In this document: piece after piece, positions 1-25,153 of the stretch | How positions within the stretch are numbered: the stretch's first letter is position 1 | How the letters are laid out: each line of letters begins with the position of its first letter | Source: a virus | DNA length: 25,153 nucleotides | UHGV virus genome: UHGV-0073209 | Reading direction: 5' to 3' (one strand) | Made by a program: the position numbers and the translations under genes | The notes under the pieces: model-generated | Database searches by the model: none | Seen by the model: the letters and a program-made list of their open reading frames with translations, nothing else | What the model was told of the DNA's origin: nothing

Positions 1-49
1 CAGTGGCAGCAAAATGGCAGCAGGGTGGCGGCGCTGCTTTTCTCCTCGA

Positions 50-1057
50 CTACCTGACCTCTTCACGATTATCAAAAGGGTTTAACGCAACGGCAGCATC
101 AAGATGATTGGGGGCGAAATGCGCATACCTCATCGTCATCATGATCGTACTGTGCCCGAGTATCTGCTGAAGCACTAAAATATTCCCCCCACGCATCATA
201 AAGTGACTTGCGAAGGTATGGCGTAGTACATGGGTACGCTGCCCCCTTGGCAACTCAATAGCGGCTCGTGCAAGCGCTGATTTGAATGCTTCGTATGCTG
301 GAGTAAAAAGTGCTCCGCGTTTTTTGGGTAGCAGCTTCTGTAGCTGTTCAGAAATCGGTACAGTTCGATTTTTTTTGCTTTTGGTCTGCGTAAACGTCAA
401 CCGGCCAGGCAGAACCTGAGATTGCTTTAAATCCTGCGCCTCGCTCCACCTTGCGCCGGTCGCCAGGCATATCCGCACTATGACCCCCAAATCCTTATTT
501 GCCGATTGATCGCAGGCCGACAAAAGTCGCACTATCTCCTCATCGTAGAGGAAGGCCAGCTCCTGATCCCCCTCCTTGAATTGCCTGATGCCCGACAGTG
601 GGTTATCGCCCTCCCATTCACCCAACCGCTTCATCTCTGAAAAAACCGCGTGCAGGTACGACTGCTCGCGATTTACCGTCGCCTCACTGAGTTTCTTTTT
701 GCCTTTCTGATTCCACTCACCGGCCAATCGTTTTTCACGATAAACCGCAAATGTATTTTTATCGAAGCGAGACGCGAGGGGATCGCCCAGGCGCTCGCAA
801 ATCGCCAATAACTTCACCTTGCGTTCATCCCCAGATGTTAGCGTTTTGCCGTGCATTTCGTACCAGCGCTCAACGAAAGCAGAAAGCGTCACCGCGCTGT
901 CGTTTACCTCCTGACTAGTTGCGTTGTTCATGGTGCGGCGCTCAAAAGAGAGCGCCTCGCCTTTGGTAGCAAACTGCTTACGAATACGCTTTCCGTCACG
1001 ACCATACGGAAAGCACTGGCATAACCATTTTCCTGATGTGAGCTTACGAACGGTCAT
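50..1057 (-). CDS. int: Tyrosine site-specific integrase (P2 Int-like)
   Basis: N-terminus MTVRKLTSGKW...GRDGKRIRKQFATKGEALSFE resembles P2 Int (MAIKKL...GRNGKRIRRKFDKKSEAVAFE). C-terminal HTFASHFMMRGG...LGHSTIMMTMRYAHF is the tyrosine recombinase catalytic region. The track ORF runs to 1141; I place the start at ATG 1055-1057. Confidence 0.9.
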   Translation of the reverse strand: MTVRKLTSGKWLCQCFPYGRDGKRIRKQFATKGEALSFERRTMNNATSQEVNDSAVTLSAFVERWYEMHGKTLTSGDERKVKLLAICERLGDPLASRFDKNTFAVYREKRLAGEWNQKGKKKLSEATVNREQSYLHAVFSEMKRLGEWEGDNPLSGIRQFKEGDQELAFLYDEEIVRLLSACDQSANKDLGVIVRICLATGARWSEAQDLKQSQVLPGRLTFTQTKSKKNRTVPISEQLQKLLPKKRGALFTPAYEAFKSALARAAIELPRGQRTHVLRHTFASHFMMRGGNILVLQQILGHSTIMMTMRYAHFAPNHLDAAVALNPFDNREEVR

Positions 1058-2240
1058 AATTGAACAAATCCACAAATTTAGGCACTTGCTCTGATTTCCT
1101 CTCCCAGTAACACCCAGACTGAAGCAATGATATGAAATCATCTTGGGTCATTGAGAGTGTACTTGTTGTTATCAGGCGTTTTTTGGTCTCGTCTGGAGTC
1201 AAAAGCTCAACCGTAACAGTACCCGGATCATATGATTGGCTTTCCATGAGGATTGGTGCATCAGTTAGTTTTCTGGGGGTAATTAGACGATTAGGGTTGA
1301 AATCACCAGTAAAGCTTCCTTCAAATGATGCGATGGTCTCGTAACCGGAGAAACAGTCAAATTGTATTTGCAATACCATCGCATGAGGTAATGTTAAAAA
1401 CTCACTCCAATCTGTGTAGCCTAATTTGTCACTATAAAAAGTATCGCCGCGCTGGAACTGGTAAGACGTTCCTTGCGTCCATACATCATAGGTGTTTTTT
1501 TCAAATGTTATTTTAGTTAGTTTAATGTCTAGCTTGCTTTTGAATACTTCTTTGATTGCGAATTTCCATCCGGCTGCATAGCCATCAATAAAGTTTGCAA
1601 TAAGGGCGGTGCTTCTACGAGGCTCTCTTAACGTTCTAAATGTAAGGGATAGTGCTTCCAAATCTTTTTTCAGCGAATCTACTTCGGAAGTGATTTTCTC
1701 TTCATGAATAACATCTAGCTCAGGCGCTTCGTAGGGAATCTCACCAGTCTCTATAAAGGCGATGAACTGTTCTTTGCTTATGATAAAGGCGTTTCGAGCC
1801 CTTGCCTCTTCAATCTTCCTCCACCCCATATTATCCCCTACGCAAAGGAAATATAGGTTTGCAGAAACACCGCCTTTAACAGATAAGTTGTTATTCTTCG
1901 CTAATTCGGTTAAATATGCTTTGTCAGCCTGCTTAAAACCAGTAAAACAGATTTCTAAATTATTTCCTCTTTCCAATTTACGACTAGGGCGTGGCTGCGT
2001 TTTCGGTACGATGGATTCTTTGTCCAAAGTAGCATTAAGCAATTCATCTTCCGACATGAACATTTTCAGAACTCGATCTTTTCTAAAAGTCCTGAATGCC
2101 TTTCGATTAATAGAGTAGCCTTGGAAAAACTCATCTCGCTCAACTACGCGAGTTACACTTTGCCGTGACACCTCTCCTTTGACATTGATGTAATGGAAGA
2201 AAGCATTTTTATCTTCATTGATAAGAGATGAATCAAACAT
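1044..2240 (-). CDS. Hypothetical 398-aa cargo protein: WYL-like N-terminal domain, central BRCT-like domain, unknown C-terminal domain of about 230 aa
   Basis: ATG at 2238-2240 with AAGGAG 6 nt upstream on the minus strand. Residues about 14-57 (FFHYINVKGEVSRQSVTRVVERDEFFQGYSINRKAFRTFRKDRV) fit the WYL-domain pattern ending in RTFRxDRI. Residues about 95-165 (ICFTGF...LSVKGGVSANLYFLCVGDNMGWRKIEEARARNAFIISKEQFIAFI) fit the LigA-type BRCT pattern. Its stop overlaps the int start by 14 nt. Confidence 0.8.
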   Translation of the reverse strand: MFDSSLINEDKNAFFHYINVKGEVSRQSVTRVVERDEFFQGYSINRKAFRTFRKDRVLKMFMSEDELLNATLDKESIVPKTQPRPSRKLERGNNLEICFTGFKQADKAYLTELAKNNNLSVKGGVSANLYFLCVGDNMGWRKIEEARARNAFIISKEQFIAFIETGEIPYEAPELDVIHEEKITSEVDSLKKDLEALSLTFRTLREPRRSTALIANFIDGYAAGWKFAIKEVFKSKLDIKLTKITFEKNTYDVWTQGTSYQFQRGDTFYSDKLGYTDWSEFLTLPHAMVLQIQFDCFSGYETIASFEGSFTGDFNPNRLITPRKLTDAPILMESQSYDPGTVTVELLTPDETKKRLITTSTLSMTQDDFISLLQSGCYWERKSEQVPKFVDLFNYDRS

Positions 2241-2282
2241 TTATCACTCCTTTATTTTTTTAATTGGCTCTAATTCTGTGAA

Positions 2283-2636
2283 TTAATCGTCACCAGTTTT
2301 TACTCGTGGCTTTGATTGCGCAAACGCATCACCAACCGCCTGTATGTTTAAGCGCGCCGCCTCATCCATCGCGCGGTAGTTTTCTATGAGTTTTTTTTCT
2401 TCTTCGCTTTCCGTGACCATGCCATCTGGTTGGAGGGTCCGTTGCCCAGTAAGTACATACAATATATCAACCCCGATTTTTGCCAGTGCCGAGAGGTATT
2501 TTGCATCTGGTGATCTCTCATCTCGTTCGTAGTAGGCCTGAGAACCACGTGACTGTTCTGCCAGTTTGGCAAAATCTGTTTGATTTAATCCGAGTTTATC
2601 CCGCTCCTCGCGAAGCCTGCTTCCGAATGTGGACAT
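2283..2636 (-). CDS. HTH (XRE/Cro-CI type) immunity repressor, P2 C-like by position and fold
   Basis: LREERDKLGLNQTDFAKLAEQSRGSQAYYERDERSPDAKYLSALAKIGVDILYVLTG is a Cro/CI-type helix-turn-helix. It is transcribed divergently from the early operon and lies upstream of int, as P2 C does. Confidence 0.8.
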   Translation of the reverse strand: MSTFGSRLREERDKLGLNQTDFAKLAEQSRGSQAYYERDERSPDAKYLSALAKIGVDILYVLTGQRTLQPDGMVTESEEEKKLIENYRAMDEAARLNIQAVGDAFAQSKPRVKTGDD

Positions 2637-2719
2637 AAATTGCTTTCCGATCTTGACTTGATTACGTTCGTGATCAAAACTAACTCACACCAACAACTAG
2701 CAGATCACAATATACCACT
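2637..2719. promoter_or_regulatory. Divergent lysogenic/early promoter-operator region
   Basis: An 83-bp intergenic region separates the divergent repressor and early genes. TTGACT (-35-like) at 2653-2658. Imperfect 20-bp palindrome TTGATTACGTTCGTGATCAA at 2658-2677 (8 of 10 symmetric positions). TATACC/AATATA lies just upstream of ATG 2720. Confidence 0.45.
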
Positions 2720-2932
2720 ATGACACAAGCACATCATATCCAGAGGTCTCGTACGCCTAAGAATAGCGTCGCCGGTGGGGCGCTACCGTTAAGGCTCTCC
2801 CCAGAAGAGCGCGCAGCCATTGAGGAAATGGCAAAAGCCGAATGCCGCTCTGCTTCAAACATGATTCGTATCGTTTTTTTGCGTGGGCTTGAGGTCATGA
2901 AGCCTGGGCAAGAGGCACACCCAGAAAACTAG
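2720..2932 (+). CDS. Ribbon-helix-helix DNA-binding protein (MobC/Arc-like), first gene of the early operon
   Basis: LRLSPEERAAIEEMAKAECRSASNMIRIVFLRGLE fits a strand-helix-helix pattern. No Shine-Dalgarno; a -10-like element sits 4-9 nt upstream, so it may be leaderless. Confidence 0.5.
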   Translation: MTQAHHIQRSRTPKNSVAGGALPLRLSPEERAAIEEMAKAECRSASNMIRIVFLRGLEVMKPGQEAHPEN

Positions 2933-2951
2933 ACGTGTACCGGGGTGAAAC

Positions 2952-3155
2952 ATGTCAGGCGTAACTATCAATTTAAACGTTGCCGCGCCTTATTTATCTC
3001 TAAAGGAGTATTCCAGGATTACGGGTATTCCGTTTGAGACATGCCGGGGCATGGTGAAGGACGGGCGGATCATCATCCGACCAAAGGAGCTTTCGGGGGG
3101 CAAGGTTGAGGTAAATATGATCGCCATGCTCAAGGATGCCATCGCGAACAGTTAA
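2952..3155 (+). CDS. cox: Cox-like regulatory protein / excisionase
   Basis: PYLSLKEYSRITGIPFETCRGMVKDGRIIIRPK parallels P2 Cox IPYQEFAKLIGKSTGAVRRMIDKGKLPVI. GGGGTG Shine-Dalgarno upstream of ATG 2952. Confidence 0.6.
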   Translation: MSGVTINLNVAAPYLSLKEYSRITGIPFETCRGMVKDGRIIIRPKELSGGKVEVNMIAMLKDAIANS

Positions 3156-3167
3156 TAGAGGCAGGGA

Positions 3168-3431
3168 ATGAATAAACGCTACTCAAAACACGGCAAGTAT
3201 GCGGGAAGTATTCATATCGTGGCGGGCGATAACTTACCTAAAGTCGTTTGGATAAATAAGCACGCTGGAATTTGCTGCGGCTTCACCATCCGCGTATTAC
3301 CGCGCAGGGTAGGCAAGAAGCGTTATCAAATCATGAAAGATGGTGATTCTTTCGGAATTGACTTTGCGTTATCTGAAGCACGCAAAACGATAGATCGTAT
3401 TATTAATAACAACCGCTTCACCATTCATTAA
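3168..3431 (+). CDS. Hypothetical early protein (87 aa)
   Basis: ORF with AGGGA Shine-Dalgarno, tightly packed in the early operon. Confidence 0.6.
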   Translation: MNKRYSKHGKYAGSIHIVAGDNLPKVVWINKHAGICCGFTIRVLPRRVGKKRYQIMKDGDSFGIDFALSEARKTIDRIINNNRFTIH

Positions 3432-3447
3432 ATAACCGAGGCAGAAA

Positions 3448-3864
3448 ATGAAAAGAGAATACGCAGACAAAATTAACTCACTACTGCAATGCTTCCATTT
3501 CAATAAAGAGTTTCTGGAATGGAACCACGATTATTCACTTCAACTGTTGCGTCACGGCGCTTCCCACCTTTATCACTTCGCCATGCTCCAGGGAGAGACA
3601 GACAAAGCCACTTTGGAGGAACTCCGCAGCATTATTACCACCCTCACCAATGGCGAGATCCCTGAGCCATACGATTTGCTCTCACTGGAAGCCGAACAGC
3701 CAGAGCCGATTGACCCAAAAGGAAGGACTATGATGTTTGCTAATCCGCTGGCGGTATCAGTGGAACTTACGCCGGAGATGGTACAACAGCTGAAAGAGAC
3801 AATGGCGAAAATGGCGAATATCCCCCACAGAATGAGAAAGCCAACTCTCTATCCTCAGGGATAG
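3448..3864 (+). CDS. Hypothetical early protein (138 aa)
   Basis: ORF with GAGG Shine-Dalgarno upstream of ATG. Confidence 0.65.
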   Translation: MKREYADKINSLLQCFHFNKEFLEWNHDYSLQLLRHGASHLYHFAMLQGETDKATLEELRSIITTLTNGEIPEPYDLLSLEAEQPEPIDPKGRTMMFANPLAVSVELTPEMVQQLKETMAKMANIPHRMRKPTLYPQG

Positions 3865-3908
3865 GGGGCGAGCCATGTTCAACAAAAAGAAAGCCGGAGA
3901 TAATCCAA

Positions 3909-4181
3909 ATGACTACCACCGCTGATTTACTGGCTTTGCGCCAGAAATTGAGATCAGAAAATAATTCTGCTACAGGGACGAGGACTGGTTTCAGTGCCGA
4001 TCATATTTACAGCCGATCAGGTGCCGCTATTTATCCGGCAATATTAAGTGATATTAACGATAACGGGTTTGAGGTGAGATGTATTAGAACGGGTGCTGTA
4101 TTTACCATTAAACCAAACGGATCCATATGTCACGGACTTATTAAGTCCTTAGAGCGCGAATGGTTCGGCACTAGCAGTTAA
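3909..4181 (+). CDS. Hypothetical early protein (90 aa)
   Basis: ORF with GGAG Shine-Dalgarno upstream of ATG. Confidence 0.55.
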   Translation: MTTTADLLALRQKLRSENNSATGTRTGFSADHIYSRSGAAIYPAILSDINDNGFEVRCIRTGAVFTIKPNGSICHGLIKSLEREWFGTSS

Positions 4182-4254
4182 TTAAATTAGTTCGTTGATT
4201 TATTAACGGCATTCATTTTGCCGGGGATTCGCTTTGCCTTTTTCAGGAGGTCGC

Positions 4255-4479
4255 ATGTCGATCAAGTCAATAAAACTGGATGGCGGAATTAGCGATCCAG
4301 AGTTTGTGGAAATAAGCGCCAACGCACGGAAACACGAGCGCGCTCACGTCCTTGGCATGCTCCGTGATTTTGTCGGTCAGCTGAAAAAGGAAAGCGCCAC
4401 CCCGGAAGAGATTTATTCATCAATCGAACAGTGGGCCAACGCCCGCGAATTAACCATCACTGAGGAAAGCAAACAATGA
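4255..4479 (+). CDS. Hypothetical early protein (74 aa)
   Basis: AGGAGG at 4245-4250, 4 nt before ATG 4255. The track ORF begins at an upstream TTG (4234). The stop overlaps the next start (ATGA). Confidence 0.6.
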   Translation: MSIKSIKLDGGISDPEFVEISANARKHERAHVLGMLRDFVGQLKKESATPEEIYSSIEQWANARELTITEESKQ

Positions 4480-5054
4480 ACCATTTAATGATTGATATTG
4501 AAACGCTCAGCACCCAGCCGAATGCGGTAATTTGCGCGATTGGCGCAGTCTTCTTCGAACCGTCAACCGGAAAAATCGGCCCTTCGTTCTATCAGACCAT
4601 TGATCCGCGTACCTCGCAGAATCGTGGCGCTCACATCTCCGCCGACACAGTGATGTGGTGGCTCCGGCAGGATAAAGAACCTATCAGCGAGCTGGTAGGC
4701 GCGAAGTCGCATGAAATTGAGGTGATGCTGGATTTTGCCAAATTTATTGAAGGCACATTCCCTGAAACCACGAAAAAGAATCTGAAGGTCTGGTGCAAGG
4801 GCGGTTCGTTTGATTTTCCGATCCTCAAATCTGCATTTGAGCGCTCATCGCTCGAAGGCGTGCCTATGCTTCCGTGGGGCTACTGGAATGAGTGCTGTTT
4901 CCGATCGCTGCTAACCGTGGCCGGTGTTATCGGTTACGCCCCCCACCCGCGACGCTCAGTCGCACACAACGCTTTAACCGACGCCATCTATCAGGCCGAG
5001 CAGGTTTGCGAGATCTGGCAGCGCCTGACTTCCCCGCACCTCGAATCATTGTGA
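4476..5054 (+). CDS. DEDDh 3'-5' exonuclease (DnaQ/epsilon-like)
   Basis: Exo I motif MIDIETLS near the N-terminus and Exo III-like HNALTDAIYQAEQV near the C-terminus. Confidence 0.85.
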   Translation: MNHLMIDIETLSTQPNAVICAIGAVFFEPSTGKIGPSFYQTIDPRTSQNRGAHISADTVMWWLRQDKEPISELVGAKSHEIEVMLDFAKFIEGTFPETTKKNLKVWCKGGSFDFPILKSAFERSSLEGVPMLPWGYWNECCFRSLLTVAGVIGYAPHPRRSVAHNALTDAIYQAEQVCEIWQRLTSPHLESL

Positions 5055-5058
5055 GGGC

Positions 5059-6021
5059 ATGACAATGATTAAATCACCCATCAAATGGGCGGGCGGTAAA
5101 ACCCGCGTCATGCCGCAGCTGCTGAAGCATCTGCCGAAAGCCGATTGCCTGATTGAGCCGTTCGTTGGCAGCGGTACCGTGTTTATGAACACGGAATACC
5201 GCCGCTACGTCCTCTGCGATAGCAACCGCGCGCTGATCAATTTCTTTCTTGTATTGAGGGATGATACAGAGCGCCTGATAGCGGTTGCCCGCAATATATT
5301 TCGGGACGGTAACAAAGCAGATAAATATTACTCCGAGCGCGAAAAATTCAATTACATGTCATGGTATGAATCAGAAAAGGATTGCCGATCGACATTATGG
5401 GCGGCGTCCTTTTTGTACCTGAATCGCCACTGCTTCAACGGTCTTTATCGTACAAATCTGGACGGCGGTTTTAATGTGTCATTTGGCCGATATAAACAGC
5501 CATATTTCCCCGAAGCCGAAATGCGCTTATTCGCCGAAAAAGCGCGGGATACCAACGCGCTATTTCTTTGCAATGATTTTCGCACTTCTATTCCGTACAT
5601 CGCGAAGAATCGCCCGGACTCAGTAATTTACTGCGACCCCCCCTATATCCCGGCAAGCAAATCCGCCAATTTCACCGCATACGGCAAGCCGTTTACCCTG
5701 GACGATCATCGTGCTCTGGCTGCAACCCTGCTCGATGCTCATCGCCAGCACGGCACCCGCGCGGTGATATCCAACAGCGATACCCCGGAAACCCGCGAGA
5801 TTTATTCCGCTTTCAACCTCCACGCCTTCAGCGTTCGCCGTTCCGTTAGCGCCAAAAGCCGCGACATGGCCGGTGAAGTGATCGGCGTGATTCCTGATTC
5901 AGTCGACTGCTATACGCGTAGTTGCGCTAGCTGCGAAGACGTCGAGGAATGCTTAGCGCCGACAGAGATTTGGATCGGGTTTGATATGGCCGCCGGATTT
6001 GATAACGGGGAGCCTTTCTGA
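5059..6021 (+). CDS. dam: DNA adenine (N6) methyltransferase, Dam family, with a Cys-rich C-terminal extension
   Basis: IKWAGGK, EPFVGSGTVF, LYLNRHCFNGLYRTN and CDPPY align along the length with E. coli Dam. The start may be ATG 5065, which has GAGGG 7 nt upstream, rather than 5059. Confidence 0.92.
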   Translation: MTMIKSPIKWAGGKTRVMPQLLKHLPKADCLIEPFVGSGTVFMNTEYRRYVLCDSNRALINFFLVLRDDTERLIAVARNIFRDGNKADKYYSEREKFNYMSWYESEKDCRSTLWAASFLYLNRHCFNGLYRTNLDGGFNVSFGRYKQPYFPEAEMRLFAEKARDTNALFLCNDFRTSIPYIAKNRPDSVIYCDPPYIPASKSANFTAYGKPFTLDDHRALAATLLDAHRQHGTRAVISNSDTPETREIYSAFNLHAFSVRRSVSAKSRDMAGEVIGVIPDSVDCYTRSCASCEDVEECLAPTEIWIGFDMAAGFDNGEPF

Positions 6022-6194
6022 TGAACACGCTTGATGCCGTTGTGACGCGAATTCTGGACGTTCGCCCATATCGCCATTTCTGGGTCGTCGAGGTGGAGGT
6101 GCTGTGCTACGGCGATTACAGCAACACGATCATCATCCGCGATAGTGAAAAAGAAGCCCGCCAGGTTAAACCCGGCGACACGGTAACGATCTGA
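6021..6194 (+). CDS. Small hypothetical protein (57 aa), translationally coupled to dam
   Basis: ATG 6021 overlaps the dam stop (ATGA). Below the track length cutoff; found by manual translation (MNTLDAVVTRILDVRPYRHFWVVEVEVLCYGDYSNTIIIRDSEKEARQVKPGDTVTI). Confidence 0.4.
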   Translation: MNTLDAVVTRILDVRPYRHFWVVEVEVLCYGDYSNTIIIRDSEKEARQVKPGDTVTI

Positions 6195-6204
6195 GGTACC
6201 GCAA

Positions 6205-6360
6205 ATGAACGAAGAAACCAATTACCGCCGCTTCTGGCGCAATACCGTGATCTGCTGCGCGCTCTGCTCACTGCTGTTTTGGCTCCCGATGGGCTGTCTC
6301 GCCTTTCGTGTTTTCTCTGTGGTGTGGGAGGCGCTGTGGTTGCTTATTACAACGAAATAG
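6205..6360 (+). CDS. Possible small hydrophobic protein (51 aa)
   Basis: ATG 6205 with GAGGT 7 nt upstream; translation MNEETNYRRFWRNTVICCALCSLLFWLPMGCLAFRVFSVVWEALWLLITTK. Overlaps the methylase start region, so speculative. Confidence 0.25.
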   Translation: MNEETNYRRFWRNTVICCALCSLLFWLPMGCLAFRVFSVVWEALWLLITTK

Positions 6361-7391
6361 ACCCTCACGCAGCACAGCACCTGCGCAACCTTATCGACGC
6401 CGGCCATATTGCGCCGGGCGTCGTTGACACCCGTTCAATTGAGGATGTAACCCCCAATGACCTTATCGGATTCAATCAGTGCCATTTCTTCGCCGGGATC
6501 GGCGGATGGTCGCTTGCCTTACGCCGCGCAGGATGGCCAGACAGTCGCCCGGCATGGACAGCATCATGCCCATGCCAGCCTTTCAGCGCGGCAGGCAAAG
6601 GACTTGGGTTTGCTGACGAGCGGCACTTATGGCCCTCCGCACATTGGCTTGTCGGCCAGCGCCGCCCTGTCGTGGTTTTTGGCGAGCAATCTGGCAGCGC
6701 TGACGCAGCGGACTGGATCGACCTTGTACAAGCTGACGTGGAAGCCCTGGGCTATGCCTTCGGGGCGGTTGCGTTTCCGTCTGCGAGCGTCGGCGCGCCG
6801 CACCAGAGAGACCGCGCTTATTGGGTGGCCGACGCCGGCCGCGAACGAGTTCGAACCGAAGGACTTGCAAAGGCTCTTGGAGAGAAGGGAGAAATTCGCG
6901 GCCAAGCATGGAAACAACGGGTTTGGCCTGACACTAGGGCAGGCGGTGCATCTGTTTGCGGGCTGGCCGACACCGACGGCAACGGACGGGAAAGGCGGTT
7001 ATCAGGGTGGACGAATCCGCAATGGGAAGCTATCGACGGACAGGCTAGATGTGGCTGCGCAGCTTGCGGGCTGGCCGACGCCGACCACGAGCAACGACCG
7101 CTCGCCATGTCCGCAAGAGGCTATGCGGACGTATCGCGACAATGGAACAAAGATTCAGAAGCGGCTTCAGGATGTAGCTGCGTTATGCGGCCCGGCCCGG
7201 TTAACGGCTTCTGGAGAGATGCTGATTGGCTCCACGGCCGGGATGGATGGTGGAGGCCAGTTAGACCCGGATCATTCCCGCTGGCTGATGGGATTCCCGC
7301 CAGAGTGGGAAGAGTGCGCGCCTACGGAAACGCTATCAACATTGAAGCGGCGGCAGCGTTCATAAAAGCGTATATGGCGGCGGAACAATGA
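6336..7391 (+). CDS. C5-cytosine DNA methyltransferase (phage Dcm-like); conserved motifs split across two reading frames
   Basis: In the annotated frame: YYNEIDPHAAQHLRNLI, FFAGIGG (motif I), PCQPFS (motif IV), VVVFGEQ (motif VI-like), GAPHQRDRAYWVA (motif VIII), AYGNAINIEAAAAFIKAY (motif X-like). Start taken as GTG 6336, 5 nt after GGGAGG; the track ORF starts at TTG 6279. The overlapping ORF 6457-7365 carries three GWPTP motifs and RWLMGFPPEW. Confidence 0.7.
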   Translation: MVAYYNEIDPHAAQHLRNLIDAGHIAPGVVDTRSIEDVTPNDLIGFNQCHFFAGIGGWSLALRRAGWPDSRPAWTASCPCQPFSAAGKGLGFADERHLWPSAHWLVGQRRPVVVFGEQSGSADAADWIDLVQADVEALGYAFGAVAFPSASVGAPHQRDRAYWVADAGRERVRTEGLAKALGEKGEIRGQAWKQRVWPDTRAGGASVCGLADTDGNGRERRLSGWTNPQWEAIDGQARCGCAACGLADADHEQRPLAMSARGYADVSRQWNKDSEAASGCSCVMRPGPVNGFWRDADWLHGRDGWWRPVRPGSFPLADGIPARVGRVRAYGNAINIEAAAAFIKAYMAAEQ

Positions 7392-9871
7392 CCGCCGCAT
7401 CAACTGCACCTCACATCGCGCAGCCAGCTCGCGCTGACGCCACCCGGTATGATTACGAGTGGCAGAAGCCGAGACCTGCCATTTATGTTGATAAGACTCC
7501 TGCTGTTGATCTGGTTGAACTTGGTCAAGAGAAGGAGTTTTTGGCGTGGGTAAAAGTCACCCTTGCGCCGCTACCTCGCTTTATTCGCCTGCGTCTGGCT
7601 TCCCGCGTCGACAGCATTCACACCATGAAGGGCAGACACATCGCCCGCCTGGCGCTGCGCGATATCATCCGCAGGGATCTGCCGCCTATCAATATGGTTA
7701 ATGAGCAATATGCTATTGCGATGACCGATGAGGCTAAATCTCAGGCCGATACGGCATTTAAGGGGTTAAACCCGCTTTATCACACGTTTAACACCCTGCA
7801 TGGGCTGGTTGAGCGCTTTAATCGCCTGCCGGATTTCACGCCGGAAGATGTCGAGCTGCTGGCGCAGGATATCGCCATCTATATGCGGTCTGTGCTGAGT
7901 GAAGTTCACGAAACTATAGAGACGCAGAGTGATCGCAAATATGCCGGGTACCTTTACACCGAAGCGGCCATCCTCGCGCGGCTTTTCTTCCTGACGCCAC
8001 CGAGCTGGGGAAAGTATTGTCGCGGCGCGTTGTTTATTGACGAAGCTACTACCGGCATCAGCAAGATGCTGGATGATCGCTACTGGCACCGCAACCTGAA
8101 AAAGTACGCCACGCGCTGGCGCGAGCATCTGCACATTGCTTTTGGCGATGTGAAACGGGGTGCTGCACCGTATTGCAGCAAGCACCACGTTGACGAGTGG
8201 GACGCCAGGCGCAAGCGCAGCCGCGCGATCATGGCCCGCCTTGAACTGGAAGACCAGGATACCAAAGAGCGCATTTCACTTATCGAGCAGATCGATAAGA
8301 GCATATCTAACCCGGCGTTGCGCCGCGTTGAACTTATGACCCGTATCGGCGGCTTTGAGAAAGTCGCCACCGAAAGCGGCTACGCGGGTCAGTTTTTTAC
8401 CCTGACAGCGCCATCCAAATACCACGCATATACCGTATTCGGTCATCGTAATGCCAAATGGAACGGCGCCAGCCCAAGATCCACGCAGCGCTACCTTAAT
8501 CGGGTATGGCAGAAAATCCGCGCAGAGCTGGCCCGCCGCGAAATCCCGGTTTTTGGTCTGCGCGTGGCCGAGTCTCACCACGACGGTACGCCGCACTGGC
8601 ATGGCCTGCTGTTCTCTTTGCCGGAACATTCCGCCGAGCTACTGGAAGTGATGGAAGACTACGCCACCCGCGAGGACGCGGAAGAGTTACAGGGTAAGCA
8701 TGGCAACCAGCCGCGCTTTGACATGAAGCCTATCGATCATGAAATCGGCAGCGCCACCGGCTACGTGGTGAAGTACATCAGTAAGAATATTGATGGCTAT
8801 GCGCTCGATGGTGAAACTGACGACGAGAGCGGCCGGCCACTCAAAGAAACATCTAAACATGCTACTGCCTGGGCTTCATGCTGGGGTATCCGTCAGTTTC
8901 AGTTTTTAGGCGGCGCGCCGGTGTCTGTCTGGCGCGAGTTGCGCCGGTTCCGCAATCAGGAGCAGGCCGACAAGATAAACCCACTGTTTGCCGAGCTACA
9001 CCGCGCGGCCGATGCTGGCGACTGGCAGCAATACACTCAATTACAGGGGGGCGCACTGGTTGCCCGCCGCGATCTGCCGCTGCGTATCTGGTACCAGCAG
9101 AAAGACGAGCCGAATGATTACGGTGAATATCGCGACCTCATCAAAGGCCTGATGATGCCAGCCGTTCAGATCCCCCCCATTGAAACCCGCCTGCATTCCT
9201 ACTCAATCGTAAGGAAGAAACCGGAGGTTTTAGACGACTCCGGGCAGGCAGTTGACTTTGATTTTGACCTTCCGGGCGCGTCTGCGCCCTCTAGGACTCG
9301 TGTCAATAACTGTACCGAGGTTAAAAAACGAACAAATCAGCCCCCCGGATCACCGCCATTAATGACAGTGCCAGCTGAGCGGGAAGAGCCTGAACAGTTC
9401 GAGATCGGTCAGTTAACACGCGAACAGCGAAAACAGGCGTTTGAAAGCATCCATAACCACAAACCGCAGCGGCATAAATCCCCCGCCGATGAGTTTGAGG
9501 CGCTGGCGTACAGCATTACCGTCGGCGACTGTACAGAATTTGACACCCGCAGGGCAGAAAGTTATCTCAAGGCCGCCCAGGAGATTAGGCGGAGAGAACA
9601 GGTTTTATCACCGGAAATCGCCGGACTGGCGGGCTTAGTTCAGTCATGGGCGAAAGTGAAGAAGGTGCTGATCAGTAAACCGCAGGCTATACAGCTGGCG
9701 CGCGGTAATGAAGTGACGGTGCTGGATACGGTATATCGAGCGCATCCGGTTACGGGTGAGTTGATCATTGCAGGCGTTGATAAACCGTGGCGCAAAACTC
9801 TTGCAGATCATAAGGCCGGCGAGCTAGCGGCTCGCTGGAAGAAGGCAGCTAAACGGAAAAATGAGAGGTAA
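7388..9871 (+). CDS. A: Rolling-circle replication initiator (P2 gpA-like, HUH endonuclease)
   Basis: 827 aa. HUH-type motif TPHWHGLLF and paired catalytic tyrosines in GYVVKYISKN. The start overlaps the methylase stop (ATGA). Confidence 0.9.
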   Translation: MTAASTAPHIAQPARADATRYDYEWQKPRPAIYVDKTPAVDLVELGQEKEFLAWVKVTLAPLPRFIRLRLASRVDSIHTMKGRHIARLALRDIIRRDLPPINMVNEQYAIAMTDEAKSQADTAFKGLNPLYHTFNTLHGLVERFNRLPDFTPEDVELLAQDIAIYMRSVLSEVHETIETQSDRKYAGYLYTEAAILARLFFLTPPSWGKYCRGALFIDEATTGISKMLDDRYWHRNLKKYATRWREHLHIAFGDVKRGAAPYCSKHHVDEWDARRKRSRAIMARLELEDQDTKERISLIEQIDKSISNPALRRVELMTRIGGFEKVATESGYAGQFFTLTAPSKYHAYTVFGHRNAKWNGASPRSTQRYLNRVWQKIRAELARREIPVFGLRVAESHHDGTPHWHGLLFSLPEHSAELLEVMEDYATREDAEELQGKHGNQPRFDMKPIDHEIGSATGYVVKYISKNIDGYALDGETDDESGRPLKETSKHATAWASCWGIRQFQFLGGAPVSVWRELRRFRNQEQADKINPLFAELHRAADAGDWQQYTQLQGGALVARRDLPLRIWYQQKDEPNDYGEYRDLIKGLMMPAVQIPPIETRLHSYSIVRKKPEVLDDSGQAVDFDFDLPGASAPSRTRVNNCTEVKKRTNQPPGSPPLMTVPAEREEPEQFEIGQLTREQRKQAFESIHNHKPQRHKSPADEFEALAYSITVGDCTEFDTRRAESYLKAAQEIRRREQVLSPEIAGLAGLVQSWAKVKKVLISKPQAIQLARGNEVTVLDTVYRAHPVTGELIIAGVDKPWRKTLADHKAGELAARWKKAAKRKNER

Positions 9872-9873
9872 AC

Positions 9874-10431
9874 ATGAAGCATTTCAGCACTAAAGCAATC
9901 AGATCAGTTATCGCCGAAATGAACCGGCAGGACGAGAAATGGGGAGCTGACCGCGATCAACATCCGTTCGTCTGGCAAACCATTCTTAGCGGAGAGGTCG
10001 GCGAATTCAGCCAGGCAATTTTACATGATGAATTTGGAGGCCATAAATCAGGAACGGCACGCGAAGAGATGGTGCAGATCGCCGCCGTCGCTCTCCAGAT
10101 TATCGAATATTACGATCGCCGCTGCGCGCCTGCGGCGGAATCTGAACAAGTTCACCCGGCGCTCGCCATGCCGGCCATCCCGGCGGGGCGTGAAAAAATC
10201 GGCGGCTGCGACTGGCTGGACTGGAATCAGCTGTCAGCGCTCGGTCTTATTGTCCGCATTAACGCAGAAATTCTTCACCCGCTTGGACTGGCAATTTTCC
10301 GTGATCCGGCTTCCGGCATCTCAGCGGGGGCCATGATTTCGCCAGATGGTAAATGGGAGTATGCGCCTGATGTTATTGATGGGCTGCGGGTAAGACTCTC
10401 CGATCACTCAGGAAAGCACGGTCACTTTTGA
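9874..10431 (+). CDS. Hypothetical protein (185 aa); N-terminus possibly a MazG-like all-alpha NTP pyrophosphohydrolase fold
   Basis: Starts 2 nt after the gpA stop with GAGAGG upstream. MNRQDEKWGADRDQHPFVWQTILSGEVGEFSQAI resembles the MazG-like EExxE helix pattern; this call is tentative. Confidence 0.65.
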   Translation: MKHFSTKAIRSVIAEMNRQDEKWGADRDQHPFVWQTILSGEVGEFSQAILHDEFGGHKSGTAREEMVQIAAVALQIIEYYDRRCAPAAESEQVHPALAMPAIPAGREKIGGCDWLDWNQLSALGLIVRINAEILHPLGLAIFRDPASGISAGAMISPDGKWEYAPDVIDGLRVRLSDHSGKHGHF

Positions 10432-10452
10432 CCGTGCTGGCCATTCTATCGA

Positions 10453-10491
10453 GCACCGCCATTTTTGGCGGTGCTGCAGGTGTTATTTTTT
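10453..10491 (+). terminator. Possible hairpin / weak intrinsic terminator between the 185-aa ORF and the second methylase
   Basis: 8-bp stem GCACCGCC/GGCGGTGC (10453-10460 and 10467-10474) with loop ATTTTT, then a T6 run at 10486-10491. The T-tract is displaced from the stem, so non-canonical. Confidence 0.3.
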
Positions 10492-10507
10492 GGGGAGCGA
10501 GAAGGCT

Positions 10508-11203
10508 ATGAGTTATCTGGGAAGCAAAGCGGCCAGCGGTGTTTATCAAAAAATCATCGCTGAAATGCCGCCGCACGATACCTACATTGAAACGCATTTA
10601 GGCGGCGGCGCGATCATGCTGCGCAAACCTCCGGCAAAAGTGAATTGGGGGATCGATATCGACCCGCAAACCATCGAGGCGTTTAACCAGAGCAACCCTG
10701 ATTTTCTGGATAGGATGGCGGACACCCTATTTATTGATGTTGGGGATGCCGTCGAGTTCTTGTGTTGTTTCGATTACGCCTCCGCCGGCCGCGTCTTAAT
10801 TTATTCTGATCCGCCTTATCTCCATGAAACGCGCTCCAGCTCCGCGCGCTATCGGCATGAGTACACCGTTGGTGATCATTACCGCCTGCTGGGATTACTC
10901 TGCTCGATGCCGGAAAACGTGAGCGTAATCGTATCGGGGTATCCTTCTTCGGTTTATGACAACGCCCTGCCGCGCTGGCGCAGCAAGGAGTTTCAGGCCA
11001 TGACGCGCGGCGGCGTTCGTACAGAGAAAATCTGGATGAACTACCCGGAAGGCCGGGCGTATTCGCACGCGTTCGCCGGTAAAGACTACAACGATCGCTA
11101 TCGGATTAAACGAAAAGCGCAGAGATGGAAGGAAAAATTTGCAGCGTTACCACCCGCCGAGAGGTTGGCGATCATGGTGGCGCTTGGTGAGGTCGAAATT
11201 TGA
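10508..11203 (+). CDS. Second N6-adenine DNA methyltransferase, Dam/D12-class, small phage type
   Basis: N-terminal YLGSKAASGV...IETHLGGGAIML and LIYSDPPYLHETR (DPPY motif). Start placed at ATG 10508; the track ORF starts at an upstream alternative codon (10490). Confidence 0.8.
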   Translation: MSYLGSKAASGVYQKIIAEMPPHDTYIETHLGGGAIMLRKPPAKVNWGIDIDPQTIEAFNQSNPDFLDRMADTLFIDVGDAVEFLCCFDYASAGRVLIYSDPPYLHETRSSSARYRHEYTVGDHYRLLGLLCSMPENVSVIVSGYPSSVYDNALPRWRSKEFQAMTRGGVRTEKIWMNYPEGRAYSHAFAGKDYNDRYRIKRKAQRWKEKFAALPPAERLAIMVALGEVEI

Positions 11204-11321
11204 TTACGTTATTTAATGGAAGAATGATTGTTGTGTGGTTGATGTTTGCCACTAGTATTGCTATTGTCTATTCATTGTTTGATGCTTGTTTGAGTCTAAA
11301 TAGAAATCTAATGGTGAAAAT

Positions 11322-11675
11322 ATGTTAAATAATCAGGATTATGCTTTCATTAACAATACAGTAAATTCAATTAAATCAACAATGATCAGCCTTGCTAGTG
11401 AGTACGGCCCTGATTATTGTTCAGATTTTCTGATTACGTTCGAATCAATTAAAAACAATACGAGTCGGCTACGACTAACGGATGTGACCATTAACGAATA
11501 CATATCGCTTATTCGTGGTCATAACATGAACGTTCAGAGCCATCCACAAGGATTGCTGGTACAAGCTCACGTTAGCTCGATTTTGCTGGCTCCGAATGAT
11601 GCTGTGGCCCTATCGAATTCTCTCCAGATGTTTCGTGGCCGCGCAGCCCTCAACGGCGATTACGAGAACATCTAA
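11322..11675 (+). CDS. Hypothetical protein (117 aa) encoded in an AT-rich island
   Basis: A 117-codon ORF in DNA of roughly one-third GC, where chance ORFs are unlikely. GGTGA Shine-Dalgarno-like upstream; AT-rich 118-bp upstream region. No recognisable domain. Confidence 0.6.
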   Translation: MLNNQDYAFINNTVNSIKSTMISLASEYGPDYCSDFLITFESIKNNTSRLRLTDVTINEYISLIRGHNMNVQSHPQGLLVQAHVSSILLAPNDAVALSNSLQMFRGRAALNGDYENI

Positions 11676-11708
11676 GCACGAAACGAAATGGTTTTCTATC
11701 GCGCAAAC

Positions 11709-11728
11709 TTGCACAAATTTGCACAATT
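11709..11728. promoter_or_regulatory. Tandem direct repeat TTGCACAA(A/T)T x2 near cos; possible terminase or regulator binding site
   Basis: TTGCACAAAT then TTGCACAATT, adjacent, in the non-coding block between the cargo region and portal gene. Confidence 0.3.
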
Positions 11729-11820
11729 TTTGAAACGATGTTTTTGCTATGCAGCGCCAGCACTGGCGGGGCATGGGCAGTCTGCGCAGAGTGCACAAAA
11801 AGAGGCATGTTTAGCGCGCA

Positions 11821-11840
11821 GGCGAGGCGGGGGAGCAAGC
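11821..11840. other. Putative cos site (cohesive-end region)
   Basis: GGCGAGGCGGGGGAGCAAGC; its first 12 nt match the P2 cohesive-end sequence as I recall it (GGCGAGGCGGGG...). Flanked by GCGCGC on both sides and located between the hotspot and Q, where cos lies in P2. Confidence 0.5.
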
Positions 11841-12074
11841 GCGCGCTTTGGGGGTAGGGAAGGGGTCGGTATACCTCGCCAAAAGCTGCCTGCCGGGCGC
11901 GCACTTTCGCGGTGCATCCGGCGAGCGCGTAGGAAAAAGCCCGCCAGAGTGGCGCTGGCTGCGTCTGGTTGGTGATATGACATTGAAGTGTTGCAGGTTG
12001 GCCGACATGGCCAGGAATGGTGATGCTGCAGGTCGGTACTGCACCGCCGGGAATGGCAGTGCGGTACCTTCAGA

Positions 12075-13127
12075 TCACTTCGGGGTTTCCAGCAGGGCGT
12101 AAGGGTTGAAGCGGATCACCTCTTCACCGAGCCAGTCGTTAACATGCTTCATCGCTTCCATGACCGGTGTCAGTTCGTTGACCGCGAATACCCTGGCTGC
12201 CTTCTCGACGTCGCCGAATGATCCGTTGCCTTCAGGTATGGCGCCCATCAGTTGCGGCGGCACGCGGTGAGCCGCAAGCATGTCGTCACGCGTGGAGGAC
12301 TTCACACCCACAAACTCATCCTTTGCCGATATCTGGCTGAAGGGCAGGATCTGCACGGCATCTTTGCCGACACCGGGCGCACTCAGCAGGATGTTTTTAA
12401 ATGCCCCGCCGCGCCGGGTATCGGTCAATGTCTTCTTCAGGTTCTCCAGGCTTTCCCCGTCAGCCACTGCGCTGCTGACGTAGACAATACAGCCGGCATG
12501 CGACCCGTTGTCGTAGTAGAGCTTGCGGAACTTGTCGGCGGAGTGCGCCAGGTTCGCCGACAGCAGGCCGGCGAAATACTCCGGCATGCCGTAGATCTCC
12601 TGGTGAATATCCGGGTTGATCACATGGCACACCGAACCGGTTTCGAACGGGTGGTCATCAAGGCCAGACTGAATAAACCAGTAGGTGTCTAGGTCGGAAC
12701 CGCGCCGGGTGTACTTCGCCAGCGAGTTACGAAAGCCCATTGGCCCATTCAGGCGGTTGCGCCGCATCTCAAGGTACGCATTGCCGAACACAAACCAGTC
12801 GAGCGCAAAGGCGCTGAACGCCTGGCGCGATAACAGTTTGTGCGGGATAAAGCATCCGGCCAGCACGTTACGCTTGAAGAACAGCGCCGACTGGTGCCAG
12901 CTCGCATAGCCGAACTGGCGGGCCAGTCCGTACCAGCTGATCGGCGTCTCGTAGTACCGGCCATTATTGGCGCAGTACATGTTATCCAGCAGGTCATGAG
13001 CACCGGTCACCGGCCACGGGCCGTCGAACGTGAACGCGCTCAGGCCGGGGGCCGACTTCAGCGCGTCGGCGAGGTCGGCTTGCTCTCTGGCATACTGCCT
13101 GCCGCGCGGGGATTTTCGTCTGCTCAT
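12075..13127 (-). CDS. Q: Portal protein (P2 gpQ-like)
   Basis: 350-aa ORF divergent from the capsid operon. Its start overlaps the terminase stop (ATGA at 13125-13129), the Q-P arrangement of P2. Confidence 0.88.
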   Translation of the reverse strand: MSRRKSPRGRQYAREQADLADALKSAPGLSAFTFDGPWPVTGAHDLLDNMYCANNGRYYETPISWYGLARQFGYASWHQSALFFKRNVLAGCFIPHKLLSRQAFSAFALDWFVFGNAYLEMRRNRLNGPMGFRNSLAKYTRRGSDLDTYWFIQSGLDDHPFETGSVCHVINPDIHQEIYGMPEYFAGLLSANLAHSADKFRKLYYDNGSHAGCIVYVSSAVADGESLENLKKTLTDTRRGGAFKNILLSAPGVGKDAVQILPFSQISAKDEFVGVKSSTRDDMLAAHRVPPQLMGAIPEGNGSFGDVEKAARVFAVNELTPVMEAMKHVNDWLGEEVIRFNPYALLETPK

Positions 13128-14848
13128 CAGTACTCCATAACAGTCATAGTGTTTCCGCCTTCCTGACCCAGCGGCTCGTTAACGGTGGCGAGCATGGTCG
13201 CCCAGGCGAGATCGCCGTGACTCACGCCCCGGGCGCGGTCGGTGTCGTAGGTGATGACGCCGCCGGGCGTGACCACCTTGCGCACGGCACAGAAAGCGGT
13301 GATGAGGTCGTATTCGCCGCGGTCATACTCCCAGCGGCCAGCGCGGATCAGTTGCAGCATTTTCAGTACCAGCATGCGCTTGCTGGCTGGCGAGAACTGG
13401 TAGCACACCGCCGCAGGGAAACGCTTCCTCACGAGCTGATAAACCGCCTCACCAATGCCGCTGCCGTCGATACCGATGTGTTGCACGTTGTAGCGTGTGA
13501 GCATGTTAATAATCATGGCGGCCTGCGCCTCAAACTCCATGCCGCGTACGCGAATGGTTTCAATCGTGCGGAACTTGCCGCTGGGGATCAGTGGCGCCGC
13601 GTTAACAGAGATGGCCCCGCTGTCGCCTTTGCCGCTGGAGCCGTTGGGGTCGTAGCCAATCCACACCGGGCGATCGGCCATTGGTCGCATGGCGTAAGGT
13701 TTCCAGTCCGGCCACTCGTCGTAACCGTCTGCGCCGCAGCTCAGCAGCATGTTGTAGTCAAAGGCGGTCTCACCGTTCTTGATGAAGGTGCAGGCGTAGA
13801 GGTTGTCATACTCTTCCGGGCTGTTTTCTTCGCGGATTTCGTCAATGTCAGTCAGATCCCAGCCGTTATCGACCGCATCCTGCAACGTGACGATCTGGCG
13901 CCAGATTTTGTCCGGGCACATCAGCCCGCTGTTAAGCGTCTTCCAGGACGTGTCGAACTCCACGCGCTTACCGTGGCTGCGGCCTTTGTTGAAGGCTTCA
14001 CCAGACCAGAAGGGGTACGCTTCGTGACTCTCTGCCGATGGCGTGGAGAAGTAGGTGCGCGTCAGTCCTTTCAGCGTCGCCATCGCACCAGCCACTTTCT
14101 TCAGGTTGGCAAACTGCCCGACCCAGAAAAATTCGTCAAAGTACAGGTTGCCGGTGTATGACTGCGCGGTTGCGGCTGACGTGCCGAGAAAGTGCAGCTC
14201 CGCGCCGTTGAACAGCTGGATCATGTCACCGCCCTTTAGCTCAACATCAACTTCAGCAGCAGCGGCACGAATGAAGCTGCGGAACTGGTACGCCTGACGA
14301 CGACTCGCCGACAGGAAGATCTGGTTGAGCTGGTGCTTGTATTTCACGTCACCCGTTAGCGCACGCAGCAGCGCCTCGCGGGCAAAGTACCAGGTCGCGC
14401 CGACCTGCCGGCTCTTCAGAATGGCCCGGTTACGGTGATGAAGGTTTTCATACCAGGTTTTTTGGTGCCAGTGCAGTGAGTCGATGATGCTGGCACGCAG
14501 CGCGGAGATCTGCGCCTCTGAAAAGAAGTTTTGTTTCTTGCGGATCTTCTTCTTCGGCTGCGTCACTGGCGTGCCGTTATCCAGCTTTTTGAGCTGTCGG
14601 GTCAGCAGGTCAATTTCCTTGAAGTCGCCCCCGGTCTTTGTGTCCTTACTGGTGAGCTGGATCAGTCGTGCATCAATGGACGTCGTGACGCGCTGAACTG
14701 GCGGCGTGCTGTCCCATTCGTCACGTTTTTTCCATGAGTAAATCGTATTCTGATTGATACCCATCAGGCGCGCGATTTCCGCCGGGGGGTACCCCTGCCA
14801 GTAGAGCTGCCGTGCCCGCAGCATGATGAATGCTTCTTCAGTCGCCAT
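13127..14848 (-). CDS. P: Terminase large (ATPase) subunit (P2 gpP-like)
   Basis: Start placed at the ATG at 14846-14848 with GGAGGA upstream, giving MATEEAFIMLRARQLYWQGYPPAEIARLMGINQNTIYSWKKRDEWD, a typical gpP N-terminus. The track ORF extends to 14920. Confidence 0.88.
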   Translation of the reverse strand: MATEEAFIMLRARQLYWQGYPPAEIARLMGINQNTIYSWKKRDEWDSTPPVQRVTTSIDARLIQLTSKDTKTGGDFKEIDLLTRQLKKLDNGTPVTQPKKKIRKKQNFFSEAQISALRASIIDSLHWHQKTWYENLHHRNRAILKSRQVGATWYFAREALLRALTGDVKYKHQLNQIFLSASRRQAYQFRSFIRAAAAEVDVELKGGDMIQLFNGAELHFLGTSAATAQSYTGNLYFDEFFWVGQFANLKKVAGAMATLKGLTRTYFSTPSAESHEAYPFWSGEAFNKGRSHGKRVEFDTSWKTLNSGLMCPDKIWRQIVTLQDAVDNGWDLTDIDEIREENSPEEYDNLYACTFIKNGETAFDYNMLLSCGADGYDEWPDWKPYAMRPMADRPVWIGYDPNGSSGKGDSGAISVNAAPLIPSGKFRTIETIRVRGMEFEAQAAMIINMLTRYNVQHIGIDGSGIGEAVYQLVRKRFPAAVCYQFSPASKRMLVLKMLQLIRAGRWEYDRGEYDLITAFCAVRKVVTPGGVITYDTDRARGVSHGDLAWATMLATVNEPLGQEGGNTMTVMEY

Positions 14849-15005
14849 TTGTCCTCCTCGCTTCCTGCCGGGGAGATTAACCCGCGCGCGCGTGCCCTTT
14901 CGCCCGCTTTTGGTTGTCACAGTTCCCTCACAACAACAACGCGTTGAGCGCGTGCGGCACCGCCTGCCATCATCACCGGGAACTCAACCAGATGAGCAAA
15001 AGAAC

Positions 15006-15839
15006 ATGGCTAATCAGGCAACCACCCGCAAGAAATTTAAGGTCATGACGTCCGGAACAACGGTCGATGGCCGCAATGTCACCCGCGCACAGCTTCATGC
15101 GATGGCGGCAGCGTACAACCCGGCAGTCTATGGCGCGCGCGTCAACATTGAGCACTATCTTTCCCCGTTCCCTGACAGTGTATTTAGCGCTATGGGGGAT
15201 GTTGTTGCACTGTCCGCTGAGGATATCAACGAAGGCCCACTGACCGGGGAGGCGCATCTCTTTGCAGAGATTGAGCCCACTCAACGCATGAAGGACATGC
15301 TGGCCGACGGCAAGAAGGTCTATTCCAGCACCGAAATACACCCCAGCTTCCCACTGACGAAAGGCCCGTACCTTATGGGGCTGGCGATGACCGACACCCC
15401 GGCAAGCCTGGGTACCGATAAGCTGAAATTCACCGCTGAAAAGCGCGCCGAGATCATGCGTTTCAGTTCGCAGGATGCAGAAGTCACCTTGTTTACCGCT
15501 TCTTTTGAGGCCGAACTGATGCAGGAAAATCAGAACCGTAATGATTCAGGTAAGGAATGGTTCTCCCGCGTGATGGGCATTCTCGGCAAGGGTCAGAAAA
15601 CCGACGATCAGCGTTTTAGCCAGGTGCATCAGGCTGTTGAGGTCGTGGCGCAGTCTCAGGTTGATCTTGGCGAGCAGTTCAGCACCTCCGAACAGGAGCG
15701 CCAGCAGGACAAGGCCGCCATTCAGAAGCTGACCACTGACCTTGCCGCACTGCGCCAGCAGCTTGAAGGGACGGACGGCAACTTCAGCCAGCGCCAGCCA
15801 GCGAACGGCGGCGCTAACGCGCAGCTCGCTGACTACTGA
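15006..15839 (+). CDS. O: Capsid scaffolding protein (P2 gpO-like)
   Basis: MANQATTRKKFKVMTSGTTVDGRNVTRAQLHAMAAAYNPAVYGARVNIEH parallels P2 gpO (MAKKVSKFFRIGVEGDTCDGRVISAQDIQEMAETFDPRVYGCRINLEH). The track start at 14823 is an artefactual extension. Confidence 0.88.
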   Translation: MANQATTRKKFKVMTSGTTVDGRNVTRAQLHAMAAAYNPAVYGARVNIEHYLSPFPDSVFSAMGDVVALSAEDINEGPLTGEAHLFAEIEPTQRMKDMLADGKKVYSSTEIHPSFPLTKGPYLMGLAMTDTPASLGTDKLKFTAEKRAEIMRFSSQDAEVTLFTASFEAELMQENQNRNDSGKEWFSRVMGILGKGQKTDDQRFSQVHQAVEVVAQSQVDLGEQFSTSEQERQQDKAAIQKLTTDLAALRQQLEGTDGNFSQRQPANGGANAQLADY

Positions 15840-15863
15840 TATCCATAACGAGAGAACCCGCAC

Positions 15864-16910
15864 ATGAGAAACTCCACCCGCAGGCACTTTGACGGCTACG
15901 TTGCCCGTCAGGCGCAGCTGAACGGCGTCACCGCCGCCGCCGTCGCGGCGCAATTCAGCGTTGATCCGACCGTGCAGCAGCGCCTTGAGGCCGCAGCGCA
16001 GCAGGATGATGCTTTCCTGAAACTGATCAACGTCTTTGGCGTTGAAGAGCAGATCGGGCAGAAAATCCTGATCGGCAGCAAAGGCCCGCTGGCGGGCGTC
16101 AACAACAGCACCACCAACCGTCGCAATCCCGGCGCTAACGACCAGATGGACGCGTACAACTATCTGTGCCGTAAAACCAACTACGACTACGCCGTAAGCT
16201 ATGCGCAGATGGATGCGTGGGCGCATCAGCCGAACTTCCAGCCGCTGATTAGCTCGGCGATGGCCCGTCAGATGTCGCTCGACCGCATCATGATCGGCTT
16301 TAACGGTACCAGCTACGCCGACCCGTCAGACCGCGCAGCGAATCCGCTGTTGCAGGATTGTGGTATTGGCTGGCTGCAAAAAATCCGCAACGAAGCGGCG
16401 CACCGTCGCATTACCGGTGTGACGATCACTTCGCGCAACCAGAACAACGCCATTGTCGCCGAGGGCACCTACGGCAACGTAGCGGCTGCGGTCTATGACG
16501 CCAAAAACAGCCTCATGGATGAATGGCATAAGCGCAACCCTGACAACGTGGTGATTTTGTCCGGTGATCTGCTGACAACCAGCAATTTCCCGACCATCAA
16601 CGCCATGAGCCAGACCAACCCGAACACCGAAATGCTGGCCGGTCAGCTGATTGTGGCGCAGGAACGCGTAGGCAACATGCCGACCTTTATCGCGCCTTAC
16701 ATGCCGGGTAACGCCATCCTCATCACGCCGTTTAAAAACCTTTCGATCTACTACCAGCGCGGCGGTCTGCGCCGGACGATCAAAGAGGAGCCGGAATACA
16801 ACCGCGTGGCAACGTACCAGTCCTCGAACGATGACTTCATCGTGGAAGACTACGGCGCAGTGGCCTTTATCGACGGCATCACCTTTGCCGAAGCACCGGG
16901 CGGCGAGTAA
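15864..16910 (+). CDS. N: Major capsid protein (P2 gpN-like)
   Basis: Collinear similarity to P2 gpN: MRNSTRRHFDGYVARQAQLNGV, QDCGIGWLQKIRNEA, LITPFKNLSIYYQ, FIVEDYGA. Confidence 0.92.
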   Translation: MRNSTRRHFDGYVARQAQLNGVTAAAVAAQFSVDPTVQQRLEAAAQQDDAFLKLINVFGVEEQIGQKILIGSKGPLAGVNNSTTNRRNPGANDQMDAYNYLCRKTNYDYAVSYAQMDAWAHQPNFQPLISSAMARQMSLDRIMIGFNGTSYADPSDRAANPLLQDCGIGWLQKIRNEAAHRRITGVTITSRNQNNAIVAEGTYGNVAAAVYDAKNSLMDEWHKRNPDNVVILSGDLLTTSNFPTINAMSQTNPNTEMLAGQLIVAQERVGNMPTFIAPYMPGNAILITPFKNLSIYYQRGGLRRTIKEEPEYNRVATYQSSNDDFIVEDYGAVAFIDGITFAEAPGGE

Positions 16911-16919
16911 CCGCGCACT

Positions 16920-16937
16920 GGCGGGCTTCGGCCCGCC
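16920..16937 (+). other. Intergenic GC-rich stem-loop with UUCG-type tetraloop between capsid and small-terminase genes
   Basis: GGCGGGC-TTCG-GCCCGCC: a 7-bp perfect stem and TTCG loop. No following U-tract, so probably an mRNA processing or stability element rather than a terminator. Confidence 0.4.
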
Positions 16938-16956
16938 GTCAATCGGGGAATAAACA

Positions 16957-17871
16957 ATGCTGACACCGGCACAAAAACATTTTCAGAGGGTCATGGCCGA
17001 GCGTCATGGCAAAACAGACGAGCAGTCCGATACCGCGCGGACGGCGCACGAGCAGATCATGCATCGGCTACGCATGGATCAGAGTGCATTAAAGCGAGTG
17101 CAGTCTGACCAGGCGAAAGCGGCGATGAAACGCCAGTTGCTGCCGCATTACGAGGGCTGGATCGAGGGCACGCTCGACGGCGACAGCGGCCGACAGGATG
17201 AGGTGATCGTCACCCTGATGGTGTGGGCGATCGATGCCGGTGATTACGCGCTGGCCGCCCGCATTGGTCGCTATGTCGTCACGCATGGTCTGCTGATGCC
17301 CGACCGCTTCAACCGTACCGCCGCAACCGTTCTGGTCGATGAGATTTGCGATCCGATACTGGTGCAGGTCAAGGCAGACGATACCACCGACGTCACACCG
17401 TATCTGGCGGTGCTCGATGAGGTCGCGGACTTTACCGCAGGCAGCGATATGCCCGACGTGGTTCGCGCCAAGCTGTGCAAAGCACGAGCCTTTGCGCTGC
17501 GTAACGGCACAACCGAAGAGCAGACCACCGCGCTGGCACTGTTGCGCCAGGCGCTGACGCTGGATGCGGGCGCCGGGGTGAAAAAAGAGATTGAGCGACT
17601 GGCCCGCGTGGTTAAGAAAGCGGCTGCACAGACAGGTACTGACGGTACCGATAGCACCGATGGTTCAGATGGCGGAAAAGGCACCGAAGGCGCTGGCGAT
17701 GCTGGCGGCGATACCGCAGCGGACGGCGCAGGTGCAGGCGAAGCTGCAGCATCGTCAGATCCGGTGGTAGCGGACAGCGCCACAGCGACCAAAACCACCC
17801 GCAAAAGCCCAACCCGTAAACCGGCAGCGCGCAAAACAACAGCGAAAAAAACGCCTGCCGCCAAAAAATAA
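16957..17871 (+). CDS. M: Terminase small/endonuclease subunit (P2 gpM-like) with extended low-complexity C-terminal tail
   Basis: MLTPAQKHFQRVMAE..., LLPHYEGWIEG, MPDVVRAKL and AGVKKEIERL parallel P2 gpM. The C-terminus carries a G/D/T-rich acidic stretch followed by a K/R/T-rich basic tail. Confidence 0.9.
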   Translation: MLTPAQKHFQRVMAERHGKTDEQSDTARTAHEQIMHRLRMDQSALKRVQSDQAKAAMKRQLLPHYEGWIEGTLDGDSGRQDEVIVTLMVWAIDAGDYALAARIGRYVVTHGLLMPDRFNRTAATVLVDEICDPILVQVKADDTTDVTPYLAVLDEVADFTAGSDMPDVVRAKLCKARAFALRNGTTEEQTTALALLRQALTLDAGAGVKKEIERLARVVKKAAAQTGTDGTDSTDGSDGGKGTEGAGDAGGDTAADGAGAGEAAASSDPVVADSATATKTTRKSPTRKPAARKTTAKKTPAAKK

Positions 17872-17973
17872 CCGACTTGCGCCCCGTGCGCTGGCGGCGC
17901 GGGCGGAGATCTGCAACGCATTGCGTTTACTTTTCTCCGTCCGCTCACCGCCACCTATTCAGGAGACGACGCG

Positions 17974-18471
17974 ATGAGCCTTGTAGCCGGTCGCACTGTT
18001 ACTCCCTCTTCGGAGGATGTGCCGGACACTGACGACGGTGGCGAGAAAGTCACTGCCGGGAGTTTCTGGCCGGAAATCGCCCTGAGCGATGTGCGCATGG
18101 AGATGCGTATCAATGGCGCGGTGACCACCTCGCGCCTGAAGCAAGCCGTTATTGAGGGGGTATCCCACACCCTCGATCAACTGGCTGACTGGCAGGCCGT
18201 CCAGCTGGCAGCGGGTTACACCCAACTGGCCGACGTCCCGGCGGTCGAGGTGAACGGCGAAAGCGTGAAGGTTCATCGCTACCGCCGTGCGGTATTCAGC
18301 ATCGCTCGCGCGCATATCCTCGGCACTAACCGGGACGTGGACACCACCGGTGACGCGGGCGAGAAACGCGCCGTCGCGCTGGCTTCACAGGCCGATGATA
18401 TGTGGCGCGATGCGCGCTGGGCTATCTCCGACATTCGCGGCACCGTGCGCAATACAGCGGAGGCGTTCTGA
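17974..18471 (+). CDS. L: Head completion/stabilisation protein (P2 gpL-like)
   Basis: AGGAGA 7 nt before ATG 17974; 165 aa; position after gpM; stop overlaps the next start. Confidence 0.8.
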   Translation: MSLVAGRTVTPSSEDVPDTDDGGEKVTAGSFWPEIALSDVRMEMRINGAVTTSRLKQAVIEGVSHTLDQLADWQAVQLAAGYTQLADVPAVEVNGESVKVHRYRRAVFSIARAHILGTNRDVDTTGDAGEKRAVALASQADDMWRDARWAISDIRGTVRNTAEAF

Positions 18472-18671
18472 TGAAAGTCAAAGCATTGCAGGGCGACACG
18501 GTAGATCTGTTATGTCAGCGGCACTACGGCACCACGCAGGGCGTGACTGAGGCAGTGCTCGCCGCTAACAAAGCGCTGGCCGGTCAGATCTTTCTCGACG
18601 CCGGCCAGGTGGTGGAGCTGCCGGAAATCAGCGCCACCGCGACACAGGAGACCGTGCAGCTATGGACTTAA
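18471..18671 (+). CDS. X: Tail protein X (P2 gpX-like, LysM-like)
   Basis: ATG 18471 overlaps the gpL stop (TGATG). MKVKALQGDTVDLLCQRHYG is the typical gpX start. The track ORF begins at an upstream alternative codon (18402). Confidence 0.75.
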   Translation: MKVKALQGDTVDLLCQRHYGTTQGVTEAVLAANKALAGQIFLDAGQVVELPEISATATQETVQLWT

Positions 18672-18943
18672 TCAACCGCATCTGGAATGGCGTGACGTAC
18701 TCCTGGTCAACGCTGCTGACCAGCATCGGCGTGATGACGCAAAAGGACTGGCTGGCCGCCATCGGCGTGCTGATCGGTATCGCTGCCGCCGTGTTCGGTG
18801 AGCTGCATCGTCGTCGCATGGCGCGCATTCAGGAGACTAACAACACGTTGCTGAACGAACTGATCGACGCCATCCGCGACGACACCGAGAACCGCCAGGA
18901 CGTGAAAGAGCTTATCCGCAGCATCCGGGGAGCGCAGCGATGA
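18662..18943 (+). CDS. Putative holin (possibly pinholin)
   Basis: 93 aa with a hydrophobic segment WLAAIGVLIGIAAAVFG followed by charged HRRRMAR; sits immediately upstream of the endolysin. Confidence 0.6.
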   Translation: MDLINRIWNGVTYSWSTLLTSIGVMTQKDWLAAIGVLIGIAAAVFGELHRRRMARIQETNNTLLNELIDAIRDDTENRQDVKELIRSIRGAQR

Positions 18944-19491
18944 AAAAACGCATTATTGCCTGCTCAACCGCCGCGATCATCTCGCTGGCCGCCACGCTGT
19001 GGCCGCAGGCGCTGCGAACCAGCCCGGAAGCACAGCAGAAGATGGCGAAGTACGAGGACTGTCGCAAAACCCCGTACTACTGCCCGGCGGGCGTGCTGAC
19101 GGTGGGGATCGGCTCCACCTCAAAGGTGGAAAATCGCCAGTACGCCGAGGGTGAGATCGCCGAGCGCTGGGTTAACGATTTAATGCGTGCCGAAAAATGT
19201 ACCAACCGTGAGTTTAACGGCGCCGCTGCACCGCAGAAGGTTTTTGAAAGCATGACTGACGCTAATTTTAACGTCGGCTGCACCGGTCTGGGTTGGTACA
19301 CCAACAGCAAGAGCCAGAAGGTGCGAACCACTCTCTGGCGCCACGCGCAGGCCGGTAACTGGCGGGGTGTCTGTGACCGACTGACGGACTTTGTGAACTC
19401 CAGCGGCAAGCGATCGCAAGGACTGGTTAACCGCCGGGAAGATTTCCAGGCGTGGTGCCTGTCTGATCCGGCGCTGAAGGGGGCGAAATGA
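18940..19491 (+). CDS. Endolysin, phage lysozyme with N-terminal signal-anchor (SAR-type)
   Basis: N-terminal MKKRIIACSTAAIISLAATLW is a weakly hydrophobic signal-anchor-like segment; YYCPAGVLTVGIGST is the lysozyme catalytic region. The start overlaps the holin stop. Confidence 0.8.
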   Translation: MKKRIIACSTAAIISLAATLWPQALRTSPEAQQKMAKYEDCRKTPYYCPAGVLTVGIGSTSKVENRQYAEGEIAERWVNDLMRAEKCTNREFNGAAAPQKVFESMTDANFNVGCTGLGWYTNSKSQKVRTTLWRHAQAGNWRGVCDRLTDFVNSSGKRSQGLVNRREDFQAWCLSDPALKGAK

Positions 19492-19883
19492 AAGCGATAG
19501 CTATTCTTGCCATCGTGATGTTTGCCCTGCTGATTGCCGCCGTCAGCGGCCTTGCGTGGCAAAGCCATAAGCGCGAACAGGCAGAGAAATCACTGACCGA
19601 CACCCGCAAAGAACTGAAACAGACTGGCGATGTGCTGACCGAGGTCAGGGCACTACGCCATGACGTCAATCAGGTTGAGGCCAGGCTGAAGAAGATAAAC
19701 CAGCAGCGCACCGTAACGGGAGAGCGCCGACGTGAAAACATCAAAACCGCACTGGCCGGTAACGACTGTGCCGTTGCTCCTTTGCCTGCTGCTGGCGCTG
19801 ACAGCCTGTACCAGCGAGCCGAAGAAGTCAGCGCCGCAGATTATTCAGGAGCCCTTACCCGAAAGCCTGACGGCAAAAACTGA
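19488..19883 (+). CDS. i-spanin (Rz/LysB-like)
   Basis: N-terminal transmembrane segment MKAIAILAIVMFALLIAAVSGLAW followed by a charged coiled-coil-like region; contains the embedded o-spanin. Confidence 0.75.
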   Translation: MKAIAILAIVMFALLIAAVSGLAWQSHKREQAEKSLTDTRKELKQTGDVLTEVRALRHDVNQVEARLKKINQQRTVTGERRRENIKTALAGNDCAVAPLPAAGADSLYQRAEEVSAADYSGALTRKPDGKN

Positions 19884-20031
19884 CGTCCCGCCGCCGCCGG
19901 CCAGGCCGATGACGTGGGGCGGGCTGGCTGTCTGGACGGATTCATTACTTGACGCGCTGGATACCTGTAACGCCGATAAGGCGGGGATCCGTGAGCTGGA
20001 ACTACGGCGTATCGCCAGGGGGATAAAGTGA
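19732..20031 (+). CDS. o-spanin (Rz1/LysC-like lipoprotein), embedded in the +1 frame of the i-spanin gene
   Basis: GTG 19732 with GGGAGAG upstream; lipobox LLALTAC in MKTSKPHWPVTTVPLLLCLLLALTACTSEP; Pro-rich mature part. Confidence 0.65.
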   Translation: MKTSKPHWPVTTVPLLLCLLLALTACTSEPKKSAPQIIQEPLPESLTAKTDVPPPPARPMTWGGLAVWTDSLLDALDTCNADKAGIRELELRRIARGIK

Positions 20032-20486
20032 AAAAAGCTGAACTGCTGCGTGCCGCGCTGATCGCCGGTAACACCTGGTGCAAAGCCAACCCGGAACAAA
20101 TCACGGTCTGGGTGGAGAAGGGCCATATCCAGATCGAAGCGACCGGCGAAGCGTCGTTCATGTACCACTACACCATTCAGGTGCTGGCGATGGATTTTCC
20201 CGGCCAGATTGATGATCTCATGCTGCCGCTACTGGCGTGGGTATGGCAGCAGCAGCCCGATCTGCTGCTGAATCCCGACAATAACCGCAAGGTGGAGTTT
20301 GACGCCGATATCGTCAATGACGACGTCGCCGACATTCTGTTTAAGGTGCCTGCCTGGGAGCGCGTGATAGTGGAAATCGTGGACGGAAAACCCGTCGCGA
20401 AACATCTGGCGGAGTCGCGTCCGCGCTTTAACGGTGGCGAGTGGGAGATGGTCTTTGATCCGGAGTCCGGGGGCGCGCTGGTATGA
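20028..20486 (+). CDS. R: Tail completion protein (P2 gpR-like)
   Basis: GTG 20028 preceded by GGGGGA; the pattern LRAALIAG...NPEQ...LLPLLAWVWQQQPD parallels P2 gpR. Confidence 0.78.
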   Translation: MKKAELLRAALIAGNTWCKANPEQITVWVEKGHIQIEATGEASFMYHYTIQVLAMDFPGQIDDLMLPLLAWVWQQQPDLLLNPDNNRKVEFDADIVNDDVADILFKVPAWERVIVEIVDGKPVAKHLAESRPRFNGGEWEMVFDPESGGALV

Positions 20487-21124
20487 GCAATAACGACGCG
20501 TTGTTTCAGCAGCTTGACGAGGTGTTTGCGACCATCCTGGCGGGCATGTCTCCGGCCGGGCGCCAGCGTACCGCCCGCAGTATCGGAACCACACTGCGCC
20601 GGAGCCAAAGCCAGCGTATCGGCAGGCAAGAGGCGCCGGACGGGGCGAAGTACCCGCAACGCAAACAGCGGATACTGCGTGCGCAGGCGGGCATGCGTTT
20701 TATCTGGCAGGGGGAAACCCGCCAGTTGCGCAACTGGCGGGCCACTCGCGGACGCCACGGGCGCATGCTGACCGGCTTTGATATCGACAGAGGGGATATG
20801 CGCTCGTTTTATCGCGAAGATATTGAACGCTACCTCGATATCAGCTTCAGACCAGCCAGCCGGAATACGACCAAACGAGAGCAGATGTTTCGCCGTCTGC
20901 GTACCGCTCGTTTTCTTAAAACCAGCGCCACGCCTGACGGTGTTGAGGTGGGGTATTCCGGCGTGGCTGCGCGTATTGCCCGCATCCATCAGTTCGGCCT
21001 GCGCGATAAAGTCAACGACAGCGGCGCGATGGCGACGTATCCCCGCCGCGAACTGCTGGGCCTGAGTAAGGCCGACCGCATGGCGATAGCCCGTCAGGTG
21101 ATCGACTCGCTGGGGGTGCGCTGA
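20483..21124 (+). CDS. S: Virion morphogenesis / tail completion protein (P2 gpS-like)
   Basis: ATG overlaps the R stop; 213 aa; position between R and V. Confidence 0.75.
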   Translation: MSNNDALFQQLDEVFATILAGMSPAGRQRTARSIGTTLRRSQSQRIGRQEAPDGAKYPQRKQRILRAQAGMRFIWQGETRQLRNWRATRGRHGRMLTGFDIDRGDMRSFYREDIERYLDISFRPASRNTTKREQMFRRLRTARFLKTSATPDGVEVGYSGVAARIARIHQFGLRDKVNDSGAMATYPRRELLGLSKADRMAIARQVIDSLGVR

Positions 21125-21702
21125 TGGATCTTGCTGAGTTGATTCGCCTGCTGGAGAACATTGTGCGAACCGGCACGGTGACGGAGATCGACGAGGGCAA
21201 ATGGCGCGTTCGCGTGCAAAGCGGTGAACTGGAAACCACCTGGCTGCGCTGGAACGCACAGCGCGCCGGTGCGTTTAAAGTATGGGTGCCGCCGTCCATC
21301 GGCGAGCAGGTCTGGTTCCTGTGCCTGGGTGGCAATACCGACGTCGCCTTTATCGGCGGCAGCCTGTACAGCGACGACAACCCGGCACCAGGCGCGTCGC
21401 GCAACGAGATGGTGGTGACGGCGCCGGACGGCGCAAAGTTCTGCTATGACGCGGAGGCGGGCGCATTGCAGGTGAAGGGCATTAAATCCGCCGTGGTTGA
21501 GACATCAGTCAAAATTACGCTGGATACGCCGGAAGTGGAGTGCACCAACCTGCTGACCACCAAAAAGCTGAACGTCACAGACGGCGGTGAGATGCGCGGT
21601 GATATCACCCACAGAGGCGGCTCACTCTCTTCTAACGGCAAGGTGCTCCACTCCCATAAACACCCTGGCGACAGCGGTGGGCAGACGGGGGAGCCACTAT
21701 GA
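21124..21702 (+). CDS. V: Baseplate spike/assembly protein (P2 gpV-like)
   Basis: RVQSGELETTWLRW, PSIGEQVWFL, VTLDTPEVECTN and GKVLHSHKHPGDSGGQTGEPL match P2 gpV nearly motif for motif. Confidence 0.9.
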   Translation: MDLAELIRLLENIVRTGTVTEIDEGKWRVRVQSGELETTWLRWNAQRAGAFKVWVPPSIGEQVWFLCLGGNTDVAFIGGSLYSDDNPAPGASRNEMVVTAPDGAKFCYDAEAGALQVKGIKSAVVETSVKITLDTPEVECTNLLTTKKLNVTDGGEMRGDITHRGGSLSSNGKVLHSHKHPGDSGGQTGEPL

Positions 21703-22067
21703 CAGAGCGCTATCGCGGCATGAATGCCGCAGGCACCGGGACCCTGACCGACGAGGATCATGTGTGGCAGTCGGTTAACGACATTTTGCTGACGCCAGTC
21801 GGAAGCCGCCTGATGCGCCGAAATTACGGCTCACTGTGCCCTGACCTGATCGACAGCCCGCAAAACGACGTCACACGACTGCAACTGATGAGCGCGGCGG
21901 TGATAGCGCTGGCGGCGTGGGAGCCGCGCATTGTGCTGGATACCATCAACGTGACGTACTCCGCCAGCGGCGCCGTGACCGCCGCACTGTCCGGCATGCT
22001 GACGGAAACCATGGAAAAAAGCACCCGCGCGGTGACATTAAGGGGCGCTAACAATGCCAACGATTGA
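21699..22067 (+). CDS. W: Baseplate wedge protein (P2 gpW-like, gp25-like)
   Basis: MTERYRGMNAAGTG...ILLTPVGSRLMRRNYGSL parallels P2 gpW (MTARYLGMNRSDG...ILRTPVGSRVMRRDYGSL). Confidence 0.9.
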   Translation: MTERYRGMNAAGTGTLTDEDHVWQSVNDILLTPVGSRLMRRNYGSLCPDLIDSPQNDVTRLQLMSAAVIALAAWEPRIVLDTINVTYSASGAVTAALSGMLTETMEKSTRAVTLRGANNAND

Positions 22068-22953
22068 CCTCTCACAATTGCCGAAGCCGACCATTATCGA
22101 AGAGCTCGACTTCGAGGCGATCCTGATTGACGTCAAAGCGCTGATGGTGGCGGCATTTCCTGCTGATCAGCAGTCAGCCGTTGCCGCTGCGCTGGGTCTG
22201 GAGTCAGAGCCACTAAACATCATCGCCCAGGCGATGGCGTACCGTGAGCTGCTTTTGCGCCAGCGCATCAATGAGGGAGTCGCGGCCTGCATGCTCAGTC
22301 ATTCGACTGGCGACGATCTGGACAATATCGCGGCCAATCTGGACACGGAGCGACTCACTATCACGGCGGCGACAGACACTACCGACGCGGTGACGGAAAG
22401 CGACGAAGCGCTTCGCCTGCGCGCACAGGCGGCATTTGAGGGCATGAGCGTCGCTGGGCCATCGGCTGCCTATGAATATTTCGCGCGCAGTGCCAGCGGA
22501 AAGGTGGCAGATGTTAAAGCATCCAGCCCGGCACCGGCGGAGGTGGTCATTGCGGTACTGTCTACAGAGGGTGACGGCACCGCATCGCCGGAGTTGCTGG
22601 CCGACGTCGCAGAAGCGGTAAACGATGAGGAAGTGCGCCCCCTGGGGGATCGGGTCACGGTGCGCAGCGCCGAGATCGTCGATTACGAAATTAACGCCAC
22701 GCTCTATCTGTACCCAGGGCCGGAGTCAGAGCCGATCATCAACGCCGCCGACGCATCGCTGCAAAAATTCCTGAAACAGAACAACAAAAAAATCAGTCGC
22801 GACGTCGCGCGCTCCGCCATTTCTGCGGCGCTGCACGTCCAGGGGGTACAGCGAGTGGTGATCAATTCACCCGTGAACGATATCAAAATCAGCGACGTTC
22901 AGGCCGCCCGTAATATCGGTTATCACATTGAAAACGGCGGAACGGATGAATAG
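22054..22953 (+). CDS. J: Baseplate assembly protein (P2 gpJ-like)
   Basis: MPTIDLSQLPKPTIIEELDFE, RVTVRSAEIVDYEINATLYLYPGPESEPI and LHVQGVQRV parallel P2 gpJ. Confidence 0.9.
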   Translation: MPTIDLSQLPKPTIIEELDFEAILIDVKALMVAAFPADQQSAVAAALGLESEPLNIIAQAMAYRELLLRQRINEGVAACMLSHSTGDDLDNIAANLDTERLTITAATDTTDAVTESDEALRLRAQAAFEGMSVAGPSAAYEYFARSASGKVADVKASSPAPAEVVIAVLSTEGDGTASPELLADVAEAVNDEEVRPLGDRVTVRSAEIVDYEINATLYLYPGPESEPIINAADASLQKFLKQNNKKISRDVARSAISAALHVQGVQRVVINSPVNDIKISDVQAARNIGYHIENGGTDE

Positions 22954-23548
22954 CACGTTACTGCCGCCGTCCTCCACTGCATGGATGCGCAGCACAGAGG
23001 CCGCCACGGCGAGGCTTTCCGGGATAACCGTCGCGATACGCACGCTGTGGACGCCGACCGCCTGCCCGGTTGATTTACTGCCGTATCTGGCCTGGGCGCT
23101 GTCTGTCGATCGCTGGGATAAAGACTGGCCGGCGGAACGAAAAATAGCGGTTATACAGCGCTCGTACTGGCTTCACCGCCGTAAAGGCACTCGCGCAGCG
23201 GTACGGCGCGTGATCGAGGACATGGGGTTTTCTGCCACGTTCGCCGAGTGGTTCGACGTCGGCGATCAGCCGGGAACATTCCGGCTTGAAGTGGATGTTA
23301 ACGAAGTCGGGCTGACACCAAAGACCCTGGATGAATTAAACCGCCTGATTGGTGACGCAAAGCCAGTCAGCAGGCATCTGGCGCAATTAACCATCGCGAC
23401 CAGTTCAAAAGGTACGGCATGGACAGGCGCCGCTCTATGCGACGGCGAAATTATTACCGTTTATCCGGCTGGGTATCAGCCGGACGAAAGCATTCACTAT
23501 GACGGCATAGCGTATTACAACGATAACTATCATTACTCAGGGGATTAA
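22946..23548 (+). CDS. I: Baseplate protein (P2 gpI-like)
   Basis: Start placed at ATG 22946, overlapping the J stop. LLPYLAWALSVDRWDKDWP, GTFRLEVDV and AKPVSRHL parallel P2 gpI. Confidence 0.88.
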   Translation: MNSTLLPPSSTAWMRSTEAATARLSGITVAIRTLWTPTACPVDLLPYLAWALSVDRWDKDWPAERKIAVIQRSYWLHRRKGTRAAVRRVIEDMGFSATFAEWFDVGDQPGTFRLEVDVNEVGLTPKTLDELNRLIGDAKPVSRHLAQLTIATSSKGTAWTGAALCDGEIITVYPAGYQPDESIHYDGIAYYNDNYHYSGD

Positions 23549-23553
23549 CTGAA

Positions 23554-25153
23554 ATGCCTTCAATCACTGAAAATTCACAATGGGAAAATATTATTCCCTT
23601 AATTACCCGCGCGGATAAAGTAGAGGGCGGAAGTGCGGGCCTGATTAATGTCCAGACCCGTATACTGGCCGACCGTACCACGTACCTGAAGGAGCAGCTC
23701 GACGCCTATAATGGCCTGCTGAAATCAGGCGACCTGCCATTTACCGATAAAATAGCGGCTCAGAGCGCCATCACTGCCGGAAAGATACCTGATGGCGGGA
23801 TTTTCTCCGTGCGCTCAGATAATCCTCTCTACTGGGCGGAAGAGTGCAAAAACGTATCGGGAGTGGTTATTTCAACCGGGAAGTATTTACCCGCTGACCA
23901 GGCGTTGCGCCGGTCTAATATTCTGTTTGATGCGTTTAATGAAAATTCAGCTTCGGATCTGAAGTTCGGGGGATGGGACTGGTATCGCGGGGCAGCAGTT
24001 ACATTCAGCTCATCTGATGCTGATATCCCGTTGCCGACCCCGGTGGCTCAGTATTCTGGCGTATGGTCTGCTGACAAATACTACGACCTGGCTCGTTTAC
24101 CCGTCAGGGCTGGTGATCGGCTCACTTTTTCCGTGCTTGCGTGGTTTCAGAATGCGGGATCTAAATTTCATATTTTCTGGATGGCCGCCAATGGTGCTGT
24201 GATTTCATCTAAATCACAACTGGCGTTATCTGCCGGAATTAACACACCTGTATTAACCGATATTATTCCTGCTGACGCCTCATACGTCAGGATCCGCGTG
24301 GAAAATACCACCACAGGCGCTTTTAAGGTCGGCGCTTATGCCGCCTCCCGTGGCGTTATCCCGCCGGAGTTTGTCCGGGCGTCGCCGGATAAGGTTCAGA
24401 TGTCTGCGATCATTTCATCAGGCGTTGCTGGCCTGGTTTCGCGAGTCGATGCACTTCAGGGTGCAATTTCCGTCGGTTATGCCTACGGCGCAGCATGGCA
24501 GGCCGGAAAGTTCATCAACCCGAACACGGGCGTGGCAACAGATAACGCCGCACTAAACTGCGCTTTCGTACCTCACCGGGATGGTGATGGCTGGTTAGTT
24601 ACAGCCCTGGTGACAGGGGCAGCGACGGCCCTTGCGGTCTACATGAATGCTGCGGGCACTGTGCTGGGTGTTGAAGGGCGAGGAACGGTCACGCCACAGC
24701 AGTTTACAAACTACCGCCTGAATGTCCCGGCAGGTACGACACAAATCGGTATTACAGGCCGCAATTCAGCAGAAATGGCAGTGAAAAAACTGGCTGTTGT
24801 TGAGACTGCCGGCGTGCTTTCCAGTATTGATTCTCTTGATGTTCGCGTTAAAGCTATGGAGGACGCGATGGTATATGACTTTGTTAAACAGGATGTTGCG
24901 ATTACTGCCGGGGCGTATATCAATCGTGCGAATGGTTCTATTGTGGCGAACAGTGCGTTTGATTGTGCCGTGTTCAGTTATACGACGGGAGACCGCTGGA
25001 AAGTCACGGCCCGCGTGAACGGCAGCGGGGTTTCGCTGGCGGTGTATATGAACAGTGTCGGAACGGTTATCGGTACTGAGGGTGCTGGCACGACGGAATC
25101 GGTGGACTACACCGACTATGAACTGACGCCGCCCTCAGGTACGGCAAAAATCG
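23554..25153 (+). CDS. Tail fibre / receptor-binding protein (gpH position), 5'-partial view; open to the window end
   Basis: ATG 23554 five nt after the gpI stop; the frame stays open for more than 530 codons to the window edge (not in the track because no stop is present). The N-terminus is not P2 gpH-like. Contains tandem paralogous modules of about 100 aa. Confidence 0.8.
   Translation, partial: MPSITENSQWENIIPLITRADKVEGGSAGLINVQTRILADRTTYLKEQLDAYNGLLKSGDLPFTDKIAAQSAITAGKIPDGGIFSVRSDNPLYWAEECKNVSGVVISTGKYLPADQALRRSNILFDAFNENSASDLKFGGWDWYRGAAVTFSSSDADIPLPTPVAQYSGVWSADKYYDLARLPVRAGDRLTFSVLAWFQNAGSKFHIFWMAANGAVISSKSQLALSAGINTPVLTDIIPADASYVRIRVENTTTGAFKVGAYAASRGVIPPEFVRASPDKVQMSAIISSGVAGLVSRVDALQGAISVGYAYGAAWQAGKFINPNTGVATDNAALNCAFVPHRDGDGWLVTALVTGAATALAVYMNAAGTVLGVEGRGTVTPQQFTNYRLNVPAGTTQIGITGRNSAEMAVKKLAVVETAGVLSSIDSLDVRVKAMEDAMVYDFVKQDVAITAGAYINRANGSIVANSAFDCAVFSYTTGDRWKVTARVNGSGVSLAVYMNSVGTVIGTEGAGTTESVDYTDYELTPPSGTAKI

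Follow-up and report, generated by a model that had tools for sequence, protein, structure and literature searches.

[quoted passage not shown] The question is raised by a stretch of 25,153 nucleotides from the virus genome UHGV-0073209, here called the window. An earlier note on this DNA had taken the protein, ORF398, for a sensor, a scaffold and an effector joined in a single polypeptide, with abortive infection among the roles considered.

ORF398 in the repressor–integrase operon

The locus comprises the following features:

50..1057, minus strand: tyrosine integrase (int), 335 amino acids from the ATG at 1057 (Pfam Int_N, E 6e-32; Phage_integrase, E 3e-23)
1044..2240, minus strand: ORF398, the WYL–BRCT–X gene, stop codon included (ORF list; 26 full-length homologues; phrog_36782, E 2.5e-74)
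2247..2252, minus strand: ribosome-binding site AAGGAG, 6 nt 5′ of the ATG at 2240 (read off the sequence)
2283..2636, minus strand: immunity repressor, 117 amino acids, first gene of the operon (Pfam HTH_3, E 8.6e-07; no S24 peptidase domain)

The open reading frame was confirmed, and its translation carries EFFQGYSINRKAFRTFRKDRV at residues 37–57. The repressor, which also falls into PHROG transcriptional regulator and repressor families and has sub-threshold matches to DicA and RstR in NCBIfam, ends 42 nt upstream of ORF398. On the other side, the start of int (MTVRKL...) shares 14 nt, 1044–1057, with the stop-codon region of ORF398. Inspection of the sequence between repressor and ORF398 revealed no terminator-like site. 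Repressor, ORF398 and int form one operon, as the earlier note had proposed from the spacing and the overlap; the reading frame, the AAGGAG site, the 42-nt gap and the 14-nt overlap that it described were all found again.

Judged by its conservation, ORF398 is a real gene, since conservation extends over the whole length in 26 homologues of 43–97% identity and phrog_36782 matches it. The overlap with int, of either 14 or 4 nt, is retained in homologues of 61–86% identity. The base composition of the gene differs from its surroundings: the GC content is about 40% for ORF398 (0.40–0.42 over 1001–2500) versus 53–64% over most of the phage in the window.

Domains of the ORF398 protein

From the N to the C terminus, the protein is composed of the following elements, whereby X is the name given here to an unnamed domain:

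2058..2204, minus strand: WYL-like β-barrel, residues 13–61, with the motif FFQGYS...RTFRKDRV (AF2: five strands at 13–61)
1746..1961, minus strand: BRCT domain of the LigA/RFC1 class, residues 94–165 (T100-G101, K/R at 107 and K142 retained)
1641..1724, minus strand: long linker helix, residues 173–200 (AF2 secondary structure, low pLDDT of 50–65)
1386..1628, minus strand: X domain core, residues 205–285 (profile search: 703 cluster representatives)
1068..1385, minus strand: C-terminal β-rich X subdomain, residues 286–391 (present in about half of the X-family members)

The identity of the N-terminus as a WYL domain is supported by transitive homology. The homologue P0029, 35% identical over the N-terminal module, reaches 23.8 bits with Pfam WYL (cut-off 21.8), and this model is matched by 4 of 11 family members. 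Compared with the PDB, the family profile finds PafC best (E 0.057) and then PafBC (E 0.29), both aligned on the RxFRxDRI strand. The WYL domain claimed in the earlier note is probable at the level of the family; the ORF398 protein itself stays below the threshold, with no match to PF13280 at E ≤ 1. WYL domains of CapW, DriD and PafBC bind single-stranded DNA that arises from damage or infection (PMC11662680, PMC9186387, PMC11804915). With these systems—the CapW/BrxR repressors and the activators DriD and PafBC—ORF398 appears to share the β-barrel with its RxFRxDR-type strand, but here the WYL domain stands at the N-terminus, in fusion with BRCT and X. No HTH family of Pfam or NCBIfam was matched, and the WYL domain, which begins at residue 13, precedes a BRCT domain; lacking a flanking winged HTH and WCX, the protein is hence not a transcription factor of the CapW/BrxR/DriD/PafBC family. 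The arginines that contact single-stranded DNA beside the WYL motif of CapW are not evident in the ORF398 family alignment.

Residues 94–165 are identified as a BRCT domain (Pfam PF00533) by sequence profile and α/β fold, which bears out the earlier assignment of a BRCT like that of the LigA C-terminus. In the homologues, aligned with RFC1, the pocket residues G101 and K142 do not vary, T100 is kept in at least 90% of the sequences, and K or R occupies position 107 in 24 of 25. The domain is assigned to the class that binds 5′-phosphates, and DNA binding is predicted. While LigA and RFC1 (p140) have the BRCT domain in common with ORF398, the adenylation, OB, zinc-finger and HhH domains of LigA are missing, and no ligase domain of Pfam was found. 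Only the C-terminal BRCT part of the NCBIfam LigA models aligns, with 22.4 bits against a cut-off of 1051; an NAD+-dependent DNA ligase is thereby ruled out. The "DNA ligase" label carried by short homologues (phrog_2561 and several RefSeq records of phages) seems to be due to BRCT alone. These short homologues were taken from phage records, and a word-indexed search with the N-terminal 172 residues gave only four proteins.

The X core is marked by the motifs R-S-x-x-LIA-x-F-x-DGYA-x-GW-x-FAV, ALDIK and WTQG-x-x-Y-x-F-x-x-GD. Every near-invariant position of the family motif—R-x3-LIA-x-F-x2-G-x-A-x-GW ... LDI ... TQG ... F-x2-G—is present in residues 205–285 of ORF398, namely R209, F217, W225, L237, D238, I239, T255, Q256, G257, F262 and G265. 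Sequence-profile searches of Pfam, PADLOC and the PDB gave no match for X, and neither a transmembrane segment nor a match to a known fold was found. Among 150 representatives, the conserved residues are mostly aromatic or aliphatic, joined by R209, D238, T255 and Q256; they form no conserved catalytic set, and signatures of nucleases, NADases, pores or kinases are missing. A weak internal HMM match had suggested the X core to be a degenerate second WYL domain, which was rejected by profile–profile comparison (hhalign probability 1.2%). The last 230 or so residues, taken in the earlier note for an effector with no recognised motif, are instead a domain of wide distribution whose conserved residues do not look catalytic.

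Neighbourhoods of X in bacteria and phages

In all 32 evaluable metagenome contigs of uncultured bacteria, X is the gene immediately downstream of ligA, and in about 25 of these ligA–X contigs a SWIM gene follows directly downstream of X. The bacterial clusters have the order ligA–X–SWIM–(HhH-BRCT)–(RNase_T), and a second, divergent ligA–X arrangement was also found. With these contigs, a restriction of X to phages is excluded. Whether as a fusion partner or as a neighbouring gene, X is repeatedly found with BRCT, SWIM, TerB-like-BRCT and DEDD-exonuclease proteins. The fusion with BRCT exists in both orders, as in the ORF398 protein on the one hand and in P0125 and P0091 on the other. The two occur as neighbouring genes in loci L018, L048 and L022, and in locus L011 they form a split pair that follows an S24 repressor. 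Outside the ligA clade, X genes are found almost only in phage lysogeny modules.

Within very different phages, X genes, as stand-alone genes or in fusions, occupy the interval between CI-type repressors and various tyrosine integrases, directly upstream of members of four integrase subfamilies. All Enterobacterales and Pseudomonas-like homologues show an overlap of 14 or 4 nt with the start of int. The interval between cI and int is described as an anti-phage hotspot in K139-like, P2-related Vibrio prophages (Rousset et al. 2022, PMC9122126). Related lysogeny modules were compared for variable cargo at this place—a check that the earlier note had proposed—and different combinations were found: nothing, WYL-BRCT alone, Flk_N with WYL-BRCT-X, X alone, SWIM with X, or extra conflict genes. 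The empty state is represented by Yersinia phage MLG42, where cI and int are adjacent; most P2/186-like phages lack the gene. In locus L011, a DUF2326/MC6-8/CTD12 conflict system occupies the same slot; Hok/Gef or other conflict genes stand beside some homologues. Repressors of the self-cleaving S24 type precede the same family in L011, in L030 and in Mannheimia and Vibrio phages. E. coli and Yersinia versions show the order cI, int, attP, gene; with the gene across attP from int, it is separated from the repressor promoter in the prophage.

WYL-BRCT and X each also occur alone, so that their fusion is not obligatory; no X gene was found hidden near the WYL-BRCT-only phage genes. The full-length gene is patchily spread, being present in 1 of 5426 E. 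coli genomes and in 5 of about 100,000 species genomes. A genome scan with the A2 alignment yielded five loci only, and the broad X alignment, A4, was too diverse for such a scan. A plasmid-borne origin is essentially excluded.

Possible roles and comparison with known systems

Our preferred reading, which we hold tentatively, is that ORF398 is a non-catalytic protein that binds nicks and cohesive ends, is made in the lysogen beforehand and hinders the sealing of incoming phage DNA. Its starting points are the place in the operon, the domains identified, the synteny and the linkage of X with ligA; DNA binding, the connection of the phage protein to ligase and exclusion as the outcome are its putative elements. 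As the product of an accessory gene of the lysogeny operon, the protein would already be there in the lysogen. The WYL barrel would bind single-stranded DNA and the LigA/RFC1-type BRCT a 5′-phosphate at a nick or end, and the long helix would join both to X, a domain of the NAD+-ligase neighbourhood. Its targets might be junctions of single- and double-stranded DNA that carry a 5′-phosphate, on foreign phage DNA that enters the cell or replicates in it—for example cohesive ends, nicks at annealed cos sites or nicks from replication. At such sites, ORF398 could take the place of the DNA-binding end of ligase but without catalytic activity; sealing would be blocked or misdirected and competing phages excluded.

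Two predicted break-sensing domains, together with an X domain that adjoins the ligase gene in bacteria, make it probable that ORF398 acts on nicked or cohesive-ended DNA. The need for a protein made in advance would follow from timing, as only such a protein should reach the ends of incoming DNA ahead of their sealing. The coupling to the operon and to int, the WYL domain, the BRCT pocket, the non-catalytic X, the links between X and BRCT, the hotspot position, the low GC content and the patchy spread all support exclusion at the sealing step. On the other side, the cellular ligA–X–SWIM operon looks like a housekeeping accessory of ligation rather than immunity, and the tight, repeated placement upstream of different integrase families could reflect a role in integration. 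Binding of every cellular nick would be toxic. Furthermore, no known defence family of PADLOC-DB v2 is matched, CapW-type flanking arginines are not evident, the fusion is not obligatory, and the E. coli and Yersinia genes lie across attP from int. A defence role remains one of several live options.

The integration role just mentioned would make ORF398 a helper produced together with Int: bound to nicked or gapped phage DNA, it would engage the host NAD+-ligase via X, either to obtain a sealed phage circle that can be supercoiled for recombination by Int, or to deal with nicks from recombination or replication after excision. The int overlap of the Enterobacterales and Pseudomonas-like homologues, the four integrase subfamilies downstream of X, the conserved place of X in bacterial ligA operons and the E. 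coli/Yersinia gene order, which ties transcription to the non-integrated state, all speak for such a helper. However, a protein encoded by the incoming genome would normally find the cohesive ends already sealed, no nicks are left by site-specific recombination, and the gene is missing from most P2/186-like phages, its full-length form being very rare. Since any gene before int is coupled, the coupling may also be inherited from the insertion site, and we regard the helper role as rather unlikely. More improbable still is a sensor of DNA damage that acts on the lysogenic switch, with WYL sensing single-stranded DNA and BRCT sensing breaks, which would antagonise a short, non-cleavable repressor or modulate Int and excision and, thus, allow for induction independent of RecA. 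The 117-residue repressor without an S24 peptidase domain, the co-transcription with ORF398 predicted from the layout and the role of WYL domains as damage sensors triggered by single-stranded DNA in DriD, PafBC and CapW would suit this sensor, but the same family follows self-cleaving S24 repressors in L011, L030, Mannheimia and Vibrio phages, an HTH or other output domain is missing, and the ligA linkage of X is at odds with a switch function.

Lysogenic conversion offers another role, that of an accessory of the ligase pathway which improves the handling of nicks and gaps by the host and, thus, the survival of lysogens under DNA damage. The ligA–X–SWIM–(HhH-BRCT)–(RNase_T) clusters resemble a set of repair or processing genes, and all recognisable domains are of the nucleic-acid-binding kind; yet the near-confinement of X genes outside the ligA clade to phage lysogeny modules and the low prevalence, which argues against a general fitness factor, leave this repair aid very unlikely. 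The abortive-infection model of the earlier note, in which WYL and BRCT sense infection and the C-terminal 230 residues are toxic and kill or arrest the cell, is found to have no direct support and is the role that we consider highly improbable. It draws on the build of sensor plus unknown domain and the shuffling of modules, both typical of conflict systems, on the hotspot position, and on the Hok/Gef or other conflict genes beside some homologues. Against it stand the missing nuclease, NADase, pore and kinase signatures, transmembrane segment and fold match; X without a partner, often alone in the same slot and downstream of the essential ligA, is also hard to square with a toxin.

Going beyond exclusion, X might be an undescribed partner of the NAD+-ligase pathway, kept as ligA–X–SWIM in one bacterial lineage and captured repeatedly by temperate phages, either by itself or in fusion with a ligase-type BRCT and a WYL sensor of single-stranded DNA. 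Set in the repressor–integrase operon, it would serve as a decoy or adaptor of ligase on which the sealing of nicked or cohesive-ended DNA depends; we find this wider proposal doubtful. If the ligase link is functional, an overlooked accessory factor of the essential and well-studied LigA would be identified, and DNA sealing would be a step that prophages manipulate. The wider proposal, if true, would be a new route by which a prophage keeps out rivals, or steers its own fate, at the step of DNA ligation. Regardless of this link, a widespread unannotated domain of about 700 clusters is named, and the recurrent annotation of short WYL-BRCT proteins of phages as "DNA ligase" is indicated to be a matter of their BRCT domain alone.

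Lambda rexAB and BstA of Salmonella phage BTP1 likewise have their genes beside the immunity repressor; they are expressed in the lysogen and directed against other phages. They act via membrane depolarisation or a KilA-N protein, not via BRCT or WYL; ORF398 resembles them in its repressor-adjacent place and is unrelated in sequence and domains. A named defence system was not found for ORF398 in PADLOC-DB v2, in agreement with the earlier note, and stand-alone X proteins gave no match at all. The sole match of ORF398 is PDC-S48 (E 4.3e-5), itself only a candidate defence system, whose C-terminal 100 or so residues (303–406 of 411) resemble the BRCT region, with X and WYL outside the match. The BRCT protein beside the homologue in L022 matches PDC-S48 as well (E 1.1e-6), and we found no paper mentioning this candidate. 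A literature search on proteins of the ORF398 type yielded nothing; the only relevant text is an in-silico mention that WYL-BRCT fusions exist (PMC4012209). The closest parallel in position is given by the cI–int hotspot of the Vibrio prophages: slot and phage group are identical there, and the cargo is expressed with the lysogeny genes (PMC9122126). That cargo—RM, Septu, helicase with DUF2290, PARIS and similar systems—is unlike ORF398, and no BRCT protein appears in the text or supplements of that study. The genes described here extend the idea of a cI–int hotspot from Vibrio phages to those of Enterobacterales, to Pseudomonas-like and to other phages.

The repressor–int operon and its 398-aa product

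The locus reads as the earlier note had described it. Repressor, 398-aa ORF and int stand in a row, an AAGGAG motif lies 6 nt upstream of the ATG of the ORF, the gap to the repressor is 42 nt and the overlap with int 14 nt:

2283-2636, minus strand: HTH repressor of 117 aa, first of three consecutive genes
1044-2240, minus strand: the 398-aa ORF, second gene
1057, minus strand: most plausible start ATG (MTVRKL...) of the tyrosine integrase, third gene, within the last 14 nt of the ORF

A scan of the repressor–ORF gap for terminator-like sites returned none. The GC content of 1001-2500 is 0.40-0.42, as against 0.53-0.64 across most of the window, the remainder of which is a P2/186-like phage with gpA replication protein, Dam methylase, Rv2179c-like exonuclease and late genes. 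The repressor lacks an S24 peptidase domain and is hence probably not RecA-cleavable; its PADLOC matches, capH (E 6.9e-6) and the HTH regions of RmrA, are weak. Another low-GC patch lies at 10490-11700 (0.41 at 11001-11500), between replication-side genes and the late genes, which begin at 12075 in opposite orientation, where P2 has its cos-adjacent anti-phage hotspot. Two ORFs lie in this patch, one of 237 aa (TTG start) with a weak, partial D12-methylase match and one of 117 aa without a Pfam match.

The 398-aa ORF is a real gene, with 26 full-length homologues of 97-43% identity—all from Enterobacterales or metagenomes—conserved end to end, and a full-length PHROGs family without assigned function (phrog_36782, E 2.5e-74). 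It is also accessory, patchy and low in GC: the full-length type occurs in 5 of about 100,000 species genomes and essentially never on plasmids, and its E. coli version in one of 5426 genomes.

AlphaFold2 on the family alignment (pLDDT 77) predicts four parts, namely a five-stranded beta unit (aa 13-61), an alpha/beta domain (aa 96-165), a long helix (aa 173-200) and a beta-rich C-terminal half (aa about 205-391). The anatomy reads as WYL, BRCT, linker helix and an unnamed domain, here called X. Pfam finds no WYL match in the window protein itself. Its homologue P0029 (161 aa, 35% identical) scores 23.8 against a gathering score of 21.8, four of 11 relatives of the WYL-BRCT module match WYL, and a profile built on residues 1-64 found its best PDB matches in PafC (E 0.057) and PafBC, aligned on YxxGYC...RTFRKDRI. 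This transitive homology supports the WYL call of the earlier note; its BRCT call was right. Across many family members, the last BRCT helix (SKEQFIAFIETGEIP, within aa 148-166) and a late X helix (TQDDFISLLQSG, within aa 364-376) give a short reciprocal HMM match, too short to infer homology from.

The family of X and its partners

The C-terminal part that had been left without a motif belongs to a large unnamed family. A profile of aa 190-398 retrieved 703 cluster representatives (E<=1e-3) among 1.84 billion proteins, most of them standing alone at 145-230 aa. The conserved core spans aa 209-282, with R209, F217, W225, L237-D238-I239, T255-Q256-G257, F262, G265, Y275 and W278 near-invariant; about half of the members also possess the second half. 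To judge by these residues, which form no catalytic-looking set, X appears non-enzymatic.

X is recurrently linked with ligase-type BRCT, SWIM, DEDD exonucleases and ligA, by fusion as well as by neighbourhood.

Fusions, split genes and neighbours of X
WYL-BRCT-X: the window protein family
WYL-BRCT-X-BRCT: P0025, a full-length homologue (485 aa), so assigned because an extra C-terminal segment (…ITITGTFSQLDNKAAKQALLALGG…, family alignment columns about 430-516) resembles a second BRCT
X with WYL: P0078
X with TerB-like repeats and BRCT: P0125, P0091
SWIM-X-SWIM: P0138
Split pair: S24 repressor, 177-aa WYL-BRCT (31% identical to the window N-part, E 5e-20), overlapping 226-aa X; loci L011 and L012
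X beside BRCT proteins: loci L018, L048, L022
X beside RNase_T: locus L013

The commonest clade comprises 145-aa environmental proteins of 80-89% mutual identity and is absent from the viral contigs. In all 32 evaluable metagenome loci, X is preceded on its own strand by ligA, which ends 13-78 nt before it. This ligA encodes a full NAD+-dependent ligase, with adenylation, OB, zinc-finger, HhH and BRCT domains; compared with the copy of locus L055, the others show 61-76% identity. In about 25 loci, X is followed after 16-52 nt by the start of a SWIM protein; next come an HhH+BRCT paralogue in 12 loci and a TerB-like-BRCT protein with an RNase_T exonuclease in four. A more distant X, P0046, adjoins another ligA in divergent orientation. 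Hence, X is not phage-specific, and its conserved partners centre on the DNA-binding end of the ligase. Among L056-L093, at least 12 ligA-X contigs have a 70-94-aa ORF, resembling the LigA N-terminal (domain Ia) segment, that overlaps or abuts the start of the ~720-aa ligA ORF, which opens with a second Ia-like stretch (L061, 687-899 and 896-3052 in X-forward orientation; L084, 1611-1823 and 1799-3973); a conserved frameshift, or a split or duplicated ligase N-terminus, might account for this.

The N-terminal module, in turn, is widespread in phages as a protein of its own. Over residues 15-170 it matches phrog_2561 (167 aa, E 1.4e-35) and ~160-178-aa proteins of P2-like phages of Yersinia, E. 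coli, Burkholderia, Vibrio, Mannheimia and Pseudomonas; the short gene is found in 176 of 5426 complete E. coli genomes. RefSeq phage records and PHROGs label these proteins 'DNA ligase' (L006, 4986-5468; L009, 3471-3989; phrog_2561). Since Pfam scans of them give no ligase domain, but BRCT and in some WYL, the label appears to be founded solely on BRCT. LigA models align with the window protein only at their BRCT end, and the score of 22 bits is far below the cut-off of 1051.

Placement in lysogeny operons

X genes hold the same lysogeny-operon place in very different phages. The full-length homologues of Pectobacterium, Yersinia proxima, Enterobacter and metagenomic prophages integrated next to pgsA-uvrC always lie in the order repressor, gene, int, overlapping int by 14 or 4 nt or leaving a gap of a few nt. 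High-GC Pseudomonas-like phages (IMG/VR contigs L030, L034, L036) keep this placement. Pfam confirmed the repressors, which match HTH_3 or Phage_CI_repr and do or do not have S24, and the integrases as being of four different subtypes.

Gene order around stand-alone or differently fused X genes of unrelated phages (further IMG/VR contigs)
L038: HTH, X (153 aa), zinc-ribbon protein, int
L039: CI-type repressor, X (271 aa), int
L040: CI-type repressor, SWIM, X (184 aa), int
L041: HTH_3, HExxH peptide, X (263 aa), 136-aa protein, int

The short WYL-BRCT gene directly follows the CI repressor in Mannheimia, Vibrio PV94 and Burkholderia phages, and lies just across attP from int, in the same reading direction, in Yersinia MLG42 and E. 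coli 500465-1. The full-length E. coli version (P0008) is also across attP from int; a hok/gef-family toxin gene (7351-7496, L001-L004) adjoins it, at the prophage end beside ogr and host ytfP. A Flk_N-family gene (200-209 aa), lacking from the window, stands between repressor and WYL-BRCT-X gene in L005, L020, L022 and L052 (e.g. L052, 4356-4985) and is another variable gene of this slot. In L011 (5804-8380) and L012, DUF2326, MC6/MC8 and CTD12 genes, components of predicted NTP-dependent conflict systems, lie between the split pair and the integrase; hence, the slot also holds classic conflict cargo.

Possible role and known systems

The operon position of the gene, its coupling to int and the BRCT identity are established, and the WYL identity is supported by transitive homology. 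We class the window protein as lysogeny-operon accessory cargo with domains of nucleic-acid-sensing families, with a small but real chance that it marks a new ligase-centred mechanism. WYL domains of CapW, DriD and PafBC bind ssDNA (PMC11662680, PMC9186387, PMC11804915), and K139-like phages have an anti-phage hotspot between cI and int (PMC9122126). Tentatively, we favour a catalytically dead 'ligase-end' protein that would exclude incoming or replicating rival DNA. Such a protein would already be present in the cell when foreign DNA enters, might recognise ss/ds junctions with a 5'-phosphate, and might work on, or compete with, the ligation step. Exclusion is favoured since a lysogeny-operon product is pre-made, whereas the product of an incoming genome would come too late for its own cos sealing.

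Made together with Int, the protein might instead be an integration or ligase cofactor, which we consider rather unlikely. A DNA-damage sensor for induction seems improbable, and an aid to host repair slightly more so. The abortive-infection effector proposed in the earlier note is the least probable of these readings, as it fits poorly with the residue conservation of X—not catalytic-looking—and with X standing alone beside an essential ligA gene.

WYL-BRCT fusions were recorded in silico in 2014 (PMC4012209); our literature search found no description of X, of a three-domain WYL-BRCT-X protein or of a ligA-X-SWIM cluster. The absence of any named defence system, suspected from the outset, is borne out in PADLOC, where the window protein is a member of no system. 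It is not a DNA ligase, nor is it a wHTH-WYL-WCX regulator, since it bears neither the HTH nor the WCX domain of these. To repressor-adjacent prophage exclusion genes, its likeness is one of position only.

Follow-up and report, generated by a model that had tools for sequence, protein, structure and literature searches.

A classical example of a moron, or lysogenic-conversion gene, in an immunity operon is lambda rexAB, located downstream of cI, and the classical definition of a moron includes a promoter and a terminator of its own. Two hotspots of P2-related phages are the closest described relatives of the locus discussed here: a defence hotspot between cI and integrase in K139-like P2-related phages of Vibrionaceae (Rousset et al. 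2022, PMC9122126), and a minor int-primase hotspot in P2-like prophages, which holds 8% of P2 defence systems (PMC13586616). As to protein domains, WYL domains are ligand sensors of defence systems, and WYL-BRCT and WYL-TerB fusions have been listed (Makarova et al. 2014, PMC4012209, citing Anantharaman et al. 2012). How does our locus compare? The window, that is, the entire 25,153-nucleotide stretch analysed, belongs to a P2-like prophage of Klebsiella/Raoultella and contains, between the repressor and the integrase, a swappable accessory gene (hereafter, the cargo). We consider it rather likely that this gene is a single-gene accessory cassette in a variable slot between C and int of a P2-like (Peduoviridae) prophage, and that it would be expressed in the lysogen and act in defence or exclusion.

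The cargo ORF (1044..2240, minus strand, as are its neighbours) encodes an uncharacterised protein of 398 aa that combines a WYL-like barrel, a BRCT domain and a C-terminal domain, and for which we found 26 homologues. It is flanked upstream by a C-type HTH repressor of 117 aa (2283..2636; GC 0.48; Pfam HTH_3, E 8.6e-7; PHROG transcriptional repressor families) and downstream by a conserved P2-type tyrosine integrase of 335 aa (50..1057; Pfam Int_N, E 6e-32; Phage_integrase, E 3e-23). An AT-rich leader of 42 bp (2241..2282; 26% GC) precedes the cargo ATG and contains a strong Shine-Dalgarno sequence, AAGGAG, at 2252-2247, 6 nt before the start codon. At its other end the gene overlaps the start of int by 14 nt (1044..1057), so that the 5′ end of int also encodes, in another frame, the final cargo codons (Y D R S stop). 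This tail, ATGACCGTYCGTAA, is shared with phages L001, L055 and L057 and has a variant in L066; the 14-nt overlap onto int occurs in at least five diverged phages, and an E. coli homologue that resides in another slot has a different C-terminal ending. Such tight cargo-int linkage, maintained across genera, could mean that the gene has a part in the lysogeny of the phage itself. Scanning C, cargo and int for promoters and terminators returned nothing above shuffled expectation, with no terminator between the three genes and a single weak promoter-like match in the leader (9/12; 1 found versus 4.3 expected). Given the common strand, the 42-bp gap, the lack of a terminator and the gene's own strong ribosome-binding site, we infer that the cargo is co-transcribed with C and int, although the weak promoter-like match in the leader counts against this. 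The overlap of its stop with the beginning of int also makes translational coupling of int to the cargo probable. On the opposite strand, an ORF of 118 aa spans 1762-2118 (+).

The low-GC island at 1058..2282, comprising the cargo cassette and its leader, is real. Its GC content is 0.394 (39.4%), as compared to 0.551 in the window as a whole and 0.561 over 2283-25153. Across all sliding windows of 1225 bp (n=23,929; mean 0.552, sd 0.056), the minimum of 0.393 starts at 1063, making the island the lowest-GC stretch of its length in the 25 kb. The 60-nt blocks in 1440-1920, described in the first-pass annotation as roughly 30-48% GC, compute to 0.27-0.48, which is close to that figure. With two breakpoints allowed, a maximum-likelihood fit over 1-6000 puts the edges at 1021 and 2302 (2-log-unit support, 957-1126 and 2262-2410; log-likelihood gain over a model with no break, 24). 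The likelihood of the edges proposed earlier is about 2 log units or less below the maximum. The return to backbone composition at the flanks is incomplete, int (0.512) and C (0.480; GC3 0.43) falling short of full backbone GC; early genes run at 0.42-0.53 throughout, below the 0.57-0.63 of the late genes. The long A/T runs noted before are enriched in the island, if only mildly: it makes up 4.9% of the sequence and contains 6 of the 43 W-runs that reach 8 nt or more. At the level of codons, the cargo gene (GC 0.399; GC1/2/3 = 0.449/0.366/0.383) has the lowest GC3 among genes of at least 100 aa, the others averaging 0.645 (sd 0.095; z = -2.75 for the cargo), whereas its codon-adaptation index of 0.551, computed with the window's own genes as reference, is low but not uniquely so, several short early genes being similar. 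In base composition, then, the cargo differs from the surrounding phage genes, as is expected of a moron.

What defines the cargo as an accessory gene is the behaviour of the C-int interval in related prophages, where it ranges from 23 bp to 1.9 kb. Two relatives (L013 and L021) have only 23 bp between the C stop codon and the int ATG and thus an empty slot. In a blastn alignment, window positions 2267-2523 correspond to L013 5105-5361 and positions 70-1058 to 5368-6356, the two blocks lying 6 bp apart in L013; together with the junction comparison, this defines 1059..2266 (minus strand) as the segment absent from L013 and hence the insert boundaries. More generally, DNA homology to the window ends at ~1058 and ~2267-2284. 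Around ten unrelated cargo sets occupy the slot in the loci from L008 to L032, all on the strand of C and int and all with a GC content of 0.31-0.45; three of these phages (L008, L010, L011) have integrases that are 95-97% identical to the present one at the aa level and yet carry unrelated cargos. Known and candidate defence genes are among the occupants, namely PD-Lambda-1 (PADLOC, E 1e-116; DUF4041+T5orf172) in L015, L016 and L019, and Abi_alpha/PDC-S47 (E 5e-63) in L022, L024 and L025. In L020, a TerB-like+BRCT protein is paired with a BRCT+WYL protein, and other occupants are uncharacterised secreted and membrane proteins. Conserved flanks around variable content, empty sites with breakpoints, and known defence systems as alternatives are what characterises a hypervariable hotspot. 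The earlier proposal of a moron in the lysogeny operon is thereby upheld in the form of an accessory cassette between C and int, with prophages lacking the insert and its boundaries now in hand. Because the slot also houses secreted and membrane proteins, however, residing in it is no proof of a defence function. At the level of megablast, window positions 1-4500 matched a phage collection through downstream early genes alone (Klebsiella phage 3LV2017, 3164-4500), leaving int, cargo and C unmatched, and positions 1-2720 had no match among complete E. coli genomes.

Is the low GC content a sign of recent transfer, as had been proposed? Acquisition from a low-GC donor whose composition has not yet ameliorated would fit the strong contrast, above all at third codon positions (GC3 0.38 versus 0.64), and the patchy spread of the gene, which is missing from the closest int relatives (95-97%) and forms a small cluster of 11 members at 90% identity, whereas the clusters of int and of the portal protein number 473 and 1777. 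The divergence data speak against it. Relative to sister phage L001, int and C have dS values of 0.109 and 0.121, and the cargo, with 0.158, does not fall below them, and the gene must already have been present in the common ancestor with L001, predating the split. Moreover, homologues of 86, 67, 52, 49 and 48% identity sit in the same slot of Yersinia, Serratia and Pectobacterium prophages and of metagenomic sequences, mostly with the same 14-nt overlap, each 9-13 GC points below its own int. A low-GC donor lineage was not found either, the full-length homologues all deriving from Enterobacterales or other gamma-proteobacteria. We consequently regard recent acquisition as quite unlikely.

With both the homologues and every slot cargo (0.31-0.45) being AT-rich, low GC appears as a persistent property of the gene family and does not date the insertion. 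One way to account for such persistence is selection or mutation bias acting on accessory genes, for instance through H-NS-type xenogeneic silencing or weak codon-usage selection, an explanation that is silent on origin. That every slot cargo is AT-rich, whatever its family or host, and that the present family stays ~10 points below its flanks across hosts, including an Oceanisphaera copy of GC 0.52 within a 60%-GC contig, speaks for it. Yet the offset is not universal (the Serratia rubidaea copy has a GC content of 0.517 in a locus of 0.509), and maintained low GC accounts for the persistence of the island rather than its presence, being compatible with the cassette explanation. As an account in its own right, we deem it possible but not probable. 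Under the preferred cassette explanation, an AT-rich pool of exchangeable cargo genes would be the source of the low GC, and its members may be swapped by recombination at the conserved flanks. Low GC is hence a lasting feature of the cargo pool and should not be taken as a sign of recent transfer.

The family itself is well delimited. The full-length cargo matches PHROG 36782 (E 2.5e-74), an identical protein is recorded from Raoultella ornithinolytica (BBQ77828.1), and all database entries of the family are annotated as hypothetical or BRCT domain-containing protein. Full-length homologues are 97% to 43% identical, 60 columns of their alignment being invariant, and dN/dS of the cargo is 0.08; these sequence comparisons show an intact and conserved gene that is under purifying selection. 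Could the ORF instead be non-functional, either arising by chance in an AT-rich spacer or as a decaying remnant? The uninformative database entries and the lack of any Pfam family at gathering score would suit such a notion, but the depth of conservation, the low dN/dS, confident AF2 models of the domains and the strong ribosome-binding site ahead of the ATG leave it with next to no probability, and we rejected it as refuted by the conservation data. As for distribution, a tblastn search of 50,697 phage records with the cargo matched its N-terminal half alone, and a profile search of genome contigs with the family alignment recovered 4 loci, too few for a taxonomic census. In E. coli, the homologue belongs to degraded prophages, where it neighbours a hok-like gene at the opposite end of the prophage.

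At the N-terminus, the AF2 model predicts a five-strand beta-barrel (aa 13-61; 2058..2204, minus strand; motif QGYS...RTFRKDRV) that is compatible with a WYL domain. Its hhalign match is to the WYL domain of the L009 cargo (probability 79%, E 1.6e-5), a domain that is itself near-threshold in Pfam (21.4 bits against a cut-off of 21.8), and a profile search retrieves the same domain (E 6.5e-4). In the Pfam scan, WYL (PF13280) had no match to the cargo at E<=0.1; PafBC-type WYL matches were weak, that to PafC WYL (PDB) being non-significant (E 1.7). We hence refer to the barrel as WYL-like. The following region (aa 94-165; 1746..1961, minus strand), with conserved T100, G101 and K142, is a BRCT domain of the RFC1/LigA type: it has the predicted BRCT fold, a beta-alpha-beta sandwich, the family profile matches the BRCT of RFC1 and LigA (E 6e-5), and several homologues have a precomputed PF00533 match, with the cargo itself scoring 17.9 bits, below the gathering score of 21.3. 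While the BRCT resembles that of RFC1 (p140) and of the NAD-dependent ligase LigA, the cargo is devoid of a clamp-loader or ligase catalytic module, and its binding to DNA ends is a prediction. With WYL defence sensors (PMC4012209) the protein shares a small Sm-like barrel joined to a BRCT; it differs from them in that the barrel stays under every Pfam WYL threshold and in having no HTH, so that it is not a transcription factor of the BrxR/CapW type.

The remainder of the protein is a beta-rich C-terminal domain of ~210 aa (aa 186-398; 1047..1685, minus strand) that also exists as a widespread standalone protein of 150-230 aa, with about 700 clusters at 50% identity. Although its alignment contains 36 invariant columns, scans of the domain and 49 distant relatives against Pfam, NCBIfam and PHROG gave no named family, and neither a PDB fold match or structural neighbour nor a recognisable catalytic motif was detected; for these reasons, assigning it an effector role is a guess. 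The domain is linked to BRCT in several ways. It is fused to BRCT in 4 of 49 and, in family members, also to TerB-like, SWIM and WYL modules. L050 carries a split two-gene version, in which a 177-aa WYL-like+BRCT protein is followed by an overlapping gene for a 226-aa C-domain protein, directly after a repressor, and in L060 genes for the C-domain and a BRCT are adjacent.

A short counterpart of the cargo is found in many P2-like phages. Short WYL-like+BRCT proteins of Peduoviridae (PHROG 2561) match cargo residues 15-171 with 30-38% identity (E down to 1e-24). They have no equivalent of the C-terminal 210 aa and are encoded at accessory positions, next to ogr/D/att or between cI and int. We considered whether the C-domain is supplied by a neighbouring gene in these phages and rejected this, there being no such gene nearby. 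That the short form is common in the absence of a C-domain gene implies a function of its own for the N-terminal module, which need not be a mere sensor. The short homologues are often annotated as "DNA ligase", and for the cargo, too, an NAD-dependent DNA ligase was considered and dismissed: neither the adenylation/nucleotidyl-transferase domain nor the OB-fold, nor any other Pfam domain, is found in it. Its ligase-derived match is confined to the BRCT region (residues 63-162 versus positions 552-652 of the 656-position PHROG 3869), and LigA NCBIfam models match just 3-5 of 49 family members. With only the BRCT part resembling LigA, the short homologues are not ligases, which corrects the annotation of many Peduoviridae genomes.

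What might the cargo do? Judging from its domains and its company in the slot, it is probably a prophage-expressed defence or superinfection-exclusion factor. In the mechanism we propose, the lysogenic promoter would drive the gene together with C and int, and the protein would be made in the lysogen; the WYL-like barrel and the RFC1/LigA-type BRCT would recognise a nucleic-acid cue, such as 5′-phosphorylated DNA ends or nicks in the genome of a phage that is entering the cell or replicating, and then control or localise the C-terminal domain. More specifically, and as a tentative suggestion, the cargo may be the fused form of an undescribed single- or two-gene antiviral system, whose WYL-like/BRCT part senses phage DNA ends or nicks, whose effector is the C-domain without a known fold, and which is expressed from the immunity operon. 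PADLOC contains no curated defence-protein model covering most of the cargo; the sole match (PDC-S48, E 4e-5; residues 62-164 versus profile positions 303-406 of 411) corresponds to the BRCT part. Our literature search for BRCT or WYL in conjunction with phage defence returned no study of this family; the single apparent BRCT match, in a paper on integrons, proved to be the unrelated term "BRiCs".

Alternatively, the protein could serve lysogeny or induction rather than defence, as a sensor of DNA damage or DNA ends with an influence on C, Int or excision. Proteins that sense DNA damage typically contain WYL and BRCT domains. The short C repressor lacks a self-cleaving peptidase domain, the gene lies within the C-int operon with its overlap onto int kept in diverged phages, the split version in L050 likewise directly follows a repressor, and the short form adjoins ogr or att in other Peduoviridae. 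However, many close relatives have unrelated cargos or an empty slot instead, so lysogeny does not require it; the E. coli homologue lies away from this operon; and known defence genes populate the slot in relatives. Taken together, we judge a lysogeny role unlikely and retain defence or exclusion as our working model. The cargo family, uniting a WYL-like barrel, a BRCT and a widespread unassigned domain, is thus a candidate for a new prophage-encoded defence, and directly testable as such.

Set against the known systems, the cargo resembles classical morons such as lambda rexAB in being an extra, lower-GC, dispensable gene placed for prophage expression. It departs from them in that it seems to be carried on the C-int transcript, with its end overlapping int, and our scan established neither a promoter nor a terminator of its own. 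The cargo is not among the systems named in the two hotspot studies (PMC9122126, PMC13586616), and searching both texts for "BRCT" returned nothing. The kind of slot, on the other hand, was known already, from Vibrionaceae and, statistically, from P2-like prophages, and the compositional finding is by itself ordinary. Our locus shares with these hotspots its position between repressor and int in a P2-related phage, hypervariable content, conserved flanks and defence genes, and in Vibrio phage PV94 a short homologue of the cargo sits in the cI-integrase hotspot itself. What sets it apart is that it represents an enterobacterial counterpart (Klebsiella/Raoultella, Yersinia, Serratia, Pectobacterium) with a C-type repressor of 117 aa. 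The comparison identifies the enterobacterial C-int interval as a hotspot of this kind and supplies its exact breakpoints, its empty sites and a list of what occupies it.

What lies between repressor and integrase in this phage? On the minus strand, a C-type HTH repressor (C; 117 aa, 2283-2636) is followed by a 42-bp leader of 26% GC (2241-2282), a cargo ORF of 398 aa (1044-2240) and a P2-type integrase (int; 335 aa, 50-1057), while Arc-like and Cox-like early genes run divergently on the plus strand from 2720. The leader, TAA-ttcacagaattagagccaattaaaaaaataAAGGAGtgataa-ATG, carries a strong Shine-Dalgarno sequence 6 nt upstream of the cargo start, and neither a promoter/terminator scan nor the leader sequence revealed a terminator after C. 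The cargo ends in ...AATTATGACCGTTCGTAA, its final 14 nt being the first 14 nt of int in another frame. This anatomy suggests that the lysogen would express the cargo as part of the C-int transcript, a co-expression we consider probable, and that int translation may be coupled to the cargo stop. Purifying selection (dN/dS 0.08) and 26 homologues, 97% to 43% identical and sharing 60 invariant columns, mark the cargo as a real gene, and its product is identical to BBQ77828.1 (Raoultella ornithinolytica) and one Caudoviricetes metagenome record. A 118-aa antisense ORF within it (1762-2118, plus strand) was put down to the AT-richness of the coding strand.

The first-pass annotation had described a low-GC island at 1058-2282 and read it as a recently acquired moron in the lysogeny operon. 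The island is indeed there: its GC content is 39.4%, whereas the 25,153-bp window as a whole has 55.1% and the part to the right of the island 56.1%. Of all sliding windows of this length (mean 55.2%, sd 5.6%), the one starting at 1063 has the lowest GC (39.3%), making the island the most AT-rich stretch of its size in the window. A two-breakpoint maximum-likelihood fit over 1-6000 placed it at 1021-2302 (log-likelihood gain 24; support intervals 957-1126 and 2262-2410 for the left and right change points), with the gene-based boundaries of the annotation ~2 log units or less from the optimum. The 60-nt blocks within 1440-1920 span 27% to 48% GC, as that reading had it, while the long A/T runs it noted are only mildly enriched. 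GC at the third codon position (GC3) is 0.383 in the cargo and on average 0.645 (sd 0.095) in the other genes encoding 100 aa or more (z = -2.75); GC1 and GC2 are also reduced, but since the third position deviates most, amino-acid composition alone is insufficient to explain the low GC. The codon-adaptation index of the cargo is low (0.551, with the window's own genes as reference), but several short early genes come close to it. Nor does composition fully return to that of the backbone at the repressor, as had been claimed, because int (51.2%) and, above all, C (48.0%, GC3 0.43) lie below the late genes (57-63%).

Exact protein look-ups assign the phage to Klebsiella/Raoultella, and the rest of the window is a P2-like genome in which a Dam-type methylase, gpA and a short accessory region come before the portal, terminase and capsid genes. 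The window's second lowest-GC stretch (3102-4326, 44.9%) covers small early genes of 87, 138 and 90 aa, DUF4761-like; the 90-aa ORF (3909-4181) has a GC3 of 0.385, as low as that of the cargo. The third (10526-11750, 46.9%) falls between gpA and portal, in the classical P2 accessory region (9874-11975), whose four ORFs encode a DUF7415 protein of 185 aa, a methyltransferase-like protein of 237 aa (PADLOC MTase_II E 1e-23; PD-Lambda-5_B weak), a 117-aa product (GC low, 0.415) and a 95-aa product. The Dam-type (D12 class) adenine methyltransferase (5059-6021) is followed by a 302-aa ORF (6457-7365) without a family match, and a sister-phage contig (L001) has a PF00145 cytosine methyltransferase at the equivalent position; this has the look of a further variable site.

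A search of a viral contig collection with the repressor as probe retrieved 38 loci, in which we located the C, int, Cox and Arc homologues. This comparison shows the C-int interval to be a variable slot, and the annotation was right to see a moron-like cargo in the lysogeny operon. In L013 and L021 (int 87% and 77% identical) the slot is empty, with only 23 bp from the C stop to the int ATG. The closest int relatives hold cargos other than that of the window, namely a 207-aa signal-peptide protein (L008, int 95.5%) or a 244-aa membrane protein (L010 and L011, int 96-97%). L009 has a transmembrane protein whose Pfam WYL match is near-threshold, L012 a 117+140-aa pair and L014 a short homologue (174 aa) of the N-terminal half of the cargo. 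PD-Lambda-1 (PADLOC E 1e-116) occurs in L015, L016 and L019, and L018 holds a secreted protein of 145 aa. In L020, a TerB-like+BRCT protein is paired with a BRCT+WYL protein. A secreted protein accompanies Abi_alpha/PDC-S47 (E 5e-63) in L022, L024 and L025 and stands alone in L023, and two secreted proteins fill the slot in L026-L032. All occupants lie on the C/int strand, and each is AT-rich (31-45% GC vs 44-52% in the flanks). At the DNA level, the homology of the window with these loci breaks off at about 1058 on one side and at about 2267-2284 on the other; against the empty slot of L013, the two homology blocks stand 6 bp apart, and the insert therefore spans about 1059-2266. Inspection of the junction sequences by eye revealed neither flanking repeats nor mobility genes. 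We regard the island as almost certainly a cassette; what the comparison shows is an intact and conserved accessory gene that lies between C and int in a hypervariable slot.

Some of the slots hold further detail. In L011, a duplicated, diverged int 5′ fragment (2146-2529; aa 1-87, 47% identical; 122 nt at 84%) precedes a 117-aa ORF (2563-2916) ending in the same int-overlap tail (..DDRP stop); the duplication was likely left behind when cassettes were exchanged by recombination in the int 5′ end or flanks. In two prophages (L057, 4356-4985; L065, 3351-3953), the repressor and a cargo homologue are separated by a Flk_N-domain protein of 200-209 aa, so the slot can hold stacked cargos.

How old is the association? 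The recent acquisition proposed at first finds no support. A sister phage (L001/L002) is 96.5% identical over 1-3432, and synonymous divergence is 0.158 for the cargo vs 0.109 for int and 0.121 for C; hence, the cargo was present before the two split. Moreover, full-length homologues occupy the same slot in prophages from metagenomes (L055: cargo 86%, int 90%, C 67% identity; L057: cargo 67%, int 91%, with a repressor of a different family), Yersinia proxima (L046: 52%, 72% and 56%), Serratia nevei (L066: cargo 49%) and Pectobacterium (L065: cargo 48%). L001, L055, L057 and L066 share the window's overlap of cargo stop and int start, and each same-slot homologue lies 9-13 GC points under its own int (0.35-0.40 vs 0.47-0.52). 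An E. coli homologue (52%), present in 1 of 5,426 complete E. coli genomes, sits at the opposite prophage end, beside a hok-like gene and ogr/D and next to host tamB-ytfP. Sequence comparison thus portrays the cargo as an old gene family circulating among P2-like phage accessory slots and staying AT-rich, rather than a fresh import; selection or mutation bias keeping GC low would be compatible with this. The hok/gef-like toxin gene adjoining the E. coli homologue (L003-L007, 7351-7496) lies at the ogr end of these P2-like prophages, of which some are degraded. In L001 (Logan ERR4229064 contig, 35.3 kb), ogr and gpD, genes of the opposite prophage end, directly follow int (7184-9930), so the contig looks like a circular/excised (attP) form, which suggests that the sister phage is active in its sample.

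AlphaFold (24-sequence alignment; mean pLDDT 72) divides the protein into three predicted modules with disordered linkers between them. Residues 13-61 form a predicted five-strand barrel with the motif QGYS...RTFRKDRV. We term it WYL-like, not WYL, because Pfam WYL gave no match, hhalign against the WYL domain of the L009 cargo (itself near-threshold at 21.4 bits, cut-off 21.8) reached 79% probability, a profile of the module matched that domain at E 6.5e-4, and PDB matches to PafC WYL were not significant. Residues 94-165 are a BRCT domain, just under the Pfam threshold (17.9 vs 21.3 bits), whose family profile matches the BRCT of RFC1 and LigA (E 6e-5 to 1e-4); T100, G101 and K142, invariant or nearly so, occupy the positions of the phosphate pocket in RFC1-type BRCT domains. 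Peduoviridae from E. coli, Yersinia, Burkholderia, Mannheimia and Vibrio commonly carry a short form of these two modules (PHROG 2561), for which 'DNA ligase' is a frequent annotation. No gene for the C-terminal domain lies near it in those phages of E. coli, Yersinia, Burkholderia and Vibrio that were examined, so the N-terminal module can act alone. Such ~160-aa forms include gp44 of Escherichia phage 500465-1 (L052, 3486-3968) and Mannheimia phage records NC_008201.1, NC_028898.1 and NC_047750.1, labelled 'DNA ligase' or, once, 'putative exonuclease'; as only the BRCT part resembles LigA, these labels are misleading.

The C-terminal domain (residues 186-398), modelled alone (pLDDT 79, pTM 0.69), shows a helix and then a beta-rich body. 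It matched no Pfam, NCBIfam or named PHROG family, and a BFVD search returned only one uncharacterised phage protein. Its profile recovered 703 relatives at E<=1e-3 (352 at E<=1e-10) from 1.84 billion cluster representatives, mostly standalone proteins of 150-230 aa. Among 49 examined, six carry a SWIM zinc finger, one a WYL domain and some, on reading their sequences, TerB-like repeats. Three links tie the domain to BRCT: fusions (4/49); a split version in L050/L051, where an S24-type repressor precedes two overlapping genes, one for a WYL-like+BRCT protein of 177 aa (31% identity with residues 18-173 of the cargo, E 5e-20) and one for a C-domain protein of 226 aa; and a standalone member adjoining a 297-aa BRCT gene. 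Next to the split version, L050 carries a DUF2326, MC6/MC8 and CTD12 cluster followed by an integrase (5804-8549), which we suspect to be a putative conflict or defence island.

What might the cargo do? Judging by its domains and by the company in the slot, it could be a prophage-expressed defence or exclusion factor, a function we put forward tentatively. The main rival, that the cargo serves the phage's own lysogeny or induction circuit, would suit how closely the gene is linked to int and the association of WYL and BRCT domains with DNA damage, but its dispensability in close relatives speaks against this. As a defence factor, its WYL-like/BRCT module might recognise a nucleic-acid cue, e.g., 5′-phosphorylated ends or nicks in a genome that is entering the cell or being replicated, and thereupon direct or release the C-terminal domain.

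This kind of locus is already known, and the island itself is thus of modest interest; experiments could reasonably target the uncharacterised cargo family, above all its C-terminal domain. A long-circulating, AT-rich family fits both the rapid swapping published for P2 hotspots (PMC13586616) and the cI-integrase hotspot described in K139-like phages (PMC9122126, section 12), exactly where Vibrio phage PV94 carries the short homologue.

Follow-up and report, generated by a model that had tools for sequence, protein, structure and literature searches.

Which DNA methyltransferases does this viral DNA encode, and does each come from a single reading frame? The window is the whole 25,153-nucleotide stretch of UHGV virus genome UHGV-0073209, and all coordinates refer to this stretch and its one strand. 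An earlier note had claimed three methyltransferase genes here, and profile and structure matches placed all three where it had put them (genes 1 to 3 in Table 1). The best explanation as a whole, which we consider probable, is that these are early-operon methylases without a detected partner and that gene 2 is dual-coded, its two products, alpha and beta, together forming a cytosine methylase.

Table 1. Features of the methylase region
Feature	Position	Strand	Remarks
Gene 1, Dam-family N6-adenine DNA methyltransferase, 320 aa	5059-6021	+	C-terminal extension of ~45 aa
Gene 2, C5-cytosine methyltransferase alpha frame, 351 aa	6336-7391	+	GTG start; PF00145, phrog_363, M.HhaI
Putative beta translation start	6441-6459	+	GAGGA 6441-6445; ATG-TAA start-stop in beta frame 6445-6450; ATG 6457-6459
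Nested beta ORF, 302 aa	6457-7365	+	+1 frame of alpha; ORF list, phrog_31772 (3e-44), phrog_1008 (2e-31)
Alpha motif I, FFAGIGG	6486-6506	+	
Alpha motif IV, SCPCQPFS	6564-6587	+	
Dual-constraint segment 1	6570-6839	+	Alpha motifs IV-VIII over beta N-domain (LSARQA 6580, GSTLYKLTWK 6715, RLRASARRT 6778)
Alpha motif VI, FGEQS	6678-6692	+	
Alpha motif VIII, HQRDRAYW	6801-6824	+	
Variable region	6823-7194	+	Beta GWPTP modules at 6823, 6961, 7069
Dual-constraint segment 2	7195-7317	+	Beta ARLTASGEM...RWLMGFPPEW over alpha FWRDADWL...PLADGIPARV
Alpha motif X, AYGNAINIE	7320-7346	+	
P2 gpA-type replication initiator	7388-9871	+	PF05840 (2e-99); between methylases 2 and 3
DUF7415 protein, 185 aa	9874-10431	+	PF24187 (1.8e-10)
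Gene 3, small divergent D12-type N6-adenine methyltransferase, 231 aa	10508-11203	+	From ATG 10508; ORF opens at TTG 10490
ORF of 117 aa, no family	11322-11675	+	Lower-GC stretch (GC ~0.47); between third methylase and portal gene

Three methylase genes in the early operon

A profile search of the window revealed integrase, repressor, gpA, portal, and terminase genes, and the window is similar to Klebsiella phage 3LV2017 and to a Klebsiella element; in this P2-like prophage of Klebsiella type (Peduoviridae), the methylase region corresponds to the early (replication) operon. A layout with three methylases is already on record: in the annotated genome of Salmonella phage SEN5, two methylase genes come first, followed by gpA, a small ORF, and a further methylase (SEN5_41/42/45), while Klebsiella phage 3LV2017 has the Dam and the third methylase (gp09/gp11). 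Since Pfam, PADLOC, and gene-context searches detected no endonuclease adjacent to the three genes, the earlier view of them as orphan phage methylases is a reasonable one. All three enzymes would methylate phage (and host) DNA in lytic growth, and the progeny DNA would thereby be protected from restriction.

The identification of gene 1 as Dam was borne out by its matches to PF02086 (197 bits, 4e-58; cut-off 22), TIGR00571 'dam' (250 bits; cut-off 115), and E. coli Dam (2G1P, E 8e-65); it also matched the PADLOC orphan MTase model (1e-85). The motifs KWAGGK, EPFVGSG, and DPPY lie at 5083, 5155, and 5635, and most of the residues aligned with the GATC-contact residues of E. coli Dam are kept: the equivalents of K9, N120, L122, and R124 are conserved, while Y119 is changed to F and P134 to S. 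Given this close relationship to Dam, gene 1 likely targets GATC.

Gene 3 scored just 18.9 bits against PF02086, under the cut-off of 22. Its proposed status as a second D12-class adenine methylase nevertheless stood, corroborated by phrog_56 (E 1.5e-36), PADLOC MTase_II (E 1e-23), TIGR00571 (6e-8), a 92% hhalign probability against the window's Dam over the DPPY region, the motifs YLGSKA, THLGGGA, and DPPY, and homologues (72-94% identity) annotated as 'DNA adenine methylase', many of which contain PF02086. In contrast to gene 1, its DPPY lies only ~100 residues from the N-terminus and it has a conserved basic C-terminal extension; the targets of the two adenine enzymes may differ.

The earlier note had suggested that gene 3, in a variable slot after gpA, may be cargo. 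This was not supported, as the gene recurs directly after gpA in 3LV2017 (93% identity), in Salmonella phages SEN5 and SW5 (70-72%), and in many Klebsiella prophages, and is a recurrent gpA neighbor in this P2-like phage family (several Peduoviridae). The pair of the upstream DUF7415 gene and gene 3 also recurs in relatives L089 and L090, but there the slot downstream is filled by another gene, of 400 aa; it is this slot, bounded by the third methylase and the portal gene, that truly varies. The same note had suggested that gene 3 provides the modification activity for a restriction or defense system whose partner is encoded nearby. Gene 3 does sit in the gpA-to-cos region, an accessory-gene hotspot in P2-like phages, has uncharacterized ORFs on both sides, and has weak PADLOC matches to models for Type II MTases and PD-Lambda-5_B (E 2e-6), but these matches are generic, as those of the Dam gene to the same models are stronger. 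We consider such a system highly improbable, as neither flanking ORF (185 and 117 aa) matched a nuclease or defense model in Pfam, PHROG, NCBIfam, or PADLOC (the 117-aa ORF had no match in any of the four and the DUF7415 protein none in PADLOC), and the downstream neighbor differs among relatives and is absent in 3LV2017.

Two reading frames in gene 2

The annotated alpha frame of gene 2 had been claimed as a C5-methylase, in agreement with its matches to PF00145 (43.9 bits; cut-off 22), phrog_363 (E 1e-84), and motifs IV-VIII of M.HhaI (E 1e-14); M.HhaI was also the top Foldseek match of its AlphaFold model (E 3e-7). In the AF2 model, pLDDT was 80-94 for residues 1-180, 23-31 for residues 184-296, and 70-85 for the helix at residues 336-350, and the variable region reads as a low-complexity linker. 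Alpha is an AdoMet-binding and catalytic core (motifs I and IV-VIII), followed by a sequence-unconstrained linker and then the motif X helix. No motif IX was recognizable in alpha.

Nested in alpha is a second frame, beta. Its leader is unconstrained and its N-domain conserved; three modules bounded by GWPTP follow, and then a C-terminal block, likewise conserved, with a motif-IX-like RWLMGFPPEW (7279-7308). The earlier note did not remark on this frame. Matches to beta number more than 5,000 among database proteins and 17,573 among cluster representatives at 50% identity. Beta carries 1-5 GWPTP-bounded modules, which are shuffled among relatives. In the distant phages RcSalem, phiEc3, and K1ind3, the beta match again lies +1 of the annotated methylase.

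We retrieved 80 genome loci with alpha, drawn from Alpha-, Beta-, and Gammaproteobacteria, and compared 79 of them for open frames. Alpha and beta were both open in 76 of the 79 (beta, 248-413 codons), while the third frame was rich in stops, its longest open stretch being mostly 38-140 codons. When alpha was shuffled synonymously 500 times, the longest open run in the beta frame averaged 116 codons and never exceeded 253, compared with the 304 observed. Four-fold synonymous diversity in alpha was 0.26 in dual-constraint segment 1 and 0.21 in segment 2, versus 0.58-0.63 in the flanks. This drop coincided with conserved beta (Mann-Whitney p ~1e-9, a value that overstates independence as the loci are related), third-position diversity in alpha fell likewise where beta was conserved, and in segment 1 amino-acid diversity was similar in both frames. 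Between homologous variable modules, substitutions followed the pattern 3>>1>2 in the beta frame (0.12, 0.05, and 0.46 per site at codon positions 1, 2, and 3; 80% identity bin), and alpha, for which 58 stops were expected in the variable region, had 0 there in all 32 loci. Beta start codons occupied four fixed positions; in 47 of 49 loci, the distance from the first beta-frame ATG to the conserved LSARQ core downstream was 41-53 codons, and ~30 of the 47 had an AAGGAG- or GAGGA-like sequence upstream. Judged by these patterns, gene 2 consists of two genes that overlap completely, with both frames under selection.

Alpha and beta as a putative two-subunit methylase

Gene 2 probably makes a two-subunit enzyme. 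Translation of beta would begin at a start of its own (GAGGA, then the ATG at 6457); beta would bind alpha and supply target recognition and motif IX, and it would take both chains to make up the active methylase, as has been published for M.EcoHK31I. Beta appears to encode target recognition, and its leader looks dispensable. Standard annotation would then miss the second subunit, as PGAP annotates alpha alone.

We regard it as unlikely that beta is a genuine overprinted protein with a function unrelated to methylation, such as a regulator or an anti-defense factor. Beta had no significant Pfam or PDB sequence match, and no part of a methyltransferase was homologous to it at statistical significance; its AlphaFold model alone was poor (pLDDT 42.5), and the sole hhalign alignment of its profile with M.HhaI, pairing beta 268-287 with M.HhaI 273-292 (motif IX), was not significant (E 0.35). 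Against such a function, beta is strictly coinherited with alpha in every locus examined, its modular variable array occupies the TRD position of C5 methylases, the best motif IX candidate lies in beta directly upstream of alpha motif X while none is recognizable in alpha, and the M.EcoHK31I precedent favors a methylase role.

A single polypeptide made by two ribosomal frameshifts, from alpha to beta after motif VIII and back before motif X, would have the canonical order I-VIII, TRD, IX, X, and natural variants do join alpha-N to beta-C through a change in poly-G length. This is very doubtful, however, as neither a conserved slippery site nor, in the window gene, a homopolymer of at least 6 was seen; the beta N-domain, under selection where alpha motifs IV-VIII overlap it, would be absent from the product; an ATG and an SD-like sequence are conserved for beta itself; alpha is kept free of stops in the variable region, a needless feature if ribosomes left its frame; and the C-terminus of the alpha-beta-alpha chimera scored no better against PF00145. 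That only alpha is functional, and the nested ORF a by-product of codon usage, a repeated GCTGGCCGACGCCGAC-type motif, and high GC (~60%, which lowers stop-codon frequency), would fit the PGAP annotation and the missing Pfam and PDB matches but is extremely unlikely given the abundance of stops in the third frame, read from the same GC-rich sequence, the constraint on alpha synonymous sites specifically where beta is conserved, the variable-region periodicity of beta rather than alpha, the conserved beta starts, and the shuffling tests.

Comparison with known C5 methylases

Nested frames like that in gene 2 are also present in other phage genomes. In Escherichia phage N15, the +1 frame of the methylase gene gp58 encodes a beta homologue, and in Kagunavirus K1ind3, ORF30 ('C-specific methylase') contains a nested +1 beta homologue annotated as ORF29 ('Mte8-like protein'). 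The nested ORF has no assigned function in the SEN5, 3LV2017, N15, and K1ind3 records and is mostly unannotated; the TRD module set of the window differs from all four.

As far as the accounts in PMC2836561 and PMC3404938 go, M.EcoHK31I, credited to Lee, Kam, and Shaw (1995), is a two-subunit C5-cytosine methyltransferase (YGGCCR) whose beta chain comes wholly from a second frame within the alpha gene; motifs I-VIII and X are in alpha and IX in beta, both chains are needed, the first 42 beta residues are dispensable, and the TRD is placed in alpha. By that description the window gene is alike in having motifs I-VIII and X on alpha, the best motif IX candidate on beta, and a beta N-terminus of ~40 residues that is unconstrained here and dispensable there. 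It differs in that the region at the TRD position is selected in the beta frame, whereas the TRD of M.EcoHK31I is assigned to alpha; beta is ~33 kDa, as against the ~23 kDa suggested by the plasmid name pET3a-C23; and the gene lies in a prophage with no restriction partner detected.

M.AquI is a split C5 methyltransferase whose small subunit has part of the variable region and motifs IX and X (PMC3404938). Gene 2 would likewise be a C5 methylase of two polypeptides split in the variable region. The two M.AquI ORFs overlap only briefly, whereas here the overlap is ~900 nt and motif X stays on alpha.

The multispecific C5 methyltransferases of the Bacillus phages SPR and phi3T, mentioned in PMC12707154, are phage orphan cytosine methylases with tandem target-recognizing modules, to which the GWPTP array of beta, with its putative module function, may be compared. 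These are single polypeptides read in one frame, whereas gene 2 of the window uses two.

Three methylase genes in a P2-like prophage

The window, a P2-like prophage (Peduoviridae), carries three DNA methylases according to the earlier note, and Pfam, PHROG, NCBIfam and PADLOC profiles, motifs and structure matches revealed that all three genes are real and lie where the note placed them. The gene at 5059-6021 is a Dam, matching PF02086 at 197 bits (4e-58; cut-off 22), TIGR00571 at 250 bits (cut-off 115) and E. coli Dam 2G1P at 8e-65; with the host-Dam equivalog NF008152 it reached 260 bits, short of the 441 cut-off. Its AdoMet motif EPFVGSG lies at 5155 and its catalytic DPPY at 5635. When it was aligned to 2G1P, K9, N120, L122 and R124 were kept, while Y119 was changed to F and P134 to S. 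Since these residues, which we take to be the GATC contacts of E. coli Dam, are mostly kept, GATC is the likely target. A cysteine-rich C-terminal extension of ~45 residues (CYTRSCASCEDVEEC..., 5890-6021) is missing from E. coli Dam.

The annotated frame of the second gene (6336-7391, hereafter alpha) is a C5 methylase. It matched PF00145 at 43.9 bits (cut-off 22), phrog_363 at 1e-84 and motifs IV-VIII of M.HhaI at 1e-14, with SCPCQPFS (IV, containing the catalytic PCQ), FGEQS (VI, with its Glu) and HQRDR (VIII, QxRxR) aligning to M.HhaI residues 73-170. The top Foldseek matches of its AlphaFold2 catalytic domain were M.HhaI and M.HaeIII (probability 1.0).

The third gene (10508-11203) scored 18.9 bits with PF02086, under the gathering threshold of 22, but its sequence features clearly point to a D12-class adenine methyltransferase, as the earlier note had it. 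These are matches to phrog_56 (1.5e-36) and PADLOC MTase_II (1e-23), the motifs YLGSKA (N-terminal), THLGGGA (AdoMet) and DPPY, and an hhalign match to the DPPY block of Dam at 92% probability. Close homologues are named DNA adenine methylase, and a precomputed PF02086 match exists for many at 72-94% identity, a 'faint' one in the homologue at locus L089. The protein shares 93% identity with gp11 of Klebsiella phage 3LV2017 and 70-72% with its counterparts in SEN5 and SW5; no match was found among PDB sequences at E<=0.1.

The supposition that this third gene holds a variable slot after the gpA gene did not stand. In other Klebsiella prophages gpA is again followed by the pair of a 185-aa DUF7415 gene and the methylase, and the slot that varies is the one after the methylase, where the next gene encodes 400 aa in other Klebsiella prophages, 117 aa in the window and is absent in 3LV2017. 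No nuclease or defence model in Pfam, PHROG, NCBIfam or PADLOC matched the neighbours. Since the neighbours lack such matches and the downstream gene varies or is absent, the proposal that the methylase is cargo, or half of a system with a nearby partner, is unsupported. A restriction-modification or defence pair is likewise unsupported, these models having shown no co-conserved adjacent nuclease or effector. As for the neighbours themselves, the 185-aa protein (9874-10431, plus strand) has DUF7415 in its C-terminal part and matches to PHROGs without assigned function in its N-terminal half; in other Klebsiella prophages, too, its gene immediately precedes that of the third methylase. The 117-aa ORF (11322-11675, plus strand), in a lower-GC stretch before the portal gene, had no match in Pfam, PHROGs, NCBIfam or PADLOC, and the 400-aa gene in its slot in relatives is unrelated to it.

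With 3LV2017, and with CP052639, a 32-kb element of Klebsiella pneumoniae, the DNA at 5000-11300 shared only patches, 87-93% identical and covering 25-28% of the query. Each of the two holds a subset of the methylase genes, Dam, Dcm and gpA in CP052639 and Dam, gpA and the small methylase in 3LV2017, and Salmonella phage SEN5 (Peduoviridae) has the order of the window: methylase, methylase, gpA, small ORF, methylase. The observation of three methylases is therefore correct; with the layout already known from annotated phages, it is ordinary for this group.

Two further ORFs were seen in the prophage. A 398-aa ORF (1044-2240, minus strand) between integrase and repressor, where the GC content of the window is lowest (~0.40), has no Pfam family and a weak PADLOC match to PDC-S48 (4e-5) as its sole match; it looks like accessory cargo. 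A 51-aa hydrophobic ORF (MNEETNYRRFWRNTVICCALCSLLFWLPMG..., 6205-6360, plus strand) overlaps the alpha start, and its CP052639 counterpart is annotated as a hypothetical protein.

Features of the prophage and of the two reading frames of its C5-methylase gene
Feature	Position	Strand or frame	Remark
Integrase	50-1141	minus	
HTH repressor	2283-2636	minus	
Putative beta start ATG	6457	plus	GAGGA upstream, 6441-6445
Motif I, FFAGIGG	6486	alpha	
Motif IV, PCQ	6564	alpha	
Motif VI	6678	alpha	
Motif VIII	6801	alpha	followed by linker
Conserved N-domain (LSARQA, GSTLYKLTWK, RLRASARRT)		beta	overlaps alpha motifs IV-VIII
Three GWPTP modules	6823, 6961, 7069	beta	
Conserved block closing in RWLMGFPPEW		beta	after the GWPTP modules
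Motif X, AYGNAINIE	7320	alpha	
gpA replication initiator	7388-9871	plus	closes the early operon
Portal and terminase genes		minus	after gpA

Two overlapping frames under purifying selection

A nested ORF of 302 open codons (6457-7365, hereafter beta) lies fully inside the C5-methylase gene in the +1 frame. No motif-IX pattern was found in alpha in any locus tested, and it was located in the +1 frame instead; alpha does not show the canonical single-chain order I-II-III-IV...VIII-TRD-IX-X (TRD, target-recognition part). The alpha N-terminus (6336-6590) has a 37-residue segment containing NEID (AYYNEIDPHAAQHLRNLI...SIEDV), predicted as beta-alpha-beta, before motif I, and motif IV follows motif I after only ~6 residues. 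No counterpart of M.HhaI residues 33-72 (motifs II-III) was found between them, and from this arrangement the N-terminus looks permuted relative to M.HhaI.

To avoid circularity, 80 genome loci of Gamma-, Beta- and Alphaproteobacteria, ~50% identical to the window in alpha, were retrieved by alpha-specific peptide patterns. Both frames were open in 76 of the 79 assessable loci, with beta running for 248-413 codons, while the longest open stretch of the third frame was mostly 38-140 codons; none of the 80 loci was unsplit. When the alpha codons of the window were shuffled synonymously (500 shuffles), the longest run in the beta frame averaged 116 codons and reached at most 253, compared with 304 observed. 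The three exceptions among the 79 loci were L042, which has a frame swap at a poly-G tract, and L031 and L072, in which alpha is stopped (near the N-terminus and in the variable region, respectively) and beta is intact; the latter two may be decaying genes, sequencing errors or differently working variants.

Poly-G tracts were seen in relatives, with G8 in the variable region of L001 (8551) and L003 (3044) and G7 in L042 (3044). Where G7 or G10 stands in place of G8, the N-terminal half of alpha is fused to the C-terminal half of beta and the motif X segment is orphaned (proteins P0111, P0112, P0118). Such variants could be slipped-strand phase switching or homopolymer sequencing error. A phase switch was rejected for the window gene, the tract being confined to relatives; no homopolymer run of 6 or more occurs in it.

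Alpha synonymous sites were examined across 51 loci. Third-position diversity was 0.44-0.60 at 6345-6567, dropped to 0.21-0.40 at 6570-7317 and returned to 0.50 at 7320-7362. At four-fold degenerate alpha codons, diversity was 0.26 (6570-6839) and 0.21 (7185-7317) inside the conserved beta blocks as against 0.63 and 0.58 outside them (Mann-Whitney p 1e-9). The beta leader, ~38 residues, placed no constraint on alpha synonymous sites.

For the variable region, homologous modules bounded by GWPTP, the repeated segments of beta, were compared between loci. Substitutions per site at beta positions 1, 2 and 3 were 0.12, 0.05 and 0.46 in the 80% identity bin and 0.22, 0.12 and 0.55 in the 70% bin, a pattern typical of a coding sequence read in the beta frame. 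Least variable in the modules was beta position 2, which is the third position of alpha. From this periodicity and the low variability of beta position 2, it follows that the selected protein in the variable region is beta and not alpha. Alpha was nevertheless free of stops across this region in 32 of 32 loci, when synonymous shuffles of the beta codons predicted 58 stops in total and the third frame had 1-9 per locus; thus alpha must be read through the variable region, whatever its sequence. The AlphaFold2 model of alpha had pLDDT 80-94 at residues 1-180 and 23-31 at 184-296, with the C-terminal GNAI helix confident again, a predicted profile that agrees in a weak sense with an unconstrained linker.

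Taken together, these results show that purifying selection acts on each of the two overlapping frames, with their conserved parts partitioned between them.

Relatives and annotation of the nested frame

Among PHROGs, beta matched two families that bear the label DNA methyltransferase (3e-44 and 2e-31); over 5,000 predicted proteins also matched across the full length, at identities reaching down to ~50%, and a beta profile matched 17,573 representatives of 50%-identity clusters. In Rhodobacter phage RcSalem and Kagunavirus phiEc3, too, the beta match lies in the +1 frame relative to the annotated methylase, and gp58 of phage N15 holds a beta match. The top 150 matches of a beta HMM search were close beta-type proteins, with no unsplit single-frame relative among them. 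Pfam, searched with the single sequence and all 33 alignment members, returned nothing relevant, NCBIfam and PADLOC no match, and PDB sequences no match to the beta profile at E<=10. AlphaFold modelling of beta alone (33-sequence alignment) gave pLDDT 42.5, too low for a fold search. The beta segment RWLMGFPPEW (7279-7308) fits the motif IX pattern and lies immediately upstream of alpha motif X; the sole hhalign alignment of the beta profile with M.HhaI fell on motif IX (residues 273-292), at a nonsignificant E of 0.35.

RefSeq annotation omits beta, although databases already contain it in the form of unnamed proteins, PHROG families and one 'Mte8-like protein', the latter a nested ORF in the K1ind3 GenBank record. 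At L091 (1489-2658), in a lambdoid prophage of E. coli ECCTRSRTH03, RefSeq lists two 'incomplete' pseudogene fragments, though alpha and beta are uninterrupted; this call seems to result from the lack of conservation in the alpha linker. Directly upstream of alpha at this locus is a gene for an MT-A70 family methyltransferase. Annotation pipelines at present omit beta and sometimes split an intact alpha into two pseudogene fragments. Literature searches on nested ORFs in phage cytosine methylases or on 'Mte8' returned nothing relevant, and no description of the family-wide conservation of beta, its selection signature or its encoding of variable modules.

A putative second subunit

We infer that beta is made as a polypeptide of its own, which would bind alpha and supply the target-recognizing modules and motif IX. 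A double ribosomal frameshift, by which the ribosome would pass from alpha to beta and back to give one canonical chain, faces three problems. The beta N-domain is itself under selection, alpha is kept stop-free through the variable region, and the start signals of beta are conserved: its first ATG occupies one of four fixed positions in 47 of 49 loci, 41-53 codons ahead of LSARQ, and an AAGGAG- or GAGGA-like sequence lies upstream of it in ~30 of those 47. Artificial chains joining alpha to beta, with or without a return to alpha, did not extend the PF00145 match. In the window, a beta-frame ATG-TAA start-stop (6445-6450) was seen just past GAGGA and 6 nt upstream of the beta ATG; it is also present in the closest relatives, and other relatives start beta at that upstream ATG. 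A beta function unrelated to methylation is the less likely reading and fits poorly with the strict co-inheritance of the two frames and the partition of motifs between them. That the nested ORF is a GC-driven artefact is excluded by the beta codon periodicity and the synonymous-site tests.

Returning to the two-polypeptide reading, we hypothesize that the AYYNEID-type Dcm-like family of phages and prophages consists of obligate two-subunit enzymes, made by same-strand dual coding over ~750-900 nt. Beta would hold the TRD modules and motif IX, alpha would only thread an unconstrained linker to motif X, specificity would shift by the shuffling of GWPTP-bounded modules, and annotation would systematically omit the specificity subunit; we regard the chances for and against this whole proposal as evenly balanced. 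The family is large: clustered at 50% identity, the nested protein forms at least 17,000 groups, and its carriers include P2-like prophages of Klebsiella as well as N15, Kagunavirus and phages of Burkholderia and Rhodobacter. There is a reasonable chance that this gene exemplifies a rule, so far under-appreciated, that holds generally in a very large phage methylase family.

In prokaryotes and their viruses, long same-strand overlaps are uncommon and have often been contested, and this gene offers a clean, very widespread case with separable selection signatures. If beta is the specificity subunit, the annotated ORF alone, cloned or used in prediction, would yield inactive or misinterpreted enzymes, and the assignment of methylome 5mC motifs to genes, in Enterobacteria as in other Proteobacteria, would miss a component.

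[quoted passage not shown] The present gene likewise has a second frame fully nested in the first, conserved and under selection, and a larger product, alpha, that corresponds to the large subunit with motifs I-VIII and X. For motif IX on the small subunit beta offers a candidate, RWLMGFPPEW, which fits by pattern (hhalign E 0.35). The two differ, as compared by description, in the TRD, which lies on alpha in M.EcoHK31I, whereas here the region at the TRD position is a beta-frame product and its alpha reading is unconserved with low pLDDT. By this analogy, a nested second subunit, if that is what beta is, is of a known kind (M.EcoHK31I, 1995).

Follow-up and report, generated by a model that had tools for sequence, protein, structure and literature searches.

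Phage Dam enzymes are usually regarded as plain anti-restriction or epigenetic enzymes. The locus analysed here raises the question of what such an enzyme does with a cysteine-rich stretch beyond the end of its core, which a first-pass annotation had taken for a possible metal-binding or protein-interaction appendage that could alter specificity or localisation. The window, i.e., the whole stretch of 25,153 nucleotides from the UHGV virus genome UHGV-0073209, comes from a P2-like (Peduoviridae) Klebsiella prophage, of which it is the early and morphogenesis region; Klebsiella phage 3LV2017 (Reginaelenavirus) matches about 60% of the window at 88% identity. The genes follow each other in the order exonuclease, Dam, 57-aa ORF, 51-aa ORF, Dcm-like and gpA:

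4476-5054, + strand: Rv2179c-like DEDDh 3'-5' exonuclease, directly upstream of Dam (PF16473, E 2e-51)
5059-6021, + strand: Dam gene, 320 aa, a D12-class N6-adenine DNA methyltransferase (PF02086, TIGR00571 and 2g1p matches)
5059-5889, + strand: catalytic and DNA-recognition core of Dam, residues 1-277 (domain matches, AF2 pLDDT about 95)
6021-6194, + strand: downstream 57-aa ORF, hereafter ORF57 (PHROG match, PHROG_8110)
about 6279-7391: Dcm-like gene
7388-9871: gpA replication nickase

The catalytic core of the window Dam

The Dam open reading frame closes with a TGA at 6019-6021, and its 320-residue translation terminates in GEVIGVIPDSVDCYTRSCASCEDVEECLAPTEIWIGFDMAAGFDNGEPF*. The true start may be the ATG at 5065, because homologues open with MIKSPIKW. 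The Pfam D12 methyltransferase profile PF02086 matches residues 10-262 (197.4 bits for a cut-off of 22; E 4e-58) and the TIGR00571 'dam' profile matches residues 5-269 (249.9 bits for a cut-off of 114.85). The equivalog profile NF008152 scores 260, below its cut-off of 441. Judging by these profiles, the protein is a member of the Dam family and not the chromosomal Dam equivalog. E. coli Dam (PDB 2g1p, 278 aa) aligns with residues 6-267 (E 8e-65), residue 267 of the query corresponding to residue 255 of Dam. The AdoMet motif FxGxG is present as EPFVGSG (residues 33-39) and the catalytic DPPY as D193-P194-P195-Y196; both are invariant or nearly so across the homologue alignments. From an identity of about 45% to E. 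coli Dam across the DNA-recognition region, we infer that the window Dam methylates GATC.

The AF2 model built on a 150-sequence alignment has a pLDDT of about 95 in the core, where the last beta-strand spans residues 270-277. Confidence is about 50 in the tail that follows; residues 281-320 lack regular secondary structure, and the tail is not docked onto the core. With a shallow alignment of 50 sequences the mean pLDDT was 62 and the core itself was poorly modelled. The low tail confidence is compatible with a metal-dependent knot followed by a flexible linker and is not positive evidence for either.

Anatomy, distribution and selection of the tail

Codon 278 begins at 5890, next to the end of the core near residue 277, and about 42 residues lie past the last strand. 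The extension of about 40 residues described by the first-pass annotation is thus real in length, and so is its cluster of four Cys in 15 residues: C284 (5908-5910), C289 (5923-5925), C292 (5932-5934) and C298 (5950-5952). With 10 acidic and one basic residue in 43, the tail has a net charge of about -9. Its parts are as follows:

5890-6018, + strand: C-terminal tail, residues 278-320, IPDSVDCYTRSCASCEDVEECLAPTEIWIGFDMAAGFDNGEPF (beyond the core, without domain match, pLDDT about 50)
5908-5952, + strand: Cys4 knuckle of type A, C-x4-C-x2-C-x5-C (C284, C289, C292 and C298, at conserved spacing)
5953-5994, + strand: linker LAPTEIWIGFDMAA with a W-I-G-F-D motif (recurring in other tail types)
5995-6018, + strand: C-terminal tip GFDNGEPF-COOH, of SSB-Ct type (terminal Phe conserved, tip recurring on other proteins)

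No model in Pfam, NCBIfam or PHROG covers the tail. Searched alone, it gave no useful match among PDB sequences or PHROGs, and no candidate sharing enough words in an index of 5.8 billion proteins. A tblastn search against phages returned only Dam tails of the 3LV2017 type and chance-level matches to tailspikes. More than 100 homologous clusters share this unbroken, conserved reading frame, which rules out a frameshift or a missed stop. Because 5890-6021 has no promoter- or terminator-like sites and the window has no Rfam match, we discarded the idea that the tail codons hide a regulatory element of DNA or RNA; an opposite-strand ORF at 5910-6221 (103 aa) is without support and was taken as spurious. 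Inspection also ruled out a beta-clamp-binding motif (QL[SD]LF), as the tail has neither Gln nor a Leu-x-Phe pattern.

The extension is nearly constant among the closest relatives. All of the 120 nearest protein clusters (90% identity) have lengths of 303-344 aa, and in nearly all of them 39-57 further residues follow the GEVIGV strand; some of these clusters have more than 1000 member sequences. Further away it is rare. Among the 150 best representatives of 50%-identity clusters, drawn from 1.8 billion proteins, only about five have a Cys-rich tail, and about 140 of these diverse Dams end a few residues after the strand, like E. coli Dam. In a scan of one genome per species, tail-bearing prophages occurred in Klebsiella, Citrobacter, Yokenella, Salmonella, Enterobacter and Hafnia, while Dams of Yersinia, Serratia and Gilliamella and chromosomal Dams had no tail. 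The tail is also found on Dams with cores only 49% identical to that of the window (L008, L011, L014). As these alignments have it, the extension is clade-specific, yet universal inside that clade.

At the core Cys frequency of 2.2%, four Cys within some run of 15 residues are expected about 0.08 times in a protein of this length. The cluster alone is thus mildly unusual and proves little; it is its conservation across homologues that marks it as non-random. The spacing C-x4-C-x2-C-x5-C is held in all type-A tails, divergent ones included, and stays constant though the intervening residues differ (e.g., CHPRGCGSCPDAAEC and CYTRRCAACADVAEC); a distant representative (P0123) has C-x5-C-x2-C-x5-C. 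Type A is the rarer form. Most relatives have at the same position a type-B knuckle, CxxC-x8-CxxC, with the signature VCxxCG-x7/8-CPDCG. The W-I-G-F-D motif of the linker also occurs in tails of other types (P0055, P0075, P0099), and its segment resembles the N-terminus of a separate family of 88-93-aa ORFs (ORF93) found in sister phages and absent from the window.

The Cys4 is retained in 96 of the 120 clusters and a terminal Phe in 84. In a type-C lineage, which includes the inducible phage 3LV2017 and persists in more than 1000 sequences, two Cys have given way to other residues, and the loss of 1 nt changes ...GEPF* into ...GEPSDEHA*, destroying the tip; type C looks like a decayed type A. 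Terminal Phe and knuckle seem to be lost together: tips kept and tips lost stand at 88 to 8 where the Cys4 is intact and at 3 to 21 where it is lost, a table that represents only about three independent lineages.

Nei-Gojobori estimates of dN/dS range from 0.11 to 0.40 in the tail (0.27-0.40 among type-A tails) and from 0.10 to 0.18 in the core. Between the distant Dams L002 and L008, the tail has a lower dN (0.16) than the core (0.40). These estimates indicate that the tail is under purifying selection and therefore exclude a frameshift, read-through or neutral junk. The first-pass annotation had held that a common and unstructured extension, or one resulting from a missed stop or frameshift, would speak against an appendage with a function. 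The extension is indeed common in close orthologues and has no confident structure, but it is selected and no frameshift was found.

The type-B knuckle of the relatives has a counterpart outside Dam. It is homologous to an internal module of RecE-family proteins of lambdoid phages, with tblastn matches of 24-29 residues at 62-69% identity (E 5e-8 to 2e-4), and type-B Dam tails and RecE-family exonucleases share [RK]VCxxCGxxGGGxCPDCGxVMGxxTYxEMF, followed by an acidic disordered stretch. The knuckle lies at residues 563-577 of the 'exodeoxyribonuclease VIII' of PhiR5_2 and, in E. coli K-12, at residues 517-531 of Rac RecE, upstream of the catalytic domain. In an 826-aa protein of phage Evi it occupies residues 551-565; a very acidic linker comes next, and an Rv2179c-like exonuclease forms the C-terminal part. 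The exonuclease encoded next to Dam in the window is homologous to this fused domain (37% identity with residues 642-819, E 1e-38). DNA of the module was found in 4,532 out of 5,426 complete E. coli genomes, and no Pfam model describes it. Because the type-B knuckle is common to Dam tails and RecE-family proteins, this distribution argues for a mini-domain that is autonomous and mobile among the DNA enzymes of phages. The window's type-A tail has no detectable similarity to RecE, its tblastn matches being Dam tails only. From position alone, we infer that types A and B are functionally equivalent.

The C-terminal tip and its nucleotide context

The tip of the tail resembles the C-terminus of SSB. 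That of E. coli SSB is MDFDDDIPF, whose terminal Phe and carboxylate occupy a hydrophobic pocket beside a basic residue; partner binding is disrupted when the Pro is changed to Ser (ssb113) or the Phe to Cys (PMC3159472). In SSB the tip lies behind a disordered linker and recruits at least 17 partners (PMC7145534). The last residue of the window Dam is likewise a Phe, F320, with its codon TTC at 6016-6018 directly before the TGA, and the ssb113 position, -1, is the Pro P319. The region preceding the tip has a pLDDT of about 50 and no secondary structure from residue 281 onwards, a low confidence that is compatible with disorder without proving it. The likeness stops at the acidic run: SSB-Ct has at least three acidic residues before Ile/Leu-Pro-Phe, whereas D315 and E318 are the only ones in the last eight residues of Dam. 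Of the 24 distinct tips, 14 have Phe at -6, 21 have Asp or Glu at -5 and 21 have Glu at -2; at -1, Pro is found in 9 and Gly in 6.

Similar tips end other phage proteins. A scan of IMG/VR with the pattern FD[DN]G[EV]PF-stop gave 16 loci. At L090, a single-strand-binding protein (DUF669/PHROG_378) ends in FDDGVPF after a P/Q-rich linker; in others the tip is on a 66-aa protein encoded directly after tail-less Dams (L007, L087, L093 and others) or on two unrelated proteins of 198 and 274 aa. In sister prophages, an early protein of 162 aa ends in YDFDGGLPF. ORF57 belongs to a family whose long form in sister phages (74-75 aa) ends in DSDFADEDELPF-COOH or DDADELPF. The possibility that ORF57 is itself a cryptic OB-fold SSB was dismissed, as a PDB profile search gave only insignificant matches (uS17, E about 0.4). 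By these sequence matches, the tip is a portable motif that several phage proteins of DNA metabolism carry, an SSB among them.

The codons of the tip also carry signals for the next gene:

6007-6012, + strand: GGGGAG, Shine-Dalgarno of the next gene, inside codons G317-E318 (from the sequence)
6019-6023, + strand: TGATG, the Dam stop overlapping the ATG of the next ORF (from the sequence)

A stop/ATG overlap (TGATG or TAATG) is present in all the tail-bearing Dam loci compared and indicates translational coupling. The GAG codon at -2 is always within GGAG or GAGG, 7-9 nt ahead of the overlapping ATG. The Shine-Dalgarno thus confounds the conservation of Glu at -2, and part of the conservation of the tip may be at the nucleotide level. 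Codons vary synonymously at Phe 0 (TTC/TTT), Pro -1 (CCT/CCA/CCG), Asp -5 (GAT/GAC) and Phe -6, and the constraint there is therefore at the level of the protein. As far as the codons tell, the Shine-Dalgarno leaves Phe 0, Pro/Gly -1, Asp -5 and Phe -6 unexplained. Similar tips are also found where the stop/start overlap is absent (L013b, L086b, L021), and the long forms of the ORF57 family ending in DSDFADEDELPF stop without overlapping the next start. At one locus (L009) the Shine-Dalgarno is kept in the DNA and the tip peptide is lost.

Possible roles of the tail

The core is that of an ordinary Dam, and the tail is an undescribed accessory: we found no paper describing it. That it is real, selected and modular we regard as highly probable. 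The suggestion that it alters specificity found no support, given the ordinary catalytic and GATC-recognition core and an acidic tail that is unlikely to lie on DNA; localisation, the other effect proposed, is the reading we favour. Both the acidic disordered sequence in which the knuckle is embedded and the acidic character of the tail in the window point to protein docking and away from nucleic-acid binding, and we lean towards docking as the role of the tail. The appendage that had been proposed to bind metal or proteins gains from the fixed spacing of the Cys, purifying selection, the apparently flexible acidic tail and the SSB-type tip, but metal binding, the interaction, the partner involved and what follows for the biology are predictions rather than demonstrated properties.

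We tentatively propose that the tail is a metal-stabilised protein-docking tether using an SSB-type tip, a reading that is quite possible without being the likelier outcome. The Cys4 knuckle, right after the last core strand, would chelate one ion, most likely Zn2+, and form a small rigid knot, from which a flexible, strongly acidic linker would lead to the tip. The tail would end in a short linear motif of the SSB-tip class, F-D-x-x-E-P-F-COOH, and the free carboxylate of its terminal Phe would enter a pocket that normally takes the SSB tip. The partner offering this pocket would be a replisome or repair protein of the host, or perhaps one encoded by the phage. Docking might place Dam at the sites of phage DNA synthesis and allow GATC to be methylated as the DNA is made; alternatively, the Dam tail might compete with SSB for its partners. 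That docking takes place specifically by mimicry of the SSB tip is more tentative still. Against the tether, the terminal Phe is absent in about 30% of the clusters, including the abundant type C, and the function of the tail is therefore dispensable. Also, a mimic of the SSB tip binds the partners of SSB and not SSB itself, which makes any 'fork targeting' indirect.

Much of the tip evidence could also be read as a by-product of translational coupling, its likeness to SSB being coincidental and the knuckle alone functional, either as a zinc cap stabilising the C-terminal strand or as a mini-domain for dimerisation or docking. Conservation is higher in the knuckle than in the tip (96 against 84 of the 120 clusters), the GAG at -2 always falls within GGAG or GAGG at 7-9 nt from the overlapping ATG, L009 retains the Shine-Dalgarno DNA and not the peptide, and RecE-family proteins have no C-terminal tip after their internal type-B knuckle. 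We nevertheless consider this rather unlikely, as the synonymous variation at Phe 0, Pro/Gly -1, Asp -5 and Phe -6 goes beyond what a Shine-Dalgarno demands, and the tip recurs without the stop/start overlap and on an SSB-family protein. On another view, the whole tail is a functionless leftover of read-through or of fusion with fragments of neighbouring small ORFs. Such a leftover could account for a tail that is mosaic and variable among close relatives, for a WIGFD segment that resembles the N-terminus of the ORF93 family, for the persistence of type C in more than 1000 sequences without two of its Cys and its tip, and for the low AF2 confidence. It is made very improbable by dN/dS values of 0.11-0.40, by a tail that changes less than the core when distant Dams are compared, and by the invariant Cys spacing.

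Two further explanations concern the chemistry of the tail. The acidic C-terminal tails of T7 gp2.5, T4 gp32 and SSB fold onto their own DNA-binding surfaces, a precedent among SSB-type proteins for an acidic tail (10 acidic residues to one basic in 43, predicted flexible) that would act as a DNA mimic in the DNA cleft of Dam itself and restrain methylation until displaced. Such autoinhibition is improbable: AF2 leaves the tail undocked on the core, type-B tails are far less acidic (about five acidic and two basic residues), and the Cys4 would have no role. The Cys might instead hold a [4Fe-4S] cluster, as a redox-active or DNA-charge-sensing element. The cluster loops of EndoIII and MutY read C-x6-C-x2-C-x5-C, and a C-x2-C-x5-C core likewise occurs in the AddB, Cas4 and Dna2 nucleases. 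The C-x2-C-x5-C part of the window motif matches EndoIII, as does that of P0123 (C-x5-C-x2-C-x5-C). Yet the first interval of the window, x4, is two residues below that of EndoIII, there is no glycosylase fold, most relatives have a classical Zn-type CxxC...CPxCG knuckle at the same position, and in this short, acidic segment a cluster would have no fold around it for shielding. We hold a cluster quite improbable.

The conserved and selected tail is present in thousands of prophage copies in Klebsiella, Citrobacter, Salmonella and E. coli, and was missed by the domain databases searched; its conservation suggests that these Dams are targeted to a partner. Should the tip mimic the SSB C-terminus, the phage would be hijacking the host SSB interactome through a short linear motif, which would explain the full methylation of phage DNA during rapid replication. 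In the literature searched, we found no relevant paper on SSB-tip mimicry by phage methyltransferases, nor on a Zn site in RecE, an absence that is no proof of novelty. A broader reading, which we consider unlikely, is that in P2-like phages, and in lambdoid phages via RecE, unrelated early DNA-metabolism proteins (Dam, the ORF57 family, the 66-aa protein and RecE-family nucleases) plug into the host SSB network through portable docking modules, namely the Cys4 mini-domain and the SSB-tip mimic. If it were true, Dam would be the first DNA methyltransferase recruited through SSB-tip mimicry, and a candidate function would emerge for the N-terminal region of RecE. The type-B knuckle is the same module as in that uncharacterised region of RecE, a workhorse of recombineering, and gives a concrete handle on it.

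The comparison with known systems separates what is ordinary in this protein from what is not. With E. coli Dam and other D12-class GATC methyltransferases it shares the catalytic and DNA-recognition core and the FxGxG and DPPY motifs. Whereas E. coli Dam stops about 11 residues past the last strand, the window Dam adds a tail of about 42 residues with a Cys4 knuckle and an acidic tip, which makes it about 30 residues longer at this end. In having four Cys within 15-16 residues at fixed spacing, the type-A knuckle is like small zinc ribbons and rubredoxin-type knuckles (e.g., the C-terminal Zn ribbon of VapC6, PDB 2lcq; the CxxCxGxG of DnaJ). It differs from them in having a single CxxC instead of two paired CxxC(G) knuckles, and it has no match in Pfam or the PDB. 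Type B does carry CxxCG...CPxCG, in the relatives as CxxCG...CPDCG with weak PDB matches only (E 0.06-1.4). The RecE module is internal, whereas that of Dam is C-terminal, and the window Dam has type A, with another spacing. As in SSB-Ct, the Dam tip is at the extreme C-terminus after a linker predicted to be flexible, is acidic, and has Phe-Asp at -6/-5 and Pro-Phe-COOH at -1/0. Unlike SSB-Ct, it sits on a methyltransferase and not on an OB fold, with a Cys4 knuckle before the linker; two of the last eight residues are acidic in the window Dam against four in E. coli SSB, Glu replaces Ile at -2, and many Dam relatives have Gly at -1 where SSB has Pro. In phage T7, gp2.5 and gp4 have acidic Phe-terminated tails that dock on a common replisome partner. 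The situation described here is similar in that several phage proteins share an acidic Phe-ended tail, although the phage, the proteins and the sequence differ.

SSB-like tips on proteins encoded beside Dam

The tail of the window Dam ends in residues resembling the C-terminus of E. coli SSB (the SSB-like tip), and we found such tips also on separate proteins encoded next to other Dams.

Window 6021-6194, + strand: ORF57 (57 aa; PHROG_8110), translationally coupled to Dam
L013:3956-4180 (Klebsiella michiganensis DSM 25444) and L086:3959-4171 (a sister phage), with homologous proteins P0271-P0309: long form of ORF57
L007:3843-4043, and likewise the compared loci L087, L093, L096, L099, L101 and L102: tip-bearing protein of 66 aa

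In sister Klebsiella and Raoultella prophages, the ORF57 family is present as a form of 74-75 aa. This form has a strikingly SSB-like C-terminus (...IPVVSLDSDFADEDELPF-COOH or ...MDDADELPF); the ORF57 of the window is the short form and lacks the tip. A profile search of PDB for the ORF57 fold gave nothing significant (uS17, E about 0.4). The Dams of Enterobacter-type P2-like phages are tail-less (they terminate ...VLRTSRNRKEVA) and are followed by the 66-aa protein. This protein starts at an overlapping TGATG, and its C-terminus is ...AFFGFDDGVPF-COOH. The place of the tip in the genome has thus been kept, although another polypeptide carries it.

Decayed and unusual tails, and the Dcm-like gene

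The Dam of K. michiganensis DSM 25444 (L013:3001-3960) is frameshifted near codon 195, shortly after the DPP motif. Judging from the type-A tail (C-x4-C-x2-C-x5-C), still encoded intact by the downstream frame, this gene is a recent pseudogene. The Dam of phage 3LV2017 (L001, NC_047817.1) has a decayed, type-C tail: two Cys are gone, and a frameshift has turned the tip into ...GEPSDEHA. Its RefSeq start (CDS 3731-4870) was probably mis-called, because it lies about 170 nt upstream, within the exonuclease gene. Two other homologues, P0097 and P0062, have unusual tails: one with 10 Cys (VCEGCGRYEGGHCAQCCPGIAACEEGWSFDCCGNCEACEGLDNGEPF), the other with a different acidic tip (...ESEENPIPL-COOH).

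Two overlapping reading frames are found in the window at the Dcm-like gene:

Window 6279-7391, + strand: Dcm-like gene, matched by C5-methyltransferase models
Window 6457-7365, + strand: ORF of 302 aa in another frame, spanning nearly the whole Dcm-like gene

The models match the Dcm-like protein over aa 94-184 only (PF00145, 43.9 bits; TIGR00675, 27 bits, below its cut-off), and it may be a C5-methyltransferase that has diverged or partly degenerated. The 302-aa ORF is probably a GC-rich artefact.

Sequences resembling Dam tails in other proteins

Sequences similar to parts of Dam tails occur in two other families:

L002:3393-3671, L085:2407-2688 and L086:3693-3959 (sister phages): ORFs of 88-93 aa between Dam and ORF57
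L105:687-3287 (E. coli K-12 Rac recE, knuckle at aa 517-531), L103:1327-3399 and L104:1357-3837 (phage Evi): RecE-family proteins with the CxxC-x8-CxxC knuckle of sister Dam tails

The 88-93-aa family is missing from the window and has no match in Pfam or PHROG. Its N-terminus (EPVWMAVDHAEESGD) is similar to the EIWIGFDMAAGFDNGE segment of the window tail, which suggests that the history of the tail included module exchange or fusion.

The phage Evi protein is a fusion in which this knuckle and an acidic linker precede a DEDDh exonuclease domain of the Rv2179c-like kind. The domain shares 37% identity with the stand-alone exonuclease of the window (4476-5054), whose gene is the one directly before Dam. 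A link of this Rosetta-stone type is a hint that the tail of Dam works together with the exonuclease.

The homologue of the CxxC-x8-CxxC knuckle in RecE-family proteins is an internal module that carries no annotation. These proteins include K-12 RecE, where the module lies shortly upstream of the catalytic domain; the DNA of the module is found in 4532 of the 5426 complete E. coli genomes.

Follow-up and report, generated by a model that had tools for sequence, protein, structure and literature searches.

The interval between the replication gene gpA and the cos/portal region of the window (the whole stretch of DNA that was analyzed, 25,153 nucleotides) appears to belong to a P2-like prophage of the Klebsiella type and to be its gpA–cos accessory region, in which three independent units are arranged as a mosaic and do not form one system. 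We put the probability of this reading, taken as a whole, at roughly 70%. The units are an exchangeable proximal gene for a two-domain protein of 185 aa, a conserved gene for an orphan N6-adenine methyltransferase, and a distal cassette with a 117-aa gene (orf117). In sum, the hotspot is of an ordinary kind, and what it adds is a single new small family, that of orf117.

Layout and distribution of the gpA–cos interval

The three genes that the initial annotation had placed between the replication gene and the cos/portal region were all confirmed as open reading frames on the + strand (9874–10431, 10508–11203, and 11322–11675), lying between gpA and a cos-like site. The left anchor is the gene for the gpA replication endonuclease (7388–9871, + strand; PF05840, 2e-99; phrog_91, 2e-241). 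The right anchor is the cos-like site GGCGAGGCGGGG (11821–11839, + strand), identified by exact match, which is present as a single exact copy in the window, recurs in the corresponding place of 28 related loci, and presumably resembles the P2 cohesive end. Beyond it lies the portal gene, a gpQ homolog (12075–13127, − strand; PF04860, 1e-14), which is 98–99% identical to portals of Klebsiella prophages. The placement of the interval at the position of the P2 tin/old locus, and as a recognized cargo hotspot, was borne out, as the content varies among relatives and the status of the gpA–gpQ interval of P2-like phages as an anti-phage cargo hotspot has been documented (Rousset et al, 2022; PMC9122126). 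In the accessible part of the supplements of that report, a MazG entry was not found.

Comparison with relatives by blastn placed breakpoints at 9858–9881 and 10402–10434 and at 11186–11196 and 11690–11711. They bound two separate cassettes, of about 9860–10402 and about 11197–11700, on either side of the conserved methylase gene, and both cassettes vary by presence or absence and by replacement with other genes at these fixed breakpoints. Direct or inverted repeats that could serve as cassette borders were only short and at chance level, except for two palindromic GC-rich hairpins (10416–10437 and 10453–10474, + strand), which were located by a repeat search in the spacer 5' of the methylase gene and are within the conserved backbone that resumes at about 10402–10434. 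Placed after the 185-aa gene and before the methylase gene, these hairpins could be transcription terminators, and if so, they would undermine the inference that one early operon spans both genes.

To determine the distribution of each unit, 44 species-level P2-like loci were surveyed by tblastn, with counts made over the 38 loci having both anchors. The methylase was present in about 22 of these, the MazG-like N-terminal domain of the 185-aa protein in 2, its DUF7415 domain in 4, and orf117 in none. Among Klebsiella contigs, the order of gpA, a 185- or 176-aa gene, and the methylase gene was constant, and the third gene varied, encoding 84, 135, 138, or 117 aa. The distal slot of relatives held Doc/Phd, YafO, ParE with HTH, HicB, SoFic, Tae4, DUF4760, or unknown single genes, type II toxin–antitoxin modules being the commonest cargo. 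In this comparison of the slot across relatives, which the initial annotation had recommended, variation was found for the cassettes of the 185-aa gene and orf117 but not for the methylase, which is conserved; the status of a conserved core gene, considered there for all three, applied in part to the methylase and not to the 185-aa and 117-aa genes.

The proximal two-domain protein and the orphan methylase

The ATG of the 185-aa gene (9874–10431, + strand) lies 2 nt past the gpA stop codon, and a GAGAGG Shine–Dalgarno sequence is located within the last gpA codons. Because of this start position, we infer that the gene, as an optional cassette, is probably expressed during lytic replication. 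Its product consists of a MazG-like all-α domain (residues 1–85), a disordered linker (88–100), and a DUF7415 domain (about 101–185). DUF7415 (PF24187) was matched above the gathering score (41.3 bits vs. 27, residues 115–155), and this half of the structure model was of low confidence (pLDDT, 57–73). The MazG-like N-terminal pattern noted initially held at the level of the fold, the N-terminal domain having the all-α helical-bundle fold of the MazG-like superfamily, but not at the level of curated MazG models, as neither Pfam nor NCBIfam gave a match to them. The three weak profile matches of the protein were all of the MazG type (PDB profile E-values of 0.1–0.5), and PF03819 was found in 3 of 15 relatives, only at an E-value of 0.084. 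The family, which comprises more than 100 clusters of intact length, conserves E41xxE44 and has E65xxQ68 as the second motif, with an invariant Q, versus the canonical ExxD. E15, E41, E44, D52, and E65 show no or almost no variation, and E78 and D81 are also conserved. The N-terminal domain has 70–75% identity with proteins of jumbo phages that join it to DUF7768, and elsewhere it is fused to DUF551 or constitutes a stand-alone protein of about 100 aa; other partners accompany the MazG-like domain in jumbo, T5-like, and Vibrio phages.

It would be likeliest that the 185-aa protein hydrolyzes a nucleotide, such as a noncanonical (d)NTP, an alarmone, or a signaling nucleotide, an action reported for other MazG-like enzymes of phages. 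If the 185-aa gene and the methylase gene act in conflict, lytic counter-defense is more likely than a defense expressed in the lysogen, because both genes share their strand with the early replication operon, the 185-aa gene starting 2 nt after gpA. A bolder and rather improbable extension of the mosaic is that orf117 could be the founder of an undescribed family of small winged-helix proteins, acting as a single-gene weapon of P2-like prophages, small mobilizable plasmids, and ICE-like elements; independently of this, the MazG-like/DUF7415 protein could be a nucleotide-degrading counter-defense enzyme, and the methylase, having no target-recognition domain (TRD), could be an adenine methylase of relaxed specificity that gives broad anti-restriction cover. 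What the analysis establishes are the gene models, the folds and motifs, the limits of the cassettes, and how the genes are distributed; the timing of expression and all biochemical activities are what we infer.

The 185-aa protein might instead act through its DUF7415 domain, for example as a protein-binding factor, in the manner of other phage proteins with C-terminal modules of the DUF551 or DUF7415 type, with the MazG-like domain as a noncatalytic scaffold. Such a role would fit the invariant Q68 at the position of the canonical MazG aspartate and the absence of above-threshold MazG matches in Pfam and NCBIfam; moreover, DUF7415, a portable module, recurs at exactly the same position with unrelated N-termini in two other loci (L005 and L033), and for DUF551, portability between proteins has been described in Ea22 variants of the lambda family and in YfdS (PMC10834534). 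We consider this rather unlikely, however, as the near-invariance of E15, E41, E44, D52, and E65 suggests a retained metal site and the occurrence of the N-terminal domain both as a fusion with DUF7768 in jumbo phages and as a stand-alone protein argues for an autonomous activity.

For the methylase gene (10508–11203, + strand), the ATG at 10508, giving 231 aa, is a likelier start than the TTG at 10490, giving 237 aa, because it fits the length of homologs (230–233 aa). The YLGSK, HLGGGA, and DPPY (YSDPPY) motifs are invariant across the family alignment, and residues 42–95 are hypervariable. Its initial assignment as a Dam-class methylase was sustained at the superfamily level and not further, the scores being below the cut-offs for both PF02086 (18.9 bits vs. 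22) and TIGR00571 (32.6 vs. 114.85) and the Dam recognition domain being absent. Some close homologs have a precomputed PF02086 match, and the 4,496 homologs carry the name DNA adenine methylase in their source records; the methylase itself matched phrog_56 with an E-value of 1.5e-36. The only PDB match in profile alignment was DpnM (2dpm; E-value, 1.8e-4), in which methylase residues 60–71 span DpnM residues 72–168, with about 85 residues absent where DpnM has its recognition domain. On the basis of its sequence, the methylase is a compact orphan adenine methyltransferase that is related to Dam/D12 and lacks a Dam-type TRD, and GATC cannot be assumed as its target sequence. No nuclease partner was found for it. 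M.EcoGII was considered as a relative and rejected, as it belongs to the beta class (PMC7544214).

Because the methylase adjoins gpA in about 22 of the 38 species-level loci, which cover many genera, it appears to be part of the lineage backbone and to be inherited with it. Isolated P2-like phages also carry it (3LV2017, SEN4/5, and SW3/5/SI7), and in the 3LV2017 group it is split into two pieces, indicating that at least some phages can do without it. With the genes for Dam-like and Dcm-like methylases that lie upstream of gpA, the early region has three methylases, of which this is the third. The role of the methylase is probably in anti-restriction; most likely, it would act together with the Dam-like and Dcm-like enzymes to methylate replicating phage DNA and thereby let progeny evade restriction.

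orf117 and the distal cassette

The distal cassette (11204–11700, + strand), as delimited by blastn breakpoints and GC content, extends from the methylase gene to the cos-flanking backbone, and this AT-rich block of about 500 bp carrying orf117 appears to be the true variable cargo slot. The AT-rich nature of orf117 (11322–11675, + strand) was confirmed by a GC content of 0.415 (GC3, 0.43), compared with 0.55 in the window, the surrounding 400-nt windows reaching down to 0.36. We take orf117 to be a real gene under purifying selection because the dN/dS was 0.12 in comparison with the related locus L051 and, in comparison with L047, pN was 0.115 at saturated synonymous sites (pS, 0.79). A promoter-like TTGATG–17 nt–TATTGT, located by hexamer match 5' of orf117 (11239–11267, + strand), has both hexamers conserved in L047 with a diverged spacer sequence and might be a signal of orf117's own; its 8 of 12 matches fall short of the reporting threshold of the tool and are not significant alone. 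A hydrophobic 42-aa open reading frame (11200–11328) overlapping the start of orf117 was rejected as a partner, as it is disrupted by a stop codon and indels in L047 and by a frameshift in L051, and the distal cassette is, therefore, a single-gene one.

The structure model of orf117 was confident and consists of a winged helix–turn–helix between long N-terminal and C-terminal helices, resembling Stn1, the initiator domains of RepE/RepA, JetB/ScpB, CtsR, and PurR. Basic residues around the helix–turn–helix and a C-terminal tail (NGDYENI in orf117) are conserved in the family. The protein is mildly acidic (pI, 5.4), an uncommon property among DNA-binding proteins. About 10 relatives were found in 1.84 billion representative proteins, and every one with context is on a mobile element, including the same slot of another P2-like prophage (40% identity), mobilizable plasmids of about 5 kb, and an ICE-like contig. 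No match to Pfam, PHROGs, NCBIfam, or PADLOC was obtained for orf117 or for the ten family members scanned, and with no toxin or antitoxin family matched, orf117 does not classify as part of a type II toxin–antitoxin module. The plasmid-borne relative P0230 had no tblastn match in 72,556 plasmid records.

Among the three genes, only orf117 appears to sit where relatives carry defense or toxin–antitoxin cargo. Most likely, orf117 is not an enzyme but a protein that binds nucleic acid or a protein partner, and it probably serves competition between mobile elements by exclusion or anti-defense. If it is indeed a single-gene weapon, it could exclude rival elements or neutralize host defense via nucleic-acid binding, with the C-terminal tail engaging a partner. 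No known family, partner, or phenotype stands behind a conflict role of orf117.

On small plasmids, the family is encoded immediately 5' of a PF03090 replicase gene, a position that would be compatible with a role in replication or regulation as well. It might, hence, be supposed that orf117 is not a conflict gene but a housekeeping regulator or a replication accessory of mobile elements, for example, a winged-helix DNA-binding protein that controls the neighboring replication or methylase genes, as would accord with the likeness of its fold to the initiator domains of RepE/RepA, CtsR, and PurR and with its location in three P2-like lineages, at identities down to 40%, where it follows the genes for replication and the methylase. 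This supposition is improbable in our judgment. orf117 was absent from 50,697 phage records, 72,556 plasmid records, and the 44 species-level P2-like loci searched by tblastn, indicating that no essential phage or plasmid function depends on it; furthermore, it occupies a slot that is filled by toxin–antitoxin and defense genes in relatives, and its low GC content marks a recent acquisition.

Alternatives for the whole interval and comparison with known systems

That the three genes, or at least the genes for the pyrophosphohydrolase and the methylase, constitute one new defense or counter-defense system carried as hotspot cargo is very unlikely, although all three are closely spaced on one strand within the documented gpA–gpQ hotspot (PMC9122126) and, in Klebsiella contigs, the 185-aa gene always adjoins the methylase gene. 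As judged by distribution, this is largely refuted: about 20 of the 22 or so methylase-bearing species-level loci are without the MazG-like gene, and jumbo, T5-like, and Vibrio phages carry the MazG-like domain but not this methylase with it. Hence, the initial suggestion of one module did not hold against the distribution and the clean, separate breakpoints that bound each cassette, and the pairing of a pyrophosphohydrolase with a methylase is not one of co-inheritance, the MazG-like domain being found in 2 of about 22 methylase loci. PADLOC, as had been advised, gave no match to a dedicated defense-system model for any of the three proteins: the 185-aa and 117-aa proteins had no match at all, and the methylase matched generic MTase_II/oMTase models (MTase_II, 1e-23) and, beyond these, just PD-Lambda-5_B, weakly. 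We give hardly any credence to the remaining idea that ordinary conserved backbone without an accessory role makes up the entire interval, the 185-aa and 117-aa open reading frames being lineage-specific fillers or decaying remnants, as the wide conservation of the methylase and the lack of dedicated defense-model matches would allow, because the dN/dS of 0.12 for orf117, the more than 100 intact-length clusters of the 185-aa family, and the replacement of both cassettes by other genes at fixed breakpoints stand against it.

New immune systems are sought in the gpA–cos hotspot of P2-like phages, and the mosaic of three independent units has implications for such searches. Within the Klebsiella/Enterobacterales branch, the hotspot consists of more than a single slot; the orphan methylase parts a proximal site, with small early-operon genes, from a distal site, with toxin–antitoxin modules, SoFic, and unknown single genes. 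As the methylase is a conserved separator, scoring all genes between gpA and gpQ as cargo would mis-score it as a defense candidate. The compact TRD-less methylase, the domain-shuffling MazG-like protein, and the very rare winged-helix family of mobile elements are testable leads, none of which is surprising in kind.

The 185-aa protein was compared with the MazG-like all-α NTP pyrophosphohydrolases AF_0060 (2p06), YpjD (2gta), phage Atd1, and MazZ, and it has no significant sequence similarity to any characterized MazG. It differs from these enzymes in the ExxQ of its second motif and in its C-terminal DUF7415 domain. Atd1 is a phage MazG-like enzyme from PcCB7V (bioRxiv 10.1101/2022.06.09.495361), and a close relationship of the 185-aa protein with it was not supported, as tblastn gave no match in records named PcCB7V. 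The methylase shares the N-terminal YxGSK motif, the GxG AdoMet motif, and DPPY with the region following it with the D12 class of the Dam family (Escherichia coli Dam, T4 Dam, and DpnM), but unlike Dam and DpnM, it lacks about 85 residues of the TRD, is hypervariable at residues 42–95, scores below the cut-offs, and has no partner endonuclease that could be found. As for the interval itself, it is like the P2 tin/old locus in its position from the replication gene A to cos/portal and in its variable content among relatives, and the distal part of related loci, with SoFic and toxin–antitoxin modules, is like the gpA–gpQ hotspot (PMC9122126). Unlike the P2 tin/old locus, it is without tin or old homologs and without a recognized defense system, its distal cargo is one 117-aa gene, and, in this lineage, a conserved methylase gene divides the hotspot into proximal and distal variable sites.

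Gene order and homology breakpoints between gpA and cos

The window carries a P2-like (Peduoviridae-type) prophage, the portal of which is 98-99% identical to Klebsiella prophage portals. The initial annotation had described three ORFs between the replication gene and the cos/portal region, the third of them AT-rich, and all were found on the plus strand: gpA (7388-9871, plus strand; PF05840, 2e-99) is followed by a 185-aa ORF at 9874-10431, a methylase ORF and a 117-aa ORF (orf117) at 11322-11675, with a GC content of 0.36-0.42 in orf117 and its upstream spacer compared with 0.55 window-wide. The methylase ORF extends over 10490-11203 from a TTG start (237 aa) or begins at an ATG at 10508, giving 231 aa, a length shared with its homologues. 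The cos-like sequence GGCGAGGCGGGG starts at 11821 and the portal gene lies at 12075-13127 on the minus strand; 28 related loci have the identical cos-like 12-mer at a distance from the portal equal to that in the window.

By blastn and tblastn comparison with 44 species-level loci encoding portal relatives, two fixed pairs of points were identified at which nucleotide homology ends and then resumes. The proximal pair (9858-9881 and 10402-10434), in the site between gpA and the methylase, encloses the 185-aa gene, and the distal pair (11186-11196 and 11690-11711), in the site between the methylase and cos, encloses orf117 with its upstream spacer. The methylase adjoins gpA in about 22 of the 38 loci possessing both anchors, at 51-95% identity, in Klebsiella, Yokenella, Pectobacterium, Brenneria, Serratia, Symbiopectobacterium, Citrobacter, Kosakonia, Mixta, Enterobacter, Izhakiella and Erwinia. 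The complete MazG-like/DUF7415 protein was found in only two species-level loci, one an E. coli prophage and the other from Citrobacter youngae; in two further ones DUF7415 follows a different N-terminus, and tblastn found orf117 in none of the 44. Furthermore, Klebsiella contigs with a 185- or 176-aa version of the protein show a fixed order of gpA, that gene (2 nt on) and the methylase, and the gene 3' of the methylase varies among them (84, 135, 138 or 117 aa). Taken together, the breakpoints, distribution and gene order indicate that the interval consists of a conserved methylase with a variable site on each side of it, one proximal and one distal. Judged by these alignments, the methylase is backbone between two cassettes. 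Loci without it instead carry large genes of low GC content (0.33-0.46; 400-920 aa), as is classical for the hotspot.

The comparison of the slot across related prophages, which the initial annotation had proposed, thus resolved a supposed single variable cargo slot into two sites around the methylase. That description holds for orf117, as true cargo, and for the 185-aa gene, as an optional early-operon accessory, and fails for the methylase. A pyrophosphohydrolase-methylase unit was not borne out, the two genes being adjacent but not co-inherited; that the content matches no recognised named system agreed with the PADLOC search.

Two GC-rich, near-perfect palindromes, written as arm-loop-arm, were also observed between the 185-aa gene and the methylase, namely GCACGGTCA-CTTT-TGACCGTGC at 10416-10437 and GCACCGCCA-TTTT-TGGCGGTGC at 10453-10474, in backbone kept also by relatives without the 185-aa cassette. 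Weaker copies are present at 11751-11772 and 12041-12062, close to cos and the portal end. The palindromes could be a terminator, an attenuator, a recombination site or a protein-binding site.

The compact methylase and a nested frame upstream of gpA

The methylase belongs to a very large family (4496 matches, under the source name DNA adenine methylase) and is present in isolated P2-like phages, including Klebsiella phage 3LV2017 and its relatives and Salmonella phages SEN4, SEN5, SW3, SW5 and SI7. In the family alignment, YLGSK, HLGGGA, DPPY and the C-terminal half are invariant and residues 42-95 are hypervariable. The protein scores under the Pfam PF02086 and TIGR00571 cut-offs, and its sole match in a profile search of PDB sequences was DpnM (E 1.8e-4), about 85 residues of which have no counterpart in the window methylase in the profile alignment. 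From the structures of Dam, T4 Dam and DpnM, we take this unmatched segment to be the target-recognition domain. The methylase is evidently Dam-derived and, because the recognition-domain segment is missing, reading of GATC should not be assumed for it. No nuclease partner for the methylase was found, and most simply it would serve to shield the phage's own DNA from restriction. In phages of the 3LV2017 group, tblastn aligns the homologue as two pieces, broken at residue 182 (6105-6795 of the 3LV2017 locus, and likewise in 11 Kp48xx phage records), and the 3LV2017 RefSeq annotation covers just its first 576 nt. The gene there is apparently frameshifted or split, and being in two pieces it would be dispensable in this group.

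The early region encodes three DNA methyltransferases, namely a full-length Dam (320 aa, 5059-6021) and a Dcm-like enzyme (6279-7391, plus strand), both upstream of gpA, and the compact Dam derivative (10508-11203), which for a phage of ~33 kb is a large commitment to DNA modification. The Dcm-like gene, a C5-cytosine methyltransferase gene, contains a nested ORF in the +1 frame (6457-7365, plus strand), which is ~230-300 aa long and also present in the related loci L001, L003, L005, L013, L020, L023, L028, L033, L047, L061 (Klebsiella phage Seifer, in which the inner ORF is open) and L062 (phage K1G). Motifs I (FAGIGG), IV (PCQ) and VIII, with GNAI as motif X, are found in the outer frame, and GWPTP repeats together with a C-terminal WLMGFPPEW, which looks like C5-methylase motif IX, in the inner one. 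Both frames were open with their motifs kept in all 10 homologous loci checked, and near 6800-6900 the wobble periodicity (codon-position variability) changes from that of the outer frame to that of the inner one. Distant protein-level homologues of each frame were found by tblastn in ~190-220 phage records, with overlapping coordinates in the records compared, for example in K1G, where the inner ORF is annotated as a 'Mte8-like protein' within a 'C-specific methylase' gene. The nested ORF may represent true dual coding, a methylase in split or alternative-subunit form, or a frameshift product; no description of the nested ORF was found in the literature searched.

Proteins encoded in the two variable sites

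PHROG and Pfam matches separate two parts of the 185-aa protein, an N-terminal one at residues 3-84 and DUF7415 at residues 115-155. A profile of stand-alone relatives of the former gave only weak PDB matches (E 0.1-0.5), to Sso3215 (1vmg), 5ie9, deposited as a nucleotide pyrophosphohydrolase, and YpjD (2gta), deposited as a putative pyrophosphatase, all covering the LxEExGEL helix. The family keeps E41xxE44 and has E65xxQ68, with an invariant Q, as its second motif instead of ExxD; catalytic competence is plausible but unproven. The N-domain occurs at 70-75% identity in CBB-like jumbo phage proteins, joined to DUF7768, at 42-47% identity in Vibrio and T5-like phage proteins, and also alone or joined to DUF551. 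In two related loci, L005 and L033, blastn homology is limited to the DUF7415 half and breaks at the linker. Domain shuffling at this linker was observed across the window (9874-10431), L005 (8220-8639), L033 (9176-9598) and the related proteins P0062 and P0074/P0087, the DUF7415 half recurring at an equal genomic position with unrelated N-termini ahead of it.

The 185-aa gene begins 2 nt past the gpA stop, and its Shine-Dalgarno sequence lies within gpA, so that the gene is probably co-expressed with replication functions, and a lytic-cycle role fits better than a lysogen-expressed defence. The phage MazG-like enzyme Atd1 is reported to deplete (p)ppGpp and to blunt TIR-based abortive infection (bioRxiv 10.1101/2022.06.09.495361), and DUF551-carrying enzymes of the MazG type are mentioned in connection with MazZ (PMC10834534); the analogy of either to the 185-aa protein is at the superfamily level only, and none of its tblastn matches was in a record bearing the name of the Atd1 source phage.

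orf117 is, by its substitution pattern, a real gene, with a dN/dS of 0.12 against a 97%-identical copy and, against a 79%-identical one, saturated synonymous sites at a pN of only 0.115. TTGATG-17-TATTGT upstream of it is kept in the latter copy, the spacer having diverged, which weakly suggests a promoter of its own; conservation does not extend to a 42-aa ORF that overlaps the start of orf117. No family was found in Pfam, PHROGs, NCBIfam or PADLOC. The protein forms three clusters in a collection of 5.8 billion proteins and has 10 matches among 1.84 billion representatives, eight of which are proteins of 92-118 aa, seven of these being distant relatives (29-40% identity). K44, R49, R51 and Y60 are invariant around a helix-turn-helix, the end has R105, R107 and a conserved C-terminal NGDxxN tail, and the protein is mildly acidic (pI 5.4).

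Relatives of orf117 occupy the slot between the methylase and cos in three P2-like lineages (at just 40% identity in one of them), and are also found on a chromosomal island, on an ICE-like contig that also encodes TraG, an integrase and an N6/N4 methylase, and on mobilisable plasmids of ~5 kb, between a relaxase and a PF03090 replicase. Three contigs of NCBI assemblies (L054-L056, 4.0-5.3 kb) are such plasmids, with a MobC/NikA-like protein, a relaxase and a PF03090 replicase, and encode a relative at 39% identity (P0230); they had no counterpart in PLSDB. These plasmids also encode a 93-aa beta-helix protein and a 135-aa ORF. Our best guess is that orf117 has no enzymatic activity and serves in competition between mobile elements by binding nucleic acid or a partner, the main rival being a regulatory or replication-accessory role.

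Cargo in relatives and the P2 hotspot

The proximal site in relatives holds a 116-aa protein with a ClpX-type zinc finger, an X-DUF7415 protein, HicB or a 71-aa ORF, or is empty. The distal site in other prophages holds Doc/Fic with a Phd-like partner, YafO, ParE with an HTH antitoxin, HicB, SoFic (PADLOC, 8e-41), Tae4 amidase, DUF4760 or one of several uncharacterised single genes. The ParE pair is also present, unannotated, in phage 3LV2017, the record of which has a 1.4-kb methylase-portal stretch without annotation; a 92-aa ParE-family toxin and a 124-aa HTH_3 antitoxin-like protein lie at 6833-7571 on the minus strand of that locus. On account of these contents, it is the distal site that truly corresponds to the tin/old cargo position of P2 described by Rousset et al. 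(PMC9122126).

The interpretation of the interval as a site of defence or counter-defence cargo is therefore partly supported, and the points of interest are the split hotspot architecture, a Dam derivative without a recognition domain and a rare winged-helix family. Its identification as the P2 hotspot was confirmed, the interval having the same position and variability as the published one.

Follow-up and report, generated by a model that had tools for sequence, protein, structure and literature searches.

A probable P2-family cos site with a phased repeat array on its cargo side

The window analysed here is a stretch of viral DNA of 25,153 nucleotides. A non-coding gap of 399 bp (11676-12074) extends in it from the stop codon of the ORF at 11322-11675 to the stop codon of the portal gene Q at 12075. 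We consider it probable that this gap is the cos site of a P2-like prophage, cut by the phage terminase and recognized through a repeat array, with Klebsiella phages and prophages as its closest relatives. The comparisons support the site as a routine member of the P2 family in a diverged lineage. The modest lead from this work is that a phased repeat array with a lineage-dependent motif flanks the P2-like and P4-like cos.

Gene context and predicted cut site

The order of genes around the gap, gpA, cargo, cos, Q, P, O, N and M, is that of a P2-like (Peduoviridae) prophage. Gene gpA (7388-9871) matches PF05840, and three ORFs fill the cargo side (9874-11675) between it and the gap. To the right, Q (12075-13127, minus strand; phrog_68, E = 2.7e-140; PF04860) reads towards the gap. 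The gap thus occupies the place of cos in the P2 family, between the cargo downstream of gpA and Q. The cognate P2-type terminase subunits are encoded nearby, the large subunit gpP at 13127-14920 (minus strand; PF03237, PF17289, PF06056) and the small subunit gpM at 16957-17871 (PF05944, phrog_74). The scaffold O and the capsid protein N are also encoded in the window.

Conservation was followed in a footprint of 48 non-redundant relatives with a Q at least 75% identical to that of the window. A sequence-only reading had described the gap as about 400 bp with overlapping, junk-like ORFs, and this description held. None of the five overlapping ORFs had a match in Pfam and each is open in at most 21 of the 48 relatives, and they were ruled out as genes. 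An Rfam scan of 10500-13000 at E <= 1 matched no family. The same reading had called the block GC-rich, which stands only against the cargo at 11204-11675 (39% GC). The gap has 58.4% GC, compared with 55.1% for the whole window, and is no richer than the adjacent Q-P genes (59.0%); its left 85 bp, which bear the repeats, have 41%.

On the Q side of the gap, a terminator-like hairpin with a T-run lies at 11934-11959 on the minus strand, about 115 nt past the Q stop codon, and would belong to the leftward P-Q operon. It is only partly conserved among the relatives. In P2 and 186 the terminators tQ and tW are annotated in the same interval between Q and cos, but the P2 terminator lies within 6 nt of the Q stop. 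A strong 12-bp hairpin at 12035-12068 (minus strand; RNA fold z-score -3.1) is found just downstream of the Q stop, within a set of roughly 35-nt direct repeats that occupies the 3' untranslated DNA of Q (about 11989-12068). This stretch is poorly conserved among the relatives, and the hairpin is probably incidental.

The position of the P2 cos between old and Q and the 19-nt P2 cohesive ends, on which the sequence-only reading had drawn, were both borne out by the P2 record. There, cosL occupies bases 1-19, GGCGAGGCGGGGAAAGCAC, and is followed by TGCGCGCT. On the right-hand side, Q begins after 187 bp and reads towards cos, and old/tin are placed to the left of cosR. The cohesive-end sequence given in PMC3931495 agrees with the record. 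The same 19 nt are found in P4, and 186 and PSP3 have GGCGTGGCGGGGAAAGCAT. The 55-bp P2/P4 cos core of Ziermann and Calendar (1990), as it is relayed in PMC9594776, PMC5694545 and PMC3931495, corresponds to the stretch that P2 and P4 have in common when their ends are joined (-29 to +26, 52/55 identical).

Alignment to the cos of P2 and 186 had been proposed as a check of the reading as a packaging site. The equivalent of the 55-bp core lies at 11792-11846 on the plus strand, from -29 to +26 of the predicted top-strand nick, and is identical to the P2 core at 38 of 55 positions without a gap. Its landmarks are in register with those of P2, namely TGCA with an A-run at -29, a shared 12-mer and GCGCGC at +20. 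The 12-mer, GGCGAGGCGGGG, occurs once in the 25-kb window. The sequence GGCGAGGCGGGGGAGCAAGC was found at 11821-11840 with GCGCGC on both sides, as the sequence-only reading had stated. The 19-nt unit within it (11821-11839, plus strand), GGCGAGGCGGGGGAGCAAG, is the predicted 5' cohesive end, as judged from the ends annotated for P2, 186 and PSP3. Of its 19 bases, 14 agree with the mapped P2 cohesive end, among them the first 12 without interruption. Together with the P2-like gene order, the similarity of the core and the match of the overhang make a packaging site the likely interpretation, and the overall layout is that of 186.

A putative cosN-like nicking site was delimited at 11813-11847. 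AGCGCGC (11813-11819) and GCGCGCT (11841-11847) form a perfect 7-bp inverted repeat, and each arm sits one base outside a predicted nick. By analogy, the gpP/gpM terminase would nick the top strand between 11820 and 11821 and the bottom strand between 11839 and 11840, leaving 5' overhangs of 19 nt with the sequence GGCGAGGCGGGGGAGCAAG. The inverted repeat would place a symmetric nuclease, and such symmetry around the nicks is expected for a dimeric nuclease. A G-rich right flank, TTGGGGGTAGGGAAGGGGT (11848-11866, plus strand), is also conserved in the footprint. Its consensus in the loci of the window type is GGGGg...gga.ggg and is not common to P2 or P4.

The cos sites of P2, 186 and P4 share with the window the location between cargo slot and Q, the GCGCGC right flank, the first 12 overhang bases, a repeat with an A-run at -29, distal repeats at -121/-111/-101 and a P2-type terminase in cis. 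In contrast, five of the last seven overhang bases differ between the window (GAGCAAG) and P2 (AAAGCAC). The left flank is AGCGCGCA in the window, where it completes the perfect inverted repeat around the nicks, and GCGGGCG in P2. At -29, P2 and P4 carry TGCATTAAAA where the window has TGCACAAAAA, and the repeat motif is TGCACAA instead of TGCAT. Judged from these differences in overhang, flank and motif and from the core identity of 38/55, cross-packaging with the P2 terminase appears doubtful.

Among phage records, that of Klebsiella phage 3LV2017 (NC_047817, Reginaelenavirus) comes closest. This phage and related Klebsiella prophages are 87.5% identical to the window over 11687-12150 and 91% over 11710-11869, and their 19-nt sequence, flanks and repeats are identical to those of the window. 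The cargo to the left of the 3LV2017 cos is unrelated to that of the window; the leftward ORFs of the slot are unannotated in its record, as is cos. Near-identical packaging genes were found in two Klebsiella genomes (L353, L383). As a side observation, the portal of 3LV2017 is annotated with about 300 aa, whereas the DNA (L003 3385-4284) encodes a 346-aa match that is 95% identical to the 350-aa Q of the window. The gene call in the record looks truncated.

It is unlikely that the site is a relic, either because the prophage is defective or because the true cleavage positions or overhang length are unlike those of P2, which would make the 19-nt prediction wrong in detail. The ends of this cos type are predicted ones, the records of close relatives are not opened at cos, and among the phage records none annotates cos at this type of site. 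An orphan cos of the window type in Kosakonia oryziphila (described below) suggests that such sites can outlive the phage. Against this, the ORFs of Q, P, O, N and M are full-length with strong family matches, the nick region is almost invariant among the 48 relatives, and between each predicted nick and its symmetric flank there is exactly one base. A cos site cut in the manner of P2 is the preferred reading.

The repeat array left of the nick site

A tandem repeat at 11709-11728 had been noticed before. Indeed, TTGCACAA starts at 11709 and again 10 nt further on, at 11719, and nowhere else in the 25 kb. The count alone is not significant, as two or more copies were obtained in 24 of 100 shuffles; the significance of the repeats lies rather in their adjacency and in their conservation in relatives. 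The shorter motif TGCACAA occurs three times in the 25-kb window, at 11710, 11720 and 11792, all within 90 bp.

Ordered from the cargo side, the putative array begins with a degenerate outermost repeat, CGCGCAA (11700-11706, plus strand), which sits at -121 when counted from the predicted nick. Next comes the tandem repeat TTGCACAAAT/TTGCACAATT (11709-11728, plus strand), in which TGCACAA starts at -111 (11710) and -101 (11720). One helical turn separates the two starts, which form the distal part of the array. Across the 48 relatives this tandem repeat is the best-conserved block left of the core. A palindrome, CGCCAG-CA-CTGGCG (11755-11768), lies at -66 to -53, midway between distal and proximal repeats. 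On the proximal side a degenerate repeat, TGCGCAG (11783-11789, plus strand), is found at -38, where 20 of 57 loci of the window type have TGCACAA. The last repeat, TGCACAAAAA (11792-11801, plus strand), places TGCACAA at -29 and opens the equivalent of the 55-bp core.

In the footprint four conserved blocks were seen, at 11700-11733, 11755-11768, 11791-11802 and 11813-11866. Conservation is weak outside these blocks, and the spacers and most of the Q-side DNA drift. The central palindrome is conserved in the footprint and also in the consensus of both cos types (cCag..c.gGcg and g.cag..ctgg). Its sequence is not IHF-like and it is absent from P2 itself. Possibly it is a bend point or a site for a second protein.

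We then compared about 200 oriented loci with a nick-site match, taken from two scans of viral contigs and one scan of species-representative genomes. Left of the nick these loci have two to three copies of a short motif with a spacing of exactly 10 nt at about -121/-111/-101, and usually a CCAG-NN-CTGG palindrome near -60. Closer to the nick the motif recurs once or twice (at -38 or -35 and at -29) ahead of an A-run. Repeats in the register -121/-111/-101 with a proximal copy at -29 were retained among about 120 non-redundant loci, and P2, 186, PSP3 and P4 share this register. In 186 and PSP3, whose cohesive ends are annotated as bases 1-19, three TGCAT copies, the palindrome and TGCAacTGCATTAAAA are found at the same distances as in the window.

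The window cos type was defined by a G as the 13th base and by the right flank CGCGCGC. Among its 57 non-redundant loci, TGCAC was found at -101 in 51 and at -111 in 28, and TGCA at -121 in 27. For the P2 type (64 non-redundant loci) TGCAT was counted 41 times at -101, 38 times at -111 and 58 times at -29. Counts at -29 are biased for the window type because this position formed part of the second scan pattern; the distal positions were in no scan pattern. The register survives dereplication on the spacer alone at <80% identity. Thus the spacer length stays constant while the spacer sequence drifts. Shared descent could account for part of the conservation of register.

The motif itself depends on the cos type. 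Distal and proximal motifs are TGCAT/TGCAT in the P2 type and TGCACAA/TGCACAA in the window type. Three Comamonas-type loci (L108, L339, L369) have the same layout with CCGTCA as the distal and CCGTCG as the proximal motif. A further cos type (L004, L051, L090), again with the same layout, carries distal repeats containing GGATC that do not match its own proximal motif.

One locus of the window type stands apart from any phage. In Kosakonia oryziphila (L325; NZ_FMBC01000025, about 3300-3470) an orphan cos with one distal repeat is neighboured by a Tlde1-domain gene and by chromosomal fkpA-like, L9 and S6 genes, and phage genes are absent for 4 kb around it, so that a prophage remnant is the probable explanation.

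Role of the array and its possible readers

The sequence-only reading had assigned terminase recognition elements to the gap. This is plausible, given that the repeats are kept in register in the relatives and in P4-like satellites. We infer that the array is a cosB-like recognition site for terminase, located outside the published 55-bp core; its register is conserved, its motif varies between cos types and satellites retain it, all of which points in this direction. The short motifs lie on one side of the nick only, and their position is conserved across non-redundant loci of two cos types.

The cos of lambda is organized as cosQ-cosN-cosB, with R sites for gpNu1 and a site for host IHF between the R sites. 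By analogy, the window would share with it a symmetric nicking site, a one-sided array of short motifs and a central element between two clusters. The two sites have no sequence similarity, the small terminase of the window (PF05944) is of a different family, and the predicted overhang of 19 nt compares with 12 nt in lambda. A further difference is that P2 is reported to package from monomeric circles.

In the proposed mechanism, recognition would occur through an array on the cargo side only, made of three TGCACAA-type repeats at -121/-111/-101, a palindrome at about -60, one or two copies at -38/-29 and the A-run. The copies at -101 and -29 start 72 bp apart. This is about seven helical turns, so that both clusters lie on the same face of the DNA. 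The DNA could bend so that a terminase oligomer binds the two clusters on a single face, much as gpNu1 does with the R sites of lambda cosB, and the palindrome midway between the clusters could mark the bend. The most likely reader would be an oligomer of the small subunit gpM; alternatively, the N-terminal helix-turn-helix of gpP could take this role. The bound complex would then nick symmetrically at the two positions given above. The cargo end should be the first to enter the capsid, provided that terminase remains on the end with the repeats.

The helix-turn-helix of gpP corresponds to PF06056 at residues 34-88 (window 14660-14820), with weaker matches to HTH_23 and HTH_28, and makes gpP, next to gpM, a candidate for reading the cos repeats. 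When the two proteins were examined for residues that are fixed within a cos type, such residues were distributed evenly over both and did not point to either protein as the reader. A PDB sequence search with gpM and the gpP N-terminus returned no useful structure and no small terminase of the gpM type. In the literature that we found, protein binding at cos is not shown for P2-type phages. No description of the phased array was found in the literature searched, which did not extend to Ziermann and Calendar (1990) or the P2 review of Christie and Calendar.

The published core of 55 bp does not include the distal repeats, which may therefore be accessory or even dispensable. Longer cos flanks in a cosmid gave better transduction, and the authors suggest that the flanks may contribute (PMC9594776). 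This result is compatible with an accessory role of the distal repeats.

Instead of being read by terminase, the repeats might be the target of a nucleoid or bending protein of the host, or serve only as intrinsically curved DNA. The phasing by 10 bp, two T-runs (11727-11731, 11741-11745) and the central palindrome do have an architectural look, and in lambda cosB host IHF acts between the R sites. Such a host factor predicts a single motif per host. In contrast, the motif differs by cos type (TGCAT, TGCACAA or CCGTCA), and Salmonella harbours phages or prophages of both the TGCAT and the TGCACAA type, as do related Enterobacterales. The occurrence of both types in Salmonella and its relatives argues against a host factor. 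Furthermore, distal and proximal motifs change together, which fits a single phage-specific reader of both clusters. We therefore regard a host factor as improbable and keep terminase as the putative reader.

A role of the TTGCACAA repeats as operators or promoter elements for the adjacent cargo genes, comparable to the P2 old promoter, and not as packaging signals is very unlikely: the last cargo ORF of the window reads towards the repeats, which places them at its 3' end, a promoter scan of 11676-12074 on both strands revealed no promoter-like site, the register is kept while the cargo differs entirely between loci, the repeats of P4 and P4-like satellites lie downstream of psu where a leftward gene is absent, and those of 186 lie beyond the annotated t95b terminator. 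What speaks for this role comes from P2, where the annotated starts of the old-tin transcripts are closely preceded by the distal TGCAT copies and the first of these copies overlaps a -35-like hexamer deduced from the sequence (NC_001895 33449-33479; L002 2450-2480). In P2, packaging array and cargo promoter may share DNA, and the array could have a second role there. For the window, the repeats are best explained as terminase recognition elements.

The cargo slot and P4-like satellites

That the site fixes the boundary of the cargo slot had also been proposed, and the comparison agrees with this. Homology with the relatives begins at about 11687-11700, at the outermost repeat, and left of there the loci differ. 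The site thus fixes the right edge of the slot at about 11700. The hotspot bounded by the outermost repeat is the one described by Rousset et al. (PMC9122126). The cos call therefore places both the predicted ends of the prophage genome and the right edge of this cargo (defence-hotspot) slot.

The last cargo ORF (11322-11675, plus strand, 117 aa, about 36-39% GC) borders the cos region on the left and lies outside cos. It had no match in Pfam, PHROGs, PADLOC or NCBIfam, and by its position it could be an uncharacterised hotspot gene. The ORF at 10490-11203 (plus strand, 237 aa, TTG start) showed a partial match to models of Dam-type/type II N6-adenine methyltransferases, below the curated cut-offs. 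It may encode a truncated or diverged methyltransferase.

The cos is reported to be the sole region common to P4-like satellites and their helper phages (PMC9122126). In P4 and three P4-like satellites (L043, L059, L097) three distal TGCAT copies are kept at the same distance, and the primase of one of them (L059) is only 58% identical to that of P4. When viral contigs were searched with the P4 primase, near-identical E. coli P4 elements were the only matches, and none of the window-type loci collected from viral contigs resembled a satellite.

The comparison suggests that the functional cos of the P2 family extends about 125 bp into the cargo side and that cos types can be told apart by the repeat motif as well as by the overhang. 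If true, this would help in designing P2/P4-type cosmids and transducing particles and in predicting helper-satellite compatibility in Klebsiella and related hosts. As a tentative and rather doubtful extension, the array motif (TGCAT, TGCACAA or CCGTCA) might define packaging-compatibility groups and thereby which satellites exploit which helpers.

A single candidate for a satellite using the window cos type was found, in Scandinavium sp. (L380; NZ_JBFLVD010000017, 4000-4175). Its window-type cos, GGCGAGGCGGGGGAACAAG, has the full repeat array and adjoins a primase gene (phrog_1139, DUF927) and an integrase gene, with neither gpA nor Q.
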